From a virus (Duplodnaviria; Caudoviricetes), in the IMG/VR virus record IMGVR_UViG_3300032305_002766, positions 15,366 to 79,365 of that record: a stretch of 64,000 nt of DNA; one strand, 5' to 3'. The notes under the pieces were generated by a model that had not been told where the DNA came from, made no database searches, and worked only from the letters and a program-made list of their open reading frames with translations. The position numbers and the translations under genes are program-made. This document shows positions 1 through 64,000 of the stretch, in pieces (position 1 is the stretch's first letter; every line of letters begins with the position of its first letter).

Positions 1-1390
1 TTATGTCTAACTTTGTATTAGGATTTGTTTTTCCAATCCCAATATTACCTTTTAACGCTGTTGTAGTAATATTATCGTTACCTATTACAACTGTGTTTGA
101 ACCTAAACCTAAAGCTTCGTTACCAATTACAATTTGGTTAGTTTCTCCAATAGCGTTTGCTCTAGAATTAGCACCTATAAAAATTGAAGCACTTGCATTT
201 GTTAAAGCTGAGGTTCCTGTACCAAAATATCTACCGGCATTTTTACCTAAAGCATTGTTTTCACTTCCTGATATATTACTAAATAAAGCAAAGGTACCCG
301 CAGCAGTATTATCATTACCTACAGTAGTAGAAAGTAACGAAGAAACACCAAATCCACTGTTATTACTTCCTGAGGTTAGACTAAAAAGAGCACTACTACC
401 AACTGCAGTATTGGTCGAGCCTGAAATATTATTAAAGAGTGTATTTGTACCTACTCCAGTATTAAAACTTCCTCGGCTAGCACTAATTTGTGAAAAACTA
501 CCTATTGCTGTATTATTAGCACCTATAGTATTAAACGATAATGTATTATGACCTACTGAAGTATTATTACTTACAGAACTAGAGAATTGGGAATTATTAC
601 CTATAGCAATGTTTTGAAAACCAGATATATTATTAGATAAAGATGCAGATCCAATAGCAATATTACTATTTGAAGTACCATCATCTAATTTACCGGCATC
701 AACTCCAATAAAAATACTATTCACACCATCAGCAAGTGATAATTTACCTACAACACTAAGTTTTGAGAGAGGTGTAGTAGTTCCAATCCCTACATTTCCA
801 GAACTGGAAATGGACATAAATGTACTTGAGCCTGAGGTTATAATAAATGATCCTGTACCAAGAGATACAGAAGCAGATATACTACCTGTAGAAATTTGAG
901 ATAAATTTAAACCTACAATACTAGATGCGGATACATTAGTTAAACCTGAACCATCTCCTTGAAATGACCCACTAAATGAGCCTGAAAATCCATCTGTTCC
1001 ATTTACGGAGCCACTAAATATAGCAGGCCCAATATTTGTAAATGCTGATGAGCCCGAAACTGTAAGGGAACCAGTTATGATTACATTTTGGTTGAGTGGG
1101 TTTACATAAGATGCGGTTGATGAAAATGATGCACTAGTTGCAAATGAAGCCGTACCTGTTAAATTCCCTATAAATGATCCGGAAAATGAACCTGTGAATG
1201 AACCACTTGTAGGACCTATAGGTCCTTGAGGTCCAGGAGTTGCTACCGAAATTATATTGGTAACAGGTTGTGTTACGTTAATTTCTGTATTAGAGATATT
1301 ATTAATGATATTTAATTGATTATCATTAGTTTGGATCTCAACGTTATTAACAGTAGAGTCTATTACTATTTGATTAGGTACTCCAGCCAT
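1..1390 (-). CDS. Tail fibre/adhesin-like protein, partial (runs off the window's left edge; absent from the ORF track)
   Basis: Manual translation from ATG at 1390 (MAGVPNQIVIDSTVNNVEIQ...) stays open to base 1. It contains a short collagen-like GPQGPIGP, SGSF repeats, GNVGIGTTTP motifs and ~14-aa NTAxGxxAL-type repeats like YadA-head beta-rolls. Confidence 0.8.
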   Translation of the reverse strand, partial: MAGVPNQIVIDSTVNNVEIQTNDNQLNIINNISNTEINVTQPVTNIISVATPGPQGPIGPTSGSFTGSFSGSFIGNLTGTASFATSASFSSTASYVNPLNQNVIITGSLTVSGSSAFTNIGPAIFSGSVNGTDGFSGSFSGSFQGDGSGLTNVSASSIVGLNLSQISTGSISASVSLGTGSFIITSGSSTFMSISSSGNVGIGTTTPLSKLSVVGKLSLADGVNSIFIGVDAGKLDDGTSNSNIAIGSASLSNNISGFQNIAIGNNSQFSSSVSNNTSVGHNTLSFNTIGANNTAIGSFSQISASRGSFNTGVGTNTLFNNISGSTNTAVGSSALFSLTSGSNNSGFGVSSLLSTTVGNDNTAAGTFALFSNISGSENNALGKNAGRYFGTGTSALTNASASIFIGANSRANAIGETNQIVIGNEALGLGSNTVVIGNDNITTTALKGNIGIGKTNPNTKLDI

Positions 1391-1393
1391 CTA

Positions 1394-1813
1394 TTATTGT
1401 AGTGTTACTTGAGGATCAAGATTAACTTGACCTTCTAATATTCTTGTTTTTATACTTCCTGTTGTAATTTCTAAATCATATACAGCTGAATCTGTAAATG
1501 TTAAACCTTGGGTTGCTAACCAACCAGCATATATTCCTATACTTCCTGATGTGGGAGGGGTGGATAGATTACTTCCCGACATACTTAAAAATGAACTTCC
1601 TGAGGGGAACCCATTACTATATTGAGAACCTGACAAGGAGGGAAATGATAAATATGTAACAGAACAGTTACTTCCACTATATCCTGAGCGGATTTGCATG
1701 AATGCAGAGTATCCTGTTAAATCTATAGGATTTCCAACTGCATCTTTATACTGTATTTCAAAGTTTAAGGTAGACCCTTGTTCAATAGTAAAAGAATATT
1801 TTCCAGCAGACAT
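1394..1813 (-). CDS. Virion structural protein (tail/baseplate-associated, PIDLTGY-type beta-sandwich)
   Basis: 139 aa; FTIEQGST...NPIDLTGYSAFMQIR...VYDLEI pattern common in phage tail-fibre adaptor proteins; late-type motif upstream. Confidence 0.55.
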   Translation of the reverse strand: MSAGKYSFTIEQGSTLNFEIQYKDAVGNPIDLTGYSAFMQIRSGYSGSNCSVTYLSFPSLSGSQYSNGFPSGSSFLSMSGSNLSTPPTSGSIGIYAGWLATQGLTFTDSAVYDLEITTGSIKTRILEGQVNLDPQVTLQ

Positions 1814-1823
1814 ATTTTTTAGT

Positions 1824-1831
1824 TATAAATA
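1824..1831 (-). promoter_or_regulatory. Conserved upstream motif (sense TATTTATA), putative late promoter
   Basis: Exact copy about 10 nt upstream of the ATG at 1813; the same motif recurs upstream of many genes. Confidence 0.6.
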
Positions 1832-1846
1832 TTGGAAAAGACCAAA

Positions 1847-2587
1847 TTATTTATTACCTTTTAAACTTCCGCTGTTTCCTGTGGTTCCTAAAATAACTCC
1901 ATTTTCGGCTGCATCTTCATAATATGCTACTAAATCATCTACAATAGAATCTCTATGGTTTTGTTTCAATTTAATAGCAGACATGTTTTTAATTTTACGA
2001 GCCGCTATATATAAAAATCTAAATCCTGATTCGCGTTTTTGTTTTAAATCCACCTGAGCATCATCACCACATATGATCATTTTGGAATGTAATCCTATAC
2101 GGGTTACAATCATTTCCATTTGTTCATGGGTAACGTTTTGGGCTTCATCTACAATAATACAAGAATCTAAAAATGTTCTTCCTCGCATAAATGATAAAGG
2201 TACAATTTCTATTTTACCATCTTCTATAAGCTTTTCTACTTTTTCTTTATCATATAAAGCATACATGTTTTGGTAAATTGGCTGTACCCATGGGTCCATT
2301 TTTTCGCGTAAATCACCAGGTAAAAAACCTATATCTTCTTTAGAAACGGTTGGCCGCGTAATGATTATCTTCTCAAAGTGGCGTCGTAATAAACCGTCTA
2401 AAGCCACTTGACACGCTAATAATGTTTTACCTGATCCTGCGGATCCGGCTAACATTGTTAATGTGTTGTTTAATATTTCATCTTTTGCTAATTTTTGTTC
2501 TTCGTTTAAAGGTATTTTGAATTTAATAGGATTTTTCACTATTCTTTTTTCTCTAAATACCTCATCGGTATGATGGTTTGATGCCAT
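1847..2587 (-). CDS. phoH: PhoH family ATPase
   Basis: Walker A GSAGSGKT, IIITRP, GFLPGDL, RGRTF, IIVDEAQN and GDxxQxDL motifs. Confidence 0.95.
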   Translation of the reverse strand: MASNHHTDEVFREKRIVKNPIKFKIPLNEEQKLAKDEILNNTLTMLAGSAGSGKTLLACQVALDGLLRRHFEKIIITRPTVSKEDIGFLPGDLREKMDPWVQPIYQNMYALYDKEKVEKLIEDGKIEIVPLSFMRGRTFLDSCIIVDEAQNVTHEQMEMIVTRIGLHSKMIICGDDAQVDLKQKRESGFRFLYIAARKIKNMSAIKLKQNHRDSIVDDLVAYYEDAAENGVILGTTGNSGSLKGNK

Positions 2588-3308
2588 GATTTTTAAAATT
2601 GATTTTTACTAATTTATCTATTCCTGCATTAACATGCATTGCATCGTCTAAGATTAGGTTAAAATCATATCTATCATCCAACGGGAGTACTAGATCGACT
2701 TGTGACCCCCATCTAATTAACGAAAATCGTTCATTTTGAGCAAATGTATCATATTGTTGATTTGTAAACGGAGCAATAACGTTTACATCTTCATCAGCAA
2801 TTTGTATTAAATAATAAGTATAATCTAAAATAGGAGAATAAATTCTATTCCACATACGTTCATTATACTTCAAATATTCCATATTGGCTGGGTTGATTTT
2901 CTTATTAAGAATATCTTTTTCAACTGCTAACATTGGTTTGTTAGTTGATTGAATTGCCTCTAATGGTTTGTAAGTTAAAACACCCCCATAAGGTATACGA
3001 TTAATATGTACATCATAAAATGACATAAAAATTCCTATAACTAAAGAAGGTTTATTGTAATCTTTATCCCCTACTACATCTTGTAATGTATAATTTAACC
3101 CTTTGATTTCAACAATGGGTTCAGTAGGATCTTTAATGAATTTTTGATATAAAATAGTACCATCAGCAGGTGAATAAAAATGCTCATGATCTATAAAATT
3201 TGGGCGAATTGGATCTCTAAAAAAGAAAGTATTACTTAAATCACCTACTGGAAGTTTTTGTAATTGTTTAACTTCACCGTTTAACCATTCTTCTAATGTT
3301 TGAGCCAT
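2562..3308 (-). CDS. psd: Phosphatidylserine decarboxylase-fold (pyruvoyl-dependent) proenzyme, apparently soluble
   Basis: FFRDPxR, SPADG, FMSxYDVHINRxP, NER and the self-cleavage motif IRWGSQVDLVLP (compare RFGSRVD); no N-terminal membrane helix. Confidence 0.85.
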   Translation of the reverse strand: MAQTLEEWLNGEVKQLQKLPVGDLSNTFFFRDPIRPNFIDHEHFYSPADGTILYQKFIKDPTEPIVEIKGLNYTLQDVVGDKDYNKPSLVIGIFMSFYDVHINRIPYGGVLTYKPLEAIQSTNKPMLAVEKDILNKKINPANMEYLKYNERMWNRIYSPILDYTYYLIQIADEDVNVIAPFTNQQYDTFAQNERFSLIRWGSQVDLVLPLDDRYDFNLILDDAMHVNAGIDKLVKINFKNHGIKPSYR

Positions 3309-4222
3309 TATAACAAAATTTTATTGTGATCAACTCTATTCAAATGCATTATCATACAGCTCAACATAGCTCCTGATTTCATGTATTCTGATAGATTAAA
3401 TATAACTGGTTCCATACCTGCATTACTGCATATTTTTTCTAGGGTTTCAAGTTTATGTTTTTCTCCCTCATAATATTCATCTGTTTTTTTCATTTCAGAA
3501 ATATTTGAAGCACATAAAATCATATTACCTAAACGTACTGAATTTGTAAGACCACCTAAAGCATCTTCAACATCGATATTAATAATTTCAGTATGTTTTT
3601 CTATTTGTTTGATTTCTGACTCATCATATAATTCAGTACAAATTAATGTTTGTTCAGGATTTAAAGCAAAAATAGAACAATCTAAATGATATAGATATTC
3701 ATCAACCATAGCTACTTTAATGATATCCATTCCATAATTTTCTTCCATCCACTCATATGTTTTTATATTGGAACGGATTCCGTATCCACCTATATAAACA
3801 TTGTCATATAAATACTTTATATCAGCTTCTCCCTCCCATTTGTACGGAGATATGGCTGTTTTATAGCCCATTTGTTTAAAAAACGTTTCCCCAACTAATT
3901 CTTCACCTACTCGTGGGTGGGAAGTAAAATTAGATAATAAAATATGGTTTTCGTCTTTAATGTGGGGTAAATAAAGACCTAAATTAGCTACATAAACTTG
4001 ATCTTGAAAATTACCTTCTGAAGGTAGAAGATGAACTAAAGATCCGCCTGCTATAAAATTATACAGGTCCATAAATTGTTTGTAAGCTTTGGGTCTATTA
4101 ATTTGGAGTTCTTCATCATTTAATTCCTGCATCCAAATATTATTGGGGTCTGCTGTAGATAAAGAAAAGGGAAAATTCATTACGTAACTTTGTAATGGTA
4201 ACTGACTTGGTGTTTCTTTCAT
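3308..4222 (-). CDS. Amidinotransferase/guanidino-modifying (DDAH / arginine dihydrolase-like) enzyme
   Basis: QDQVYVANLG, WEGEAD, GYGIRS, YHLDC and C-terminal EYMKSGAMLSC (catalytic Cys) match the pentein fold motifs. Confidence 0.85.
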   Translation of the reverse strand: MKETPSQLPLQSYVMNFPFSLSTADPNNIWMQELNDEELQINRPKAYKQFMDLYNFIAGGSLVHLLPSEGNFQDQVYVANLGLYLPHIKDENHILLSNFTSHPRVGEELVGETFFKQMGYKTAISPYKWEGEADIKYLYDNVYIGGYGIRSNIKTYEWMEENYGMDIIKVAMVDEYLYHLDCSIFALNPEQTLICTELYDESEIKQIEKHTEIINIDVEDALGGLTNSVRLGNMILCASNISEMKKTDEYYEGEKHKLETLEKICSNAGMEPVIFNLSEYMKSGAMLSCMIMHLNRVDHNKILL

Positions 4223-4277
4223 GGTAACTACTTTATTGTATTTTCCTATACATATTAGGTAGGTCTATACTAGTACA

Positions 4278-4859
4278 CTAAATTTTATCACTTTTTTCTC
4301 TATTTTGAGTTTTTTCTAGGGGTTGTGTATTAAGATAATGAAAACAAATGTATAAATTTTCTTCAATATTTAAATCAAAAGAAGCTATAGGCTTTATATG
4401 ATCTATTTCCCAATATTCTCCATAATTATCCCAATTAATTTTTGGTGTAAACTGGGATTCAAGGTATTGAGTATATTCTTCCATATTACACCCCAAATAT
4501 TCTATAGTGCGATCTTTTTTAAGTGTATTGTATAATTTTAAAGCTTCTGATATTCTAGCTGCTGTTACGTGTTTGATTCTAAATCCAATATCTGTGTGAT
4601 ACTTGTTTTTATTCCATTCTCTATAAAGTTCCTTTTTAGTATGATAATGGTTTGTACAATATTGATTAAAATATTTTTTATTTTCTTTTCGGTATTCTTT
4701 ATAGTAATCTGTTCTAGATTCTTTACTAGTTTTATACCATATATCACTTAGAGGTTTTAAACAAGATCTACAATATATATGTTTACCATCTTTACTATCT
4801 TTTTTATTATAAAACTCCGTAATAGGTTGTTCTATATTACATTTTTTACATTTTTTCAT
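4278..4859 (-). CDS. HNH homing endonuclease with N-terminal CxxC zinc motif
   Basis: CKKC...CRSC N-terminus, LGC...W.NYG..WEIDHIKP...CFHYLNTQPL...NREKSD HNH core. Start placed at MKKCKKC (4859) because the promoter-like motif abuts the upstream ATG. Confidence 0.85.
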   Translation of the reverse strand: MKKCKKCNIEQPITEFYNKKDSKDGKHIYCRSCLKPLSDIWYKTSKESRTDYYKEYRKENKKYFNQYCTNHYHTKKELYREWNKNKYHTDIGFRIKHVTAARISEALKLYNTLKKDRTIEYLGCNMEEYTQYLESQFTPKINWDNYGEYWEIDHIKPIASFDLNIEENLYICFHYLNTQPLEKTQNREKSDKI

Positions 4860-4883
4860 ATTGTCCCGAATATTCGTGTCCAT

Positions 4884-4891
4884 TATACATA
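4884..4891 (-). promoter_or_regulatory. Variant upstream motif (sense TATGTATA) driving the HNH gene
   Basis: Lies immediately after the MCP terminator and 24 nt before the HNH start. Confidence 0.45.
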
Positions 4892-4893
4892 TG

Positions 4894-4920
4894 AAAAAGA
4901 GCCGCATTTTTGCGGCTCTT
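4894..4920 (-). terminator. Rho-independent terminator after major capsid gene
   Basis: AAGAGCCGCA/TGCGGCTCTT inverted repeat followed by a T run on the minus strand. Confidence 0.8.
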
Positions 4921-4947
4921 AATCTTTTATTCTATTAAATTTTTATA

Positions 4948-6714
4948 TTAGATGGTATTCAATCCACTGATATAAATTTTTCCATAAAACTCAGGGCGCA
5001 ACATTTTCTTAGCGTAACGAGTCAAGAGACCTTTACGTGGTGTAAATGTTTCTGGATCGTACACTAATGGTGTCATGATTAATGGAATGTATGGAGAGAA
5101 TACAGCTCCTGTTTCAAGGAATTGTGAACCTCTATAACCCATTAAGATCAAGTTTTCAGTCATGTAAGGGTTTTTGTAAACTTTGTAACGACCGTTAACT
5201 GAACCTACTTTTTGTACACCGAAAGCATATTCCATTTGATCAGCTTCACCGTTGCTTGTAGAAGCAAATCCTGGGATTGACTCAAGGATAGTTGCTACTG
5301 TAGGAGAAGTTACTAAGAAATTAGCACCTCCACGAAGAGTTAACTGGTGGATTCTGTTGCTTAATTTTTGGATCTTAGTACCTAATGTTTGGAACCATTG
5401 ACCTTGTGTATTGTAGAATGCTTGAGTAGTTGTAGCAGCCGAAAATGTATTTGAAGATGGTTGGAAAACTGTGTTATTAATAGCTGACCAATATTCAGTA
5501 CCTGCAGCAGCATCTTCAATCAACATATCTAAGATTTCCAAATCAATTTCCATTGAAATGTACTCAGACATGATGTTTGTTAATTCAGCTTCAGCATCGA
5601 TGTTTTGGTAAGCAGCTAAATCTTGTGCAAACTCAGGAGTCCATACAGCTTTCAATTTCTTGGTTTTAGCTGTAATTGGTTGTGATTGCATTTTAACGTT
5701 AATCTCAGGGATAACGATTTGTTGAGTTGAAGCGTTATTTGGTACTGAGAAAGAACCTGAAGCTTCGAAATCACCACGACCTGAGAATAAACCTGAACCA
5801 CCGTTGTTACCTGAAGTTACGTTAATACCATCTTGTGAAGTTGATTTTTGGTATAATACAGTAATTCTAGATCCTGATTGAGGAATTGCAGCAAAGTTTG
5901 AAGATCCTGTAAAGAAGAAGCTAATTGTACTGTTAGTATAGTTGTACGTAGTAAATGCAGGTAGCAATGTAGTTGCTGTAAAGTTTGAACCTGAAGTTAA
6001 TACAAAACCTCTAACTGCATCCTGATCAAATGATGGGATAGTAGAGTTAGAAGAAGTGATCGTAAATTTGTAAACTTGACCTGAAGCAACAGATGCTGAG
6101 AAGGTAGAGTCAAAGTTTAACTCAGCCCAAGAAGCAGATATGATTGAACCTGTACCAGCAGCAGTAGTAGTTAAAGCATTTGTTAATGAAGCTGACATCT
6201 CTAACAATGAAGAAGAGAATTGGTTGGTTGAATACGTAAAGCGTCCTGTTCCGTAAAGACCACCTGTAGTATCTAAAGTTTCAAATGGGAACTGAGAAGC
6301 AGTATCTCTAGTACCATAAAGTGATTGACCTGCAGTAAATGGATTCTTAGTGTTACCATATTGGAAATCTAAGAAGAACACTAGACCTGAAGGCATGTTC
6401 ATTGGTTGAACTGAAACGAATTCTTTAGCTACGATAGTACCGAATACTTTACGTACTAAAGGAAGAGCGATACCAGCCCAGTTCTCACCTTGTCCACCTG
6501 AAGTGTAATATGAGTTAGAAGCGATTTCATTTGATTCAGTTACTAATTGTTTTGCTTGGTTTTCTAACAAAAGTGACATATTGTTTTTGTCCATTTCTGT
6601 TAGTCCTTCCAACAAACCAGTTCTAGCCCATTTTCCGGCTAATTTGGCAGCATCACTTTGAAGTGATTTCCAAGATCCTGCTGCACTTTCTAAAAGTTGT
6701 TGTACTTGTGACAT
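4948..6714 (-). CDS. gp23: Major capsid protein, T4 gp23-like, with a large Ser/Thr/Gly-rich insertion
   Basis: LVRKVFGTIVAKEFVSVQPMNMPSGLVFFLDF, AKTKKLKAVWTPEFAQDLAAYQNIDAEAELTNIMSEYISMEIDLEIL, YSPYIPL-like FSPYIPL and F.PRKGLLTRY motifs. Confidence 0.95.
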   Translation of the reverse strand: MSQVQQLLESAAGSWKSLQSDAAKLAGKWARTGLLEGLTEMDKNNMSLLLENQAKQLVTESNEIASNSYYTSGGQGENWAGIALPLVRKVFGTIVAKEFVSVQPMNMPSGLVFFLDFQYGNTKNPFTAGQSLYGTRDTASQFPFETLDTTGGLYGTGRFTYSTNQFSSSLLEMSASLTNALTTTAAGTGSIISASWAELNFDSTFSASVASGQVYKFTITSSNSTIPSFDQDAVRGFVLTSGSNFTATTLLPAFTTYNYTNSTISFFFTGSSNFAAIPQSGSRITVLYQKSTSQDGINVTSGNNGGSGLFSGRGDFEASGSFSVPNNASTQQIVIPEINVKMQSQPITAKTKKLKAVWTPEFAQDLAAYQNIDAEAELTNIMSEYISMEIDLEILDMLIEDAAAGTEYWSAINNTVFQPSSNTFSAATTTQAFYNTQGQWFQTLGTKIQKLSNRIHQLTLRGGANFLVTSPTVATILESIPGFASTSNGEADQMEYAFGVQKVGSVNGRYKVYKNPYMTENLILMGYRGSQFLETGAVFSPYIPLIMTPLVYDPETFTPRKGLLTRYAKKMLRPEFYGKIYISGLNTI

Positions 6715-6747
6715 TTTCTTATTTGTTTTTTAATTGTTTTTAATTAA

Positions 6748-8031
6748 TTACTTAATACCGGCTAACACTTGCCATCTAGCAAATTGGTTATCCACTTCAA
6801 GAATTGGTTTCTTAGGAGCAATACCTGCTACTTTAGAAGCACCACCAATCATTGATTCATTAATGTTAGATCTTTTTTCTTTCAATCCTTCAGATAATGT
6901 TTCAAATACTAATTTTGCTTCTTTTGGAGTAGAAGTTTTGTCAAAAGCTTCCAATACTTTTACTTTTTGAGCTTCAGTTAAGTTTTTAGCTCTAAAGATT
7001 TTATTAACGTAAAGAAGTTTAGCGTTTAATAAGTTAATTTCATTTAACTCAGAACGAAGAGTAGTAATAGTTTTAAGAGCTTCATTTAATTCAGCTTTCA
7101 TCTTTTTAGCTTCAGCAAATCCAGTATTTACATTTCCATCACTTTTAAGATTAGTTGGGGTAGCTTTACCACCTACAAGAGCTGCTTTAAGTTGTTTTGT
7201 CATAGTACCAGCCTGATTTGCATCATAATAGTCAGCTAAATACTTATAGATTTTATTAACTTCACCGCTAAGTTTTTGTTTCAAATTTTCATCTGTAAAT
7301 TTACCAGCGTTAATTTGAGCCATAGCTGCCTTAACATCCGCATCTGACATTTTTAGTGTATCTTTTAAATACTTGTCAATTGATGCACCCTTAAGAGCAC
7401 TTCCGATTTTTGAAAAAATTCCTTCTTTCATCATTTCGTCTTCATCTTCGAATTCAACTTCTTCTTCTTCTTCATTTTCACCTTCATGACCTGCTTCTAG
7501 TTCCCCAGAAGCTACCATATTAGCGATTACGTCTTCGATAAATTTTCTAAGATCGTCTTCTGACATGTTTTCGATATCAACTTCTGCATCCTCGTCGTCT
7601 TCAATACCATCGGCATCTTCATCTTCATAGTCTTCGTCTTCGTTGACGTTACCATGAGCTGTGGCTCCTTTAGGATCATTAATTAATTCATCTCCTTCCA
7701 TGATAGATTCTTCTTCTTCTAATCCATCTAATTCTCTTAGAAGTTCTTCAAGATCGATTTCGTCCATAGTTTCATCCTCTTCCATCATGTCGTCTTCCTC
7801 CATCATGTCATCAGCTTCTTCCATCATTTCATCTTCTTGCATTCCTTCTACTTCTTCTAGCTCTTCATTTTCTTCCATTTCATCCATTTCAGCTATCTTT
7901 GCAGCTAACTTTTCACGAATTAAAGGTCCGAAATTTTCTTCAAGAGCAGCTTTTGCGTTTGCTATTGCAGTTTCTTTAACAGCTTTAGCATCAGCAATTG
8001 CTTCTTTAAGCAAGTCTCTGTTACTTTTCAT
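6748..8031 (-). CDS. Prohead scaffolding/core protein (gp22-like), highly acidic
   Basis: Directly upstream of MCP; Glu/Asp/Met-rich middle; C-terminal coiled coil LNEINLLNAKLLYVNKIF; many LxE/MxE motifs. Confidence 0.8.
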   Translation of the reverse strand: MKSNRDLLKEAIADAKAVKETAIANAKAALEENFGPLIREKLAAKIAEMDEMEENEELEEVEGMQEDEMMEEADDMMEEDDMMEEDETMDEIDLEELLRELDGLEEEESIMEGDELINDPKGATAHGNVNEDEDYEDEDADGIEDDEDAEVDIENMSEDDLRKFIEDVIANMVASGELEAGHEGENEEEEEVEFEDEDEMMKEGIFSKIGSALKGASIDKYLKDTLKMSDADVKAAMAQINAGKFTDENLKQKLSGEVNKIYKYLADYYDANQAGTMTKQLKAALVGGKATPTNLKSDGNVNTGFAEAKKMKAELNEALKTITTLRSELNEINLLNAKLLYVNKIFRAKNLTEAQKVKVLEAFDKTSTPKEAKLVFETLSEGLKEKRSNINESMIGGASKVAGIAPKKPILEVDNQFARWQVLAGIK

Positions 8032-8137
8032 TTGTCCTCAAATATTTTTTTGTTGGAAATACGCTTATTGTTGACGATTGTCGAAGCGTAATAATAATTT
8101 ATTACTTTAATGTGATATAGAGATCACATATTGCAAA

Positions 8138-8145
8138 TATACATA
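8138..8145 (-). promoter_or_regulatory. Variant upstream motif (sense TATGTATA) for the scaffold-MCP operon
   Basis: About 105 nt upstream of the scaffold ATG, just past a terminator. Confidence 0.45.
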
Positions 8146-8177
8146 TATGTGGATTTTTCAAAAATCGCCTTTGCAAT

Positions 8178-8205
8178 AAAAAAGCCTGCGGGTTAGGCAG
8201 GCTTT
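8178..8205 (-). terminator. Rho-independent terminator
   Basis: AAAGCCTGC/GCAGGCTTT stem plus T tract on the minus strand, after the 8227..9384 gene. Confidence 0.8.
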
Positions 8206-8226
8206 AATATAAATTTATAAGAATAA

Positions 8227-9384
8227 TTAACGTTCCATTTCTTGTGCTTGAGTTATATACCAACCTAATGCACGTTGTAATATTCTTTTTTGGCGAGGAT
8301 TAATACGAGAATCTGATTCTAAGGATGATTTTAATTCTGTATGGTCTTGGATTTCTTCGTTGCCAAAAATATCAATCTTTTGAATATATTCTTTATATAA
8401 TGTTTTAGTTTCATCATCCATGTTATCCATGAATGAAGCTTCTTTTAATTTAGTTTTTTTTTTTACTTCGTTAGTTTTTTCAGCACCTAACATTTTAGCT
8501 ATAGCAATTAATGCTCCTGCTACTCCTGCTGTAATAGCTAATCCACCACCAAATCCAGTACCTGTTACTTTACCTACAATTAAAGGAATAAGTGGAATGA
8601 TCATTGATTTCATTAATCCACCACCTACATCACTTAATGCACCTGCTATTTGTTGTTTAATATCTCCTTCAGCTTCAAATAAAGATTCATCAATTTTAGT
8701 AATTACATCTTTAACTTCTGAATTTGCTGTAATGCCTTTTTTAGCTAATAATGATTTTAATTGGGCTTTTTGTTCATCTGTGAGTTTATCAAGAGCTGTT
8801 TCGATTGCAGGGTTTGCTTCAACTGCAGATTCAACTTTATCACCTACAGCAGCTGCTTCTTCGGCTTCATTTAGGTATTTTTTTCCAAAGAAATAATCAA
8901 TTGGATCTTTAACATCTCCTATTATTCCTAAACTTATAACACCTCCTATAGATTCATTTAAAGGTTTAGAAATTTTTTCTAATTTTGCTTTATATTCACT
9001 TTCAGTAAGAATACCTGCTCTTTTTTGTAATTTAAGTTGTTCTTTTGTCATTTCGTTTTGTTTAAACATGTTTTGTTCTCTAAGAAATCCACCCCCACTT
9101 CTTCTAACTGTGGTTTGGTTTGAAGCTCCAAATTGTCTATTTGGACTAGTATTTACAGTTCCTCTGGCAGCATCTGCTTTTTCCATATAATCTTTTAATT
9201 CACTAGCAAAACCTTTTAAAGGTTCATGTGTATCAAGTAAAGATTTTAAACTTTCTTTTCCTTCACTGTTAGCCCAAAAATAGGCTGATTGGAATTCATC
9301 TTTAAGGTTTTCATCTTTTAAATTAGAATATCGAGAAAGAAACTTTTCAGCATTCATATCAGATATTTCATTCAATTTACTCAT
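8227..9384 (-). CDS. Hypothetical head-associated protein with a hydrophobic Gly-rich segment
   Basis: 385 aa between protease and scaffold; repeated LNE/LRE/LTE/LFE/LKE motifs; hydrophobic stretch GGGLMKSMIIPLIPLIVG...LAITAGVAGALIAIAKMLG. Confidence 0.6.
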   Translation of the reverse strand: MSKLNEISDMNAEKFLSRYSNLKDENLKDEFQSAYFWANSEGKESLKSLLDTHEPLKGFASELKDYMEKADAARGTVNTSPNRQFGASNQTTVRRSGGGFLREQNMFKQNEMTKEQLKLQKRAGILTESEYKAKLEKISKPLNESIGGVISLGIIGDVKDPIDYFFGKKYLNEAEEAAAVGDKVESAVEANPAIETALDKLTDEQKAQLKSLLAKKGITANSEVKDVITKIDESLFEAEGDIKQQIAGALSDVGGGLMKSMIIPLIPLIVGKVTGTGFGGGLAITAGVAGALIAIAKMLGAEKTNEVKKKTKLKEASFMDNMDDETKTLYKEYIQKIDIFGNEEIQDHTELKSSLESDSRINPRQKRILQRALGWYITQAQEMER

Positions 9385-9395
9385 TGGGTTTTATT

Positions 9396-10004
9396 TTAAA
9401 ATATAGGACAAGTGCCATTAGCACATAATATGTCAGTTAATAATGAGTTTACTTTTGAATATGGGTTTTTATTTACTTTATTTTCTTTACCTTCTTTAAC
9501 CAAATGCATGTATGAACCTGGGTTAGAAGGGGTTGATACAAAATCCCAACATAATAATTCAAAATCATCTTGTACCTCTAATGTTTCACCAATTTGTTTT
9601 AATGAACCCATTCCACGAGATGATACACCTACTGTAACATTATTTTCAATAAGTGCTTTTAAAATATTACCGGATACTGTAGGGAGAATTTCTATTTTAC
9701 CTAATACTTTATCTCCATCCCACCAACAATCTCTAATGATGTGAGATACATTTTTAAGATTAATAATAGAAGAATCAGGGTGATCTAATTCACCTGTTGC
9801 TCTATTTCCTCTAACAACATCTTGGTATTTGTTAATTTCTCGTTCCCATAATTCTTTAGGATAATATCTTCCATTTCCGTTTTTAACTTCAGCTGTGGCT
9901 AATATTCCTTCAACTAATGGGTTTCCGGAAGGTGCTTTCATACCTTCAGTTAGTTGAAGTGGAGATACTGAAAAGGGAATGGTTTCTATTAATACTTGTT
10001 TCAT
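9396..10004 (-). CDS. gp21: Prohead core protease, T4 gp21-like
   Basis: KNGNGRYYP, GELDHP, VSHII, GVSSRGMGSL, DFVSTPSNPGSY motifs. Confidence 0.95.
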   Translation of the reverse strand: MKQVLIETIPFSVSPLQLTEGMKAPSGNPLVEGILATAEVKNGNGRYYPKELWEREINKYQDVVRGNRATGELDHPDSSIINLKNVSHIIRDCWWDGDKVLGKIEILPTVSGNILKALIENNVTVGVSSRGMGSLKQIGETLEVQDDFELLCWDFVSTPSNPGSYMHLVKEGKENKVNKNPYSKVNSLLTDILCANGTCPIF

Positions 10005-10007
10005 AGG

Positions 10008-10622
10008 TTATTTTTTATCTAAATCACCGTATCCACTTGATTTGTATTTTCCTTTAGGAGCTTTTGGTTCACCTAATCCAGGTGCTTCAACTTGGTATCC
10101 AATTCCTTTAACACCAGCAAAAGCATTTGTATGATAATAGTTAATATCTTTAGCCATGTTTTTAGCAACAATAGCTTTTAATTCATCAACAGTTTTTTTA
10201 GCATTTTTAGGATCACCCATTTCAGTTAAATAACCTAATAAAAATGATTGACCATAAAGGTTATCAATATTTTTAGGATCTTTATTATTAAAATTAGCTT
10301 TATCTAAAGTATCTTGAACAGCTTTATCGATTTTAGAGAATTTGTTTTGATCACCATATTCTTCTTTATCTTTAACCCCAACAGCTTCAACTATTTTTTC
10401 ATTAAAAATTTTAAACCAATTAGGTTGAGATTTAGATTGAGTAACTACTCCTCCAACACCTTCACTTAAAAGACTTTTGCTTTTTAAAATAGAGACAGCA
10501 GAATTAAAATCATTTCCATGAGCTATATATTCGGGGAATAAGTTTCTAGCTACTTTAAGAAAATGATCTTTGTTACCTTTTCCTTCTTTTATTAATTGAT
10601 ATTCTTGTTGTAATGTTTTCAT
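10008..10622 (-). CDS. Hypothetical head-module protein
   Basis: 204-aa ORF in the head operon; IKE/LSE/IVE motifs; motif TATAAATG (plus strand, 10627..10634) just upstream. Confidence 0.6.
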   Translation of the reverse strand: MKTLQQEYQLIKEGKGNKDHFLKVARNLFPEYIAHGNDFNSAVSILKSKSLLSEGVGGVVTQSKSQPNWFKIFNEKIVEAVGVKDKEEYGDQNKFSKIDKAVQDTLDKANFNNKDPKNIDNLYGQSFLLGYLTEMGDPKNAKKTVDELKAIVAKNMAKDINYYHTNAFAGVKGIGYQVEAPGLGEPKAPKGKYKSSGYGDLDKK

Positions 10623-10634
10623 TTATTATAAATG

Positions 10635-10907
10635 TTAATTAAAAAATAATACATTATTACTAGTAGCATCTAATGAAGCACTAGTAACAAAAATAGGATA
10701 ATATCCCGGAGAGAAAAATAAAGCAGGTGATGAGCCTGATAGGGCTAGTTCTCTATTACCTCCGTCTTTTAGTCCTCTAAAATGAGCTACGGTTGCTTGG
10801 GGATTAACTGATGTATTAGGGCATACAATAAAACCAGCAAATGAGCCGGTTATAGATTGACCTTGTATTAAAGGTACTGCAGTTGCATTTACAGGTATAT
10901 TTGCCAT
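10635..10907 (-). CDS. Small hypothetical protein (possible capsid decoration)
   Basis: 90-aa beta-rich, S/G/P-rich ORF tightly packed in the head operon. Confidence 0.5.
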   Translation of the reverse strand: MANIPVNATAVPLIQGQSITGSFAGFIVCPNTSVNPQATVAHFRGLKDGGNRELALSGSSPALFFSPGYYPIFVTSASLDATSNNVLFFN

Positions 10908-10910
10908 TTT

Positions 10911-11462
10911 TTAATCTTTAAAAAGTTCTATTAAATCGTCTAAATAATCATTTGCAATGTCGGTACCATATAAAACGTTATAAGATGGTTGGTTTCTATA
11001 GTAATCCATTGTTTTGTGTTTTGCTGCTTGAAGTAAAGGAAGTAATTCGTTTAATTTAGCTTCTAAAGTATCAAATCCTAAAATTCTACCAGCAATAAAT
11101 TTTCTTAAAGAAGCATCTACATCTATGTCATTTAAAAATGATTCAACATCTGTATTAGCTTCCCATAATTTTTTAACTTCAATTCCTTTGGCTTTTTTCG
11201 CTAGTGCATCTTTATTAACTAATTTATATTTAAATTGTTTAACATATACATTATCTTTTACACCTTCAGGACCTGCTTTAGGACCAGGACCCATATTTGC
11301 TCCCGGGCCTTCAGCTACTTTTTTATATCCTGCTTGAGAATATGCTCCATAAGTGCTTTTTCTTGGAGATGGACCATTGTGGTTTTCTCCTTCTCCTCCT
11401 GAGGTAAATCCTGAGTTGGAAGCAATTGTAGAGTCTTCTTTTATTTTATATTTGTACTTCAC
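10911..11462 (-). CDS. Hypothetical head-module protein
   Basis: 183 aa; Gly/Pro-rich N-half with IKE, VAE, LWE motifs. Confidence 0.6.
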   Translation of the reverse strand: MKYKYKIKEDSTIASNSGFTSGGEGENHNGPSPRKSTYGAYSQAGYKKVAEGPGANMGPGPKAGPEGVKDNVYVKQFKYKLVNKDALAKKAKGIEVKKLWEANTDVESFLNDIDVDASLRKFIAGRILGFDTLEAKLNELLPLLQAAKHKTMDYYRNQPSYNVLYGTDIANDYLDDLIELFKD

Positions 11463-12315
11463 TACTTGCCTTTTTTAATTCTTCTAAAAGTTCATAGTAT
11501 TGTAACAAATTAACTAAATCATCATTACCCACTTTGGAAAGTTTTCCTAGTGGGGTTAATAAATTATTAACTTCTTTTAATTTTATCTGTACTGCTTTAT
11601 CACTAACATTTTCTGAGATTATAGTGATTTGGGTTTTAATTTCGGAAACTTTAGTATTATAAAATTCTTTTAATTTTGGAGTTGAATCAACTGAATTAAT
11701 GAATTCTTTTAATACTTCTTTTTGGTTATCATTCAATGTAGCGTACTTACCATTGAATTTTTCTAACATTACTTTATATGTAAGAATACGTAAATCTTTA
11801 TCATATGATTGGAATTCCTCAATTAAATCATCTTCTACTTTTTGTTTATTAAATTGTTTAGTAGTTAATGTTTCTAAAAGAGCAATTTTATTTGATATAA
11901 TTTGATCGGGATTTGATAGATTCTCACTGTTATAAATCTCTACTAAAGTATATAAAGCAGCATGTGATTTATAATTTGGAAGTTTTGTTGAAAAAAATTC
12001 TTCTAAATCATAATATTTAGAAATTTCGTTAATCAAATTATATTTTTGTCTTTTAAGAGTACTTCTATTTAAATTTTTAGAAGATTCAATAACTGAAGTG
12101 ATTACTAATTCAGCTTTACCTTCCGTTAAATTTTTGTGTTTAGTAAGAGTTTCATATAATTTATATTCTCTTCCTAATTCTGTTTTGACAAAATATTTTT
12201 TAAGAACATCTGTAGCTTTAGAATCTTTACCTGATAATGTGTCCGATGTTATCTGACGCACAAGCAATTCAAATAAAATTCCCGTATTCTTATACTTAGA
12301 ATGTTTAATAGTCAT
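11446..12315 (-). CDS. Hypothetical helical protein between portal and protease
   Basis: 289-aa ORF with typical coding bias; exact late-type motif upstream (12331..12338). Confidence 0.7.
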   Translation of the reverse strand: MTIKHSKYKNTGILFELLVRQITSDTLSGKDSKATDVLKKYFVKTELGREYKLYETLTKHKNLTEGKAELVITSVIESSKNLNRSTLKRQKYNLINEISKYYDLEEFFSTKLPNYKSHAALYTLVEIYNSENLSNPDQIISNKIALLETLTTKQFNKQKVEDDLIEEFQSYDKDLRILTYKVMLEKFNGKYATLNDNQKEVLKEFINSVDSTPKLKEFYNTKVSEIKTQITIISENVSDKAVQIKLKEVNNLLTPLGKLSKVGNDDLVNLLQYYELLEELKKASSEVQI

Positions 12316-12330
12316 TCCTATGATTTTTGT

Positions 12331-12338
12331 TATAAATA
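12331..12338 (-). promoter_or_regulatory. Conserved upstream motif (sense TATTTATA)
   Basis: Exact copy 15 nt upstream of the start at 12315. Confidence 0.6.
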
Positions 12339-12349
12339 TATAAAGATTC

Positions 12350-14242
12350 TTACTCTCTTATTTGATTTTCATCTAATAATGATTCTTTTGATTTATCCTT
12401 ACTAATATTTAAACTTTCAATTAAAGTTTTATGTTTAAGATAAATTTGTTTAGCTTCTAATGCTAATGGAGAGCCACCTTTATATTCAGGTTTAATTGAA
12501 TTTGATTCATTATCGTCTTTTTTCATACCTCTAGTACCTAATCTATCTTTACCAAAATTATCATCTTGTGTATTTCTATTAGTAGATTTTTCTTCAGGAC
12601 GACCTAATTTTGAATCCTCATCATATCCTGCAGGTACATTATCGGGTTCTGAATACATTCTTCCTTTACCATATAATGAAGCTAAATCATGTGGGGTACC
12701 ATAAGATTTACCAGTTACTTTAGGGTCATTACCTTCGGCTTCAATTTGAGCGTAACGGAATCTACGTTTCTGGTCTTCAAGGAGTAAATCTCTATATTCA
12801 TCGTATTCATCTTCACTGAAATGGAAGATATTATCATATATCCAATCTGTAGGTAATAATTTAGCTTCCATAATTTTTTGGGCTAAATCTACTTTTTGGG
12901 TTAACAATGCAATTTTTTCCTGATCATAAATGATTGAAGGAGTCGTTAAACGAAGTTCAAAGTTTGTTAATGCTTCGTCTCTATAACCTTGTGAATATAA
13001 ATGCACTAAAGCAATTTTATATAATTCCGAAACAGTAATACGTTGGATACGATCAATTGTACGAGCAAAACGAATATCTTCTGCTGCAAGTGTTGCTTTA
13101 CCTGTTAAATCCTTTTCGTAACCCATAAATGCTTTAGGAACTTTAAGGGCAGCAAATAATTTATCACGTAAATAGGTAACATCTTGAATACCATCATATT
13201 GTAAACCAGGAGCGGTTTCAATTTTAGTTGATGTGTCATTCCCACGAATAGGAATATAAAAATCTTCAAGTAAGTTTTGTTGATTATATTTTAAATTATA
13301 CTCACCCGTTTGTCCATCCATTAAAGGAGTACGTTTCATTGTAGAAATTGTTTTCTGCATGAAGTTTTCTACCTCGTTTGGTGGAATTGAACCTACGTTA
13401 ATATAAAAAATACGACGATCTGGAGAGCGAGAAATTCTATGAACTAACATCGCATCTTCCATTAAAACATATTGTTTGAAAATACGGCGAGCAGGTTCTA
13501 GATATGAACGACCATAAGGAAGATAATTAACATCAGTTAACAATCTAAAATGAGCCATTTCATAATTATCAAAGAAAATTCCTTCTGTTTTATCGTTTTG
13601 GACTTGTCCTAATGTTGGTGTACCATAATAACCTGACCCACCTGCATAAATACCTTCAGGTGAATATCTAAATCGTACAGCATTTGGATGCTCTTTATCG
13701 TAGTTTTCTTGTCTTTCAATATGATATGCAGTATATGGGATTACATTATAAACACCATATTTTTCTGCAATTTCCATTTTTAAGAAGAAATCACCGTATT
13801 TACACATTTGGCGAATCCAAGACCAAAGGTTAAATTCGATATTTAATACATCGTAAAATAAATTGTAAAGAACTTGTTGAATATCTTCGTCGTTTGAACG
13901 AATTTGCAATACTTCACCTAAGTCATTTTTTAATGTAGATTCATCTGAAATAATATCAAGAGCTGAAGCGACAATTGCATCGTAATCCATATTGTCATAG
14001 TCTGAATAGACCATGGTTCTCAAGTATTGCCAATTGACATTTAATTGGGAACCTAATAATGAAGTGGATGTTGGGGAATATAAGCGATTATATCTATCTA
14101 AAATTGAATTAGTTGCTACATCGCCCGAACGTTGAATTGAATCAACATCTATTACTTTTAATTCATTTCCACCCTGATTACGGATGATTACGTCTGTTGA
14201 AAACAAACGTTGCAATCGGGTAAATAAAGTAGTATCGGCCAT
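12350..14242 (-). CDS. gp20: Portal protein, T4 gp20-like
   Basis: LMEDAMLVHRISRSPDRRIFYINVG, LEDFYIPIRG, FAALKVPKAFMG, EDIRFARTIDRIQ motifs. Confidence 0.95.
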   Translation of the reverse strand: MADTTLFTRLQRLFSTDVIIRNQGGNELKVIDVDSIQRSGDVATNSILDRYNRLYSPTSTSLLGSQLNVNWQYLRTMVYSDYDNMDYDAIVASALDIISDESTLKNDLGEVLQIRSNDEDIQQVLYNLFYDVLNIEFNLWSWIRQMCKYGDFFLKMEIAEKYGVYNVIPYTAYHIERQENYDKEHPNAVRFRYSPEGIYAGGSGYYGTPTLGQVQNDKTEGIFFDNYEMAHFRLLTDVNYLPYGRSYLEPARRIFKQYVLMEDAMLVHRISRSPDRRIFYINVGSIPPNEVENFMQKTISTMKRTPLMDGQTGEYNLKYNQQNLLEDFYIPIRGNDTSTKIETAPGLQYDGIQDVTYLRDKLFAALKVPKAFMGYEKDLTGKATLAAEDIRFARTIDRIQRITVSELYKIALVHLYSQGYRDEALTNFELRLTTPSIIYDQEKIALLTQKVDLAQKIMEAKLLPTDWIYDNIFHFSEDEYDEYRDLLLEDQKRRFRYAQIEAEGNDPKVTGKSYGTPHDLASLYGKGRMYSEPDNVPAGYDEDSKLGRPEEKSTNRNTQDDNFGKDRLGTRGMKKDDNESNSIKPEYKGGSPLALEAKQIYLKHKTLIESLNISKDKSKESLLDENQIRE

Positions 14243-14260
14243 TTTAATTTAAGTTATATG

Positions 14261-14268
14261 TATAAATA
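14261..14268 (-). promoter_or_regulatory. Conserved upstream motif (sense TATTTATA)
   Basis: Exact copy 18 nt upstream of the portal start. Confidence 0.6.
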
Positions 14269-15837
14269 TTACAATATCCAGCTAATATCTTCAGATCCAT
14301 GATCTGTTTTTATATTATAGGGATTTGGAATATTATTTCTGTTATAAGCACCAACATACGTACTCTTACTCATGCTTCCAAGCATAGCTCGAGTTAAATC
14401 ATGGGATTGTTGTTGGAATTTTAGTGATGTATCTCTTAAAAACATTCCTATACCAAAAGCCATCACTAAGTCATCATTGTAACCAGTTTGTGCTTCAGGT
14501 CTACCGTTTTTCCAAACGAATACTTTCATTTCTTCTAATAATCGTTTCGAACGGATTGTTACTGAATGATCACCAACATACTCTCTAAATTTGTTTATAA
14601 CAAGAGGTCTTGTTCTTAGGGACATTGTAAAACCAGGTGTCATTTCCGAACCACCTTCAAATACTCGTAAATAGGATTCAGCTGTTAATTGGTCAGATTT
14701 TGGTGAATGGTATAAATTTCTATATCCCCTTTCAATAATAGCATCTAATGTAGCCCAACCAATTGAGGCATTTTCAACTACTAGCATTGCATTATTGTAT
14801 TCGGAAGCTAAACCAACTAAGAAATAACCATATTCTTTAGGCGGTAATTGACCTCGATATTCAGCAACTTGTGTATTTGTTGCAATATCAATTACATGAC
14901 ATGCCGAAGAGTCTTTTCCATCTCCACGAGCAACGTCTGCCAATATCATGTATTCACGTGTGTAGTCTGCAGGTTCCCACACCCATAGATTTTGATCGAC
15001 TCCTCTACGCTCAATTGGGTCTTTAATTGTTGTTTCTTTTATAAAATCAATCCATTCAGGATAAAATACAACATCCCCTGAGGTACTAAAGTCACAATCA
15101 CATTCTTGGGCTGCTAATCTAGGATCACCTAATAATTCATCTTGTCGTTTCCTCCAGGCTTCATCTCGTTCAGGGTGGACGTACCATGGAAGTTTAATTG
15201 GTAAGAAATCGTTTTCTGCATTTTCAGCAGAAACCCATGTTTTATGAAACCAGTTACCGGTACCGTAAGGGGTTGATAATACTATCGCTCCACCACCTGT
15301 TGCTAAGGTTTGTTGTGCTGATGCCCAAATCTCACCAATTTGTTCAATAAATGCGGCCTCATCCACTATCAATAAAGATACTGCTTCTGATCGACCTGCA
15401 TCACTACTTGCTGAAGTAGCTTTGATTTGGGACCCATTACTTAATCGTAATGATAATTTATTATTTTCCTCTGCTTGTATTTTTAACCAGGAAGGTAAGT
15501 TATCAAACATAAACTTAACCTTTGTAACCATGTTACGAGCGGTTTCCTGTTTAGTTGCAATACAAAGTACATTTTTATCTTTATGGAATAACATTAACCA
15601 CAAGGAATAACCTGCTGCTAATGTTGATATACCTAATTGTCTAGATTTTAATACAACTGAATATGGATTGTCTCTAAATAAACGTAATGTTTTTTCCTGG
15701 AAGGGATAAAGGTTAAATAAGACTCTACCTCTTTGAGGATGTTGGATGTGGCAATACTTTTTCATAAAGTGAGCCGGATCTTGGGCACACTTTAAGTATT
15801 CCTCACGTATTATTTGTTTTAAATCAGGTTGACTCAT
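14269..15837 (-). CDS. gp17: Terminase large subunit, T4 gp17-like
   Basis: LYPFQ, KSRQLGIST Walker A, LIVDEAAF Walker B, STPYG, ADVARGDGKDSS and GYNDDLVMA nuclease motifs. Confidence 0.95.
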   Translation of the reverse strand: MSQPDLKQIIREEYLKCAQDPAHFMKKYCHIQHPQRGRVLFNLYPFQEKTLRLFRDNPYSVVLKSRQLGISTLAAGYSLWLMLFHKDKNVLCIATKQETARNMVTKVKFMFDNLPSWLKIQAEENNKLSLRLSNGSQIKATSASSDAGRSEAVSLLIVDEAAFIEQIGEIWASAQQTLATGGGAIVLSTPYGTGNWFHKTWVSAENAENDFLPIKLPWYVHPERDEAWRKRQDELLGDPRLAAQECDCDFSTSGDVVFYPEWIDFIKETTIKDPIERRGVDQNLWVWEPADYTREYMILADVARGDGKDSSACHVIDIATNTQVAEYRGQLPPKEYGYFLVGLASEYNNAMLVVENASIGWATLDAIIERGYRNLYHSPKSDQLTAESYLRVFEGGSEMTPGFTMSLRTRPLVINKFREYVGDHSVTIRSKRLLEEMKVFVWKNGRPEAQTGYNDDLVMAFGIGMFLRDTSLKFQQQSHDLTRAMLGSMSKSTYVGAYNRNNIPNPYNIKTDHGSEDISWIL

Positions 15838-15838
15838 G

Positions 15839-16267
15839 TTATTTAACTACTACCAATGTAAAAACAGCAAGTAGAGAAGTTACGAATCCTCCACCTAACC
15901 ATTTAATTCCTTTCTTTAGGTTATTATTTTTATTGGTAAGGTCAGTTACATCTTTTTCTAGCCCTTTAATTACAGTATCTTGTACCGTAACAATCTTTTC
16001 ATAGTCTGCTACTTGTTTAAGATAATTTTTTTCTTTAGCTATATAAATACTGATTGTACTATCTTTGGCGTCAATTTTTTCATTTAACTGCCATACCATT
16101 TTATTTATAACTTTTAATTCAGCAATAGCAGAATCACCTCGTGTAAGATCAATTGCAATTGATCGTGCTTTATCGTGAGAAAAACAAATTTTATCTGTAA
16201 CGGTCTGAGAAAAACTGTTCGAGCTCAGTATTAGAAGCACTAGTAAGATCTTTAATTTTATTGCCAT
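15839..16267 (-). CDS. Secreted/membrane coiled-coil protein, spanin-like candidate
   Basis: N-terminal signal peptide, coiled coil and C-terminal hydrophobic helix; overlaps the adjacent gene by 77 nt. Confidence 0.4.
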   Translation of the reverse strand: MAIKLKILLVLLILSSNSFSQTVTDKICFSHDKARSIAIDLTRGDSAIAELKVINKMVWQLNEKIDAKDSTISIYIAKEKNYLKQVADYEKIVTVQDTVIKGLEKDVTDLTNKNNNLKKGIKWLGGGFVTSLLAVFTLVVVK

Positions 16268-16553
16268 AATATGTGCGTGTTGTTTGTAGCTCTTGTTCTG
16301 TGTGTTTAATTTCTATATTTAATGAATCAACAATATGATTTTGTTGGTCAAGGTTTTTATTTAAAATTTTTTGACCTTCTTTTAATAAAAAAATATTGTT
16401 TTTTAAACGTTCAATTTCTTTTTTTTCTTTAGAGTATTTGTCTACTGTAGAAGTTGTAGGTTTAAAATAAGTTAAAAGTATTAAACACAATAAAAGTATC
16501 CCACCTATAATAAGACGGGATAACTTTATTTTAAATATTTTATCTTTAATCAT
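16191..16553 (-). CDS. Inner-membrane-anchored coiled-coil protein, i-spanin-like candidate
   Basis: N-terminal TM helix LIIGGILLLCLILLTYF followed by a coiled coil; start moved to MIKDK, next to the upstream stop. Confidence 0.45.
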   Translation of the reverse strand: MIKDKIFKIKLSRLIIGGILLLCLILLTYFKPTTSTVDKYSKEKKEIERLKNNIFLLKEGQKILNKNLDQQNHIVDSLNIEIKHTEQELQTTRTYYGNKIKDLTSASNTELEQFFSDRYR

Positions 16554-16554
16554 A

Positions 16555-17118
16555 TTACCCAATTACACCTGATACTAGTGAATCTAAACTAGCACCTTTA
16601 GCTTTAAATAAATCTTTTACTTCTTGCTTGTTAATAAGACTTTTTAATACTTTTAAATCATCAGATTTAACTCTTTCTGACTTAGGCATGTCTTTTAACT
16701 TATTAACTTTAGCTGTAATGCCTTTTTTTAATTTATCGTATCTTTCTTCTTCAGCTGAAGTAAGTTTTTTAGCATGTTTAGAATTTTTACCTAATTCTTT
16801 TTCTGCTTTTTTCAAATCAGCAGCTGTTGGTTCTTTATCATCGTCATCATCTTCTCCTTCAGGAAGTAAATCAGCTGGGATTGGTTGTTTGGATTGGATG
16901 GCTTTATTGATTTTGGCTTGTCTAGCTTTAGAAGCATTTAAAGATGCAATTGCTGCTTTTTTATTTTCGATATCAGTTGTTTGAGTAACTTTAAGGGTTA
17001 AGTCTTTTACTGTATCATCAATTGCTGTTTTAGCTGCTGTGTTTGCAGCCATATCTTGAGGGGTTAATTCTGCTAGGATAGCTTCGCGAATATATTCTTT
17101 TAATTCAGATTTTTTCAT
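16555..17118 (-). CDS. Hypothetical protein with MKKSELKEYIRE N-terminal leader (putative head cargo)
   Basis: Leader shared with other ORFs; motif CATAAATA (plus strand, 17133..17140) upstream. Confidence 0.65.
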   Translation of the reverse strand: MKKSELKEYIREAILAELTPQDMAANTAAKTAIDDTVKDLTLKVTQTTDIENKKAAIASLNASKARQAKINKAIQSKQPIPADLLPEGEDDDDDKEPTAADLKKAEKELGKNSKHAKKLTSAEEERYDKLKKGITAKVNKLKDMPKSERVKSDDLKVLKSLINKQEVKDLFKAKGASLDSLVSGVIG

Positions 17119-17140
17119 TTTAGAATTTTGATCATAAATA

Positions 17141-17671
17141 TTATAAGGAAAGGGTTTCTTTCACTTGTTTCATGCGTTCTTCAGTTGAACCTTTAATTTC
17201 AATGAAATTTTTAATTTTATGATTATATTTTCGCAACAATGTTTTAATTTCAGTATCAATCTTTTTTCTATATTCTAAATCAGTTGTACGAATACCATTA
17301 TCTTCTACTTCAACACCTTCAGGAGAAACATAAAATAAATAATCATATTCCTGGATAAGGTGGTTTGCAAAATTAGAAAAATCTTCTGCTTGAATGTGAC
17401 TAATTGATGTAGCTGATAGAGCAAAAGCCATAACATCAATTACTGTACGATCAGTAATAATATTTTCCTGCATCAATTCACTAGCACGTTCTGCTAGAAA
17501 AATAGTTTGACCTTTAACCGTTGAGTCTGTATTCAATGGGATACCTAATTCCATTAAATACTTAGAACGCTCTGTTCTAAATGTATAATTCTTAAATTCA
17601 GGTAATTTTTTCAATGCTTTTACAAGCGTTGTTTTACCTACTGACATTGTTCCGCAAAAACCTATCTTCAT
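17141..17671 (-). CDS. P-loop nucleotide kinase (NadR/AAA_28-like)
   Basis: GFCGTMSVGKTT, IITDRTVID, YDYLFYVSP motifs. Confidence 0.8.
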   Translation of the reverse strand: MKIGFCGTMSVGKTTLVKALKKLPEFKNYTFRTERSKYLMELGIPLNTDSTVKGQTIFLAERASELMQENIITDRTVIDVMAFALSATSISHIQAEDFSNFANHLIQEYDYLFYVSPEGVEVEDNGIRTTDLEYRKKIDTEIKTLLRKYNHKIKNFIEIKGSTEERMKQVKETLSL

Positions 17672-17672
17672 A

Positions 17673-17945
17673 TTAAAATCGTGTTGTTCCTTTCATTGAT
17701 GAATTCTTATACCAAGGTAATCCTTCTCTACTTTTAAGAGTTTCTTTATATAATTTCTCAGTATATTTAATCCCATTAAGATAGTATTCTTTTTTCAATT
17801 TACAATCTTTATCAACAGGTTCAATTGCTGGACCATCCCAATTGTGGAGTTTCCAACTTGATTCTCCAAGTAATTTAATGAAATGATGTTTAGCACCATT
17901 CATTTTCATTACTTTTAAGTCATATAGTTTTTCTTTAGTTTCCAT
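17673..17945 (-). CDS. Hypothetical protein (LHNWDGPA motif)
   Basis: 90 aa; KLHNWDGPAIE...EYYLNG pattern seen in small phage proteins. Confidence 0.6.
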   Translation of the reverse strand: METKEKLYDLKVMKMNGAKHHFIKLLGESSWKLHNWDGPAIEPVDKDCKLKKEYYLNGIKYTEKLYKETLKSREGLPWYKNSSMKGTTRF

Positions 17946-17981
17946 ATTGTAAATGTAATAAAAATATTTTAAATATCCTAA

Positions 17982-19295
17982 TTATTTTAATAAATCTTCA
18001 GCAACATAAATTGCTTGAGCTCCGGATACTGTAATACCACGTGCACTTAAAGCATCACCTACGAAATGTACGTTAGGATAATCGATTAGACTAAGGTTAC
18101 TATAATCTACTTTTACCTCAGGTGATAGATATTTTACTTCAGGAATATACATTCCCCAATCATCACCCAATGTTGGGAATACTTTCTTCATATCCTCGAT
18201 AAAATCTTCTATGTATTGAAAATATCCTCTAAAAGCTTCTCTTACCTCAAATAATAAATCAGAATCAACCATATGATATGATGATACTAAAGTTCCTTCA
18301 GATGTAGTAGATGGTTTACGTGAAGGGGAGTAATATAATCCTGTATTATGGAGTTGACATTTATTGACAACTTCTCTTGACCATTCAAATGGATCTTCAA
18401 TACCATTAATTTCCATTAAAATACCAAAGTTAGTCATATTGTTTCTATATGCTTCATCTTTTTTAGCGTGCCCATTGTAACTGTGATCTCCATATGTTTC
18501 CTCTACAGCAACATATGCTGCATTATTGTTTGTACAGAACGAACGTAATGAAACACCTTTATCTTCAAACTTTTTATATAACTTAAAGTCATATGAAATA
18601 TCGATTAATTTTTGGAAGTGTTCTTGTGGTGCTTCAAATCTAACACCAATTTGTACTGATTTAGGTTCATCTGGAAGTTTATATGATTGGGCTAATTGTT
18701 GGGCAAAGTCAATACCTGATTTACCTACAGCAAAGATAAGTTCATTATAATCTAATTGGAATCCTAATTCACTATTTAAAATATCACACGATATATGATT
18801 ATTTTTAAAGTTAATAGATGTTACTTTAGTTTCCCATCTAAAGTTTACACCTTTAGATACTAAATAATCATACCAGTTTTTAGCAATTTCAGATAAATAA
18901 TCTGTACCTACGTGCCATACTGGGAATAATCGTAAACCGAAATATGGTTTAATAAATTCAGGTTCCTCAACAGGATTTGAACATTGTACTTCTTCAGGTT
19001 TAGGGTGAAAACGTTTAAAGTTGGTAATGACTTGATCCATCAATTCCATTGCTTTATCCTCACCTGTGTATTTAGATAATTGACCTCCAATTGCTGTGTG
19101 GTAAGTCAATTTCCCATCAGACCAACCTCCAGCACCAAGAAAACCTATCATTACCTCTTCAGGTAAACGTTGGTATGGATCTTTACCCATATCAATTATT
19201 GTGATGAATTCTCCAGGGTATCCATTATCCACTAATTTTGTTGCAGCATTAACACCGGCAACACCCGCTCCTACAATTACAATTTTTTTATCCAT
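17982..19295 (-). CDS. FAD-dependent oxidoreductase (uncharacterized dehydrogenase type)
   Basis: Rossmann IVIVGAGVAG, GFLGAGGWSDGKL, IFAVGKSG, RSFCTN, PEVKY and FVGDALSARGI motifs. Confidence 0.85.
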   Translation of the reverse strand: MDKKIVIVGAGVAGVNAATKLVDNGYPGEFITIIDMGKDPYQRLPEEVMIGFLGAGGWSDGKLTYHTAIGGQLSKYTGEDKAMELMDQVITNFKRFHPKPEEVQCSNPVEEPEFIKPYFGLRLFPVWHVGTDYLSEIAKNWYDYLVSKGVNFRWETKVTSINFKNNHISCDILNSELGFQLDYNELIFAVGKSGIDFAQQLAQSYKLPDEPKSVQIGVRFEAPQEHFQKLIDISYDFKLYKKFEDKGVSLRSFCTNNNAAYVAVEETYGDHSYNGHAKKDEAYRNNMTNFGILMEINGIEDPFEWSREVVNKCQLHNTGLYYSPSRKPSTTSEGTLVSSYHMVDSDLLFEVREAFRGYFQYIEDFIEDMKKVFPTLGDDWGMYIPEVKYLSPEVKVDYSNLSLIDYPNVHFVGDALSARGITVSGAQAIYVAEDLLK

Positions 19296-19322
19296 ATTTA
19301 TATTTTAACGTTTAAATATACG

Positions 19323-19360
19323 AAAAAAAAGCTGTGGCTCCAAATTAATGGGCCACAGCT
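19323..19360 (-). terminator. Rho-independent terminator
   Basis: AGCTGTGGC/GCCACAGCT stem followed by a T tract on the minus strand. Confidence 0.7.
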
Positions 19361-19405
19361 CCTAAAATTTTTTAAAAATCGACAGGCTATGAATCTGTCT
19401 GTATG

Positions 19406-19879
19406 TTATAATTTTTTAATATATTGTACTCTATCTCCACGTCCAAAAAGATAATGATCATCAACTAATCCTAACCAAAAGTCATATGAAGTAGTTTTAC
19501 CAGAATTATCTTTAACTCCATTTTCAATAGCTTTATCTAACATATCTTGGGTAAGATTTACTACATATTCATCACCTCCTGAACCATTATCAATAGTAAA
19601 TCCTATTTCATATTTTCCAGGGATTATATCTTCAATGTATGAATTTCTTAAATCTTGATTTTCATTAAGAGATTGGATTTTTTCTTTAGCTTGGGAATAA
19701 TTAAGAGTAACTTTTGTTCCTCTTTTTTTAGAAATTAATTTAATTACATATCCATTATCTGAGAAAACTCGATGTGGTTCTCCCATATACATTACTTCCT
19801 CACCTACTTCAAACATATTTTCAGTTAAAACACGTTTAATTTCTTCTTTAAGAAGAGCTTTAAATTCAGATTTTTTCAC
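19406..19879 (-). CDS. Hypothetical protein with MKKSEFKALLKEE leader (putative head cargo)
   Basis: Leader ends VLTE; an internal SLNE splits two small modules. Confidence 0.6.
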   Translation of the reverse strand: MKKSEFKALLKEEIKRVLTENMFEVGEEVMYMGEPHRVFSDNGYVIKLISKKRGTKVTLNYSQAKEKIQSLNENQDLRNSYIEDIIPGKYEIGFTIDNGSGGDEYVVNLTQDMLDKAIENGVKDNSGKTTSYDFWLGLVDDHYLFGRGDRVQYIKKL

Positions 19880-20142
19880 GATTTATATATTTTTAATCTT
19901 AAGTTTCCTGTTCCTTTAATAACACGATGCCATTCGTGTCTTGGTATAAATATACGTTCTTTTAAGGAGGTAGGCAAATTATTATCTAATTGAAGTTGCC
20001 AATCTGTATCTTCCAAGATTTCAACTATTCTATCCTCATCATCACGATGCCAAAGTAATTCTATTGGATCTATATTTTCGGTAAATTCACGAATAATATA
20101 TTTGTCAGTAACTTCTATGTCGTTGTAGGGTTTACTCATCAT
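19876..20142 (-). CDS. Small cupin-like protein
   Basis: LWHRDDEDR...FIPRHEWHRVIKG cupin-type His motifs; start placed at MMSKPY, overlapping the upstream stop. Confidence 0.6.
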   Translation of the reverse strand: MMSKPYNDIEVTDKYIIREFTENIDPIELLWHRDDEDRIVEILEDTDWQLQLDNNLPTSLKERIFIPRHEWHRVIKGTGNLRLKIYKS

Positions 20143-20791
20143 AGTTAAATTTAGTAGCATTAGCTGCAGTCCATCTATCTTGATTTTCACATATCCATGT
20201 TTTAGTAGAAAATCTAAAATATGGAGTTTTTAAATCCGTTGAAGATGTTTGTGATTGATGCTTCCAAAGTATACGATTATTTGGTTGAGCAGCAAATTGT
20301 CCATTATCTAATTTAATTATATTAAATGATTTATGTTCATTTGGTGTCTCAGCCCATGATATATCTAATTCATTTGGTTCTGAAGAGCAGGAGTCTATTG
20401 TAAAAAGATAATAACCAGGGGCTTTACTTTTATCTTTCATGATGACTTCACATCTTGCATTTCTTAATCTTTGTTTTTTAATAACAGTTATATTATATGA
20501 AAAACAATCCCATAATTGTAACCAATCTAAAGGATATAGTTTATCTTCATTTATATCTGTTTTCCAAACATATGCATGTAAAGGTAATTTATCATATAAA
20601 GCACCATAATCATGAATAAGTGATTCAAAGTATAATGCTTGATTTGGTATTGATTTAGTTGATATCCAATGAGCTGATTCAAATTCTCCTTTTCCAAGAA
20701 ATTTATTATTTTTATCTAACTCAAAGTCATATAAAAATTCTTTTTTTATAAAAACCTCAATTGGGGGGAGATTAGCTACTAAATAACTCAT
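20132..20791 (-). CDS. Hypothetical phage protein
   Basis: 219 aa with aromatic-rich globular composition (LQLWDCFSY, GQFAAQPNNRI). Confidence 0.7.
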   Translation of the reverse strand: MSYLVANLPPIEVFIKKEFLYDFELDKNNKFLGKGEFESAHWISTKSIPNQALYFESLIHDYGALYDKLPLHAYVWKTDINEDKLYPLDWLQLWDCFSYNITVIKKQRLRNARCEVIMKDKSKAPGYYLFTIDSCSSEPNELDISWAETPNEHKSFNIIKLDNGQFAAQPNNRILWKHQSQTSSTDLKTPYFRFSTKTWICENQDRWTAANATKFNYDE

Positions 20792-21108
20792 TTTTTATCT
20801 CTAATTAATAATTCACCTAGTACTTCTAAACGACCCACTTCTCTTTGAAATTCAATTGGTGTCATATTCAAAGATATTTTTTTTAATGTTTTTTCAAATT
20901 CTTTTTTAGATGCTTCTTCATCAAATTTACCTTCAGTAGCTTTTTTATAGTATGGAGCTTTAACTTTAAAATGATGCCAAGTTAAAAGTGCTAAACCGCC
21001 TTTTTCTTCAGCGTTTGCTGCTATTTTAGCCGCACCTTCACCACGTTTTTTAGCAAATTCTTCAAAAGTTTCTTTTGCTTCTTTTAATAGTTCAAGTAAA
21101 TTTATCAT
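20788..21108 (-). CDS. Hypothetical protein with MINLLELLKE leader
   Basis: Start overlaps the upstream TGA (ATGA); LxE leader. Confidence 0.6.
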   Translation of the reverse strand: MINLLELLKEAKETFEEFAKKRGEGAAKIAANAEEKGGLALLTWHHFKVKAPYYKKATEGKFDEEASKKEFEKTLKKISLNMTPIEFQREVGRLEVLGELLIRDKK

Positions 21109-21530
21109 TTTGTTTTTCCCCATTTTTTACCTTTTCCAGGTGTTTTACATTGTGATGCTGTAGGGCGGCATGAAGGATATTTAGCACGTTTTTCGCCTTT
21201 TTGACGACCACAAGATTTATATCCTACTATTTTACCATCTTTTCTAATAGGAGAATTACAATCTACCCAACCTCCTGTTTTACCAGGTGCTCCTTGACGT
21301 TTGAACCATTTACGTAAAGATTCATCTTCTTTTATTATAGTAGAAATGGTTTCTCTTAATTGACTTTCTTTAACGCTTTTCCAAATTTCTCCTTTACGAC
21401 ATCTAACTACAGCTCCTGATTTGTAAGCTGAAGGTTTGTCAAATTTACGATCAGCAATACGTAAACATCTGTCTCGTTTAACCTTCTTTTCTTGAAGGAC
21501 CTCACTAATAATTTTTTTCAATTTATCCAT
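21105..21530 (-). CDS. Basic, Cys-containing two-module protein
   Basis: MDKLKKIISEVLQE leader; modules DRCLRIADRKFDKPSAYKSGAVVRCRKG and ESLRKWFK...WVDC...CGR...YPSCRP. Confidence 0.65.
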   Translation of the reverse strand: MDKLKKIISEVLQEKKVKRDRCLRIADRKFDKPSAYKSGAVVRCRKGEIWKSVKESQLRETISTIIKEDESLRKWFKRQGAPGKTGGWVDCNSPIRKDGKIVGYKSCGRQKGEKRAKYPSCRPTASQCKTPGKGKKWGKTK

Positions 21531-22210
21531 CACCAAAATCCTGAAAATGAAGATTTTAATCCAAGTAATTTAGCATATCTAGGTAATCTACAGCTCCAGT
21601 ATGAAGCTTTAGTTCTATCTGTTTTTTGAGAACATTTATGGCGTTTAGCAAATGCTGCTCTTGCTTTTGGATTATTAATTTTAGCAGACATACCTGCTTG
21701 ACCAAATGATACTTTTTTAATTCGTTTAGTTTTAGGATTACGAACATAAACATAAAACTTTTTAGAACCCCCACGCATTGGTTTTCCAATTGGTGGGTTT
21801 TTCTTTTTAGGTTTTGATTTAGCTTCGTCTAATTCCTCTTCAATTTCTTCAAAAATATAATCTAATGGAACTTTTTTATTTTCATAAATAGCAAATTCAC
21901 CTAAATTAGTTTCAGTTAAAATCTCTAAATCATCACCTGTAAAGTTTAAAATACCTCTAGAGTATAATGATCTTGCTTCTGCCCATAAATTAAAATAACT
22001 TTGGGATCCAGCACGATAAACATGTTCAGTAAGTGGTTTTTTATTATCTAAATGATATTTTAATCCTTCAGATAGTATTTCACGTGGAGCTAAACTTTCA
22101 TTTAAAACAATTGGAGCTTTAGTTTTTCCACATTTGTCTCCACATCCGCAACCACAATCTGTGGTTTTAGATTCTAATACTTCTCTAATTAATTGGTGTA
22201 AGTTTTCCAT
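21530..22210 (-). CDS. Two-module protein with a basic C-terminal domain (DUF6321-like, from memory)
   Basis: MENLHQLIREVLE leader; C-terminal RGGSKKFYVYVRNP...KKVSFG...ARAAFAKRHKC...ASYWSCR. Confidence 0.65.
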   Translation of the reverse strand: MENLHQLIREVLESKTTDCGCGCGDKCGKTKAPIVLNESLAPREILSEGLKYHLDNKKPLTEHVYRAGSQSYFNLWAEARSLYSRGILNFTGDDLEILTETNLGEFAIYENKKVPLDYIFEEIEEELDEAKSKPKKKNPPIGKPMRGGSKKFYVYVRNPKTKRIKKVSFGQAGMSAKINNPKARAAFAKRHKCSQKTDRTKASYWSCRLPRYAKLLGLKSSFSGFW

Positions 22211-22211
22211 A

Positions 22212-23324
22212 TTATCTAAGTACAATTTGGGGATTTGTATTATCCCATTTATATCCTAAAGTAGGTGCTTTAACTACAGTATCAATATACCCTGCATTTA
22301 CTACTTCAGAAAGTTTATCAACATCTATTAATACATAATCACCACTTGATGAATTAAGCATTAAAAAAGAATCTACGTTATTTTTAGAAGCATAAGAAGC
22401 AGCATTTAATTCTAGGATTTTTTTCTTCATATCCTCTAAATTTTGAAAATCTGCAGGACCATTAAAGAATTTACTAGCTAATCCTTGATTAAAATATATT
22501 TGATCAAGAATTTTTTGAATATATGAAATTACTTCTTCGGATTTATACCCGTTTTTAGTTGCTCTTTCATATATATCTTTTAAAGCATAGTTGATATTTC
22601 CATTGCTAGGTTCAGAAAGAAATTCTTCTAATTCTTCTCCATCTAAAAATTTATCTCCTATAATTTCTAAGTAATTAGTAGAACTACCTCTACCACCTTG
22701 TTGACCAAATCTACCACCTGTTCCTTTAACCTCAAGGTTTTTACCATTGAAATTTAAGTCACCACCACCGCTTCTATTATCAACATCTTTAAAAACTAAT
22801 GCTAAAAATACTTCGGCTTTACCGATAGAAGAACCACTTGCATCTAGGCCTGGTTCTATGTTAATAAGATCTTTTACTAGTTGGTCTGAGAGTCCAGTTA
22901 CTTGAGCTAGATTACCTTTATCACTTGCTCCTTCAAGGGATTTAGGTTTTTTAAGGTAATCTATAAGTTCTTTAGTTTCGGTATCTGTTAATTTATCTAA
23001 GATATATTCTAAAGACGATTCTTTTGTTTTAAAACTTTCAGGAGTATATCCTTTTTGATTTAAATATGATTTTAATTCACCTCTAGATCCCGAACCGGAA
23101 ATGCTTTTAAACAGCTTTTTAAGGGTTTCATCGGGGATATCGGATGATTTTATTAAATCGATGAGTTTATTTTTTAAATCTTCTTCTTCGGGGTTTTCAT
23201 CGGCCTCTAATATATTGTTAACCATTTCAAATAACATTTTTTTATCCTCAGGGCTACCCATATCAGGATATCCTTTAGGAAATTTATAAGCTACATTATT
23301 TATGATTCTATCAAAAACGTTCAT
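22212..23324 (-). CDS. Hypothetical protein with a possible PD-(D/E)XK nuclease motif
   Basis: SIGKAE...GGGDLNFNGKNLEVKGTGG; N-terminal segment ends ILE|AD. Confidence 0.5.
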   Translation of the reverse strand: MNVFDRIINNVAYKFPKGYPDMGSPEDKKMLFEMVNNILEADENPEEEDLKNKLIDLIKSSDIPDETLKKLFKSISGSGSRGELKSYLNQKGYTPESFKTKESSLEYILDKLTDTETKELIDYLKKPKSLEGASDKGNLAQVTGLSDQLVKDLINIEPGLDASGSSIGKAEVFLALVFKDVDNRSGGGDLNFNGKNLEVKGTGGRFGQQGGRGSSTNYLEIIGDKFLDGEELEEFLSEPSNGNINYALKDIYERATKNGYKSEEVISYIQKILDQIYFNQGLASKFFNGPADFQNLEDMKKKILELNAASYASKNNVDSFLMLNSSSGDYVLIDVDKLSEVVNAGYIDTVVKAPTLGYKWDNTNPQIVLR

Positions 23325-23803
23325 TATGCTGGGGTTTCTTCTGCTGGTGTTTCTTCTTCCTCTGGTGGGGTTGTTTCCTCACCTGCTGCTGCTTCTTCAC
23401 CTTCAACTTTTGGTTCTTCTTGAATACCATATGCTAATAATCGAGAGATAGCTTCGGCAGCGGATTGTTCTTCACCAAGATTTAATAAATAATATTTTTT
23501 ACCTTCTACTTGTGCAATCCAACTTCGTTCGGTATAAATTAACATAAAATTTTCCATATTGCCTAATACAATACGAAAAGTTGTTGGACGAGGAGCTACC
23601 CATTGTATATCAGTCATGAATACCTCATACTGATTTGTAAGTAGATCAATAATGACTTTTTTAAGTTGTGGAAATTTTCCTAATACAGGAAATTTATCGG
23701 CATCAAGAGATATTTCTTCTCCTTTATCAATATCAACTTGTTTTTCAGCATATGATTGCTTAACAATTGATTTAATTTTATCTCTTAATTCACTTTTATT
23801 CAT
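23324..23803 (-). CDS. Hypothetical protein with MNKSELRDKIK leader and acidic tail
   Basis: 159 aa; leader resembles the MKKSEL family. Confidence 0.65.
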   Translation of the reverse strand: MNKSELRDKIKSIVKQSYAEKQVDIDKGEEISLDADKFPVLGKFPQLKKVIIDLLTNQYEVFMTDIQWVAPRPTTFRIVLGNMENFMLIYTERSWIAQVEGKKYYLLNLGEEQSAAEAISRLLAYGIQEEPKVEGEEAAAGEETTPPEEEETPAEETPA

Positions 23804-23821
23804 TATTCAGACTTTAACTTT

Positions 23822-24658
23822 TTAGCTAATTTTTTCAGCAATTGATCCTGTTTTCTTTTTAGCTTGAGAAAATTTTTCAATACTAGCAATATCCATTATT
23901 CTACCATCTTCATGTTTAAAAAACTTTTCTTTAGTTTTTTTATCTATTTGGATGGGATAATCTTTTCCTTTATAAGTATAAGTATCTGTAGTTACTTCGT
24001 AATTAGTACTTATAGGATTTAGTGAAGATGTTGAGGTAGAAGTTTTAGTAGAAGTAAACCTACCTTTTTCATCTCTTGCAGGAGTTGATTTAGGTGTAGA
24101 TGTAGGTTGAGATGTTGGTTGAGATGTTGGTTGAGATGTTGGTTCTTCTTGGGCAAAAACTTTACCTGCTGCGATTGCTGTGTTGGCTTGGCTAGTTTGA
24201 TTTAATAATCTTTTATAAGCATCAATAGTTTGTTGAATTTCTTTAGGAGCTTTATTTAATGATGTTTGAGGAAATAATTTATTTATATCGTTTACTACAT
24301 CAGCAAGTTCTTTTTCTAAGGTTTTAGCTTTTTGTCCTAATTTAGCCATTCCTGCTTCTAATTTAGGATTTTTTAAATCTTTACCCATAAAAGATCTACC
24401 TATATTCCCTAATCCTGTTCCTACAAAAGCACCAGCACCTTTAGTTTGAGCTTTTAATCTATCTAAAAAACCCTCAGATACTTTATCAACTAATTCTTCT
24501 TCTTTTATATGTTTTTTTAATTTTTTAACATATTTTTCTCTACCTTTTTCTAAACTTTTAGTTAGTTTAGCAGGTTTGTCAGAAGGTTTAGATTGTGGGC
24601 GACCATATTTTTGTAAATTGGTAGCTAAAGCGTACTTTAATCCTTCTTTATCTTCGGC
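23822..24658 (-). CDS. -1-frame continuation of the 24637..25734 gene (includes the 23822..24388 ORF)
   Basis: The frame is open for 90 extra codons upstream of the ATG at 24388 with no ATG/GTG/TTG, reading AEDKEGLKYALATNLQKYGRP...HIKEEELVDKVSEGFLDRLK. It starts right at a 10-A run. Confidence 0.65.
   Translation of the reverse strand, partial: AEDKEGLKYALATNLQKYGRPQSKPSDKPAKLTKSLEKGREKYVKKLKKHIKEEELVDKVSEGFLDRLKAQTKGAGAFVGTGLGNIGRSFMGKDLKNPKLEAGMAKLGQKAKTLEKELADVVNDINKLFPQTSLNKAPKEIQQTIDAYKRLLNQTSQANTAIAAGKVFAQEEPTSQPTSQPTSQPTSTPKSTPARDEKGRFTSTKTSTSTSSLNPISTNYEVTTDTYTYKGKDYPIQIDKKTKEKFFKHEDGRIMDIASIEKFSQAKKKTGSIAEKIS
24099..24144. repeat. 12-bp tandem repeat (~4 copies) encoding QPTS
   Basis: GATGTTGGTTGA units on the plus strand; protein EEPTSQPTSQPTSQPTS. 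Confidence 0.9.
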
Positions 24659-25734
24659 TTTTTTTTTTCTTCCATCATTGATGGTTTACCTGTTATATCA
24701 TCGATAAAAGCATCTACTTTAGGTTCTGCTAATTCAAATTCTAAATAATGTTTAGCACTTGATATCATAGTTTTAGCAGTAGTAATTTTTGATTGCCACC
24801 AAGCTGGGAGATCAATTTCACCACCTCTTTCTTCTAATTCATCCATAATACTATAAAGCATCATAGAATATTTTCCTATTTTATATAGTTCTGATTTGAT
24901 ATGGTGTGGTTCATTATCTTCATGACCTAAGTCGATATCCTCTGTGTACATATCTTTTGGGAATTCAATACCTACAGAATAATTTTGAGGCATAAGATCA
25001 TCAAATTTACCTTCTAATCCTAAAGCTTTTAAAGCATCTTTAATATCTTTGTAAGTATAAGGTTCTTTTAAATTAATTTTAACACCTTGTTTTTGAAGTG
25101 ATCTTACTAAATCTTCGGGAGCTTGAAATTCTCTAATTTCACCTTTTGCTTTTTTAATGATGGATTTTTGCAAAGCATCAGGTAATTTTTTCTGTTTACC
25201 TTTTAATGCTGGGTTATTGTCGTATTCTTTAGAAAATGAAATGGCTTCTTTCATTTTAAGTTTATCGTCAGGAGCATATTGATTGTAAAGTGTTTTAGCA
25301 TCTTCACCGTATCCTAAATCAACCAATTGTTTTACTACACTACCAATTTTTTTATCATATAATGAACCTGCAAGGAATGATCTATTATCATCGGACATAT
25401 AGTAATACCAATCGAATCCTTTTAAAAGAGATTCTAATCTATTCATCAAGGCAGATGCTTGAGATAAGTCTTGCTCATCTTCATATCTATCGGCACCAAC
25501 TTCAACATCCATTTCTTGCATTAGAGATTTTCTAACTAATTCTTTGATACGAGTTTTATGAGTATTTTCTTCCATTTCTACTGCTTTTTTAGCTGCGTTT
25601 ATTGCTTTTCCAATAACAACCCTTTCAGCCTCTTTCCCATAAGTCTTAACAAGCTTACGCTTGTTTTTCTTAATCATGTTCCTTTTAATTTGAGCACTTT
25701 TATTAAGTACTTTAGGGGAAAGTTCGTTTTCCAT
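24637..25734 (-). CDS. Modular hypothetical protein (putative head cargo)
   Basis: 365 aa; modules bounded by LMQE, MKE, IRE, YTE, MMEE; ends in a slippery A run. Confidence 0.7.
   Translation of the reverse strand: MENELSPKVLNKSAQIKRNMIKKNKRKLVKTYGKEAERVVIGKAINAAKKAVEMEENTHKTRIKELVRKSLMQEMDVEVGADRYEDEQDLSQASALMNRLESLLKGFDWYYYMSDDNRSFLAGSLYDKKIGSVVKQLVDLGYGEDAKTLYNQYAPDDKLKMKEAISFSKEYDNNPALKGKQKKLPDALQKSIIKKAKGEIREFQAPEDLVRSLQKQGVKINLKEPYTYKDIKDALKALGLEGKFDDLMPQNYSVGIEFPKDMYTEDIDLGHEDNEPHHIKSELYKIGKYSMMLYSIMDELEERGGEIDLPAWWQSKITTAKTMISSAKHYLEFELAEPKVDAFIDDITGKPSMMEEKKKPKIKKD
24658..24668 (-). promoter_or_regulatory. Slippery site GAA AAA AAA AAG (A-AAA-AAG heptamer), candidate -1 frameshift
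   Basis: Ten consecutive A on the sense strand (T 24659..24668); a -1 slip joins the two open frames. Confidence 0.5.
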
Positions 25735-25904
25735 TATTTTTTATCTTCGGTGATTGATGCTTTTTTATATTCAGCAACCAATTTTTTAATTTCACCTAAT
25801 ACTTTACGAGCACGTCCGTGAGCTGCTTTTGAAGTTCCAGCATGTTCTGCTTTAAATGATTCGTAAAGTGCTTCAATTTTTTCAAAAATTTCTGTTGTAT
25901 TCAT
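25734..25904 (-). CDS. Histone H1-like (Hc1-type) small DNA-binding protein, below the ORF-track cutoff
   Basis: 56 aa MNTTEIFEKIEALYESFKAEHAGTSKAAHGRARKVLGEIKKLVAEYKKASITEDKK; the KAAxxRARK...KxS pattern recalls Bacteroidota Hc1-like proteins; TAATG stop-start overlap. Confidence 0.7.
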   Translation of the reverse strand: MNTTEIFEKIEALYESFKAEHAGTSKAAHGRARKVLGEIKKLVAEYKKASITEDKK

Positions 25905-25923
25905 AATTTTTATTATTTATAGA

Positions 25924-27390
25924 TTATTTATTTAATTTAGTCCACATTGGGAACGTAACTTCTTTAATTTTCATAGAAGATTCTTTTTCATCACCTTCAG
26001 CTAATCCTGGTTTTTCAACTACGTGGGTACGAGTAAAGAATGTAATTGTATTACCAATTTGATCCATTAATTTTTTATCACCTAATTGTTCAGCAGCTGC
26101 TTGAGCTTGTGTCAAAGCATCTTGTACTGATTTTACATTTGGATCAACTTCGGCGGTAGTCATTGTATCTGTTACTTCAACATCTTCTGTACCTTCAGGA
26201 GTTTCAATTTCTGCATCTGCTGTTTCAGTATCAGTTGCTTCAGCGTCTACTTCCTCATCTGCTTCATTTAAATTTCCTAATTTTTTAACAGCTTTTACTA
26301 AAAGATCATATGCTTGTTTAACTTCTTTAGAATCGTATAATTCTGCATGATATTCATCATATAAAAGAAGATCAAGTGCTTTAAGAAATGAAGCAATACG
26401 AGCTGGTTTTGCAGTTTCAAATTCATCTGCTTCGTTCATAAAATCATATAAACTATTTTCTTTTGATGGATTCTCAACATCAAGTTCAACTTCTGCTAAA
26501 ACCATTTCTTTGATTTTAGCTTTTAATTCTGATACTTTCATTTTCTTTTTTTCTATTTCTTCGCCTTTTTTAACACCAGCTCCGTATACATCTTCTTCGC
26601 CTTTGTTTTTAGCTACTTTGTTCTTTTTTCCTTTTGCTACTCGTTGAAATTCAGTGTCACCTTCTTCTAATGTTCTCATATTAGCATATACTTCTTGGGG
26701 TGTAACGGAGGCATTTATAATATTTCCCTCTGAATCGATGAAGTAACTTCCTCCCTCAGTTGAAAGGATTTCATCTCCTTTTATTATATCTAAATCAAAG
26801 GATGATGGTTCAACTGAACCTGGGGTTACGGTAAATTTTATATTTTCTTTGTCCGACATGTAGTCAGCAAATCTTTTAGCTACGTTAGCTGTTTCTTGTG
26901 TATTTAATGTAGGTTTTTCCATTTTTTCTTGTAGATATTCATCATCTCTATCTCCCGTGATATAATCATCATCATCTTCTTCACCAGCATACCATGATTG
27001 ATTAGGATCATTTGGTGCTTCTTCAGTAAAATCATGCATTTTCCAGTTAAAGTTAGGATTAGTAACTAATGCCGGATATAAAATTCCTTTTTTTCCTGAA
27101 AATGCTAAACTGATTCCTTCTGATCTATCTGGGTTAGCCATGCCATTCATTTGGGCTAATAATTCGTAATAATCTTTACCACCAAAATCACCATACCCTT
27201 CATAATTTTTTTCTAACCATTTATTACCTTTGTTGTCAAACATATAAACAGCACGAAGTGTGTTTTCAGGTTCAGAACCAATTTGTTGGTCTGTATCCTG
27301 GGTAAACCATGAAAATTGACCTTCGGTCAATGAGGAATGAAATGTTGCTTTATTTTCTAATATAGCTTTTCTAAGATCGAATTTTTTCAT
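25924..27390 (-). CDS. Modular acidic hypothetical protein (putative processed head cargo)
   Basis: 488 aa; segments separated by ILE, LTE, LQE, LEE, LAE, MNE, LNE, LAE. Confidence 0.7.
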   Translation of the reverse strand: MKKFDLRKAILENKATFHSSLTEGQFSWFTQDTDQQIGSEPENTLRAVYMFDNKGNKWLEKNYEGYGDFGGKDYYELLAQMNGMANPDRSEGISLAFSGKKGILYPALVTNPNFNWKMHDFTEEAPNDPNQSWYAGEEDDDDYITGDRDDEYLQEKMEKPTLNTQETANVAKRFADYMSDKENIKFTVTPGSVEPSSFDLDIIKGDEILSTEGGSYFIDSEGNIINASVTPQEVYANMRTLEEGDTEFQRVAKGKKNKVAKNKGEEDVYGAGVKKGEEIEKKKMKVSELKAKIKEMVLAEVELDVENPSKENSLYDFMNEADEFETAKPARIASFLKALDLLLYDEYHAELYDSKEVKQAYDLLVKAVKKLGNLNEADEEVDAEATDTETADAEIETPEGTEDVEVTDTMTTAEVDPNVKSVQDALTQAQAAAEQLGDKKLMDQIGNTITFFTRTHVVEKPGLAEGDEKESSMKIKEVTFPMWTKLNK

Positions 27391-27404
27391 TTTTGGGTAT
27401 ATGT

Positions 27405-27412
27405 TATAAATA
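27405..27412 (-). promoter_or_regulatory. Conserved upstream motif (sense TATTTATA)
   Basis: Exact copy 14 nt upstream of the start at 27390. Confidence 0.6.
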
Positions 27413-27414
27413 TG

Positions 27415-28638
27415 TTATTTTTTAAAATTACTTTTAAGTTTTCGTAATATAGTTTCAGCTAATGTATTTTCGTACCCTGAGTCATAATCATAATCATCAT
27501 CTTCACCAATATTCCAATCATCAATTTCAATATCTTGAGAATTTAAATCATAAAAGAAATCATAGATATCTGATGGAGTGTTTGAAGCATATAAAGTATC
27601 ATCGTATTTTTTAATATCAAAATTATCTCTATATTCGTCATATGTACCTATTGCTTTACGAGCATCTCTGTTTGATACTTTAACGAAATATTTTTCATCA
27701 ATTTCACCACCCATACCTTCTTTTATATTGGGGTTATCGCCTAACGCAAATTTTTCGTAATTTTGTAAATCGTTATAATATTTAATTTGATGTTTTTTAC
27801 CATCTGTATCAATACCATAAACTATTGCATCAAATTTACCCATTCCATCATCACGTTTACCTGAGAGGAATTGTCTTAGTGATGATTTAGCACGTGCCTT
27901 ATTAATGAAGGATAATTGTTCTTCTTTAATTTCTTCAGTAGCACCTACAATTTCTTCGTAATCATCCATTTGTAAGATACCTCTTTCTTTACCTAATTTA
28001 TTTGCTTTTTCAGTAACGTCATGTAAATCTAAATCTTGTTCAGCATCTTCTCTAGCATATTCCAACATACGAAGGAATAAAGGAATATCCATTGTAATTG
28101 TATCAACGGCATCTTCTTCTTTAGCTTCTAATAAGTTCTTTTTAAGATAAGAAGCGTCAATGTCAATTTCTAAACTAACATTTCCTTCTTTGGCTTTTTC
28201 GTTATGAGGTTTGATAACAAGTTTACCAACATTGTCTTTTACCTTCATTACTTTCCAATCTTCACCATCCTTAAATTTAAGGATATCACCAACTTTATAA
28301 TCAGAAATAGATTTAGATTCATATGCTGTTGTCATAGCTTCATTTATACCTTGGAAATTAGTTGTTCTAAGAGCTTGCATGATAGCATATACAGCATCTT
28401 GTTCTGAGTAATCATAGTGATTGGCAAGGGCTTTAATAAATCTATTTACTTTATTAATTACTTCTGGGTTTATACCTTCATTTAGGTTTGAAATTTCATC
28501 TCTAACCCATTCTTTTTCATTTGGACCTAATTGATCATAATCCATACCAAACTCTTCGTTTGCTATTTCATCATATATATCTCTTTCTTCTTTTAAAGGT
28601 TTAGAAAAGAATTCTTTAATTTTTTGTAAATCTTTCAT
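27415..28638 (-). CDS. Modular acidic hypothetical protein (putative processed head cargo)
   Basis: 407 aa; segments separated by LKE, LNE, INE, LLE, IKE, IKE, LAE. Confidence 0.7.
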   Translation of the reverse strand: MKDLQKIKEFFSKPLKEERDIYDEIANEEFGMDYDQLGPNEKEWVRDEISNLNEGINPEVINKVNRFIKALANHYDYSEQDAVYAIMQALRTTNFQGINEAMTTAYESKSISDYKVGDILKFKDGEDWKVMKVKDNVGKLVIKPHNEKAKEGNVSLEIDIDASYLKKNLLEAKEEDAVDTITMDIPLFLRMLEYAREDAEQDLDLHDVTEKANKLGKERGILQMDDYEEIVGATEEIKEEQLSFINKARAKSSLRQFLSGKRDDGMGKFDAIVYGIDTDGKKHQIKYYNDLQNYEKFALGDNPNIKEGMGGEIDEKYFVKVSNRDARKAIGTYDEYRDNFDIKKYDDTLYASNTPSDIYDFFYDLNSQDIEIDDWNIGEDDDYDYDSGYENTLAETILRKLKSNFKK

Positions 28639-29261
28639 TTGGTTGATTTTAAATAATCAGTTAGTAGTGAACCAATAGCCCCTACTTTCTGTCTTATAAA
28701 TATCCATTCTTCTCTGGATAATTTATGTTCTTTATCATTAAATGCTATTCCCATTACTCCTATAAAATGTTTATCTAAATCATCTATAGCAATCATGTAA
28801 AATGATTTAGTACCATAATCACGAGCAAAAATACTCAAATCATATGTTTCATCAGTGTTATAATTAACAACAGCTAATTCACCATCTTTATAAAGTTTAG
28901 ATAATGCTTTAGGGAATAAAGATACAGGGATTTGTTGAAAAATATGTTGGATAGTTCCAGTATTAGGAGTGATTTTTTCGTAAAAAAGAGAAAATTTCTG
29001 AATGGATTTCCCTGTAGGGAAAAAATGACCACCATTGTGGAATTGACCTATCCAAATACGATCACATTCTATTTCTTCCATAATCTGATCTAGTTGTTTA
29101 TCAACTAGTTCATTTAAGTCAATGGCTTCTTTTACTGGGGATAGTTTTTCAGTTTTAGATTGTTTTTCTAATTTATTTTTAAACCAAGTTATGATTAAAG
29201 GCCCTACTACAGTGGTAATAAGAGCAACAGCAATCGTTGTAATTGTTGCTAAAATTGTCAT
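28635..29261 (-). CDS. Membrane protein with a GAF-like soluble domain (T4 holin T-like architecture)
   Basis: Single N-terminal TM helix, then DRIWIGQFHNG...YMIAIDDLDKHFIGVMGIAF with GAF-type topology. Confidence 0.5.
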   Translation of the reverse strand: MTILATITTIAVALITTVVGPLIITWFKNKLEKQSKTEKLSPVKEAIDLNELVDKQLDQIMEEIECDRIWIGQFHNGGHFFPTGKSIQKFSLFYEKITPNTGTIQHIFQQIPVSLFPKALSKLYKDGELAVVNYNTDETYDLSIFARDYGTKSFYMIAIDDLDKHFIGVMGIAFNDKEHKLSREEWIFIRQKVGAIGSLLTDYLKSTK

Positions 29262-29830
29262 TCTTTTCTTTGTTTATGAAGATGTTCTAATGCTTCTTGT
29301 TTATATTTCAATAATTGATTTTTTCCAGAACCGCTCCAATTTTCTATATCACCCGCCTCCGTAACAAAGGTTTCGTTACTGTTGATTAATTCATCTACCC
29401 AAATTTCGAAATCTTTAGTAACACCATCTAAATGATCATTAATAACTTGTTTTTCTACTTGTTCTAATTTTCCTTGTTTTCTTAATTCGTGTTCACTATC
29501 TACCTGGCAATTAAAACAGTGGCTATACATTACATACCATTGTTTATCTAAATGAGGTTTTAATGATTTAGAACAAGAAGGGCAAAATAAAGGTAATACT
29601 ATACCTTCTTTTGCCTTATCTAATTTTGTAATATTTTGTTTTATACCATTTTTAATAGTCCATGATCGTCCGTCTTCTTCCCATACATCTCCTTCATCAT
29701 GGAATTCTTTTGCTTTTGTATAACCAGTTCCCATAGTAGTTTTTTCTCCATACTTACCTTGGACAAGATTACGGAGACGATTAACGTCACTATGTTTAAA
29801 CTCTTTTTTTAAAACTGAATCGTTTTTCAT
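29258..29830 (-). CDS. Hypothetical zinc-finger protein
   Basis: CPSC...CFNC motif. Confidence 0.65.
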   Translation of the reverse strand: MKNDSVLKKEFKHSDVNRLRNLVQGKYGEKTTMGTGYTKAKEFHDEGDVWEEDGRSWTIKNGIKQNITKLDKAKEGIVLPLFCPSCSKSLKPHLDKQWYVMYSHCFNCQVDSEHELRKQGKLEQVEKQVINDHLDGVTKDFEIWVDELINSNETFVTEAGDIENWSGSGKNQLLKYKQEALEHLHKQRKE

Positions 29831-30099
29831 TTGTTTGCTGCTGTTATTGGTTTCTGTAATTTAATTATTGCTTTCATTTTATATTTCCCAGCAATGTTTT
29901 TAATTTTTTTAGAAACCGTATCTGCCCCGGATCCATTTAAATCTACAACTAAAGTATCTTCTTTAATAGGTGATTTAATCACTCTATGTTCTAATTCACT
30001 ATAATTTGTTGTAAAAAAACTACTTAGAAAATAAGTACTAAGATCAACATTGGTTTTCTCTACTTCATTTCCGCTAATAACTACTCTTCTAAAGGCCAT
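29827..30099 (-). CDS. Hypothetical protein
   Basis: 90-aa ORF with a 4-nt overlap to the next gene. Confidence 0.55.
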   Translation of the reverse strand: MAFRRVVISGNEVEKTNVDLSTYFLSSFFTTNYSELEHRVIKSPIKEDTLVVDLNGSGADTVSKKIKNIAGKYKMKAIIKLQKPITAANK

Positions 30100-30126
30100 A
30101 TTTTATTGTTTTGATTAGGTGTAAAT

Positions 30127-33100
30127 TTAATGACCCTTTTTGGCTTTTCCAAGTTCTTCCAATGGTAATTTTGGAGAAGTGGTTTTAAAATCTCGTTTAC
30201 GCATAACAGTTTTAGCAACTAAATCCATTTCATCATTTTTAGCATCGTAATTTAATGCAAATGGTAAATTGATACTAGTACGTAAATCGTTTAATACGGC
30301 TTCAAAATTGTCAGGGAAATCAGATAATTTCTTTCCATATTTTTCGGCTGTTTTGATAAATAAATCTTCAAGTTCTTCAGCTGAGATAGGTTTTCCATTA
30401 CGTGGATCATTTACTCTTTCAAGAAAATGGTAAGTAAATTCTACATCAATGCCGTAATCCTCAAACCACTCATCTGCTATTTTTTCGATTTGATTTAAAT
30501 CGCTTCTAGTTATTTCTTCTTTTAATTCTTGAACTAATTCACGAGCATATTCTTTTAAACCAAATGGGTCTGATTTTGGGGTATTATTGTGCCAGCATTT
30601 ATGGCAAGTAAATAAATCGTTTCCTCCATCTTTTATAGCCCATTTCCAACCACATTTATCACATATAATATCAGTTGCAGTCATTAATTCTTTTACAGGA
30701 GCAAACCCTGAACCATAAGGTAAGGCTGTACCTGCTTGTGGGTCAGATGCTTCTTTCATTTTATTTAAACGTTGTGTCTTCTTTTTAGACATTTCTTTAC
30801 GTTTTTCAATATAATCTAAAGCACGTTTTAATCTTGATTTCACTTCAGGATCTTTTGCTTTACCATAAGCTGCTCTTACTCGTTGGTGAATTAAGTTAAT
30901 TACTTGAGATTGACGAGCGTGTGCTTTAGATTTAAATGATTTTTTATTTAAAGTATCAACGATATCTTCTTTGGTTTTAAATTTAACTCTAACTGTATCT
31001 GATGGATCTTCATCTGTGTATAATCTACGACCTGATCCTTTAGGTTTTTTACCTGTTCCTTTTTTAGGATCATTTTCTGGGATTATTAGTTCGTTTAGGT
31101 TTTCTATGTCTGTAGGGTATGATTTGGTTTTAGAATAAAATTCTATCATCCATGGTAATTGTTTCCATGAGTCTACTCCGTTAGGTGTTTCAGCATCAAA
31201 ATATTTACCTTCATATTCAACCCAAACATGTCCTAATGTATTATTTCTAGAATCTTCTGTACTCATTATTTTAGAGCCAGGTAAATATTTACTTAAATTT
31301 TTAGCAAAAATATCACAGAAACCATTATTACATTCTTTTCCTCCAAATTTATCCCAATTTTTATATGTTATTTTTAATGCATCTTTTTCTGTTTGGGATA
31401 ATGCTTTTTGATGTATATTCAATTCTGCTACTATAGCATTACCTGGGAAGTAGGTTATTATATTCTCGCCTTGTTGTTTAATTTTAGCATCAGGAAATAC
31501 TTTTAATATAAATGCTTTATATAAATTATCTCTTTGGTTACTAAAATCTTCTTCGCTTGATTTTTTAGAAGGGGAGTATAAAATTGCTTTAATATCTCCT
31601 CTATACTGTCTTAAATAATGTTTAATAATATTCGTTATTGTAGACATTACTCTATATAGTTCTCCTTTATTGACTACTATTTTTGAAGATGAACCCTCAG
31701 CACCTTTAGGTTTTGCTAAAAATTCAATATCCATAGCTTCCATAGACATATCCTCATCTTCAGGATCGTCAATTTCGATATGTGTTAAATCTACCTCATA
31801 TTTGGTTTCGGAAGGTGTGGTAAATTCTATAGAAGTAACTCGACCACTACTATCAACTTCTGTCCACTTATAAGGTTCAAGATTAGCTTCACCTACTTCA
31901 TTTATTGGGAAGAATTTATCTTTAAATTTAGAAGGATATGTTGAAAATTTACCTTTACTTAAAAAATTAGTTAGTGTACCTAATAATGTAGTTCCTGAAA
32001 TTCCTAAAATGGGAATAGCGCTCATTTTGAATATGTCTACAACATTACGATGTAACTTTTCTTTTTCTTCAGGAGTTAATTCTTGTTTTTTAATATATTT
32101 GGTAAATAATTCTTTAAATCCTTTAAAATCACCTGTTTGATCTTTATAAGCTGATTTGAAAGTGGAAATTAGGTTTTTAGTTTTATCTAAAATCCCTTCG
32201 TCTAATTTAGTTTTACTATCTGACCATTTTCTAAATTCAATATTACCATTTAGATAGGCTTCTTTTTCTATAGTTTCTAAATAATCGTCTTCATTTGTAT
32301 TAGTAGTATTAATATCACCATTACCTATTCTACCTTCAAGATTTTGTATATGATGGATCATTTCATGAGAAAATGAACGTACAATATCTTTTGGATGACG
32401 ACCATAAGTGTAAAGTACAATTAATTTATCATTAGGATTATAATATGCTGTTTTACCAAAAAAGTCTTCAGCATTCTTACTATCATCATGTATAAATTTT
32501 ACTTTAGGCAAAGGACGAATATTCATACCTTTATCTAACATGTATTTTGTTAGATCTTGTATTTTTTCTTTATAATCTGTGTTTATTAAATTTTCTTGTA
32601 AAGGTAAAGATAAAGCTTTAGCTCTTTGTTTCCATAAATCTAAAATATTATTTCTATCTTTTTTATTTAATCTTACTTTATCAAAATAATCATTAATTAC
32701 ATCTTTAAAAGGTGTTTTTGATTTTTTAGCTTTCAAGTACATACCTTGAAGCATAGCATCTACCTCTTTTTCTAATTTAAAGTATTCTGATTTAGGTAAA
32801 ACTTTTAAAGCAATTAAATTTCGTAAAATTTCATCATCTTCCATTTCTTTAGACGAAATTACATTAGACCCGGCTTGAGTTAAATGTTCAATTTCATGTC
32901 TAACAACATCTATTAGATCATTATATATGGTTTCCCATTTTTGAGGTAAATCTCTAGGATCTACTTGGAATTTAATTTCTAAATATGCTGGGGTTCTTAA
33001 TGGATCTGCTCCTCCATCTACTCTATAAACTTCTGTTTTTGTTTCTTTAACATTTAAAGTAGCATAAAGTTCAAAGTTAATAGATTGACCTTTAGAATTT

Positions 33101-33789
33101 TCGGATTCATAATCCTCATTATATTCTAAAAGTTCAGGAGTACCATCATATTGACTTTTCCAATCATTAATTATATCTTTAACAATCATTCTTGTTAATG
33201 AATCATAACGACCTTCATTGATGGTTTCTTTTCCTTCTAATAGATCCTTAAGTTTAATAATAACATTTTGAGGAGTATCTATTAAAATCCCAATCCCACC
33301 TGCTTGTTCAAAAGCTCTAATGTTTTCGGGTTTATCATCAATTAATACGGAATTTGGTGTAGCCCATAATGCTTTTTCTTTACCATTTTTGGACCAATTC
33401 ATTGGTAATGAACCTATATTTTTTGTAACCCATTCTGTTTTACCATCAATGGGAGCATCAAAAAATCTTCTACCAGTTAATTCTTTATTTGCTTTAGATA
33501 ATTCAGGAACAGCAGAAAGTATTTCAACTTTATTGAAATTATTTTTAGCAAAATCAACCATTTCTTTAGCTCCTGGAATGATAGGGGCATTAAGCCAATA
33601 ATCTAGATTTTCAACTGTATCTTGAGGTTTGATTTTTCTATCTTCACCAGTTTCAGGATCCTTAATAAACGTAGTTGCTAAATTTTGAGTGTAGTTTGAT
33701 AAAGTATCATCTACATCAAAATAAATAATATAGTCTCGATTATCTTCTTCTAAAAGATCCTCCAATAAGAATTTGGTAAGCAAATCCAT
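30127..33789 (-). CDS. Multi-domain polyvalent protein: HAD nucleotidase, two HExxH metallopeptidase-like modules, Cys-His-Asp hydrolase, Zn ribbon, RelE-like C-terminus
   Basis: FDVDDTL...LIDDK (HAD); HEIEH; HEMIH...E; NNGFC...GHVWV...YFDAE; CDKC...CHKC; HFLERVND...AKTVMRK. Each module is bounded by [LIVM]xE. Confidence 0.8.
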   Translation of the reverse strand: MDLLTKFLLEDLLEEDNRDYIIYFDVDDTLSNYTQNLATTFIKDPETGEDRKIKPQDTVENLDYWLNAPIIPGAKEMVDFAKNNFNKVEILSAVPELSKANKELTGRRFFDAPIDGKTEWVTKNIGSLPMNWSKNGKEKALWATPNSVLIDDKPENIRAFEQAGGIGILIDTPQNVIIKLKDLLEGKETINEGRYDSLTRMIVKDIINDWKSQYDGTPELLEYNEDYESENSKGQSINFELYATLNVKETKTEVYRVDGGADPLRTPAYLEIKFQVDPRDLPQKWETIYNDLIDVVRHEIEHLTQAGSNVISSKEMEDDEILRNLIALKVLPKSEYFKLEKEVDAMLQGMYLKAKKSKTPFKDVINDYFDKVRLNKKDRNNILDLWKQRAKALSLPLQENLINTDYKEKIQDLTKYMLDKGMNIRPLPKVKFIHDDSKNAEDFFGKTAYYNPNDKLIVLYTYGRHPKDIVRSFSHEMIHHIQNLEGRIGNGDINTTNTNEDDYLETIEKEAYLNGNIEFRKWSDSKTKLDEGILDKTKNLISTFKSAYKDQTGDFKGFKELFTKYIKKQELTPEEKEKLHRNVVDIFKMSAIPILGISGTTLLGTLTNFLSKGKFSTYPSKFKDKFFPINEVGEANLEPYKWTEVDSSGRVTSIEFTTPSETKYEVDLTHIEIDDPEDEDMSMEAMDIEFLAKPKGAEGSSSKIVVNKGELYRVMSTITNIIKHYLRQYRGDIKAILYSPSKKSSEEDFSNQRDNLYKAFILKVFPDAKIKQQGENIITYFPGNAIVAELNIHQKALSQTEKDALKITYKNWDKFGGKECNNGFCDIFAKNLSKYLPGSKIMSTEDSRNNTLGHVWVEYEGKYFDAETPNGVDSWKQLPWMIEFYSKTKSYPTDIENLNELIIPENDPKKGTGKKPKGSGRRLYTDEDPSDTVRVKFKTKEDIVDTLNKKSFKSKAHARQSQVINLIHQRVRAAYGKAKDPEVKSRLKRALDYIEKRKEMSKKKTQRLNKMKEASDPQAGTALPYGSGFAPVKELMTATDIICDKCGWKWAIKDGGNDLFTCHKCWHNNTPKSDPFGLKEYARELVQELKEEITRSDLNQIEKIADEWFEDYGIDVEFTYHFLERVNDPRNGKPISAEELEDLFIKTAEKYGKKLSDFPDNFEAVLNDLRTSINLPFALNYDAKNDEMDLVAKTVMRKRDFKTTSPKLPLEELGKAKKGH

Positions 33790-33791
33790 TA

Positions 33792-34157
33792 TTATTTAAG
33801 CTTTTGGATTTTTTCTTTTGCAGCTGCTTTCTTTTCTTCAATATCTTTTTTAGCACCACGGAAAGCTTCCATTGCCTCTTCCATTTCTTTAAGCTGCGAT
33901 TCATATTCCATGAAAGCTTCATTAGCATGACGATTAGCCTCAGAGCGGTTTTTATAAACACCTTTAGTTTCCTCCATTTTGATTTCGTCAAATACAGTAG
34001 CTTCGCAAACCATTCCTTCTTTAGTCATACCTTTACCAGGTTTTTTAACTACGAAAAATTTACCAATTTCATCTACTACAGTTGGACTATCCTCTTCTTT
34101 AATGGATTTTTTATCTTTTTTTTCTTCTACTTCTTTAAGTAAGTCTAATAATTTCAT
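33792..34157 (-). CDS. Hypothetical protein with MKLLDLLKE leader
   Basis: 121 aa; motif GATAAATA (plus strand, 34180..34187) upstream. Confidence 0.65.
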   Translation of the reverse strand: MKLLDLLKEVEEKKDKKSIKEEDSPTVVDEIGKFFVVKKPGKGMTKEGMVCEATVFDEIKMEETKGVYKNRSEANRHANEAFMEYESQLKEMEEAMEAFRGAKKDIEEKKAAAKEKIQKLK

Positions 34158-34339
34158 AATTATATAGTTTTGTTCGGATGATAAATACTTAATAATTTTG
34201 TTTCTTATCGTTTATTTTTACATTTTTTAATTAATTCATATAAATGATATAATAAATGCCACTCAATTTGAATGGCATTCTATAAAAATGTGATAAATAT
34301 TTATAAAAACGTTTTGTTTCAATTGTTTCCGCTATATTT

Positions 34340-35110
34340 TTATTGTTCTTTTTTCACTTGTGTTTTGAATTCTGTAAATACAGGTGCTTCGTTTGGATTT
34401 TCTAAATCGAATAAACGTTTTACTGTTTTAAAGATTTCAATGTTTTCTTCTTGTGTGCGAGATGGTAAAATCATTTCCCATCCTTTACCTTGCATTTTTT
34501 CTTTATTAGGTTTACGTTTAGAAGATTTTAACCATAAAATACCTACACGATCAGGTTTAACACCAAAGCATTCTTCATAACAATGAGCATAAATTGCTGC
34601 TTGTAATTCATATATTGTTTGCATATGATTTGATGTTTTATGGTCAATAATCCATAAATCATTATTAATTTTACAAACTAAATCTGTTGTTCCTGCTACT
34701 TTAAGTTCGTCTGAAAATAAATGAATTTCTTGGTCTATTAATTCAGGTTGATTAGTTTCCCAAAAATCAACAAAACGTAAGAACATTTGCCAAATATTAG
34801 GATCATATTGAGGATTACCCCATTCATTTAAAAAGTTCATTTCTTTACCTTCTAAATATTCTTCAATCATTTCGTGTACCTTAGTTCCATCTTCTGCTGC
34901 TTTACGAACAATGTAATCGGCTGATCGACCCATATTTTTAAGCCATTCTTCAAAGTGTTTACCTTTAGGATAACAACTTAAAACATGTGTAATTGATGGA
35001 TAATATTCTCCGTTTCGTCTGTAGTATCTAGAATCTGGGAGGGTAATTTGTTTGTGATCCTCCGAAATTTCTAAAATTCGATTGTTAACGGATTTAATAA
35101 TTTTTTTCAT
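34340..35110 (-). CDS. PD-(D/E)XK exonuclease (phage exonuclease/Cas4-like fold)
   Basis: YPSITHVL, GTKVHEMIE, VAGTTDLV, IIDHKTS, QAAIY motifs. Confidence 0.85.
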   Translation of the reverse strand: MKKIIKSVNNRILEISEDHKQITLPDSRYYRRNGEYYPSITHVLSCYPKGKHFEEWLKNMGRSADYIVRKAAEDGTKVHEMIEEYLEGKEMNFLNEWGNPQYDPNIWQMFLRFVDFWETNQPELIDQEIHLFSDELKVAGTTDLVCKINNDLWIIDHKTSNHMQTIYELQAAIYAHCYEECFGVKPDRVGILWLKSSKRKPNKEKMQGKGWEMILPSRTQEENIEIFKTVKRLFDLENPNEAPVFTEFKTQVKKEQ

Positions 35111-36036
35111 AGAAATAATTTTTTCTCAAGTAAACCGGAAAATGTTAAGGGGTAGGTTTCTTGAATTAGTTTAGTGAAATTTTTGAAACCCATTTCACTC
35201 GGGTCTTTATCTTGCATATCTACAAGATAAACTTCTTTTCCTTCTTTCATAAGTTGCTCGCAAAAATTTAAGGCTTGTTTTTGAGCATCTTTATCTAAGG
35301 CAATGTATATTTTATCAACTGTTGATTTTACTATTTTTTTCATTAAATTAGATTGAATGTTTTTTCCAAGTAAAGGAATAACATTACGTTTAATAGCAAT
35401 AGCATCAAATGGACCCTCACATAATATAAGAGGTAAATCCCAATTTACAAATAGTTCAAAAGGTATAATATCACGAGAAACTGATGGGTTTCTATATTTT
35501 ACAGATGGTTCTTTTTCAAATGAACGTCCTGTAAAGTAATTTATAGTTCCATTTTCATCAAATGAGGGAATTATAACCATATTAGCGTATCTTCCTGTCT
35601 CACAATATCCAATCCCATATTTTAAAATATCTTCTTCGGTAATACCTCGAGATTTGATATACGAAAGAGCATGTCTTCCTATGATGTTGGATTTTTGAAT
35701 ATCTGTTAAAGGTTTAAATTCTTTTGGAAGTTGTAATTTATGTTCAATCTGAATATGGGTTTCAGGTCCTACATACTTTACTAAAACTTTTAATTCAGAT
35801 ATTTTATCTTGAGAAACGGATGCTGATTTGAATAATTGGTAAAGTTTTTTACCTTTTTTATCACAAACCCAGCAATGCCAAGGATTTTCTCCTTTAGCAT
35901 TTTCAGTCATATTGATTTCTAGTTTAGGTTTATGGTGATTACATAAAGGACAATGGTAAGCATAATTACCACGAGCCGTTTGTTTACCAGAACCAAGCAC
36001 AGAATTAGTCAGTGCTACTAGAGATTGATTTATCAT
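35107..36036 (-). CDS. DNA primase (Zn finger plus TOPRIM)
   Basis: CPLCNH...HCWVC zinc finger; YIKSRGI; LCEGPFDA and ALDKDA TOPRIM motifs. Confidence 0.9.
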   Translation of the reverse strand: MINQSLVALTNSVLGSGKQTARGNYAYHCPLCNHHKPKLEINMTENAKGENPWHCWVCDKKGKKLYQLFKSASVSQDKISELKVLVKYVGPETHIQIEHKLQLPKEFKPLTDIQKSNIIGRHALSYIKSRGITEEDILKYGIGYCETGRYANMVIIPSFDENGTINYFTGRSFEKEPSVKYRNPSVSRDIIPFELFVNWDLPLILCEGPFDAIAIKRNVIPLLGKNIQSNLMKKIVKSTVDKIYIALDKDAQKQALNFCEQLMKEGKEVYLVDMQDKDPSEMGFKNFTKLIQETYPLTFSGLLEKKLFL

Positions 36037-36048
36037 AATGATAATATA

Positions 36049-36510
36049 CTAATTCTCTTTTGCTACTCCAAAGTCACGTGCGAAAAATTTTCCTAAAATA
36101 TTGTCGTTAAAATAAGATTCGGGATATTCTAAAACACCCATCATAAAAAGATACTTACATTCGTAATAAGTCAATAATTTTTTATTATTAACTACTTTAA
36201 GAATTTCACGTTTAAATTCGTCTTGTTTGTCTTCCTTGATGATTTCTAGTACAGGTTTAGCAGAACCAAAATATGTTTTCCAATCGCTTTCTTTTTGAAC
36301 TACTTTAGTAGTAGGTTTACGACCAGGTCCGGTTTGTTCAGCTAATTCTTTTTTAGTGAGTTTTTTCTTTATATTATGATATAAAGATTTTTTTCCAATA
36401 TATGCTTTCCCACTTGGTATATGAGTAGTTACATATATAAAACCAAAAGCATCTTGAGGTAAATCCTCTAGGGAATTTACCTCTTTATTTTGATATAACC
36501 AATTTTTCAT
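36049..36510 (-). CDS. GIY-YIG (Seg-like) nuclease-domain protein
   Basis: FGFIYVTT...KAYIGKK, WKTYFGS, F.REIL, YFNDNI motifs. Confidence 0.75.
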   Translation of the reverse strand: MKNWLYQNKEVNSLEDLPQDAFGFIYVTTHIPSGKAYIGKKSLYHNIKKKLTKKELAEQTGPGRKPTTKVVQKESDWKTYFGSAKPVLEIIKEDKQDEFKREILKVVNNKKLLTYYECKYLFMMGVLEYPESYFNDNILGKFFARDFGVAKEN

Positions 36511-36515
36511 AATTT

Positions 36516-37052
36516 TTATACTTTTATATATCCTGTATAAATTACATTACCCATATATGTAGAAGTATCATCGAAAAATTCTAAATAACCTCCATTAATT
36601 GTTGCTTTAATTGGAGGACCTGGATCGTCTACAGAGTTTGCTGTTACCCAAATATCGGTTCCTAAAGTTGTTGGAGTAGGTGCGGGAGAGAATGAATTTA
36701 AAGAAATAGAAGCAGATGTGGTAGAACCTCCCCCAAAAGTGGCAAATCCTGCAATTAAATACATTAGTCGTGGTGAATCTCCTTGAGGGATAACATTTAT
36801 GGTACCTAATGTAGAAGAGGCATTTAAAGAAAAAGAGGCTGTTACAGCACGTGATGAACTTATTGCAAAAGAGGCTGTTACAGCACGTGATGAACTTATT
36901 GCAAAAGAGGCTGAGGTTGCTGAACCTGTTAAACTACCACTAATGGAAACATCATATCCTCCATTTGATGTTAAGGCTGAATATAGTTGTAGGATATCAT
37001 TTGGTTGGATTGTATTTCCGTTTACAATGTTGGAATTATTTAAAGTTGCCAT
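36516..37052 (-). CDS. Short tail-fibre/baseplate-associated structural protein
   Basis: N-terminal IVNGNTIQPNDI; ISGSLTGSA and ASFAISSSRAVT repeats like fibre shafts. Confidence 0.55.
   Translation of the reverse strand: MATLNNSNIVNGNTIQPNDILQLYSALTSNGGYDVSISGSLTGSATSASFAISSSRAVTASFAISSSRAVTASFSLNASSTLGTINVIPQGDSPRLMYLIAGFATFGGGSTTSASISLNSFSPAPTPTTLGTDIWVTANSVDDPGPPIKATINGGYLEFFDDTSTYMGNVIYTGYIKV
36831..36913. repeat. 36-bp direct tandem repeat (2.3 copies) in a coding region
   Basis: AAAAGAGGCTGTTACAGCACGTGATGAACTTATTGC twice plus a partial copy, no spacer; encodes a 12-aa repeat. Confidence 0.9.
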
Positions 37053-37054
37053 GG

Positions 37055-38083
37055 TTATCTATCTAGATTAATTAATATTGTTGTATCGGTTGTAGGGGAT
37101 AAAGGTAAAGGTTGTGCTAATTTACCTATAGCTATTAAATTTTGATTGTCATCATATAACCCTACTGTTGTAATATAAGGATTAAAATACGAAGCAGTTG
37201 CAAAACTATATAGATATTGTCCCGGTGTAAAAAAAGTACCATTTGAGGCACTAATTTGAGTACTTCCTGAGGAGATACTTGGGTTTAGGGTAAAATTGTA
37301 TTCATTATCTCTAATAGTACATTTATATTGAGTTTCATATATTGTAAGAGATGAAGAAAATGAACAAGTTACATTTGATGAAGTGACAAAAGCATTAGTA
37401 ATTTGTACATTTCCACCTCCATATAAACTACTACCATATGTTGCGGATCCATAACCATTTAGTCCTGGGTTGCTATCACTAGTAATTACTGCTAAACCGT
37501 GAGGATAAAATATTTGACCACAAATTTCTCCTGATGATGATAAAATTAAATTTCCATTTGCATCATCATATATTGATCCACTTACAGAACCACTAACCAT
37601 ATTCCATATAAATGAACCGGGTTGGATATAATTTCCATATAATTTAGATGGAACTGACATTACTCCTATTACTGAACCTGAACCTGTTGGGAAATATTTT
37701 TCAAAAGTTAAAGTTGTTTGATTATAATTAAAATATCTTCCACTTGAATCACTAGATCCTATATAAACATTTCCTTCAGGATTATTACCGGGGAATAAAC
37801 TTTGGGTGGTAGCAGGACTACCATAACTAGAACTTAAATAATTTGAATAATATAATTCTTGAATTGAACTATAAATTAATCTCTGATATTGAGTGGATAC
37901 TTGTCCTGTTGTAGGATCTGTATTTGGATTAAATAGAGTTCCTGAAAGGTTTGTTCCTATAAATCTATCAATTCCAACAATAGATCCTGTTAGTTGATTA
38001 GCTCCAGTAAAAGTAAAACTCTTATTTACCTCAAAAGGGGTAACAATTATATCAGATGAAAGAAATTGTTTGTATGCACTCAT
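37055..38083 (-). CDS. Baseplate/tail-fibre attachment structural protein
   Basis: C-terminal PYITTVGLYDDNQNLIAIGKLAQPL (tail-collar-like); S/G/T-rich; paralogous to the next gene. Confidence 0.6.
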   Translation of the reverse strand: MSAYKQFLSSDIIVTPFEVNKSFTFTGANQLTGSIVGIDRFIGTNLSGTLFNPNTDPTTGQVSTQYQRLIYSSIQELYYSNYLSSSYGSPATTQSLFPGNNPEGNVYIGSSDSSGRYFNYNQTTLTFEKYFPTGSGSVIGVMSVPSKLYGNYIQPGSFIWNMVSGSVSGSIYDDANGNLILSSSGEICGQIFYPHGLAVITSDSNPGLNGYGSATYGSSLYGGGNVQITNAFVTSSNVTCSFSSSLTIYETQYKCTIRDNEYNFTLNPSISSGSTQISASNGTFFTPGQYLYSFATASYFNPYITTVGLYDDNQNLIAIGKLAQPLPLSPTTDTTILINLDR

Positions 38084-38088
38084 TCATT

Positions 38089-39141
38089 TTAGAAATCTAG
38101 CTTAACGCGAACTAATGCTTCTTTTGTAAAGTCTTTAGGTAAAGGTCTTGACAATTTAGCAACCGCTAATAATTGGTTAGTATCGTTGTATAATCCTATA
38201 GTTGTGATATAAGTTGTAGGATTATTAATAAAACTACTATATAATACCTCACCAGTTGAACCTGAAATAAATGATGGGTTTTCTGAATAATTAAATTCTG
38301 ATGTTCTTGGTCTTACAAATATATAATCGGAAGTTATTGATTCTTGAGAATTAATAAAGAAATCAGCAGATGGAGCTAAATTAGCTAAAGATGAACTTAG
38401 AGATACAAATAATGATTGATTTGGACTAACATTAGGAGCAGCTGAAGCGGTTGCTGATCCACTATATAAAAAACCAATACCTCCACTAATTGCCGGAGCA
38501 GCTAATGCCTTAGGGTTTAATAAAATAGTTCCAATATCTGGGAGTAACCATCCATAAGAACCTGAGTTCGCTGAATACCCATCAGCTGTATTTCTTGATG
38601 AAATTGTTGCTCTAGTACCTGTTGAACCTGTAATTAATTGAAATACTCTACCAGCTTCTGTAAATTGAACTGATGTTACATAACTACTATTATCGGTTAT
38701 AGTAACAGAACCACCTGAACCTGAAAGGGTTAATGAAAGAGATCCTAAAAATAATGAATCTTTATATCTTGCTCTCTCAAAAGTTAAAGCATAAAATTCA
38801 GATGATGTAATAGCACCAAAAGTAAAATTAGTATTTTCATCACCAATTACTAAATCTTGCCATTGACCATAAATTGTTGATGTTGGTGATTTTCCGTTTA
38901 CAGCAATATTGTAATTTAAACTACCACTTCCATCTGAATTTCCATAAGCTATTGCAAATTGGACAGATTGAGTTGTAGCGGTATCATATACATTAGTATA
39001 AAAAGCTCCATTAGAGCTATTAACTTGTGCGGATGATGAAAAAACGGATGCTAATGATGGAGCATCAGTGGACCACAGAGTTGAAGAAATAGCATCTGTG
39101 CTTACTACGAAATCGTCTGTTTCTAATCTTTTAAATGACAT
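38089..39141 (-). CDS. Baseplate/tail-fibre attachment structural protein
   Basis: C-terminal TYITTIGLYNDTNQLLAVAKLSRPL; shares the E(F/Y)N.(S/T).NPS..SGST motif with 37055..38083. Confidence 0.6.
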   Translation of the reverse strand: MSFKRLETDDFVVSTDAISSTLWSTDAPSLASVFSSSAQVNSSNGAFYTNVYDTATTQSVQFAIAYGNSDGSGSLNYNIAVNGKSPTSTIYGQWQDLVIGDENTNFTFGAITSSEFYALTFERARYKDSLFLGSLSLTLSGSGGSVTITDNSSYVTSVQFTEAGRVFQLITGSTGTRATISSRNTADGYSANSGSYGWLLPDIGTILLNPKALAAPAISGGIGFLYSGSATASAAPNVSPNQSLFVSLSSSLANLAPSADFFINSQESITSDYIFVRPRTSEFNYSENPSFISGSTGEVLYSSFINNPTTYITTIGLYNDTNQLLAVAKLSRPLPKDFTKEALVRVKLDF

Positions 39142-39151
39142 AATCTATATA

Positions 39152-39814
39152 TTAAGATACTTGAGTTACTGTTACAGGGATTGTTAAACGAGCACCTGAA
39201 TCTCTACCTTCTACAGTTAATGTAGCTTGTAATTGATTATTTGAACCAAACAATGTATTCACTGTTGTTGCTCTTAAGTTAATTGTACTACCAACAACTG
39301 TTTTAGATACGGATGTACCTAGTGTTTGTGTTTGGTTTGATAAATTAAGTGCCTGTACAGCTGGTGTGTTAATACCAATACCTTCAAATGTACTAAATAA
39401 ACGAACATCTGAGATTGTTGCTGTATAACCTGCTGTTTCATAAGTATTCCCACCTAAATAATTTAATGTTTGAGGTGTGATTGCTAATGAAGCACCTTGT
39501 TTAATTATAATTGCACTGTAACCTAAATCAAGGATAGGCATTTTAGCAGTTCCACGAGGTAAAGTAACTAATTTATATTTCATTACTTGTGTTGCTTGCG
39601 GAAATGCTTCTAATAAAGGCATGTTTTGGATAGCTTCACCATAATATGCAGAACCTGAGGGATGATTTGGATTATAAAGTGTATAATCTATTTCATCATC
39701 AGCTAAAGCAAATTGAGTGATTCTAAATTGACCATCATTTTGTGCTAGTAACTGGCGTCCTGTATCTGTAAGGATTGCATCTATTGTTACTACGCTGTTA
39801 TTTAAATATCCCAT
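39152..39814 (-). CDS. Baseplate/tail-collar-like structural protein
   Basis: DAILTDTGRQLLA...ITQFALADDEIDY N-terminus typical of tail-collar/baseplate proteins. Confidence 0.6.
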   Translation of the reverse strand: MGYLNNSVVTIDAILTDTGRQLLAQNDGQFRITQFALADDEIDYTLYNPNHPSGSAYYGEAIQNMPLLEAFPQATQVMKYKLVTLPRGTAKMPILDLGYSAIIIKQGASLAITPQTLNYLGGNTYETAGYTATISDVRLFSTFEGIGINTPAVQALNLSNQTQTLGTSVSKTVVGSTINLRATTVNTLFGSNNQLQATLTVEGRDSGARLTIPVTVTQVS

Positions 39815-39834
39815 TTGTTTTTATTGTTATATGT

Positions 39835-39842
39835 TATAAATA
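39835..39842 (-). promoter_or_regulatory. Conserved upstream motif (sense TATTTATA)
   Basis: Exact copy 20 nt upstream of the start at 39814. Confidence 0.6.
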
Positions 39843-39862
39843 TATAATTTTATTATTTTTTA

Positions 39863-42800
39863 TTAAATATTTGAAAAGAATCCAACAGATTGTGCTATTC
39901 CTAATAAACTACCTGTATATTGTGGGTTAAAATTTCCTGGGACTAGTAATCCATTAATGTTTCCAGTAGGTGTTATAAAAGACCCAGTAGCTAAAAGAAC
40001 TAGATTTTCATTTGGTTTTCCAAATACATTTTGAAATGTATAAGAACCAGTAGCGTTTAGATCAGGAGCTACACCGGTTGAAAATACTTGATAATTTTGA
40101 AAACTTCCTGAAAATACATTAACATTGCTTCCTGAAAAAGAATATTGGCGGATTGATACTGGAGTATCCATGGATGAAGTACCCATTGGGGTACCTAAAT
40201 ATCCTGAGAATATATTTGAGGGAAATATTGAATTTAATATAGGAATGTTACTTGTTAAAGGATTTACTTTATTATCTAAAGCCCCAGTTAAACTCGATGA
40301 TGGAATAATATTATTTGTTGAACTTAAATCAATTCTATTACCATCTATACTAATTAATGAAGTAATACGAACTACAGAAACACCAGTAAAGGATTGGATT
40401 TGTGAACCACCAATGAATATTTTATAAGCTACAAGTGAAGGACTTATATTATCAAAATACGCAAACCAATTACAATAATCTTCAACATTTGCTACTGCTC
40501 CTATTGAACTTCCGGAAATCATAGGTTGATTAACATATAATTGAGATATAGATCCTGTTGGAGATGTTGTTGTACTTCCATTATATCTTGGATTAGCACT
40601 TCTAGCTATAGTATAATTTGAAGCCGGGACTGTTGCTGGTGTTGCACTACCTGATCCTCTAGATGCTGAAATAATTGTATTAAAATTTACTGCAGTAATA
40701 GCATTTGATGAAAAATCTACATCAAAAAATTCTTCATTTGGACGAGATATAATAATATTATTTACTAATGGGTTGAATGATGAATAATTATATCCATTTG
40801 CCTCATTTAAAAATGGATCTAAAGTTACAGCTGTATCTGAGGTAATGGAATTATACGCATAAGGATCACCAAAGTTATAAGGGGAAAAAATTGTAGTTGT
40901 TGATACTGTTCCTCCAACAAATTGAATTTTATAAACTGTTTGAGATTCGGGAGAAATGGAAGCAATAGTCCCTGTTACTGTTACGGTATATGGAGTCGCA
41001 TTTACACTAAAGGCTACTGGAAGAGTAATTTTATCCCCAGCCCTTAAATTAGATAAAGCTGCTTCTATATTTAATGCATTTTCATCAATTTCATTTATAT
41101 ATAAAGTACTTACATATAAATAATAATTAGAACCATTATATCCAATACTTATTTGCCAAAAAATTTGACCAGCACCTGGGGTTGTTAAGGAAGATCCGAA
41201 AATAGTATATTCTGATAATTGAGTGGGGGCCATTTTATATGGATTATCCTCATTTAATTCCCCATTTTCTACCTCTAAAATAGATCCACTTAATTCACCA
41301 TCGAAAAATTCAATTTGACTTGATTGAGTAAAAGCAACTGAACCTGAAAGTGAAGGGGTAGTACCACTCCAACTTTGAGTAATATTAACTACGTTATTTC
41401 CTGTATATTGAGATGAAGTTAATCCAAATAAATTAGGCATTGTACCTCCAGTTCCTCCATTAATTTCATACATTTGAATTGGTGAGCCTGTGATTTCTAG
41501 GTTTTGAAATACAAAAGGAGAATTCCATGTAGGAGGAGGTGTACTACCACTTCCATAATATGAAGTAGTTGTATAAGTATCTACTTGTGGAACAGGATAT
41601 TTGTTTCTCTCAAGTAAATGTTGTTTAATTACAATACCCGTAGCTAATGATGTTCTAGCAGGTACATAATCTTTAATCATTTTAAATAAGGCATTATCAT
41701 AATATTGAATTATTCTAATGTAATCCCAAATATTGTAATTTGATGTATATTTTTTAAAATATTCTTCACTTAAAATATCCAGTTCAGGATATGTTTGAGC
41801 TGAGGTGGAAACTAATCTTGGATCACCAATATAGTTACCAATATTAAAATATCCTATTTGTGAATTTATATCCTCGTTTATTTCATTTTGAGGGGATAAA
41901 GCTACTTCTGTATAGTTAATATCATTAGTATAACTTTGACTTATAGGATAATTTTGTTGTATTGAAATAAATGGAGAAAGGACTTTATTTGTAGGTAAAT
42001 TTACTTCTTCACTTCCACTATAAGGTAATACTCCATTAATTTGAGTAATTTTTTCAGTAACAATATTTTTTATTCCTACTGGTACTTGATCAAAGTAAAT
42101 ATATTCGTAATTATTTACAAAACTTGATGTATTACTTATATAAAAATTACTATCATTAGAAATAAAGGATGAAGCTGTTATCCAGGATCCCGTTACTTTA
42201 GGGTGGATTGATTTAGAACCTGTATATAATTCTCCACCTAAGGGGGCTCTAAATGCTAATTCATTTGGGGATGAATTTATTCCCCCTGCTCCTTCGGTTG
42301 AATAAGGATTCATAATATAATCCTTAAATACACTAGAGTTTAGTATAGTATCATAATATCTAATTTCTTGGTAAGAACCACTAAACATCTTACCTAAAGA
42401 GGAATTTGCAGTAGCCGGAAAATAACTATATACACTATCTGTCCAAGCAGCTTCATTTGCCGTTACCGATGAACTAGCTAAAAAGTTATATTCATTATAA
42501 TTCCCCCCAGGAGTTACTTTATCTCCAGCGTATAATATAAAATCTCCAGAATTAACATCAGCTGTAACCATTACACTCCACCAATTACCATTAAAAAAAG
42601 GTAAGTAAACACTTGCTGATGTTGAAATAGCACTTGTATCTGGGATTAGATCTAAAAGAGCATATTGGTAGGAAGAACTTGGAATTGAACCTGAATAGGA
42701 ACCACTTGTATAGCCTGAACCTGTATATCTTAGACGAATAGCTGAGCTTATATTATTTGTCCATAAACTTTGAGAATAATATCCACCATTAGTAGGAACC

Positions 42801-44677
42801 CCGTTAGTTTTAAATCTAAATTGTATACTTGCGGGGGTTAATGTATCCCAATTAGGTCCAAGTTCCCAAGAAGAAGATATAAAATAAGATCCTGAAGTAT
42901 TGTAGGCTAAGTTATATTCATTTTGCCATTGATCCCATGTATTTGGGTTTTTATCTTTACCTCCAAATTCATTAATACGAATAATAGTATCAGGAATACC
43001 AAATACATTAATTAAAGTTCTAACACCATCAACTGTACCTTTTTTCTTTAAAAGATAAGGTAAATTATGGTATATTTTTTTATAAGATAATTTTACAAAA
43101 TCTTCAATAGTTGGTAAAGAAGAAGCTGAAACTGATGCTGTTACATAAGATGTAATTAATTCACTTCCTGTTGGAACCAATGTACTACCACTTGGTGATA
43201 AACCGATAATAGCATTATATATGTTTTCCAGGGTATATGAACTATCATATATTTTAGTTCCTAAAGATGTTAATACATCTGCAACTAAATCTTTTGAAAC
43301 ACCCTCATATAAATTTGAATTTGCATTTAATTTAGAAGTAATACCTTTTGTATATAACCAAATATAGTCAAAGAATTGACCCACCATATTTACAAATAGT
43401 ATGTAATTAGTGTTATCATTGTCACTTCGAATAAATTCAGGTACTACATAAATTAAATTATTTTGATTATTCTGATCATATATTGATGCTGAAATACTTT
43501 GAGTAGTATACCAGTTAAGAGCTTGAGATGATCCTGTTGGATATAAAGTATACGGAGGGATAGAATTTGATTTAGGCCAAGTATATGAACTTGAATCATA
43601 GTATAAAAAATATTCATACCCATCAAAACTTACTATTTCATCTTGGATTTTTTTCTCTAAAATTGCTTTACTTGAAGAAACAGCAAATGATTGAGATGTT
43701 GAACCGGTAATGGTAGAATATATAGCATTAATTTGATTTTGATAATTCTCTATATTTGATACTTTTTGTTCAAAATTATACAATCGTTGATTTGCTGATG
43801 AAAAGAAAACAAAGTTTTCATAATCTTCATAATCTACTGAAAGATCAAAATTAGGACCATCTAAATTAGTTAATAACTGAGATAAAGAGCCTGATAATGG
43901 AGTAGAGGTAATACTAGTATAGGATTGATAACTTGTAAGAGGTCCAGTTTCATTTTTAATAGGAATATTAAAATTAGCTGTTTTTAATTGTAAAACATTA
44001 TCAATATTTAATACTATATCTTCAAATTCAATTTGGTAAGCCGTTGATTCAGCCGTTTTAACCACAACATATGTTTGAGTTTTTAATGGTATATTTGCCG
44101 GTAAAGGTTCGTATAATTTAATTAAAACTGAATATGTTGGGGTTGTAATGTCTAATAAAATATTAACAGCTAATACATAAAAATTATCTTCAAAATTTAA
44201 GTAAAATTCATCGAAATAATTTAAATCATCTAATTGAGCCTTAAATTCATTATAAGCAATAGCTATTTCCTCGTTAGATAAAAAATTAGAATTTAATCTA
44301 ATTTCAGTTCTATTTGAAGAAATTTCGCTTATATAATATTGTTGTTCAAAAGAAGAACTTAATTTAGGAGCAATATAATTGTATACCGTTTTTACTATAC
44401 CTGTATTAAAGCCTGCGGCAATAGCATCTTCTTCAGGATTAATAGTAATAGAGGTAATTTCCTCGGCACTGGTTAAGTATTGAGGTTTCCACCCTGCAAA
44501 ATTATAATTACTCTGTAATAAATTATTATTAAAATCATATACAAAATACTCAATCGTATCCTTATTATCATTAAAAGAGCTTGATAATGTAAAGTTAGGG
44601 ATTACATTAAAGTCTTGTGTATTAAAAGACTGATTAGGTGTTAATGTATTAGGATTTATTTGAGTTATACTATTCAT
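39863..44677 (-). CDS. Large baseplate wedge-like structural protein
   Basis: 1604 aa; NLPYLLKKKGTVDGVRTLINVFG (baseplate wedge-type motif); a central LamG-like beta region (SIQFRF...WWSVMV...FSGSYQEIRYY). Confidence 0.65.
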   Translation of the reverse strand: MNSITQINPNTLTPNQSFNTQDFNVIPNFTLSSSFNDNKDTIEYFVYDFNNNLLQSNYNFAGWKPQYLTSAEEITSITINPEEDAIAAGFNTGIVKTVYNYIAPKLSSSFEQQYYISEISSNRTEIRLNSNFLSNEEIAIAYNEFKAQLDDLNYFDEFYLNFEDNFYVLAVNILLDITTPTYSVLIKLYEPLPANIPLKTQTYVVVKTAESTAYQIEFEDIVLNIDNVLQLKTANFNIPIKNETGPLTSYQSYTSITSTPLSGSLSQLLTNLDGPNFDLSVDYEDYENFVFFSSANQRLYNFEQKVSNIENYQNQINAIYSTITGSTSQSFAVSSSKAILEKKIQDEIVSFDGYEYFLYYDSSSYTWPKSNSIPPYTLYPTGSSQALNWYTTQSISASIYDQNNQNNLIYVVPEFIRSDNDNTNYILFVNMVGQFFDYIWLYTKGITSKLNANSNLYEGVSKDLVADVLTSLGTKIYDSSYTLENIYNAIIGLSPSGSTLVPTGSELITSYVTASVSASSLPTIEDFVKLSYKKIYHNLPYLLKKKGTVDGVRTLINVFGIPDTIIRINEFGGKDKNPNTWDQWQNEYNLAYNTSGSYFISSSWELGPNWDTLTPASIQFRFKTNGVPTNGGYYSQSLWTNNISSAIRLRYTGSGYTSGSYSGSIPSSSYQYALLDLIPDTSAISTSASVYLPFFNGNWWSVMVTADVNSGDFILYAGDKVTPGGNYNEYNFLASSSVTANEAAWTDSVYSYFPATANSSLGKMFSGSYQEIRYYDTILNSSVFKDYIMNPYSTEGAGGINSSPNELAFRAPLGGELYTGSKSIHPKVTGSWITASSFISNDSNFYISNTSSFVNNYEYIYFDQVPVGIKNIVTEKITQINGVLPYSGSEEVNLPTNKVLSPFISIQQNYPISQSYTNDINYTEVALSPQNEINEDINSQIGYFNIGNYIGDPRLVSTSAQTYPELDILSEEYFKKYTSNYNIWDYIRIIQYYDNALFKMIKDYVPARTSLATGIVIKQHLLERNKYPVPQVDTYTTTSYYGSGSTPPPTWNSPFVFQNLEITGSPIQMYEINGGTGGTMPNLFGLTSSQYTGNNVVNITQSWSGTTPSLSGSVAFTQSSQIEFFDGELSGSILEVENGELNEDNPYKMAPTQLSEYTIFGSSLTTPGAGQIFWQISIGYNGSNYYLYVSTLYINEIDENALNIEAALSNLRAGDKITLPVAFSVNATPYTVTVTGTIASISPESQTVYKIQFVGGTVSTTTIFSPYNFGDPYAYNSITSDTAVTLDPFLNEANGYNYSSFNPLVNNIIISRPNEEFFDVDFSSNAITAVNFNTIISASRGSGSATPATVPASNYTIARSANPRYNGSTTTSPTGSISQLYVNQPMISGSSIGAVANVEDYCNWFAYFDNISPSLVAYKIFIGGSQIQSFTGVSVVRITSLISIDGNRIDLSSTNNIIPSSSLTGALDNKVNPLTSNIPILNSIFPSNIFSGYLGTPMGTSSMDTPVSIRQYSFSGSNVNVFSGSFQNYQVFSTGVAPDLNATGSYTFQNVFGKPNENLVLLATGSFITPTGNINGLLVPGNFNPQYTGSLLGIAQSVGFFSNI

Positions 44678-44686
44678 ATATTGTAA

Positions 44687-45034
44687 TTATCCGGTAGGTA
44701 ATTGGATGGTACTAATCTGTTGTTGTAATTCCAAATTATCTTGTCTAAGTTGTGTAAGTTCGTCAATAAGTGCTTGAACTACTTCATCTTGGGGAGCCGT
44801 TGTTCCAATATAAGCACCACTAGTTTTAACTAAATATTCGTGAGAATTAATTTCTCCAAATTTAGGTATGTCAAAAAATAATTGTTGATATTCTTGGAAA
44901 AATTGTTCAATTGTAACACTTGGGGTTACAGCTAAAGAAGAAGTAGGTTGGACTAATTGAGTAAAAGAAGTATCAATAGTATTATTAAAACTATCTCTAT
45001 CAAATACCTGTTTACTAAAATTTATATTTTCCAT
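44687..45034 (-). CDS. Hypothetical baseplate-region protein
   Basis: 115 aa with a C-terminal coiled coil. Confidence 0.6.
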   Translation of the reverse strand: MENINFSKQVFDRDSFNNTIDTSFTQLVQPTSSLAVTPSVTIEQFFQEYQQLFFDIPKFGEINSHEYLVKTSGAYIGTTAPQDEVVQALIDELTQLRQDNLELQQQISTIQLPTG

Positions 45035-46491
45035 TATCCATTAACTACTTTAAAATAATATTGATCTTCATATACAATCGTTGAACTACCAATTGTAGTT
45101 TGTACAAGAATTTGATAATATCTTTCAGGTTCTAATCCATTCATATATAAATCGAAATAACTTCCTGAAGGATCTACACTGAGTTGGGTATATGTTGGAT
45201 CAAAATCAATTACATATTCATTAGTCTCTAAATCCTTAATAGCATAATAAGATGCTGTAGGTAAATAATAATTGTAAGTATAAACAGATGATGTTACCCA
45301 TAATTGAGGTGGATATTCAGGGCGAGAATTTACTCTAAATCTATTTATACTTTCACTAAAGAATATACCGGGGTTGTTGTTAACTAGTATAGATGCTGGT
45401 AGGGTGGTTAATTCAAATTGACCTTTAGTTAAAGTAATTTTTAAATCAGTCCCACCTGAAGCTATTGATCCTAATGATTGGGAAGGGATTGTAATTACTT
45501 GTCCGGGAGCATATCCAGATCCTGTGCTAGTTACAGTAATATTAGATATTGAGGCAGTTGTAGCTCCTAATGTAATTGAAAATATTGCTGTTGAGCAAAG
45601 TGTTGGAGTTGATCCACTTACACCTGTAAAGGTTGTATTTGGAGTAGAACCAGTTGCATTTACATTTTGCGTAATTGAAGCTGAAAGAGCATTAGATGTT
45701 GTTCTTAAAATACCTAAGGGGTCTAAACTTCCAATATTATATGAATAATCATTCCATTTAAACTCTAATTGAGGAGGATAAATAGTATGGGTGTCTCTTG
45801 AAAAATAAGCTAAATTTACTTGTTGATATATACTGTTTACAAATTCTAAAGATGGATCTTGTCTAACAATAAATCCATCATTTGGTCTTCCATTTGCTGG
45901 GTTAGCAATACTTGCTGTCCAATACTCAACAAAGGATTTAACGTTAAAGGTTAAATCTAAAGGTGAATAATATGTAAATGTTTGATTTGTTTGAGGAGTT
46001 ATATACCAAGTACCACCTCCGGCTGATGGTGGATTAGTAGAGGTATTAAAAGATCCTGTACTACCTGCTGTATATGAAGATGTTTTCCAAGCATTACTTC
46101 CTGAATAGGATCTCCAATTCCAAGAACATCCATTTTGGGTCTCAGGAGAGTTTAGATAACGACCTGTTCCCATATTCCAAGATTGGGATACCATGTTTAC
46201 TAATACAGTAGTATCACTACTTAAACCAGTATCATTAGCAACAAATAATTTTAAATTTGCTGTCCAATTTGAAGTTCTTATTAAACTTTGAGAAACAAAA
46301 GCTATATCTGAATCATCAAATTGAATTAAAAAGCGAGATGTTTGAGGATAAAGACCGTTTTGGATAGATCCTAATGAACCCGTTTTAAAATTTGTACTAG
46401 CTTCAATGATTTCATCTAATCCGGTATTCATATTAGAATAGGATGAGTATAAGGTTGAATCTTTGGTAGGAAATATCTTATATACTGCCAT
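45034..46491 (-). CDS. Virion structural protein (beta-rich, carbohydrate-binding-like N-terminus)
   Basis: IFPTKDSTLYS...NTGLDE, SRFLIQFD, GFIV, YFSRDT...PPQL pattern; located in the baseplate block. Confidence 0.55.
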   Translation of the reverse strand: MAVYKIFPTKDSTLYSSYSNMNTGLDEIIEASTNFKTGSLGSIQNGLYPQTSRFLIQFDDSDIAFVSQSLIRTSNWTANLKLFVANDTGLSSDTTVLVNMVSQSWNMGTGRYLNSPETQNGCSWNWRSYSGSNAWKTSSYTAGSTGSFNTSTNPPSAGGGTWYITPQTNQTFTYYSPLDLTFNVKSFVEYWTASIANPANGRPNDGFIVRQDPSLEFVNSIYQQVNLAYFSRDTHTIYPPQLEFKWNDYSYNIGSLDPLGILRTTSNALSASITQNVNATGSTPNTTFTGVSGSTPTLCSTAIFSITLGATTASISNITVTSTGSGYAPGQVITIPSQSLGSIASGGTDLKITLTKGQFELTTLPASILVNNNPGIFFSESINRFRVNSRPEYPPQLWVTSSVYTYNYYLPTASYYAIKDLETNEYVIDFDPTYTQLSVDPSGSYFDLYMNGLEPERYYQILVQTTIGSSTIVYEDQYYFKVVNG

Positions 46492-46501
46492 TAATTATAT
46501 A

Positions 46502-48361
46502 TTAAAATGGTACTACTTTTGCTTGAATATCTGTGTTAGGGTACTTAACTTCAAAAATCATTGGATCTAATGAAGGATATATTACATTGTTATCTGTAGC
46601 TGCACTAATATCATAAGAAAAATCAGAATATCCATTAGATACTCCTACTTTATTAATAATTGATACATTTTTAACGGTTTGTACACCTTCAATTCTATCT
46701 AGTATAACATTTATATCACGTAAAATAATTGGTTGGTTAATCTGCCAGTTTTCAATATTAAAATAATCTCTCATTGCTGTTATACATTTTAAGAGTACTT
46801 CATCATTGTTATAATTAGGTAAAGTAATAATATCTATATTAACTCCTATATTAATAACATAAGCATCTTTAATATTAATATTATCGTTTATAATTTTATA
46901 TTCAGATAAATAAACTGCTAAATTTTGCTTTAAAGCGGATGAAGCTTGAATTACCTGTTGATTTACATTATACGCTAAAACATAAAGATCTAATACACTT
47001 GGAATATCACCAGTTGCTATATCAGATGCTTTTTGTTGGGTTGCAAATATTTTAGCTATATTACCATAATCTGAAGGTAAACTTAAAGCACGTACTACAT
47101 AATCATCAAATGTTACTGTACGTAATTGGTTTTGGAAATTACCTAATGAATTTTGTCTAATTTCATTTATATTATCTCCATCAGATCCACCATCAGCAGC
47201 TACAGGATTTGTAACTAATAAAGAAGTAAATATTTGATTTGCTAATGATGAATTAGTTATACTTGAATTTAAAAACTTAACGTTTGTAGTATCTATAAGA
47301 GTTAGTGAATTTGCTTGAGCATTTGCTGAAACACCCCCACCAACTAGATAACGTGTTGTTAAAGTAGTATTAGCAGGTGCAATACCATAAGTATTTGTGA
47401 ATATAAAGTTTGTAGGAGAGTAAGCTGTTGTTAGTTTACTTTTTTTAGTTGGTAATCCAATACCTACATTATTTGGGTTTGGAATAATTACTTCAGTAGT
47501 ATCTGTTGGACTTCCAGCTCCAAATTGTACCTGAAGGGTGGTCTTATTTAAGAAACGAGTTGCAAATCTTCTAGCAACTTGCTTTACTTGAAGTAAATTA
47601 GCTACATTAGTATCTGAAGAAAAATTAGGATTATTAATATTAGTATTTTTAATACTTTCAAAAATTGAATCCTGAGCTAAATTATCTACTTCATACCATA
47701 TGTTATTATTAGAGTCTGTAATACTTAAGATTCCAATGATGTTGGTATCACTTATATTAAATGAATTAAACGCTACAGGGACCGTAAATGAATTGGTTTG
47801 GGTATTTACAGTAGCTGATATGGCTTGTCTTTGTTTCTTTAGTAAATAATAAGTAGGAGCGTTGTTTGCGGTAGAATATACTGTAACTTCCGTAGGATCT
47901 AATGAACTACTAACAGTAAAATTAACATTATCTTGGATTAAAAATTTTAATGAACTTGTTAAATTAGAAGTTACTGTTGTATTTTCAGGTATTTGTAAGG
48001 CGTATGTGTAATCAGGTATTGCAACACTTGCGCTTATAGTGGCTGGTACTTGTTGGTATATATCAAATACAACTGTTGCTGCTGATGTTACTCGAGGTTT
48101 ATACCCAAGTAAATATGCTAATTCATATAAATTTTGGGTTTGACGAGCATATTGAATAAATGTTTCCTGGACTTGATTATCAACATAAAAAGATAAAACA
48201 TCACCTACATAAGCTGCCATTTCCATAAACATCATACCAGGTGATGATGGAGTAAAATCACTATAAGTGTTAGGGAAATAGGTTTTTGCATAACTGATAA
48301 GACTATCTTTCAGTGATGGGAAATCTCTATTTATATATTTTATATCTTTTTTTGAAGCCAT
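46502..48361 (-). CDS. gp6: Baseplate wedge subunit, T4 gp6-like
   Basis: DFPSLKDSLISY, YSDF...SPG, AYVGDVLSFY, QNQLRTVTFDDY motifs. Confidence 0.9.
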   Translation of the reverse strand: MASKKDIKYINRDFPSLKDSLISYAKTYFPNTYSDFTPSSPGMMFMEMAAYVGDVLSFYVDNQVQETFIQYARQTQNLYELAYLLGYKPRVTSAATVVFDIYQQVPATISASVAIPDYTYALQIPENTTVTSNLTSSLKFLIQDNVNFTVSSSLDPTEVTVYSTANNAPTYYLLKKQRQAISATVNTQTNSFTVPVAFNSFNISDTNIIGILSITDSNNNIWYEVDNLAQDSIFESIKNTNINNPNFSSDTNVANLLQVKQVARRFATRFLNKTTLQVQFGAGSPTDTTEVIIPNPNNVGIGLPTKKSKLTTAYSPTNFIFTNTYGIAPANTTLTTRYLVGGGVSANAQANSLTLIDTTNVKFLNSSITNSSLANQIFTSLLVTNPVAADGGSDGDNINEIRQNSLGNFQNQLRTVTFDDYVVRALSLPSDYGNIAKIFATQQKASDIATGDIPSVLDLYVLAYNVNQQVIQASSALKQNLAVYLSEYKIINDNINIKDAYVINIGVNIDIITLPNYNNDEVLLKCITAMRDYFNIENWQINQPIILRDINVILDRIEGVQTVKNVSIINKVGVSNGYSDFSYDISAATDNNVIYPSLDPMIFEVKYPNTDIQAKVVPF

Positions 48362-48362
48362 G

Positions 48363-48767
48363 TTATACTACTACGTTAATACTGTCTGTTATACCAAAAT
48401 TTGTTACACTATAATATATTTTTATTATAATAGTATTTTCGTCAGCATTTGGTTGAATTAAAACATTGTTAAGAGTTACAAATGGAAAGAAAGCATTTAT
48501 TTCATTTTGGATAAGTTGTCTAACTATACCATCTGTTAATCCATTAATATTTTCATATACAAATCGTTGAAGACCACTTCCAAAAAATGGGTTGAATACA
48601 CGTTCTCCTTGATTTGTTGAGAAAAAATTAATTAAGTTATTTTTTATAGCATCTCTAGTAAAATAATTAGGTCTAAATACAGAAGGAGCGTTAAAAGGAA
48701 GGTCAACCCCTACGGCTTGTCTTCCAACGTTATCTGCTGGGAATCTATTATTTACTATAAATGCCAT
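48363..48767 (-). CDS. gp25: Baseplate wedge subunit, gp25/GPW-like
   Basis: IKNNLINFFSTNQGERVFNPFFGSGL motif. Confidence 0.9.
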   Translation of the reverse strand: MAFIVNNRFPADNVGRQAVGVDLPFNAPSVFRPNYFTRDAIKNNLINFFSTNQGERVFNPFFGSGLQRFVYENINGLTDGIVRQLIQNEINAFFPFVTLNNVLIQPNADENTIIIKIYYSVTNFGITDSINVVV

Positions 48768-49111
48768 TATTTATTCATTAAATTCATTATCATATCTAAT
48801 CCTACTTCACCTGCTGGTAGAGCACCATTAATAGTATCTACGGATTGGGGTTTAAATTCATTTGCATATTGTGAAGTAATTGCTCCACCATTTTGCATTT
48901 CACCCAAAATATTACCAAACATCGCCTGTCTTTCGGCCGCATTTAATTGTTTTGGTTTTTCAATGTGAGGTTGAGCATAAGTATCTCTTACAGATTCTTG
49001 TACAATTGTTTTAGGAGCACGAACTGCTTCCAAAAGAATTTCTTTTAATTCTTCTTGAATAGCTTCTTTAACAGCTGATTTGATTAAATTTTTAAGTTCT
49101 GTGGTTTTCAT
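48767..49111 (-). CDS. Hypothetical protein with MKTTELKNLIKSAVKE leader
   Basis: 114 aa; exact motif upstream at 49117..49124. Confidence 0.65.
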   Translation of the reverse strand: MKTTELKNLIKSAVKEAIQEELKEILLEAVRAPKTIVQESVRDTYAQPHIEKPKQLNAAERQAMFGNILGEMQNGGAITSQYANEFKPQSVDTINGALPAGEVGLDMIMNLMNK

Positions 49112-49116
49112 CGTAT

Positions 49117-49124
49117 TATAAATA
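49117..49124 (-). promoter_or_regulatory. Conserved upstream motif (sense TATTTATA)
   Basis: Exact copy 5 nt upstream of the start at 49111. Confidence 0.55.
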
Positions 49125-49129
49125 TTAAA

Positions 49130-50092
49130 TTAATAAGCTTTTAAATTATCTCTGTCAATTATCAGTTTAAGTTCATTTATTAATGTTTGATCACTTGCTG
49201 TAAATGAAAGTTCGGTGTTTATAAGTGGAACACCTTGTGAATTATAGGCAACTGCTCTTTTTCTAACAATTGAGTCATTATATGGAATTTCTTCTATTTT
49301 TATAGTAAAACCCTGGTATGTTGATTGGTTAGTTGTTTGTAGAGATTGTTGTTGAGATGTGACTGCACTTATTATATTAGGATTAACCTCAACAAGTGTA
49401 TTTAAAGCGGAAGGACTACATTTTTTTAAATACGCATCTAACTCATTTAATTTAGCTGTTAACTTATCAAGAGCAGCTGCTATTAATGCTAGTGGGATAG
49501 TAGTAGAAGAAAGAGCATCTTGGATTTTTTTAAGTTTAGATGCACCTAAATTATCAAATGAAATTCCATCAAGCGCATCTCCTAAATCACTTAGAAGAGA
49601 GGCTACAGCTCCTGGGGTTACAGGGATAGCTTTTATAGCAACTGATGCTCCTGTTTTAGCTATTTTAAGGGCATTTACTATATCAAGGGCTGTATTAAAA
49701 CCAACATTTACTCCCGTAATAGTAGAAGTTAAAGTATCTAATGTTTTTCCTACTTTATTTAATTCATCTACTATATTATTTCTTTGTGAGATTAATTTAT
49801 CTATTTGATCCGCAGGGAGACAAAAATCCGAAACTTTATCCTGAACTAATTCTGTGATTTTTTTCTGAAGGAATTGTTCTATAAAAACACTTTGACTTAA
49901 AAGTAAGTTAGGGATTTTACTTATTCCTTTAGGTTTTGATGAATCAGGTATAGATTTAATAATAGTATTAATAGTTGAAGCAGCAGCAACCGCAGCTTTA
50001 GTAGCATCTTTTATTTTTTTAGCCTTTTCAGCAGCTTGTTCAGCTTCCATTTTAGCTTTTGCTAATTCTTCTTTATTAAGTTCTATAGCCAT
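49130..50092 (-). CDS. Hypothetical helical protein in the baseplate block
   Basis: 320 aa; Ala/Leu-rich coiled coil. Confidence 0.6.
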   Translation of the reverse strand: MAIELNKEELAKAKMEAEQAAEKAKKIKDATKAAVAAASTINTIIKSIPDSSKPKGISKIPNLLLSQSVFIEQFLQKKITELVQDKVSDFCLPADQIDKLISQRNNIVDELNKVGKTLDTLTSTITGVNVGFNTALDIVNALKIAKTGASVAIKAIPVTPGAVASLLSDLGDALDGISFDNLGASKLKKIQDALSSTTIPLALIAAALDKLTAKLNELDAYLKKCSPSALNTLVEVNPNIISAVTSQQQSLQTTNQSTYQGFTIKIEEIPYNDSIVRKRAVAYNSQGVPLINTELSFTASDQTLINELKLIIDRDNLKAY

Positions 50093-50094
50093 TA

Positions 50095-51393
50095 TTATAT
50101 TGTTTTAGATACTTTAGATTTTGTTTGAGTCTCTAATTGGGTCTTAATTTTATTTAATTCAGGTATAAAAGCAGTTGTAACAAATGGATTAACAGCAGGT
50201 CCGGCTTGGGGAATTATTGTTTGTAAAGCTGTAGCTAATTGTAGTAATTGGGTGGTTAAATCACTTAAAATACTAATTGTAGTATCACCTAATAAAATAG
50301 GTTCAGTAGCATCTTTACTTCCCAAATATACATTTTGAGATTGTAATACTGAAGTAGGGGCATCAATATTTACACTAGTAACAGCATTTAATCCAACAGA
50401 TTGATTTGATGATAATAAAATATGATCTGAGGTACTATTTAATAGAATTCTACTAGCATTAGATATAACTTGACTTTCCGAATATTCATTTGGTTTGGTT
50501 GGTGCGGTTGTATAGCTATTATATGTTGTACTAGATGCATCTATTTTAATTTGTTGAGTAGATGTCATCCAAATACTTGAAGGATCTTTATTTATATCTT
50601 CATATGTTGGAATCCAAGCATCTGTATTTGATGATCCTTGTCCATTTCTAAGTAATGTAATAGGATCTCCCTCATTACCTATATCCTTAACTGACCATCC
50701 ATTGAGAGAACCTGTAACTGTGCTTCCAAAACGTAATGAGTTACCCCATCTACCTTCAAAAATTACATCACCCTCATATGGTTGAAGATTTTTTATATTT
50801 GATTTTTCTTGAAATGTATTACCTAAAAATATTTCAGTAGATCCATCTTGAACTTTTCGTACAACACCTGCTCCTGATTGTTCATAATCATTTAATTGAG
50901 CTTGTTGAGTTCCATCTCCATAATTATCTTTTGATTCTACTGATGGATCAGGTAAAGCATTATGGTGAACACTATTCCATAAGTTAACTGGTAGGAAATA
51001 GTAATATTCGGTTTTATTTAAATCTATATTATATGGATCCTGTATATCTACTGTAGGCATACTCATTATGTATGCTATCTCATTGATTAAAGGTACTTGT
51101 CTATAATTAGGGAATAAAGGTTTTGCAAAAGTATATTGAGATAGTAAATAATCTTTATCCTGAGTTTTTTCAGATGAAACAGGATTAGTTACTGAATCAA
51201 AAAGGACTCCTCCTAAAGATGCATATCCTCCATATAAATCATATAATTCAGGAATATCTCTTTTAATACCTTCTAGATCTAAAAAAACATATTTTATTCT
51301 AACAGGGGTAATAGCAAATGTCCCCTGTCTTCCAAATTTAGAAGAATTTGAAAGAATACTATTTTCAAGACCAAAATTAAAAAAACCTGCCAT
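50095..51393 (-). CDS. Baseplate hub/spike protein (gp5/GpV-like)
   Basis: N-terminal OB-like VPLINEIAYI; EGDVIFEGRWGNSLRFGS; C-terminal beta-helix-like repeats and ILLGD. Confidence 0.6.
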   Translation of the reverse strand: MAGFFNFGLENSILSNSSKFGRQGTFAITPVRIKYVFLDLEGIKRDIPELYDLYGGYASLGGVLFDSVTNPVSSEKTQDKDYLLSQYTFAKPLFPNYRQVPLINEIAYIMSMPTVDIQDPYNIDLNKTEYYYFLPVNLWNSVHHNALPDPSVESKDNYGDGTQQAQLNDYEQSGAGVVRKVQDGSTEIFLGNTFQEKSNIKNLQPYEGDVIFEGRWGNSLRFGSTVTGSLNGWSVKDIGNEGDPITLLRNGQGSSNTDAWIPTYEDINKDPSSIWMTSTQQIKIDASSTTYNSYTTAPTKPNEYSESQVISNASRILLNSTSDHILLSSNQSVGLNAVTSVNIDAPTSVLQSQNVYLGSKDATEPILLGDTTISILSDLTTQLLQLATALQTIIPQAGPAVNPFVTTAFIPELNKIKTQLETQTKSKVSKTI

Positions 51394-51734
51394 TATTTAT
51401 TATCTCCTCCTTTAAGATCATTCATTGCTGAAAGTAATTGTTCTTTTTCTTCATCAGAGATAGTTAATGAACCTTCTGATGTTTGGGTTTGCATAGCACG
51501 TTGAGCTAAAGCAGCCATTTTGATTAAAATATCATCATTTTTAACCCCTATATCCATATATTCTTTAATCAATGGAACTACTAAAGTAGCATCCCCCACA
51601 TCTGAAATAAGAGGTTTTAATTCATTGATTAAAGCCGTGACTTGTTTGTCTTTTTTCTGTTGGTTATTATAAATTTCCTCCAATATATCAGAGAATTTTT
51701 TCTTACCAAAGACTACATTATCAAATTGTGACAT
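51393..51734 (-). CDS. Hypothetical helical protein
   Basis: 113 aa; motif GATAAATA (plus strand, 51757..51764) upstream. Confidence 0.6.
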   Translation of the reverse strand: MSQFDNVVFGKKKFSDILEEIYNNQQKKDKQVTALINELKPLISDVGDATLVVPLIKEYMDIGVKNDDILIKMAALAQRAMQTQTSEGSLTISDEEKEQLLSAMNDLKGGDNK

Positions 51735-51770
51735 AAATATACAATATTAGTTTTTTGATAAATATTAAAA

Positions 51771-52475
51771 CTAAAAATTTGTATATCCGTTTTCTAAATA
51801 AAAGACGTAATTTTCTTTAAATACATCATATAGCTGATTAGCTATTTTAGTGATTTTTGGTGTTTTAACATCTATAATTTCACGGATATAAATGTAAAGT
51901 GCTTTTTTATTGAAAATATCTAAATTTTCTCTTTTACGAAATAATTCTAAAATGGCATCTGCTATTTGGGCATCATATTCTTTAGGAAAAAGTTTATATA
52001 TATTTGTTGTACAATATTCTACATATTCATTTATAAACATAGATAATCTATCTTCATGGATATTATCATCTATATTGTATGAATGGGTTTCACTTTCTTC
52101 TAGTAATTCAATAGGTGCAGTATCAATACGTTTTTTATAATTTTTCTGATTTGAAAGAATTAAATAACGTTTTGCAATAGTACCAAAATATGAATATGCT
52201 TTGGCTCCCTTTTCATGATTAAATAAATGAATTTTAGATAAAAGGAATGTAATTACTTCATGTTGTAAATCTTCAATATTATCTACTTCAGTATAATAAA
52301 ATTTAAAAGTATGAATGATATTTTCGGTTAATTTAAAGAAAGCATAATGTATTTCTTCTCTATATATCTTTGAACGTTCATCAAAATCAGAAGATTGGTT
52401 GTATCTAATAATGGCATTTTCAGTAGCTTGAGTAAAATATTGTACTCCCTTTTTCTTTTTTACTGTTTGTTCCAT
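51771..52475 (-). CDS. Phage RNA polymerase sigma-like factor (T4 gp55-like)
   Basis: YFT...ENAIIRY; EDLQHEVITFLL...F...KGAKAYSYFGTIAKR resembles sigma region 2. Start placed at MEQTV, after the upstream stop. Confidence 0.65.
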   Translation of the reverse strand: MEQTVKKKKGVQYFTQATENAIIRYNQSSDFDERSKIYREEIHYAFFKLTENIIHTFKFYYTEVDNIEDLQHEVITFLLSKIHLFNHEKGAKAYSYFGTIAKRYLILSNQKNYKKRIDTAPIELLEESETHSYNIDDNIHEDRLSMFINEYVEYCTTNIYKLFPKEYDAQIADAILELFRKRENLDIFNKKALYIYIREIIDVKTPKITKIANQLYDVFKENYVFYLENGYTNF

Positions 52476-52476
52476 A

Positions 52477-52752
52477 CTACAATTTTCGTATATCAAACGA
52501 ATTTAATACATCTTGGATAGCTAGGATTGATTGAAAGAAAAAACCGATTTCATCATCTGATTTAAAACTACCTTTAGCATCTATTTCTTCTAATTTTCTA
52601 TTAGATGTTTGGATAATATCTGAGATTTTATTTAGGTATCTCATATATCCTGCTAAAATATCTTCTTGTTTTTCGTTTTTACGTAAAAGGTTAAAGGTCG
52701 TATATCCTAAGATTACGACCAATATTGACAATATAATTACTAATAGTATCAT
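52477..52752 (-). CDS. Small membrane protein
   Basis: N-terminal TM helix plus a helical soluble part. Confidence 0.6.
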   Translation of the reverse strand: MILLVIILSILVVILGYTTFNLLRKNEKQEDILAGYMRYLNKISDIIQTSNRKLEEIDAKGSFKSDDEIGFFFQSILAIQDVLNSFDIRKL

Positions 52753-53546
52753 AAGTTATCTAACATATTTTTTAAACTATCACTTTTCACACTATTTAAA
52801 GCTTTCACTTTATTTGATGCTGAAGGATATGATTTTTTATCATTTGACCCCAATGTAAAATTTTTCTTTCCGGCATCCAAGGGTTTTTTATCTTCTTTTA
52901 ATTTAGGTAACCACTCACGTTCAAATTCGATACGTGCAGCCATTAAATCGGCCTGATGTAAAATAAAAGGTAAAGATGTTCTTGGTTTTTGTTCTGGCAT
53001 ATAAGACATAAGGTATTTTTCATTTGCCTTATCATATAAACCATCATGCGTCTGAATAGCAATCATTTCATTAAATGTATACTGAATACCATGAGACTGT
53101 AACATAAATAATCCTCTATCTGGGACTGAAGCAAATGATACTTTAGTATTGAACATATAATCTTCTCCTAATTTTTCACGTCTCCAATTATCAGTCTGAG
53201 GAATATATGATTCTTGTTCTTCATCTCCCATTTTACCTAAATCATGATTCAAAGCTGAGAATATTAATTCTTCAGTTGTAAATGTAGACATATCACATCC
53301 TTCACTTTGCCATAACTCAGCTTGTTTAATAGAACATCTAATAACACGTAAAACATGCTCAACATATCCTCCAGGAAAAGCATTATGATATTCTTTTTTA
53401 TGAGCAGCAGGCATTAACATTATGCGTTCGGCATATTGATCATAGAATGCTAATAATTTTTCTTTACGAGGTTCCGAGATGTACTCATTAATATACCCCA
53501 TTAATTCATTCCAATTGTCTTGGATTTGTTCTGCTGTTAATTGCAT
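52749..53546 (-). CDS. HD-domain phosphohydrolase (YhaM-like motif set)
   Basis: HNAFPGGYVEH, LNHDLGK, IQTHDG, LHQAD motifs. Confidence 0.85.
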   Translation of the reverse strand: MQLTAEQIQDNWNELMGYINEYISEPRKEKLLAFYDQYAERIMLMPAAHKKEYHNAFPGGYVEHVLRVIRCSIKQAELWQSEGCDMSTFTTEELIFSALNHDLGKMGDEEQESYIPQTDNWRREKLGEDYMFNTKVSFASVPDRGLFMLQSHGIQYTFNEMIAIQTHDGLYDKANEKYLMSYMPEQKPRTSLPFILHQADLMAARIEFEREWLPKLKEDKKPLDAGKKNFTLGSNDKKSYPSASNKVKALNSVKSDSLKNMLDNL

Positions 53547-53555
53547 ATAACTTAT

Positions 53556-53753
53556 TTAATATTGATTTACTTCTCCGGGGGATAACGGTTCTTGTTGAAC
53601 AAATGACTTAGCATCTTGGAGACATTCACGTGCATCTCTTAATACTTCCTCTACTTGTTCGGATGACCCTCCTCGATTTAGGAAGAAATATAGTTTCTCA
53701 ATATTCCCTTCCACCCGTTCTAATCGTCTCATTATAATCTCTCTATTCTTCAT
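53556..53753 (-). CDS. Small coiled-coil hypothetical protein
   Basis: 65 aa from MKNREIIMRR. Confidence 0.5.
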   Translation of the reverse strand: MKNREIIMRRLERVEGNIEKLYFFLNRGGSSEQVEEVLRDARECLQDAKSFVQQEPLSPGEVNQY

Positions 53754-53821
53754 ATACTTTATTTTAAATGTTTTAAACCCTCGTATCCCCAATATACGAG
53801 ATCAATATCATGCCTCCAAGC

Positions 53822-54274
53822 TTACTTTAAGAAGCTTTCAATAAGATTTTGGATTTTTTTAAGATGCGCACATTTTTCATATTCTTCTGATTCTTCAAAA
53901 TATGAAATTGTAAATTTTACACTGGATAGGAAGATTTCATCTGAATGGAAATGGATAGCATCTTGATGATATTCTAATGATAAGTCTACCTTCTCTATCC
54001 AATACCAGGCTCTATTGTACGCTATAAATTCTCCAGCATTTTCGACATCAAATAAATCTAATTCTTCATTCATTTTCTCAAAGAATTGGATTACTTTTTT
54101 ACTGAAGGTTTTATGATTATAGATAAGTTTCTTAAACATTCCTACCCAGAATAAAGGATGTTGTTTATAATCCTCTAATAAATAGGACATATCATTTTCA
54201 TGATCAAATAAAGGTTTAGAACCTTCACCTGAAGAATCAAATAAATCAAATATTTTGTCTTTATCCACATACAT
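53822..54274 (-). CDS. Hypothetical protein with a UVR-like C-terminal helix
   Basis: C-terminal EEYEKCAHLKKI; motifs upstream at 54301..54308. Confidence 0.6.
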   Translation of the reverse strand: MYVDKDKIFDLFDSSGEGSKPLFDHENDMSYLLEDYKQHPLFWVGMFKKLIYNHKTFSKKVIQFFEKMNEELDLFDVENAGEFIAYNRAWYWIEKVDLSLEYHQDAIHFHSDEIFLSSVKFTISYFEESEEYEKCAHLKKIQNLIESFLK

Positions 54275-54300
54275 ACATATGTACTTTATAACTTTATGAA

Positions 54301-54308
54301 TATAAATA
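54301..54308 (-). promoter_or_regulatory. Conserved upstream motif (sense TATTTATA)
   Basis: Exact copy immediately past the terminator at 54314..54339. Confidence 0.55.
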
Positions 54309-54313
54309 TATAC

Positions 54314-54339
54314 AAAAAAAGCCGGGATTACCCGGCTTT
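54314..54339 (-). terminator. Rho-independent terminator after the lysis genes
   Basis: AAAGCCGGG/CCCGGCTTT stem plus T tract on the minus strand. Confidence 0.8.
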
Positions 54340-54359
54340 CCTAATAGTTTATTATTTAT

Positions 54360-54950
54360 TTACTTAATATCTGAAGATTCGATTAAGGTATATGTAAATG
54401 ATTTACCATGAATAGCGGCTGCTTTACGAGCAATAACCATAAATGCTTCAAAATCTGATGCTTTTTTAAATACTTGACACCCTTCAGACCAGTTTTCTAC
54501 GTAAGTAGAATCTGCACCTGCTTTATGAATGTTAATACCAAATACACCCTCAGCAATTTTAGTTTCATCATAAGTCATATCTCTATTTGCATCACGATAA
54601 ACTTTTACTGGTTTAGCTTGTTTTAAAGCTTCGTATTTTCCTTGGTGTAAACCTAAAGTGTGTGAACCTCTATATTGACCTTCAACTAAACGAGCAACCC
54701 CAGCGGCATTATGGTATTCTTTTACTCCTTTCTTACCAGGGTCTGTAGTACAAGGCCATTGACCAAATCTCCATTCACCCCCTTCTTTATAAGAAACAGT
54801 TATTGTATCATCAAATACATTTGTTACTACTTGACCAGTTGATGAGTTTCTAACTCCTACTATATTTACATCAAAATCTTTTGCTCCTTCAAACCAAACA
54901 TACCCTTTGGCTTTAACAGCAGCTTCAATTTGTTCTCTTGTATATGCCAT
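54360..54950 (-). CDS. Putative endolysin, L,D-transpeptidase (YkuD)-like catalytic motif
   Basis: VNIVGVRN, FDD, GINIH...NWSEGCQV (His...Cys). Confidence 0.65.
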   Translation of the reverse strand: MAYTREQIEAAVKAKGYVWFEGAKDFDVNIVGVRNSSTGQVVTNVFDDTITVSYKEGGEWRFGQWPCTTDPGKKGVKEYHNAAGVARLVEGQYRGSHTLGLHQGKYEALKQAKPVKVYRDANRDMTYDETKIAEGVFGINIHKAGADSTYVENWSEGCQVFKKASDFEAFMVIARKAAAIHGKSFTYTLIESSDIK

Positions 54951-54955
54951 TTTAT

Positions 54956-55567
54956 TTATTTTACGAATTGATAATATTTAAATGTTTTTTCTTCGCGATC
55001 CGCAAGGCCATGTGTTCCGCCATTGATTCGTTTTGTAAGCGCAAGTATCGCGTTTTTATCAACGCCTTTATCGCATATGTCCCATAATTTATTGCGGTCA
55101 AAGAAAAACATTGCTGATTCAAAAGCATAAGTAGTTGCTACTAAATCGGGAGTAGTTATTATTTCGGGCTTATTCAAATATTTTGAAAAAGCTTCATAAT
55201 TCGATTTTCCGGTAAGTTGTAATGCACCTCGCCCCCTATATTTCCAACCATCTCCGGATGCTTCATCGCCATTACCCATTCGGCTAGCATATACTCGGTT
55301 GGCAATTTTTTCTGGTTGGCGCGCATATGACTCTTCTAAATTACCCGGAAAGTATTTACCAAAAATCCCTTGTAATCCTTGGGATGAATAATTTAAATTT
55401 TCTGAAAATGCTTTAAAACCTCCTGTTTCGTGAGACGTTTGAGCAAAGAAATGTGCTGCACGTATTGGGGTTAATTTGTAATAAGCCATAGCGGCTTTTA
55501 TTGTACCTGGACCAAAAGCACCATCGGCTGTTACTCCTATTTTTTCTTGTAAACTTTTTAAGCTCAT
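54956..55567 (-). CDS. Glycoside hydrolase family 19 endolysin
   Basis: AAHFFAQTSHETGGF, ENLNYS, YRGRGALQLTGKSNY, TKRINGG motifs. Confidence 0.92.
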   Translation of the reverse strand: MSLKSLQEKIGVTADGAFGPGTIKAAMAYYKLTPIRAAHFFAQTSHETGGFKAFSENLNYSSQGLQGIFGKYFPGNLEESYARQPEKIANRVYASRMGNGDEASGDGWKYRGRGALQLTGKSNYEAFSKYLNKPEIITTPDLVATTYAFESAMFFFDRNKLWDICDKGVDKNAILALTKRINGGTHGLADREEKTFKYYQFVK

Positions 55568-55573
55568 TTTTTA

Positions 55574-55837
55574 TTAGTTTTCGTTATTACTATCTTCTTC
55601 GTGTTTATCTTTCTTATTTAACCACTTGTCAACAGAAGCAATACCAAATGATCCTAATACGATTACCATAAAGCCATCAAAAATAAATTTATTGATTAAC
55701 AATGGATTACCATAAGCCCCAGTAATTAAATCTACTGCTAAAGCTATTACTAGCATTAAAAATGCTATGAAACCAACTACTGCTTTTTCGTTGATTGAAT
55801 TGTTATCATCAAACAATTGTTTAAAGAATTTTTTCAT
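55574..55837 (-). CDS. Holin-like two-TM protein
   Basis: Two hydrophobic helices and a charged tail, directly upstream of the endolysins. Confidence 0.6.
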   Translation of the reverse strand: MKKFFKQLFDDNNSINEKAVVGFIAFLMLVIALAVDLITGAYGNPLLINKFIFDGFMVIVLGSFGIASVDKWLNKKDKHEEDSNNEN

Positions 55838-55894
55838 TTGTTATTTAAATTTAGTTAATAATCAAATAACTTTATTTTAAATAACTTTTTCAAT

Positions 55895-55902
55895 TATAAA
55901 TA
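55895..55902 (-). promoter_or_regulatory. Conserved upstream motif (sense TATTTATA) heading the lysis operon
   Basis: Exact copy 57 nt upstream of the holin start. Confidence 0.55.
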
Positions 55903-56355
55903 TTAAGGTTTTAAATAGAATTCAATTTGATGTTTTGCATGTTCTATTAACCAAGGTTCCACATTAGGTATTTTAAAAAGCAATTCAATTTCATATGTGT
56001 AACATAATATTTCTTCCTCATTAAATTCCATCTTAATTTGGTTTTTAAGTAAATATAGATGAAGGGATTCATGTACTAAAATAGCAGCTATATCATTAAT
56101 ATTTCCCTTTAATATCTCTTTTTGAGCAATTAAGATTGTAGTCCCACTTTCGGTAGTAGAAAAAGATAAAAGTGAGTAACTAACATGCTCACAGTTTTCT
56201 ATCAATAGAGTATACTTCTCGTAATCATATTGTTTTATAACCTCTATAGCCTGTTCAACTTTATTTTTCCATCCATCTCCAACATCATCTATTTTGATTT
56301 GAGCTGAGAGGATAAATGGGAAAAAGATACTAAGGCATTTTACTAATAGCTTCAT
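55903..56355 (-). CDS. Secreted HExxH metallopeptidase-like protein
   Basis: Signal peptide ending LSAQ; ILVHESLH...EE motif. Confidence 0.55.
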   Translation of the reverse strand: MKLLVKCLSIFFPFILSAQIKIDDVGDGWKNKVEQAIEVIKQYDYEKYTLLIENCEHVSYSLLSFSTTESGTTILIAQKEILKGNINDIAAILVHESLHLYLLKNQIKMEFNEEEILCYTYEIELLFKIPNVEPWLIEHAKHQIEFYLKP

Positions 56356-56779
56356 TTATTGCTTTTTTTATGGCAGAGGATACTGTCATTTTTTCAAATG
56401 GGATTGCACCTTCTTTTACCTCGATTAAAACTGCTGTAATTTCGGTTTCGGATTCACCTATACCTTCATATTTAATATCTTTATAACATAAACGCACTCC
56501 AACTTGAGTAATTACATTTGAACGTTCTACCCCCATTACTCGAATAGTATTTTTTGGAATACCAAAGTAATAAATTTCAACTTTAATAGGATCACCTTTA
56601 TCGTCCAAACAATATTTTTCAGATAAAGCATCTTCTACAATTTGTTTGATACCAAAGCGAATATCACGTGTACCTAGTTCCCTTACTTTTGCGGTTACAA
56701 ACACAGTATCTACATAGACACATTGTTGTGCAACTAGCATAAACGGGAATAAAAATAACGATAAAAATAGCTGTTTCAT
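56330..56779 (-). CDS. Secreted CsgG-like minimal-domain protein
   Basis: Signal peptide; its C-half (GIGESETE...FEKMTVSSAIKKAINEA) parallels the 59245..59973 protein (GLGEAIT...FNQSTIGISTKKALETA). Confidence 0.5.
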   Translation of the reverse strand: MKQLFLSLFLFPFMLVAQQCVYVDTVFVTAKVRELGTRDIRFGIKQIVEDALSEKYCLDDKGDPIKVEIYYFGIPKNTIRVMGVERSNVITQVGVRLCYKDIKYEGIGESETEITAVLIEVKEGAIPFEKMTVSSAIKKAINEAISKMP

Positions 56780-56780
56780 G

Positions 56781-57779
56781 TTAATAAGTTACTTGCCCCT
56801 TATATCCGGGAGCGATTAGATAATAGTTTCCTGTAGTGGTACCACTTACAGGGGAATTAATTGTGATTGAGCTTACACCTGGTATGGTGGAGCGCAAATC
56901 GGTTGTACCTATTGTTAAAGATGTATATTGTGTTGGGGTAAATATTCTAGATGTATAAGGGAATGTTGCTAGTCCGTTTTGTTTTCTATTGATGTAAATA
57001 GCATCTGAGACGCTTATTTTTCCATCATTGTTTGTATCGTATTGTAACCAATGTATACTTTTTCTTACTGTATTGCCTAATATATTATCTGTTACACCTC
57101 TAATATCTGTTATAGTGTGGGATGTTATAGGGGTTGGGGCATCTATTTGTATGTACCATTCAACTGATGGATTTGTTGCTTGGGAAAATGAATAGTATCC
57201 TGAGGAATTAGTGTACACTGTTTGTTGAACAACCCATGCTGTATAAGTTACTATATACTCAAACTCTAATACATAAGGTAGCGAGCTTGAATTATTCAAG
57301 TCATTCCATTTACCCCCACCAACGAACTGAATGTAATCTTCATTCCCTGAATTATTTGGTTCACCCCCATTCCAGGAAGAGTAAGAATATGTTTCCCCAG
57401 TTACCCATCTCCACACACCTTCAGTCACTTCATCTGTTAATCCAATCCAACCAGAAGGCCATAAATTAAATATGAAAGAGTTTTCAGCTGCTGTAGTTAC
57501 TGTTACTAAATGCCCACCCATAGCTTCACAATTAGATCTAGCAGTTGTCCATACTGCCGATCCAGTTGATCGATAATATGAATGACCATTGTAATTGTTT
57601 TGTGAAGTAAATCCGGTTAGTGTTGGAGTAGTTCTTTTATACAATTTAACAGGTACATTTATAGCACCTGTACCATCTGCATTTCTAATATAGCCGGAAT
57701 ATGTAAATGTTTGGGAAAACAAGTTACATGAAAATAATATGAGTAATATTATTGTCCTACCAATATCCTTGTACCGCAT
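56781..57779 (-). CDS. Secreted C-type lectin plus dockerin-like protein
   Basis: Signal peptide; YNGHSYY...W..ARSNCEAMGGHLVT...WIGLTD...W.W..GE...W..GEPNN...ED C-type lectin; DTNNDGKISVSD EF-hand/dockerin loop. Confidence 0.8.
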   Translation of the reverse strand: MRYKDIGRTIILLILFSCNLFSQTFTYSGYIRNADGTGAINVPVKLYKRTTPTLTGFTSQNNYNGHSYYRSTGSAVWTTARSNCEAMGGHLVTVTTAAENSFIFNLWPSGWIGLTDEVTEGVWRWVTGETYSYSSWNGGEPNNSGNEDYIQFVGGGKWNDLNNSSSLPYVLEFEYIVTYTAWVVQQTVYTNSSGYYSFSQATNPSVEWYIQIDAPTPITSHTITDIRGVTDNILGNTVRKSIHWLQYDTNNDGKISVSDAIYINRKQNGLATFPYTSRIFTPTQYTSLTIGTTDLRSTIPGVSSITINSPVSGTTTGNYYLIAPGYKGQVTY

Positions 57780-59248
57780 GTTACTGTATAGTTTAGGGCT
57801 GCTGTTTTTAAATCCCAAGCACCTCCTGCGTTTATGTTAAATTTGAATTTTTTAGTTATACCTATATTTGTTCCAATACTAGGAAGCATTACATATGGGG
57901 ATTTTAATAAAACATCATTATAGTATGAAACATAGGGAGCATAAACCATCAAATTCATTAATTTAATATCTGTGCGTTTACCTACTTTAACATCATACAT
58001 TAAACCTCCAATTATCGCAGTTCCGGTAAATGCTACTTTATAAACTTGACCATATGATACCGTAGCCATATAGACTGCTTTTAAGGTAGGTACTTTTTTA
58101 AACTTAAACATTTGCCCAAATGCTAGAGTACCATATAAAGATTTATTTCCTTCAAATCCAATGGTTGCAGTCCCTGAAAGGAGAATTACTGATTTGGGTC
58201 TCATCCAAGCATAAAAGCATGTAATGTTTGGTCCTTTTAAAGCTGAGGTATAATCGACTAATGCACCCCAACTGCGTTTTCCATCCCATCTCATGGAAGT
58301 ATAACCACCAGTTGCTTTTAACCCAGTCTTGACATCTGAGTTTCTAAAGTTGAAACCAACGAAGTCGCTTGACGCGACTACACTGGGTTTACCTCCTTCT
58401 TTAGAGGTTGGGGTTGATTTAGCTGTTGTTGAAGCTCCGGCTGTTATATTTGTTTTGCCTTCGCTTTTTTCTGACGAGGTTTGCGAACCTTCTTGGTTTG
58501 GATTGGTTTGTTCACCACTTCCGTTCCCTGAGGTGCTACTGGTGTTTTCGCTACCTTGTTCACTACTGGTTTCTCCACTTTCACTTCCACTGCTTGTGGT
58601 TGTTCCTTCACTTCCTCCTCCTTCAGTGGATGAGGTAGAACTGGTACCCCCGCTTCCTTCAGGGTTTCCGCTAGTTTCGCTGCTGCTTGTTCCTGTTCCT
58701 TCTTGCGTTCCACTACTTTGGGTTTGCGTGCTTTGATTAGACTGAGTAGAGACACTACTCCCATTCCCACTAGGATTACTAGAATTACTACTGATATTGT
58801 TGTTTCCATTTTTATTATTTTTGTTATTATTACTTCCTCCATCTCCGGGAGAATTAGATACTGACCCAACTGCTCCTCCTAGGACATTTGTCGCTCCACT
58901 TGTTAAACTTGCAATAGTTGATAAGGAATTTAAAATCCCTATAACATTTAAAGTTGTACTTTGTGTTACATTAATAGCAGTTCCTAATCCTACTATTTGA
59001 GAACATGGAGAATCTTGTCCATATTGGTTAAAAATCCCACTTGCCCACGACTCAAAATTTCCATTTGTAAAATCACTTGCGCTAAATGATCCTAATTCAC
59101 CGTAGTAAGAAACAGTAACATTACCATTTATTGGAACTACTATTGTTTTTAAATTCCCAGTACAAGGATCAGTATAACTATAATTATACGTCTGTGCGTC
59201 TATATTAAATATACACAGTAGGAATAATATAAACAAGTATGTTTTCAA
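57749..59248 (-). CDS. Secreted protein with a long S/T/G/N-rich linker and a C-terminal outer-membrane beta-barrel-like domain
   Basis: Signal peptide, low-complexity linker, then about 200 aa of alternating amphipathic strands. Confidence 0.6.
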   Translation of the reverse strand: MKTYLFILFLLCIFNIDAQTYNYSYTDPCTGNLKTIVVPINGNVTVSYYGELGSFSASDFTNGNFESWASGIFNQYGQDSPCSQIVGLGTAINVTQSTTLNVIGILNSLSTIASLTSGATNVLGGAVGSVSNSPGDGGSNNNKNNKNGNNNISSNSSNPSGNGSSVSTQSNQSTQTQSSGTQEGTGTSSSETSGNPEGSGGTSSTSSTEGGGSEGTTTSSGSESGETSSEQGSENTSSTSGNGSGEQTNPNQEGSQTSSEKSEGKTNITAGASTTAKSTPTSKEGGKPSVVASSDFVGFNFRNSDVKTGLKATGGYTSMRWDGKRSWGALVDYTSALKGPNITCFYAWMRPKSVILLSGTATIGFEGNKSLYGTLAFGQMFKFKKVPTLKAVYMATVSYGQVYKVAFTGTAIIGGLMYDVKVGKRTDIKLMNLMVYAPYVSYYNDVLLKSPYVMLPSIGTNIGITKKFKFNINAGGAWDLKTAALNYTVTCGTRILVGQ

Positions 59249-59973
59249 TTCTTGAATACACCTTTACTAATTAATCGTGATACAACTCGGGATGATGCAG
59301 TTTCTAATGCTTTTTTAGTTGAAATTCCAATTGTAGATTGGTTAAATTTTACTTCATCGGTAACATCTCCCAATATAGAAGACATTTTTACCGTGATTGC
59401 TTCACCTAAACCTGAACCTACAATTATTTGGCCTGTTTCAGCATCTACGAATTTAATTTGCAACCCTAAACGTGTTGTTTGTGTAGTAGTTTGTTTACCA
59501 TCTATTTTAACTATTTCATCTTCTGATACACTGAAATCATAAACTTCAATATAGACGAAATATTTGGCAAGTACTACATTTCCTTTTACTTCTATTTTAT
59601 TTGATGAAATACCTTTATCAGAGGCTTTATCTTGAGCAATCATACGTTGCTTGATATCCTCTTTCTCCTCAGTAAAAGTAAAGCGATTAGTATATTCAAG
59701 ATATTCAATTACAATGTTTGTTACACCTAAACCAACACGTTTATCTTTTAATTCAGGATACATTTCATATAGTTCCTCGTTTATTCCGATTTTAAGTAAT
59801 TGGATAGGAACTTGAATAGAACCATCATAATCAGATACAACATCAAGTGACTGTTTTTTCTCAAATTCAGCTTGATATTGTTCTGTTTTAACAGTACCTA
59901 TATCACCTTGAGCTTGGGCTGTTTTACAAGAAAACAACCCTAGCGTCAATAATATAAATAAAAATCTTACCAT
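59245..59973 (-). CDS. csgG: CsgG/HfaB-like outer-membrane lipoprotein
   Basis: Lipobox LFSC; GLGVTNIVIEYL...RF...E; VYDFS; RLGLQIKFVDAETGQII motifs. Confidence 0.7.
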   Translation of the reverse strand: MVRFLFILLTLGLFSCKTAQAQGDIGTVKTEQYQAEFEKKQSLDVVSDYDGSIQVPIQLLKIGINEELYEMYPELKDKRVGLGVTNIVIEYLEYTNRFTFTEEKEDIKQRMIAQDKASDKGISSNKIEVKGNVVLAKYFVYIEVYDFSVSEDEIVKIDGKQTTTQTTRLGLQIKFVDAETGQIIVGSGLGEAITVKMSSILGDVTDEVKFNQSTIGISTKKALETASSRVVSRLISKGVFKN

Positions 59974-60284
59974 GATTCCTCTTGTGGTTTCTGTACAGAT
60001 GCAGCAGGTTGAGTTGGTTTTTCTACAACTCTTTCACGAATTACTGTTCCACCACCATTTTCAACTTTTTGTTTGTTTTCTTGGTTTTGTTGAACATTTA
60101 CAATTACAGGAGCAGATGATGATGGTTGTTCTGTTTTAGTTTCTTCTTTAGGTTCTTCATCGTGTCCACCACTATAAAGAGTTGTTCCTAACCATACACC
60201 ACCTCCAGTAATTACTGTAGTAAGAGTTCCAATGATCGTTTTTTTAAGGCCTGACCAAGTGCCGTCGTTTGTTTCTTCTGACAT
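59967..60284 (-). CDS. Small single-TM protein with a Q/E/P-rich tail
   Basis: TM IIGTLTTVITGGGVWLG; overlaps the csgG-like start. Confidence 0.6.
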   Translation of the reverse strand: MSEETNDGTWSGLKKTIIGTLTTVITGGGVWLGTTLYSGGHDEEPKEETKTEQPSSSAPVIVNVQQNQENKQKVENGGGTVIRERVVEKPTQPAASVQKPQEESW

Positions 60285-60287
60285 AGC

Positions 60288-62192
60288 TTATTGTTTGAGT
60301 AACTTTGTATTGATTGGGTTTTCGTTATCTAGGGATAAATTAACTACATACATTCCTTGAGCTAATTTACCTAAATCTTTTACATATGTAAATTGTCCTG
60401 CTGGTAATTTTCCGTTTAATATTGTAATTATTTTTCTTCCTTGTAAATCATAAATTGCTAAATTAGCATCAGTAGTTGAAGTTACATTAAATGTAATGGC
60501 AACATTTTCAATTGCTGGATTAGGAGAAATTTCAATTGTATTAGGTGCAATTAATTTACCATTAATAGATTTAAGTACTTGTAAAATCCCATTTGTAGGT
60601 GTAATTTCAAGATCTTTTGAATTAATAGCTCCTGCAAATTTGTCAGTTGTATAAAGTGGACTTTCTAACCACTCGTTTTGTGGTTGTTTAGCTAAAAATT
60701 GCAATGTCATTACTTCATCACCATCTTGCAATGGGTTTAAGTTATTTGTTGCATCATATCCACCCCATTCAACTTCATCGTTATTTGGATTGATATATGT
60801 TAACCATTTCATTACATTTGAAGTAGAATAAGCATTTTTGAATTCAAGTACTGTTGGATCGTATTTTAATCCAAATTGCAATGAATTCAATTCTTGTCCG
60901 TTTGTAAATACTTTTACAGGAATATTAACTAAATTTCCTGCTTGTACAGATAAATGAGGTACGTTTACTTCAATTGTTGCAGTTGGAAAATCATATTCTA
61001 CTGTATTATCAATTACATTATATATTTGATTTTCAATCCCAGGAATTGGATCAATTAAGATTTCAATTGGTGTTTGACGAGCCATATGATATCCCGTTCC
61101 ATTCGCATCACCAGGTACACAAACATAATACGTTACTGTTGAAGGTTGACCTGCTATGATTTCATATGTGAAATTAGTTATACCTGCAATTGTTGAAGTG
61201 TAGTTAGTAGAGGAGTTATTAATTGTAGCATATTCATTTGCCGTAAAGAATTTAACGTTTTTAACGTTATTTGGCCATACTGTAAAATTACCTGATACTT
61301 TAGCAAATACACCATAAGCATCTGAAATTGTTACGTTATCTGATTCATTTACATCTGCTGTATAATAATCAAATCCTGACATTGTGCCATTACCTAATAC
61401 CCATTGGTTAATTAATTGTGCATCAGTTGCAGAAATTGCATTTCCAATACCCATTGTATCACCTTGAATTGCTAAACGTACATCCCAATAAGTTGTATCT
61501 AAGTTAACAGTAAAGGTAAAATCACCAGCAATATCAGTTGTGTAAGCTGAATGTTGGGTCCAAGTAGAACCACCTGCAGGGCGAGTTTGTAAAGCTAATG
61601 GTAAGTTTTTAGCAGGTGTACCTGTTGTGTTTGTAAAGTTCCCAGCAAATGTAAATGTTGGTAGGATAAATTCACCACCATAATTATGTAATGTTAAAGT
61701 AGTATCAATACCATTTTGCTTAGAAGCGTACTGTGAGAAAGTTTGGGTACCTGTCCAAGTTAAGTTAGTAATTGAAGCTAAGTTATTAAAAATTGAGGGT
61801 GGAGCATGTGTAAATGTAACAGCAAATCTTTCTCCTCCAGCTAAAGTATAAGTTGAAGAAGCTCCTGTATAAACAAGAGTAATTGTAATATACCCAGCAG
61901 CTGCATTGGTTACATATTGCATATCTAAGTTGGTTGTAGAACCAATTAAAGCAACAGTAGCATTTGTAAATGCAATGTTGTCATAAAACACACGAAACTG
62001 AGTTGCTGTAAATTTAGTTAAGGTTGTGTTTTGTAACGTTAAATTAGCTGTTGTAAACCCTGTAGCTGTAGGAGCTACTTGATAAGTTGGGTGGATTAAG
62101 GCATAAATACCATTTCCGGGTGCATTCGGTGCTTGGGAGAATACATTAAATGCTGTAAAAGCAAGTAATAAAGATAATAATAAATTTTTCAT
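60288..62192 (-). CDS. T9SS-sorted protein with two cohesin-like domains and a dockerin-like module
   Basis: Signal peptide; VQAGNLVNIPVKV...SLQFGLKYDPTVLEF cohesin; ADVNESDNVTISD dockerin loop; C-terminal ISPNPA...IYDLQGRKI...L..GMYVV...KLLKQ T9SS type A CTD. Confidence 0.85.
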   Translation of the reverse strand: MKNLLLSLLLAFTAFNVFSQAPNAPGNGIYALIHPTYQVAPTATGFTTANLTLQNTTLTKFTATQFRVFYDNIAFTNATVALIGSTTNLDMQYVTNAAAGYITITLVYTGASSTYTLAGGERFAVTFTHAPPSIFNNLASITNLTWTGTQTFSQYASKQNGIDTTLTLHNYGGEFILPTFTFAGNFTNTTGTPAKNLPLALQTRPAGGSTWTQHSAYTTDIAGDFTFTVNLDTTYWDVRLAIQGDTMGIGNAISATDAQLINQWVLGNGTMSGFDYYTADVNESDNVTISDAYGVFAKVSGNFTVWPNNVKNVKFFTANEYATINNSSTNYTSTIAGITNFTYEIIAGQPSTVTYYVCVPGDANGTGYHMARQTPIEILIDPIPGIENQIYNVIDNTVEYDFPTATIEVNVPHLSVQAGNLVNIPVKVFTNGQELNSLQFGLKYDPTVLEFKNAYSTSNVMKWLTYINPNNDEVEWGGYDATNNLNPLQDGDEVMTLQFLAKQPQNEWLESPLYTTDKFAGAINSKDLEITPTNGILQVLKSINGKLIAPNTIEISPNPAIENVAITFNVTSTTDANLAIYDLQGRKIITILNGKLPAGQFTYVKDLGKLAQGMYVVNLSLDNENPINTKLLKQ

Positions 62193-62246
62193 TTTTAGTT
62201 TTAGTTAGTTTAACAAATTAAAACCATTAATAAAACTAAATTTGAT

Positions 62247-62254
62247 TATAAATA
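62247..62254 (-). promoter_or_regulatory. Conserved upstream motif (sense TATTTATA) heading the secreted-protein cluster
   Basis: Exact copy 54 nt upstream of the start at 62192, just after tRNA-Arg. Confidence 0.55.
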
Positions 62255-62266
62255 TTATAAAAATCG

Positions 62267-62340
<74 letters not shown>

Positions 62341-62356
62341 AGTTGAAATTTTTTTG

Positions 62357-62431
62357 TGGCTCCTGCAGGACTCGAACCTACGACCTTCGCGTTATGAGCG
62401 CGCTGCTACTAACCAACTGAGCTAAGAAGCC
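62357..62431 (-). tRNA. tRNA with CAT anticodon (elongator Met or Ile2)
   Basis: GGCTTCT/AGGAGCC acceptor stem; CTCATAA loop; lacks the initiator GGG/CCC stem. Confidence 0.85.
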
Positions 62432-62618
62432 AATAATGTTAAGGGAGAGGAAATTAAAAGTTCGCTGAAAAGGTTTGAATCTTAAGTTTTCCCGTAATTA
62501 AATTTTCAATTTTCAATTTTGAGCTCAATATCATTATCAACATCCAATTATCAGATCTAGAGTACATTACGTTGTAGGTAATCGGTATGCTACTAATTTA
62601 ATCTCACTCCCTCTTAAC

Positions 62619-63050
62619 TTAAATTTTTATGGTTGCGTTGAATGTTTCAATTTCTTCTTGAAGCAATTCAATTTCTTCCTCCCACAATTTTATTTGGTGA
62701 TCTTTTCCAATTAAATCAAAATATGCTGTATATTCAACTGGGGATTGACTATCATAATAATCACGATGAGTACCTTTTTTAGTGTCAATTGATTTAAAAC
62801 GATGAACCATATTTTTTAATTCCGCTATTCTAAAGATTTTACTCATAATAGGAGCATTAGAAATCTGAATTTTGGTTTTCAAATCGATTAATTCATTTGT
62901 TAATTTTACCCAAGCATCAAATGATTCATCTGCTTTATAAGGCACATCACTATCAACTACTGTTGAATTAAATTTTGAAAAACGTGCAAACATTTCATCT
63001 GCTTGTTTAATCAATTTTTTCTTTTGTTTTAGGGCTTTAGTTAAATTCAT
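62619..63050 (-). CDS. Coiled-coil protein (DIP1984-like, from memory) inside the tRNA array
   Basis: MNLTKALKQKKKL...ELIDLKTKIQISN...IAELK...EIELLQEEIETFNATIKI pattern. Confidence 0.6.
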   Translation of the reverse strand: MNLTKALKQKKKLIKQADEMFARFSKFNSTVVDSDVPYKADESFDAWVKLTNELIDLKTKIQISNAPIMSKIFRIAELKNMVHRFKSIDTKKGTHRDYYDSQSPVEYTAYFDLIGKDHQIKLWEEEIELLQEEIETFNATIKI

Positions 63051-63140
63051 GTAACTTGTTTTTTATTTGTTTAATATAATAAAACATATTGGAAATTCCA
63101 AACTTAATATTGTAGCTTTTAATAGTTGTAAAAATATTTG

Positions 63141-63214
63141 CACGCCTGGATGGATTCGAACCACCAACACTCGGATTTGGAATCCGATGCTCTACCAGTT
63201 GGAGCTACAGACGC
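63141..63214 (-). tRNA. tRNA-Trp (CCA)
   Basis: TCGGA-TTCCAAA-TCCGA anticodon arm; G73 discriminator. Confidence 0.9.
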
Positions 63215-63365
63215 ATAATGACTGTCTAGGTACCACCGACTCTTACCTATTCTTGGGCCGACCAGTCATCAATCGTAGGAGCCTTCTCACTCCGCGTTAG
63301 TGCATACAGGGATCAATCTGTTTCTTACATATTGCACATACTAGTCACCAATCAAGTGACACGTG

Positions 63366-63435
63366 TAGTCAGGACAGGATTCGAACCTGTAACTTTCGTA
63401 CAAATAACTAGCGTCTACCATTCCGCCACCTAACT
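63366..63435 (-). ncRNA. tRNA-like RNA with an aberrant anticodon arm (pseudo-tRNA)
   Basis: Acceptor AGTTAGG/CCTGACT, Leu-type D arm GGCGGAATGGTAGACGC and T arm ACAGG-TTCGAAT-CCTGT are intact; only ~20 nt without a canonical stem lie between them. Confidence 0.65.
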
Positions 63436-63534
63436 ATATGCCCACCCCGTAGATGGGCTGCTCAACTTAAGGTATTGAGATCGCAAGAACAAGTCTCTGA
63501 CCAAGTCATCTACAATTTTTGCAGAGACATTTAG

Positions 63535-63607
63535 TAGCGGGGGCAGGACTCGAACCTGCGTCCTCGGGTTATGAGCCCGCCAAGAATACCATCTTCTCCA
63601 CCCCGCA
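63535..63607 (-). tRNA. Initiator tRNA-fMet (CAT)
   Basis: GGG/CCC anticodon-stem triplet, CTCATAA loop, unpaired 1:72 (T:T). Confidence 0.85.
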
Positions 63608-63613
63608 ATATAG

Positions 63614-63766
63614 TAGCTCTAGTAGGAATCGAACCCACCTTGTAAACTACTTGTAATATGCCTTGACTTAAGTAACTCCGATCCTAGTATTAAGGAGTGT
63701 CAAACCAAATTACCCTCATTTACCCACTCGCAGCTGCCAGGAGCGACCTGCGCTTGCTATAGAGCC
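63614..63766 (-). ncRNA. 153-nt structured RNA with a tRNA-like acceptor stem and T arm
   Basis: GGCTCTA/TAGAGCT acceptor stem; GTGGG-TTCGATT-CCTAC T arm; internal hairpins CGCAG/CTGCG, TTGAC/GTCAA, ACTCC/GGAGT. Confidence 0.6.
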
Positions 63767-63773
63767 ATATTTG

Positions 63774-63845
63774 ATTCTCATGAAGGATTCGAACCTTCGT
63801 CTGGGCACTCAACGTACCCCGACTTTACCACTTGTCCAATGAGAA
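63774..63845 (-). tRNA. tRNA-Gln (TTG)-like with an atypical anticodon loop
   Basis: TTCTCAT/ATGAGAA acceptor (T1-A72); loop CGTTGAG, with G at position 33. Confidence 0.65.
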
Positions 63846-63943
63846 AACTGTTACACACTTTCATCGGCAAATTACTAATGCATATCAGACCCTTATAGTA
63901 TTGGAAATACTTGCCGGTACTTCACTTTCCTACCCAGGTTTTG

Positions 63944-64000
63944 TATTCGGTACGGGGTTCGAACCCGTGCCTCTGCCGTGAAAGGGCAGCGTGTTAACCA
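63944..64000 (-). tRNA. tRNA-Glu (TTC), 5' end beyond the window
   Basis: CTGCC-CTTTCAC-GGCAG anticodon arm; ACGGG-TTCGAAC-CCCGT T arm. Confidence 0.85.

Follow-up and report, generated by a model that had tools for sequence, protein, structure and literature searches.

A single-copy tRNA-like RNA with a long conserved arm in the tRNA clusters of large aquatic phages

A tRNA-like gene of 153 nt lies on the minus strand at positions 63614-63766 of the 64,000-nt stretch of viral DNA analyzed here (the window), inside the tRNA array of a Flavobacterium-phage-like contig. It belongs to what is apparently an uncatalogued RNA family, found once per genome in the tRNA clusters of large uncultured aquatic phages. 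With a probability of roughly 60%, we read it as a phage gene for a stable, non-decoding carrier RNA that has the shape of a tRNA, is processed as one, and holds its active part in a long arm. A preliminary description of the locus had proposed a 153-nt tRNA mimic with a 7-bp acceptor stem and a canonical T arm; its coordinates held exactly, the strand being minus, both elements are present in the sequence, and the molecule is conserved, structured, and non-decoding, neither a chance fold nor a decayed tRNA. The acceptor stem (GGCUCUA/UAGAGCU) has 7 bp, of which G1-U72 is a wobble, and the T arm reads GUGGG-UUCGAUU-CCUAC. Features are listed in Table 1. A minimal "tRNA-Leu shell" RNA is also found in the window, at 63366-63435, 180 nt from the element.

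Table 1. Positions in the window of the element's parts and of the flanking tRNA genes
Feature	Position	Strand	Remarks
Upstream tRNA-Gln(UUG)	63773..63845	-	ARAGORN; 6-nt gap to element
Downstream tRNA-Met(CAU)	63534..63607	-	ARAGORN and Rfam; 6-nt gap to element
Acceptor stem 5' strand, GGCUCUA	63760..63766	-	RNA nt 1-7
U8 A9 linker	63758..63759	-	Invariant in 94/94; in no search pattern
D-position hairpin, GCA/UGC enclosing CAGG-UCGCU-CCUG	63730..63757	-	RNA nt 10-37
Junction GAGUGG	63724..63729	-	RNA nt 38-43
Long arm at anticodon position	63642..63723	-	RNA nt 44-125, 82 nt
Internal loop 5' strand, G50 A51 N52 G53	63714..63717	-	G, A, and G invariant
Internal loop 3' strand, A115 N116 G117 U118 A119	63648..63652	-	Near-invariant in 94 sequences
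Apical 14-nt loop UUAAUACUAGGAUC, CUAG self-complementary centre	63680..63693	-	
T arm, T loop UUCGAUU	63622..63638	-	RNA nt 129-145
Acceptor 3' strand and discriminator A	63614..63621	-	CCA not encoded

Fold and covariation

The RNA folds as a four-way cloverleaf consisting of the acceptor stem, a variable hairpin at the D position, the 82-nt arm, and the canonical T arm. The single-sequence fold (-47.6 kcal/mol, z = -2.1) is only modestly better than those of shuffles, so the case for a fold beyond chance comes from the comparison of 94 homologues. The preliminary description had suggested that homologues be examined for covariation; among the 94 distinct sequences, 37 of 43 pairs show compensatory changes on both sides. 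Of all cells, 89.4% are paired (shuffles, 73%; slid controls, 34-42%), and the covariation analysis scored 0.487 against 0.07-0.09, with the same result from a 43-sequence set. In the 94 sequences the acceptor stem (helix 1) covaries in 7/7 pairs with 99.7% of cells paired, and the T arm (helix 9) is paired in 100% of cells, with covariation in 3/5 pairs. The long arm, the junction, and the T arm are constant in the family; the acceptor sequence and the D hairpin vary.

The long arm is made up of helices P1 to P5, internal loops, and an A/U-rich 3' bulge. Pairing occupies 99.8% of cells in P1, 86% in P2, 80-89% in P3/P4, and 78% in P5; all five helices show compensatory changes, and the per-sequence folds agree. 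Covariation also backs the UUGAC/GUCAA helix enclosing ACUCC/GGAGU that had been pointed out in the preliminary description (helices 6-8; helices 6-7 on 43 sequences). The idea of a single insert replacing both the D and the anticodon arms had to be given up, as the cloverleaf topology is kept, with a hairpin and the long arm instead.

In the D-position hairpin, 86% of cells pair in helix 2 and 66% in helix 3, both helices showing double changes. The hairpin is present in 42/42 distinct members of the first set, ranges from 13 to 46 nt in several types, and is the family's variable module. A CGCAG/CUGCG hairpin drawn earlier does occur in the sequence and in its MFE fold; it is not a conserved pairing, being paired in 61.5% of cells and inseparable from slid controls. 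In close relatives the preferred pairing is GCA/UGC around CAGG-UCGCU-CCUG, and L006, L027, and L028 show double changes from C-G to U-A. For the D region, a tight pseudoknot of the H type (AGCG/CGCU with CAGG/CCUG) was rejected as sterically impossible, and wider sampling backs only CAGG/CCUG.

Distribution and genomic setting

Homologues were collected from IMG/VR and aquatic metagenomes by sequence patterns, so that more divergent members will have been missed; 136 were found, of which 94 are distinct. A covariance model (R1) gave family members 89-158 bits, against at most 36 for ordinary tRNAs. Run on whole records, R1 found one copy in each of 6/6 phage records, three of which are rated 100% complete (206-289 kb). 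Phage genomes with this single copy span ~160 to 289 kb, and the element occurs widely in viromes from marine and fresh waters. A search using the arm-loop motif only returned 24 loci (17 distinct sequences), all with the same shell, which argues that the arm is not a swapped cassette.

All 793 tRNAs called around the 94 loci are on the same strand as the element. At 39 of the loci an upstream tRNA is no more than 30 nt away, usually with a gap of 3-8 nt, and 9 of 19 close downstream neighbours are tRNA-Ile(GAU). Two phages (L013 and L028) have all 20 tRNA specificities and still carry the element, which is thus an extra gene. It is also dispensable for this phage type, given that its nearest relatives are without it: R1 on the whole genomes of the nearest terminase relatives, two cultured phages and one metagenomic phage record, returned tRNA-level scores only (23-32 bits). 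These three relatives are the Flavobacterium phage immuto, with a TerL 58% identical, the Microcystis phage Mel-JY01, and LR756508, a metagenomic record of an uncultured phage.

None of 50,697 phage records matched either of two family members in BLASTN, and no carrier is known among cultured phages. A pattern scan of bacterial and archaeal genomes produced 80 matches, nearly all of them chance, with one true member, located on a 530-nt contig that was binned into a Rhodothermales MAG and is probably phage DNA. A published description of the RNA was not found, and it may be among the 8,495 unnamed IMG/VR candidates (PMC10690425).

The tRNA-like core and the two loops of the long arm

Four unpaired bases, U8, A9, A39, and A115, are invariant and part of none of the search patterns; A39 is conserved in 94/94 sequences. 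The pattern search itself accounts in part for the constancy of UGGGU, UGA-G, GUA, and the T loop; in the 18 sequences that were retrieved solely by loop or T-arm patterns, the UGG of the junction is likewise invariant. A39 and U41 G42 G43 are candidate stand-ins for A14/A21 and for G18 G19, which would form an elbow with the T loop. The discriminator is A in 74 of the 94 sequences, G in 12, and U in 7; neither it nor the acceptor sequence is constrained or recalls any one isoacceptor, and comparison of acceptor and T arm with co-resident tRNAs revealed no consistent donor isoacceptor. Maturation by RNase P and the CCA-adding enzyme had been proposed at the outset; the gaps of a few nucleotides to same-strand tRNAs are those that RNase P and 3'-end processing with CCA addition would call for, and CCA is not encoded; the maturation itself is inferred.

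In the internal loop of the long arm, the 3' strand has A115 in 94/94 sequences, G117 in 93/94, and U118 and A119 in 94/94, and on the 5' strand G50, A51, and G53 never vary, which holds for the independently ascertained set A1 as well. Judged by sequence, A115-N-G117-U118-A119 opposite G50-A51-N-G53 fits a bulged-G (sarcin-ricin/loop-E) motif, with GUA opposite GA; the assignment follows the literature consensus for this motif, and the non-canonical pairs are presumed from that consensus. Likenesses of P5 and its loop to the 16S 3' end (anti-Shine-Dalgarno) and to the 23S sarcin-ricin hairpin were considered and set aside as coincidence, neither being conserved across members.

The centre of the apical loop is a palindromic tetramer in every aligned loop type (CUAG, GCGC, CGCG, UGCA, and CCGG). 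Six perfect hexamers occur (ACUAGU, UCUAGA, UGCGCA, ACGCGU, AUGCAU, and ACCGGU); loop types of the family include ACUAGG, AAUACUAGUAUU, and UAAUGCGCAUUA, and in three unaligned short-arm variants GCGC/CGCG is recognized by eye. The loop centre changes through paired substitutions of adjacent bases, so pairing is possible in trans only. Palindromes of 8-12 nt are present in L006, L027, L045, L037, L054, and L061, each with a self-duplex p of ≤0.01; for a 6-nt palindrome, p is 0.15-0.3 per loop when the loop is A/U-rich and 12-14 nt long. A self-complementary apical loop kept through sequence change would be expected of a kissing-loop homodimer RNA of the HIV-1 DIS type; the window's loop type, the commonest of the family, is self-complementary over 4 nt (CUAG) only, and its self-duplex energy does not surpass that of shuffles (z = -0.1). 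The self-complementary centre hints at the formation of homodimers. A reading of the apical loop as an anticodon (CUA/UUA in a 7-nt loop closed by UCCU/AGGA) was rejected: L006 breaks this helix, and CUCC/GGAG covaries instead of UCCU/AGGA (CUCU/AGAG, UCCC/GGGA, and CUAC/GUAG).

Known RNAs, alternative readings, and a possible role

ARAGORN and Rfam 15, the latter at both gathering and permissive thresholds, made no call at the element, and known-family searches on 14 other members found nothing there either; the comparison with Rfam and ARAGORN that the preliminary description had recommended thus left it without a known family. RF00005 did not match the element even at E up to 10 (gathering threshold, 29 bits), nor the loci of 14 other members at E up to 0.1. 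With tRNA the element shares the 7-bp acceptor stem and a T arm with the T loop UUCRANY. A tRNA anticodon arm (5-bp stem, 7-nt loop, U33, and R37) is absent, the 82-nt arm standing in its place, and so is a canonical D arm with G18 G19: the hairpin at this position is closed and of variable length, and the conserved GG is found 3' of it, in the junction. The preliminary description had also considered a decoy for anticodon nucleases or for sensors of uncharged tRNA; the first of these is disfavoured by the lack of any loop resembling an anticodon loop. As noted early on, the molecule is also too short for a group I intron tRNA; its non-tRNA part is ~80 nt with no Intron_gpI match, and the flanks do not rebuild a canonical tRNA. 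A group I core comprises P3-P9 and exceeds about 200 nt. The element can thus be counted neither among decoding or intron-bearing tRNAs nor among tmRNAs or Y RNAs. Its absence from Rfam 15 means that it escapes current annotation pipelines.

Stable RNAs of tRNA-like form were recognized in phage tRNA clusters as early as the 1970s, namely, RNAC and RNAD of T4 and RNA1 and RNA2 of T5; to our knowledge, no function has been assigned to them. T4 RNAC and T5 RNA1 and RNA2 are the closest known RNAs, as analogues and not as members of the family. T4 RNAC (species 1 RNA, 139 nt) resembles the element in its same-strand phage tRNA array and in the way that a large structured insert is framed by an acceptor-like stem of 7 bp and a canonical T arm (CCGGG-UUCGAAU-CCCGG). 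However, it is unalignable and scores below ordinary tRNAs with R1 (10 bits, E = 0.23, filters off), its long hairpin is in the D position with a short one before the T arm, its acceptor has two U-U mismatches, and it is without the UGGGU junction, the GA/GUA internal loop, or a palindromic apical loop. T4 RNAC is a stable small RNA with a role that is still unknown (PMC3014915, PMC9697503). T5 RNA1 (144 nt) and RNA2 (125 nt), annotated as "tRNA-like stable RNA with unknown functions" in GenBank AY543070, likewise have tRNA-like shells with inserts and lie in the phage tRNA region, but they reach only 8.3 and 8.5 bits with R1 (filters off), their inserts are unrelated, and RNA1 keeps a Leu-type D arm. 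With ~100 distinct sequences and a well-supported fold, the family offers a far better comparative handle than the single T4 and T5 examples. In the engineered tRNA scaffold, an insert replaces the anticodon stem-loop and the shell is processed and stabilized in bacteria (PMC3753655). This construct of Ponchon and Dardel keeps acceptor, T, and D parts around a hairpin-shaped cargo, much as the element does; it is man-made and takes arbitrary cargo, whereas the cargo of the element is one conserved natural arm and its D arm is non-canonical. The scaffold trick of biotechnology thus has natural counterparts.

Several other readings were weighed against that of a carrier RNA. A precursor tRNA with a new small intron, in which P1 is the anticodon stem and ~67 nt are removed at the canonical 37/38 site, would make U49-G50-A51-N52-G53 into U33, a GAN anticodon (Ile GAU or Leu GAG), and R37. 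The 5' strand of the internal loop does read U-GAU-G or U-GAG-G, tRNA-Ile(GAU) often follows the element directly (the 9 of 19 close neighbours above), and its genes are among the best ordinary tRNAs on R1. We consider this reading very improbable, since the would-be position 36 varies among close relatives (U66/G22/A4/C2), the anticodon stem would have just 4 bp and a Watson-Crick 32-38 pair, and the D arm is non-canonical, with loops of 4-5 nt and no GG in the short forms. Moreover, the would-be anticodon bases belong to a two-stranded invariant motif with A-GUA opposite, the "intron" would be the most conserved part and covary as a stable arm, and carrier phages already own tRNA-Ile(GAU) and complete tRNA sets. 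Known tRNA introns of bacteria and phages are group I introns and far longer. A miniature tmRNA, as floated in the preliminary description, would join the tRNA-like domain to a short tag frame that ends at UAA..UAG of the apical loop; it would carry alanine and rescue stalled ribosomes. The element resembles the tRNA-like domain of tmRNA (RF00023) in having an acceptor and a T arm but no D stem-loop of canonical form, and in the long helix that emerges from its core; its apical-loop UAA and UAG share one frame, and a frame AUG...CCU UAA is open in the window. The helix-5 loop of tmRNA also holds stop codons. Nevertheless, tmRNA has a three-way junction and more than 250 nt, as opposed to a four-way junction and 153 nt, and RF00023 matches the T loop only (9.2 bits). 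The element lacks pseudoknots, a conserved tag frame, and G3:U70; in the 94 sequences pair 3:70 is CG in 55, UG in 19, UA in 18, and never G-U. Stops and frames are unconserved (L002 and L013 stop elsewhere; L037, L031, and L061 have other loops), the frame is fully base-paired, with a UAA/UGA change at nt 45-47 compensated in P1, and ARAGORN, which calls no tmRNA at the element, finds a full 387-nt tmRNA beside this RNA in phage L047. All this makes a miniature tmRNA extremely improbable. The absence of SmpB from 4/5 large carrier genomes is neutral here, as the host's could serve.

Charging by a synthetase that ignores the anticodon, so that the RNA would be a non-ribosomal donor (for cell-wall, lipid, or N-end-rule transferases) or a synthetase sink, seems to us improbable. 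The acceptor/T-arm minihelix is intact, an elbow is probable, A73 is the commonest discriminator (74/94), and minihelices can serve as substrates for some synthetases; on the other hand, the discriminator may be A, G, or U, all seven acceptor pairs vary, pair 1:72 is G-C, G-U, C-G, or A-U, G3:U70 is absent, no isoacceptor of the same phage is consistently similar in acceptor and T arm, and the conserved arm would be left without a reason. A Y-RNA-like adaptor, another early suggestion, would bind the Ro60/Rsr ring by its arm and gate or recruit an exoribonuclease by its tRNA-like head. Bacterial YrlA RNAs, some of them phage-encoded, do pair a tRNA-like module with a long protein-binding stem (PMC4201824), but their topology is the reverse, the ends lying at the base of the long stem in YrlA and in the acceptor stem here; RF02553 has no match at the element, and no Ro/TROVE gene is present in six carrier phage records (the window contig and five large carrier genomes), which leaves such an adaptor highly improbable, though a Ro supplied by the host might still serve. 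That the locus is a decayed tRNA with an insertion, or a DNA-level element with a palindromic protein site in a cruciform and no RNA function, is scarcely credible: on double-stranded DNA the apical palindromes (CTAG, TCTAGA, TGCGCA, and others) would also form sites of two-fold symmetry, and the nearest cultured relatives live without the element, yet every helix is kept by compensation in 94 sequences, including strand-specific G-U pairs that make sense only in RNA, the embedding in tRNA arrays is strictly same-strand, phages of 160 to 289 kb retain a single copy, and unpaired bases are invariant at tRNA-core positions.

For the preferred reading, a tRNA-processed carrier RNA, we propose the following scheme. 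The element would be transcribed within the polycistronic tRNA array and excised by the host tRNA machinery, RNase P making the 5' end, followed by 3' trimming and CCA addition; excision would work because the acceptor/T-arm stack and a probable elbow (U8, A9, the junction A and GG, and the T loop) are kept. The tRNA top half may then act as a processing and stability shell, as in the engineered scaffold, and the 82-nt arm would be the working part, its GA-G/A-GUA loop probably forming a bulged-G/loop-E platform for a protein, most likely one of the host. Two molecules probably pair through their apical loops, and the resulting homodimer would be a rod capped at both ends by a tRNA-like head. 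The RNA is most likely not aminoacylated. Our best guess is that it binds or titrates a host tRNA- or RNA-binding factor during infection.

A bolder version, which we regard as unlikely, is that palindromic loops hold two tRNA-like heads ~50 bp apart on a rigid rod, with a bulged-G protein site per rod, and that this bivalent mimic could cross-link or trap two copies of a host tRNA-binding machine (e.g., ribosomes, a processing enzyme, or a defence nuclease directed at tRNA), the loop palindrome being a lineage-specific "dimerization code." If true, it would define a new class of phage RNA effector and offer a first hint at what the stable RNAs of T4 and T5 do, a puzzle now 50 years old. The family provides a few invariant unpaired bases for mutation and a testable loop-dimer prediction, and the partner of the arm, if found, could reveal a new phage action on the host tRNA or translation machinery.

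Partners are probably host-encoded, given that no neighbour protein is conserved, no phage Ro was found, and SmpB and the CCA enzyme occur in one record. Clustering of the ORFs within 6 kb of 56 loci yielded no family in more than 10 loci, the CCA-adding enzyme and SmpB are each absent from, or present in just 1 of, five large carrier genomes, and RtcB is absent from the window contig. The neighbour families that recur are homing endonucleases (DUF559 and GIY-YIG), a lysin, ThyA, an RNase H-like protein, and an SPFH protein.

A conserved tRNA-like RNA family

ARAGORN and Rfam place a minus-strand tRNA array at the end of the contig; the element lies within it, and no CCA is encoded at its 3′ end. 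The preliminary description had proposed a tRNA-mimic RNA here, and its acceptor stem of 7 bp and canonical T arm are indeed present, with discriminator A, as are the UUGAC/GUCAA and ACUCC/GGAGU helices. ARAGORN did not call the element, and its sole match in Rfam 15, even at E up to 10, was to a tmRNA T loop (9 bits). Folded alone, the sequence does only mildly better than shuffles (z = −2.1), so the case rests on homologues.

BLASTN of two family members against 50,697 phage records gave no match. Relatives were collected by pattern scans, using first the 3′ end, then the apical loop, then the junction with the T loop, and 42 of them were used to build a covariance model, R1, which gave clean separation: scores are 89 to 158 bits for true members and at most 36 for ordinary tRNAs in the same 1.7 Mb. 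The 136 matches (94 distinct sequences, 135 to 179 nt) were drawn from IMG/VR contigs and the marine, estuarine, and lake assemblies of TARA, ENA, and JGI; in prokaryotic genomes, a single pattern match of 80 was real, on a 530-nt contig binned into a MAG. R1 detected exactly one copy per record in six records: the window's contig and five large phage records (206 to 289 kb; completeness is rated at 100% for three, and one has terminal repeats). Among the nearest relatives by terminase, the two cultured phages and the single metagenomic record that were searched lacked the element. Collecting members with patterns in part forces the invariance of UGGGU, UGA-G, GUA, and the T loop, but the two kinds of ascertainment cross-check each other: in members found via the loop or 3′ end alone the junction and internal loop are already invariant, and in those found via the junction the apical loop varies. 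We conclude that this is a real, well-supported phage RNA family, apparently uncatalogued.

Coordinates of the element and associated features (L handles are family-member loci in other contigs)
Feature	Location	Strand	Remarks
The element	window 63614-63766	−	6 nt after tRNA-Gln(UUG), 6 nt before tRNA-Met(CAU)
tRNA-Gln(UUG)	window 63773-63845	−	ARAGORN call
Anticodon-less tRNA-Leu-like shell	window 63366-63435	−	Rfam tRNA, 41.5 bits; no ARAGORN call
ORF, 634 aa	window 60288-62192	−	Cohesin domain; C-terminal type IX secretion sorting domain (Por_Secre_tail)
C-type lectin ORF	window 56781-57818		Near the 634-aa ORF
GH19 lysin-like ORF	window 54956-55567		Near the 634-aa ORF
Short-arm subtype	L247:226-363, L188:288-424, L239:965-1101		137-138 nt; TARA ocean contigs
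Leu-like shells	L018:2617-2743, L011:464-578, L017:5375-5491, L013:6686-6789, L010:4949-5050, L027:2636-2737		102-127 nt in total
Third tRNA-like type	L057:2652-2771, L009:8196-8316		~120 nt
Phage tmRNA	L047:1363-1749		387 nt; 26-residue tag ending AVAA
Homing-endonuclease-type genes	L032:11243-12175, L031:4327-5085		And relatives
freshwater-1 (RF02979)	L011:1382-1443, L175:803-864, L219:98-159		86, 71, and 70 bits

Fold, arm, and apical loop

The predicted fold is a cloverleaf-like four-way junction, in the order acceptor stem, U8 A9, D-position hairpin, junction, 82-nt arm, three linker bases, and T arm. RNAalifold on a plain MAFFT alignment recovers the acceptor, the T arm, and the long arm's two basal helices, with compensatory changes in 18 of 23 pairs. 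The full structure was written by hand and counted on an alignment fitted to the basal helices only; pairing is seen in 89.4% of cells across the 94 distinct sequences, compared with 73% for column shuffles and 34 to 42% when partners are slid by 1 to 3 columns. Changes on both sides occur in 37 of 43 pairs, and the covariation score is 0.487 versus 0.07 to 0.09 in slid controls; a smaller set of 43 sequences gave the same picture. A CGCAG/CUGCG hairpin, also described initially, is possible in the window sequence alone; as a conserved pairing it was rejected, being indistinguishable from controls and contradicted by loci L002 and L028.

U8 A9 is invariant (94/94), and the single-stranded junction is conserved as G/A-A-G/U-U-G-G, with A39 in 94/94. 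A tRNA elbow could be re-formed by the junction GG acting with U8, A9, A39, and the canonical T loop. The D-position hairpin is the family's variable module (13 to 46 nt, with tips GG-UCGCU-CC, GAUA, or short loops), and its CAGG/CCUG stem becomes UGGG/CCUA or UAGG/CCUA through paired substitutions.

The arm is constant across the family, whereas the acceptor sequence and D hairpin vary. Its base, P1 (six base pairs), is followed by an essentially invariant internal loop, G50 A51 N G53 opposite A115 N G117 U118 A119, then by helices P2 to P5 with an A/U-rich 3′ bulge, and by an apical loop of 12 to 15 nt (up to ~19 nt in a few short-arm variants). Judged from the published consensus, GUA opposite GA is a putative bulged-G (sarcin-ricin/loop-E) signature, a motif that in other RNAs is a docking platform for protein or RNA. 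All 24 loci (17 distinct sequences) recovered by a loop-motif search share one architecture, and the arm never occurred in another shell. In the short-arm subtype a single hairpin, CAAC-GCUGCGCGUAGG-GUUG, replaces the distal arm; junction, internal loop, and shell are kept.

The centre of the apical loop is self-complementary in every aligned type: CUAG in most, GCGC (L037, L054), CGCG (L031), UGCA (L061), and CCGG (L238), within hexamers ACUAGU, UCUAGA, UGCGCA, ACGCGU, AUGCAU, and ACCGGU; three unaligned short-arm variants have GCGC/CGCG by eye. The paired changes fall on adjacent and next-adjacent bases, which cannot pair inside one hairpin loop; most simply, then, two copies would pair in trans, as a kissing-loop or extended-duplex homodimer. 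Several loops contain perfect palindromes of 8 to 12 nt (self-duplex p ≤ 0.01 each versus shuffles). The commonest type, ACUAGG, which includes the window's, is complementary over 4 nt only; over 10 nt it forms 8 Watson-Crick pairs and two A-G mismatches, its self-duplex energy is no better than that of shuffles (z = −0.1), and 6-nt palindromes are not uncommon in A/U-rich loops (p = 0.15 to 0.3 per loop). We put dimerization of the element RNA at slightly below even odds.

Alternatives, context, and possible role

A decoding tRNA is excluded by the lack of an anticodon arm, of a canonical D arm, and of any model match. The mini-tmRNA first suggested fails, since G3:U70, a conserved frame, and pseudoknots are all absent and the phage of L047, which also has the element and 25 tRNAs, encodes a separate tmRNA. 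The insert of ~80 nt, with no model match, is too short for a group I intron tRNA, as originally argued; a small intron at 37/38 is rejected as well, the presumptive third anticodon base being variable and these bases forming part of the two-stranded invariant motif. The Y-RNA-like idea was likewise abandoned: the topology is reversed, and no Ro/TROVE gene was found in six carrier records. Conserved aminoacylation identity is unlikely, because all seven acceptor pairs vary, 1:72 included, 3:70 is never G-U, the discriminator varies (A 74, G 12, U 7), and its acceptor and T arm are not especially similar to any one isoacceptor in the same phage. A U-GAU-G string, and the fact that tRNA-Ile(GAU) is often the neighbouring gene, hint at an origin from tRNA-Ile. 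Nor is the element a stand-in for a missing tRNA, since L013 and L028 keep it alongside tRNAs for all 20 amino acids.

The element is of a kind already known, though unexplained: tRNA-like stable RNAs encoded in phage tRNA clusters. In T4 RNAC (species 1 RNA, 139 nt), which lies in T4's tRNA cluster, a large insert is similarly enclosed by an acceptor-like stem and a T arm; the roles of RNAC and RNAD are stated to be unknown (PMC3014915, PMC9697503), and GenBank annotates T5 RNA1 and RNA2 as "tRNA-like stable RNA with unknown functions." R1 scores RNAC, RNA1, and RNA2 at 8 to 10 bits, below ordinary tRNAs, so they are analogues rather than members. GOLLD and ROOL, large structured RNAs, are often found beside tRNAs in phages (PMC5737381).

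Across the 94 loci, all 793 ARAGORN tRNAs share the element's strand; in 74 loci a same-strand tRNA lies no more than 300 nt away, and in 39 an upstream tRNA lies within 30 nt, typically spaced by 3 to 8 nt. Many carrier phages encode 18 to 26 tRNAs. Nearby genes include homing endonucleases, lysin, and ThyA, and clustering of ORFs within 6 kb found no neighbour family in more than 10 of 56 loci. Of the five large carrier genomes, one alone, the 206-kb record behind L023, encodes SmpB and a CCA-adding-type nucleotidyltransferase. A protein partner, if there is one, is probably host encoded.

Building on family, fold, context, and exclusions, we infer the remaining mechanism, most likely as follows. 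The RNA would be transcribed together with the tRNAs, released by RNase P and 3′ processing, and given CCA by the host. The tRNA-like top half would stabilize it, as an engineered tRNA scaffold is processed and protects cargo placed at the anticodon stem (PMC3753655). The arm would be the acting part, with protein bound at the bulged-G loop and the apical loop perhaps pairing two molecules, and a host factor would be bound or titrated during infection.

Source phage and neighboring RNAs

The window covers the final 64 kb of a 79,365-nt IMG/VR virus contig (completeness estimate, ~49%; G+C, ~31%). Its genes include those for a major head protein of T4 type, a portal, and a large terminase, the last 58% identical to that of the 160-kb Flavobacterium phage vB_FspM_immuto, and the sorting domain of the 634-aa ORF points to a Bacteroidota host; on these grounds a myovirus infecting Flavobacteriia, or else other Bacteroidota, is the likeliest identity of the phage. 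Host T9SS export signals are unusual on phage proteins.

The tRNA-Gln(UUG) beside the element is missed by the Rfam tRNA model even at E up to 10; its anticodon loop, read by eye, is C-G-UUG-A-G, with G replacing the universal U33. In the window's Leu-like shell, 14 nt stand in for the 17-nt anticodon arm, and its ends (5′ AGUYAGGUGGCGGAAUGGUAGACGC, 3′ ACAGGUUCGAWUCCUGUCCUGACUA) recur in other carriers around unrelated inserts. The third type has acceptor GGGGCGG, a D-like region, and an internal second T-arm-like hairpin, GAGG-UUCGAUU-CCUC, with two further hairpins between it and the real T arm. Homing-endonuclease-type genes (DUF559/Vsr-like with HTH; GIY-YIG/SegE-like) are dispersed in the arrays, as segB sits inside the T4 tRNA cluster. 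The freshwater-1 RNA occurs in the same arrays, a few hundred nucleotides from the element, assigning this orphan motif to the tRNA clusters of large phages from aquatic environments.
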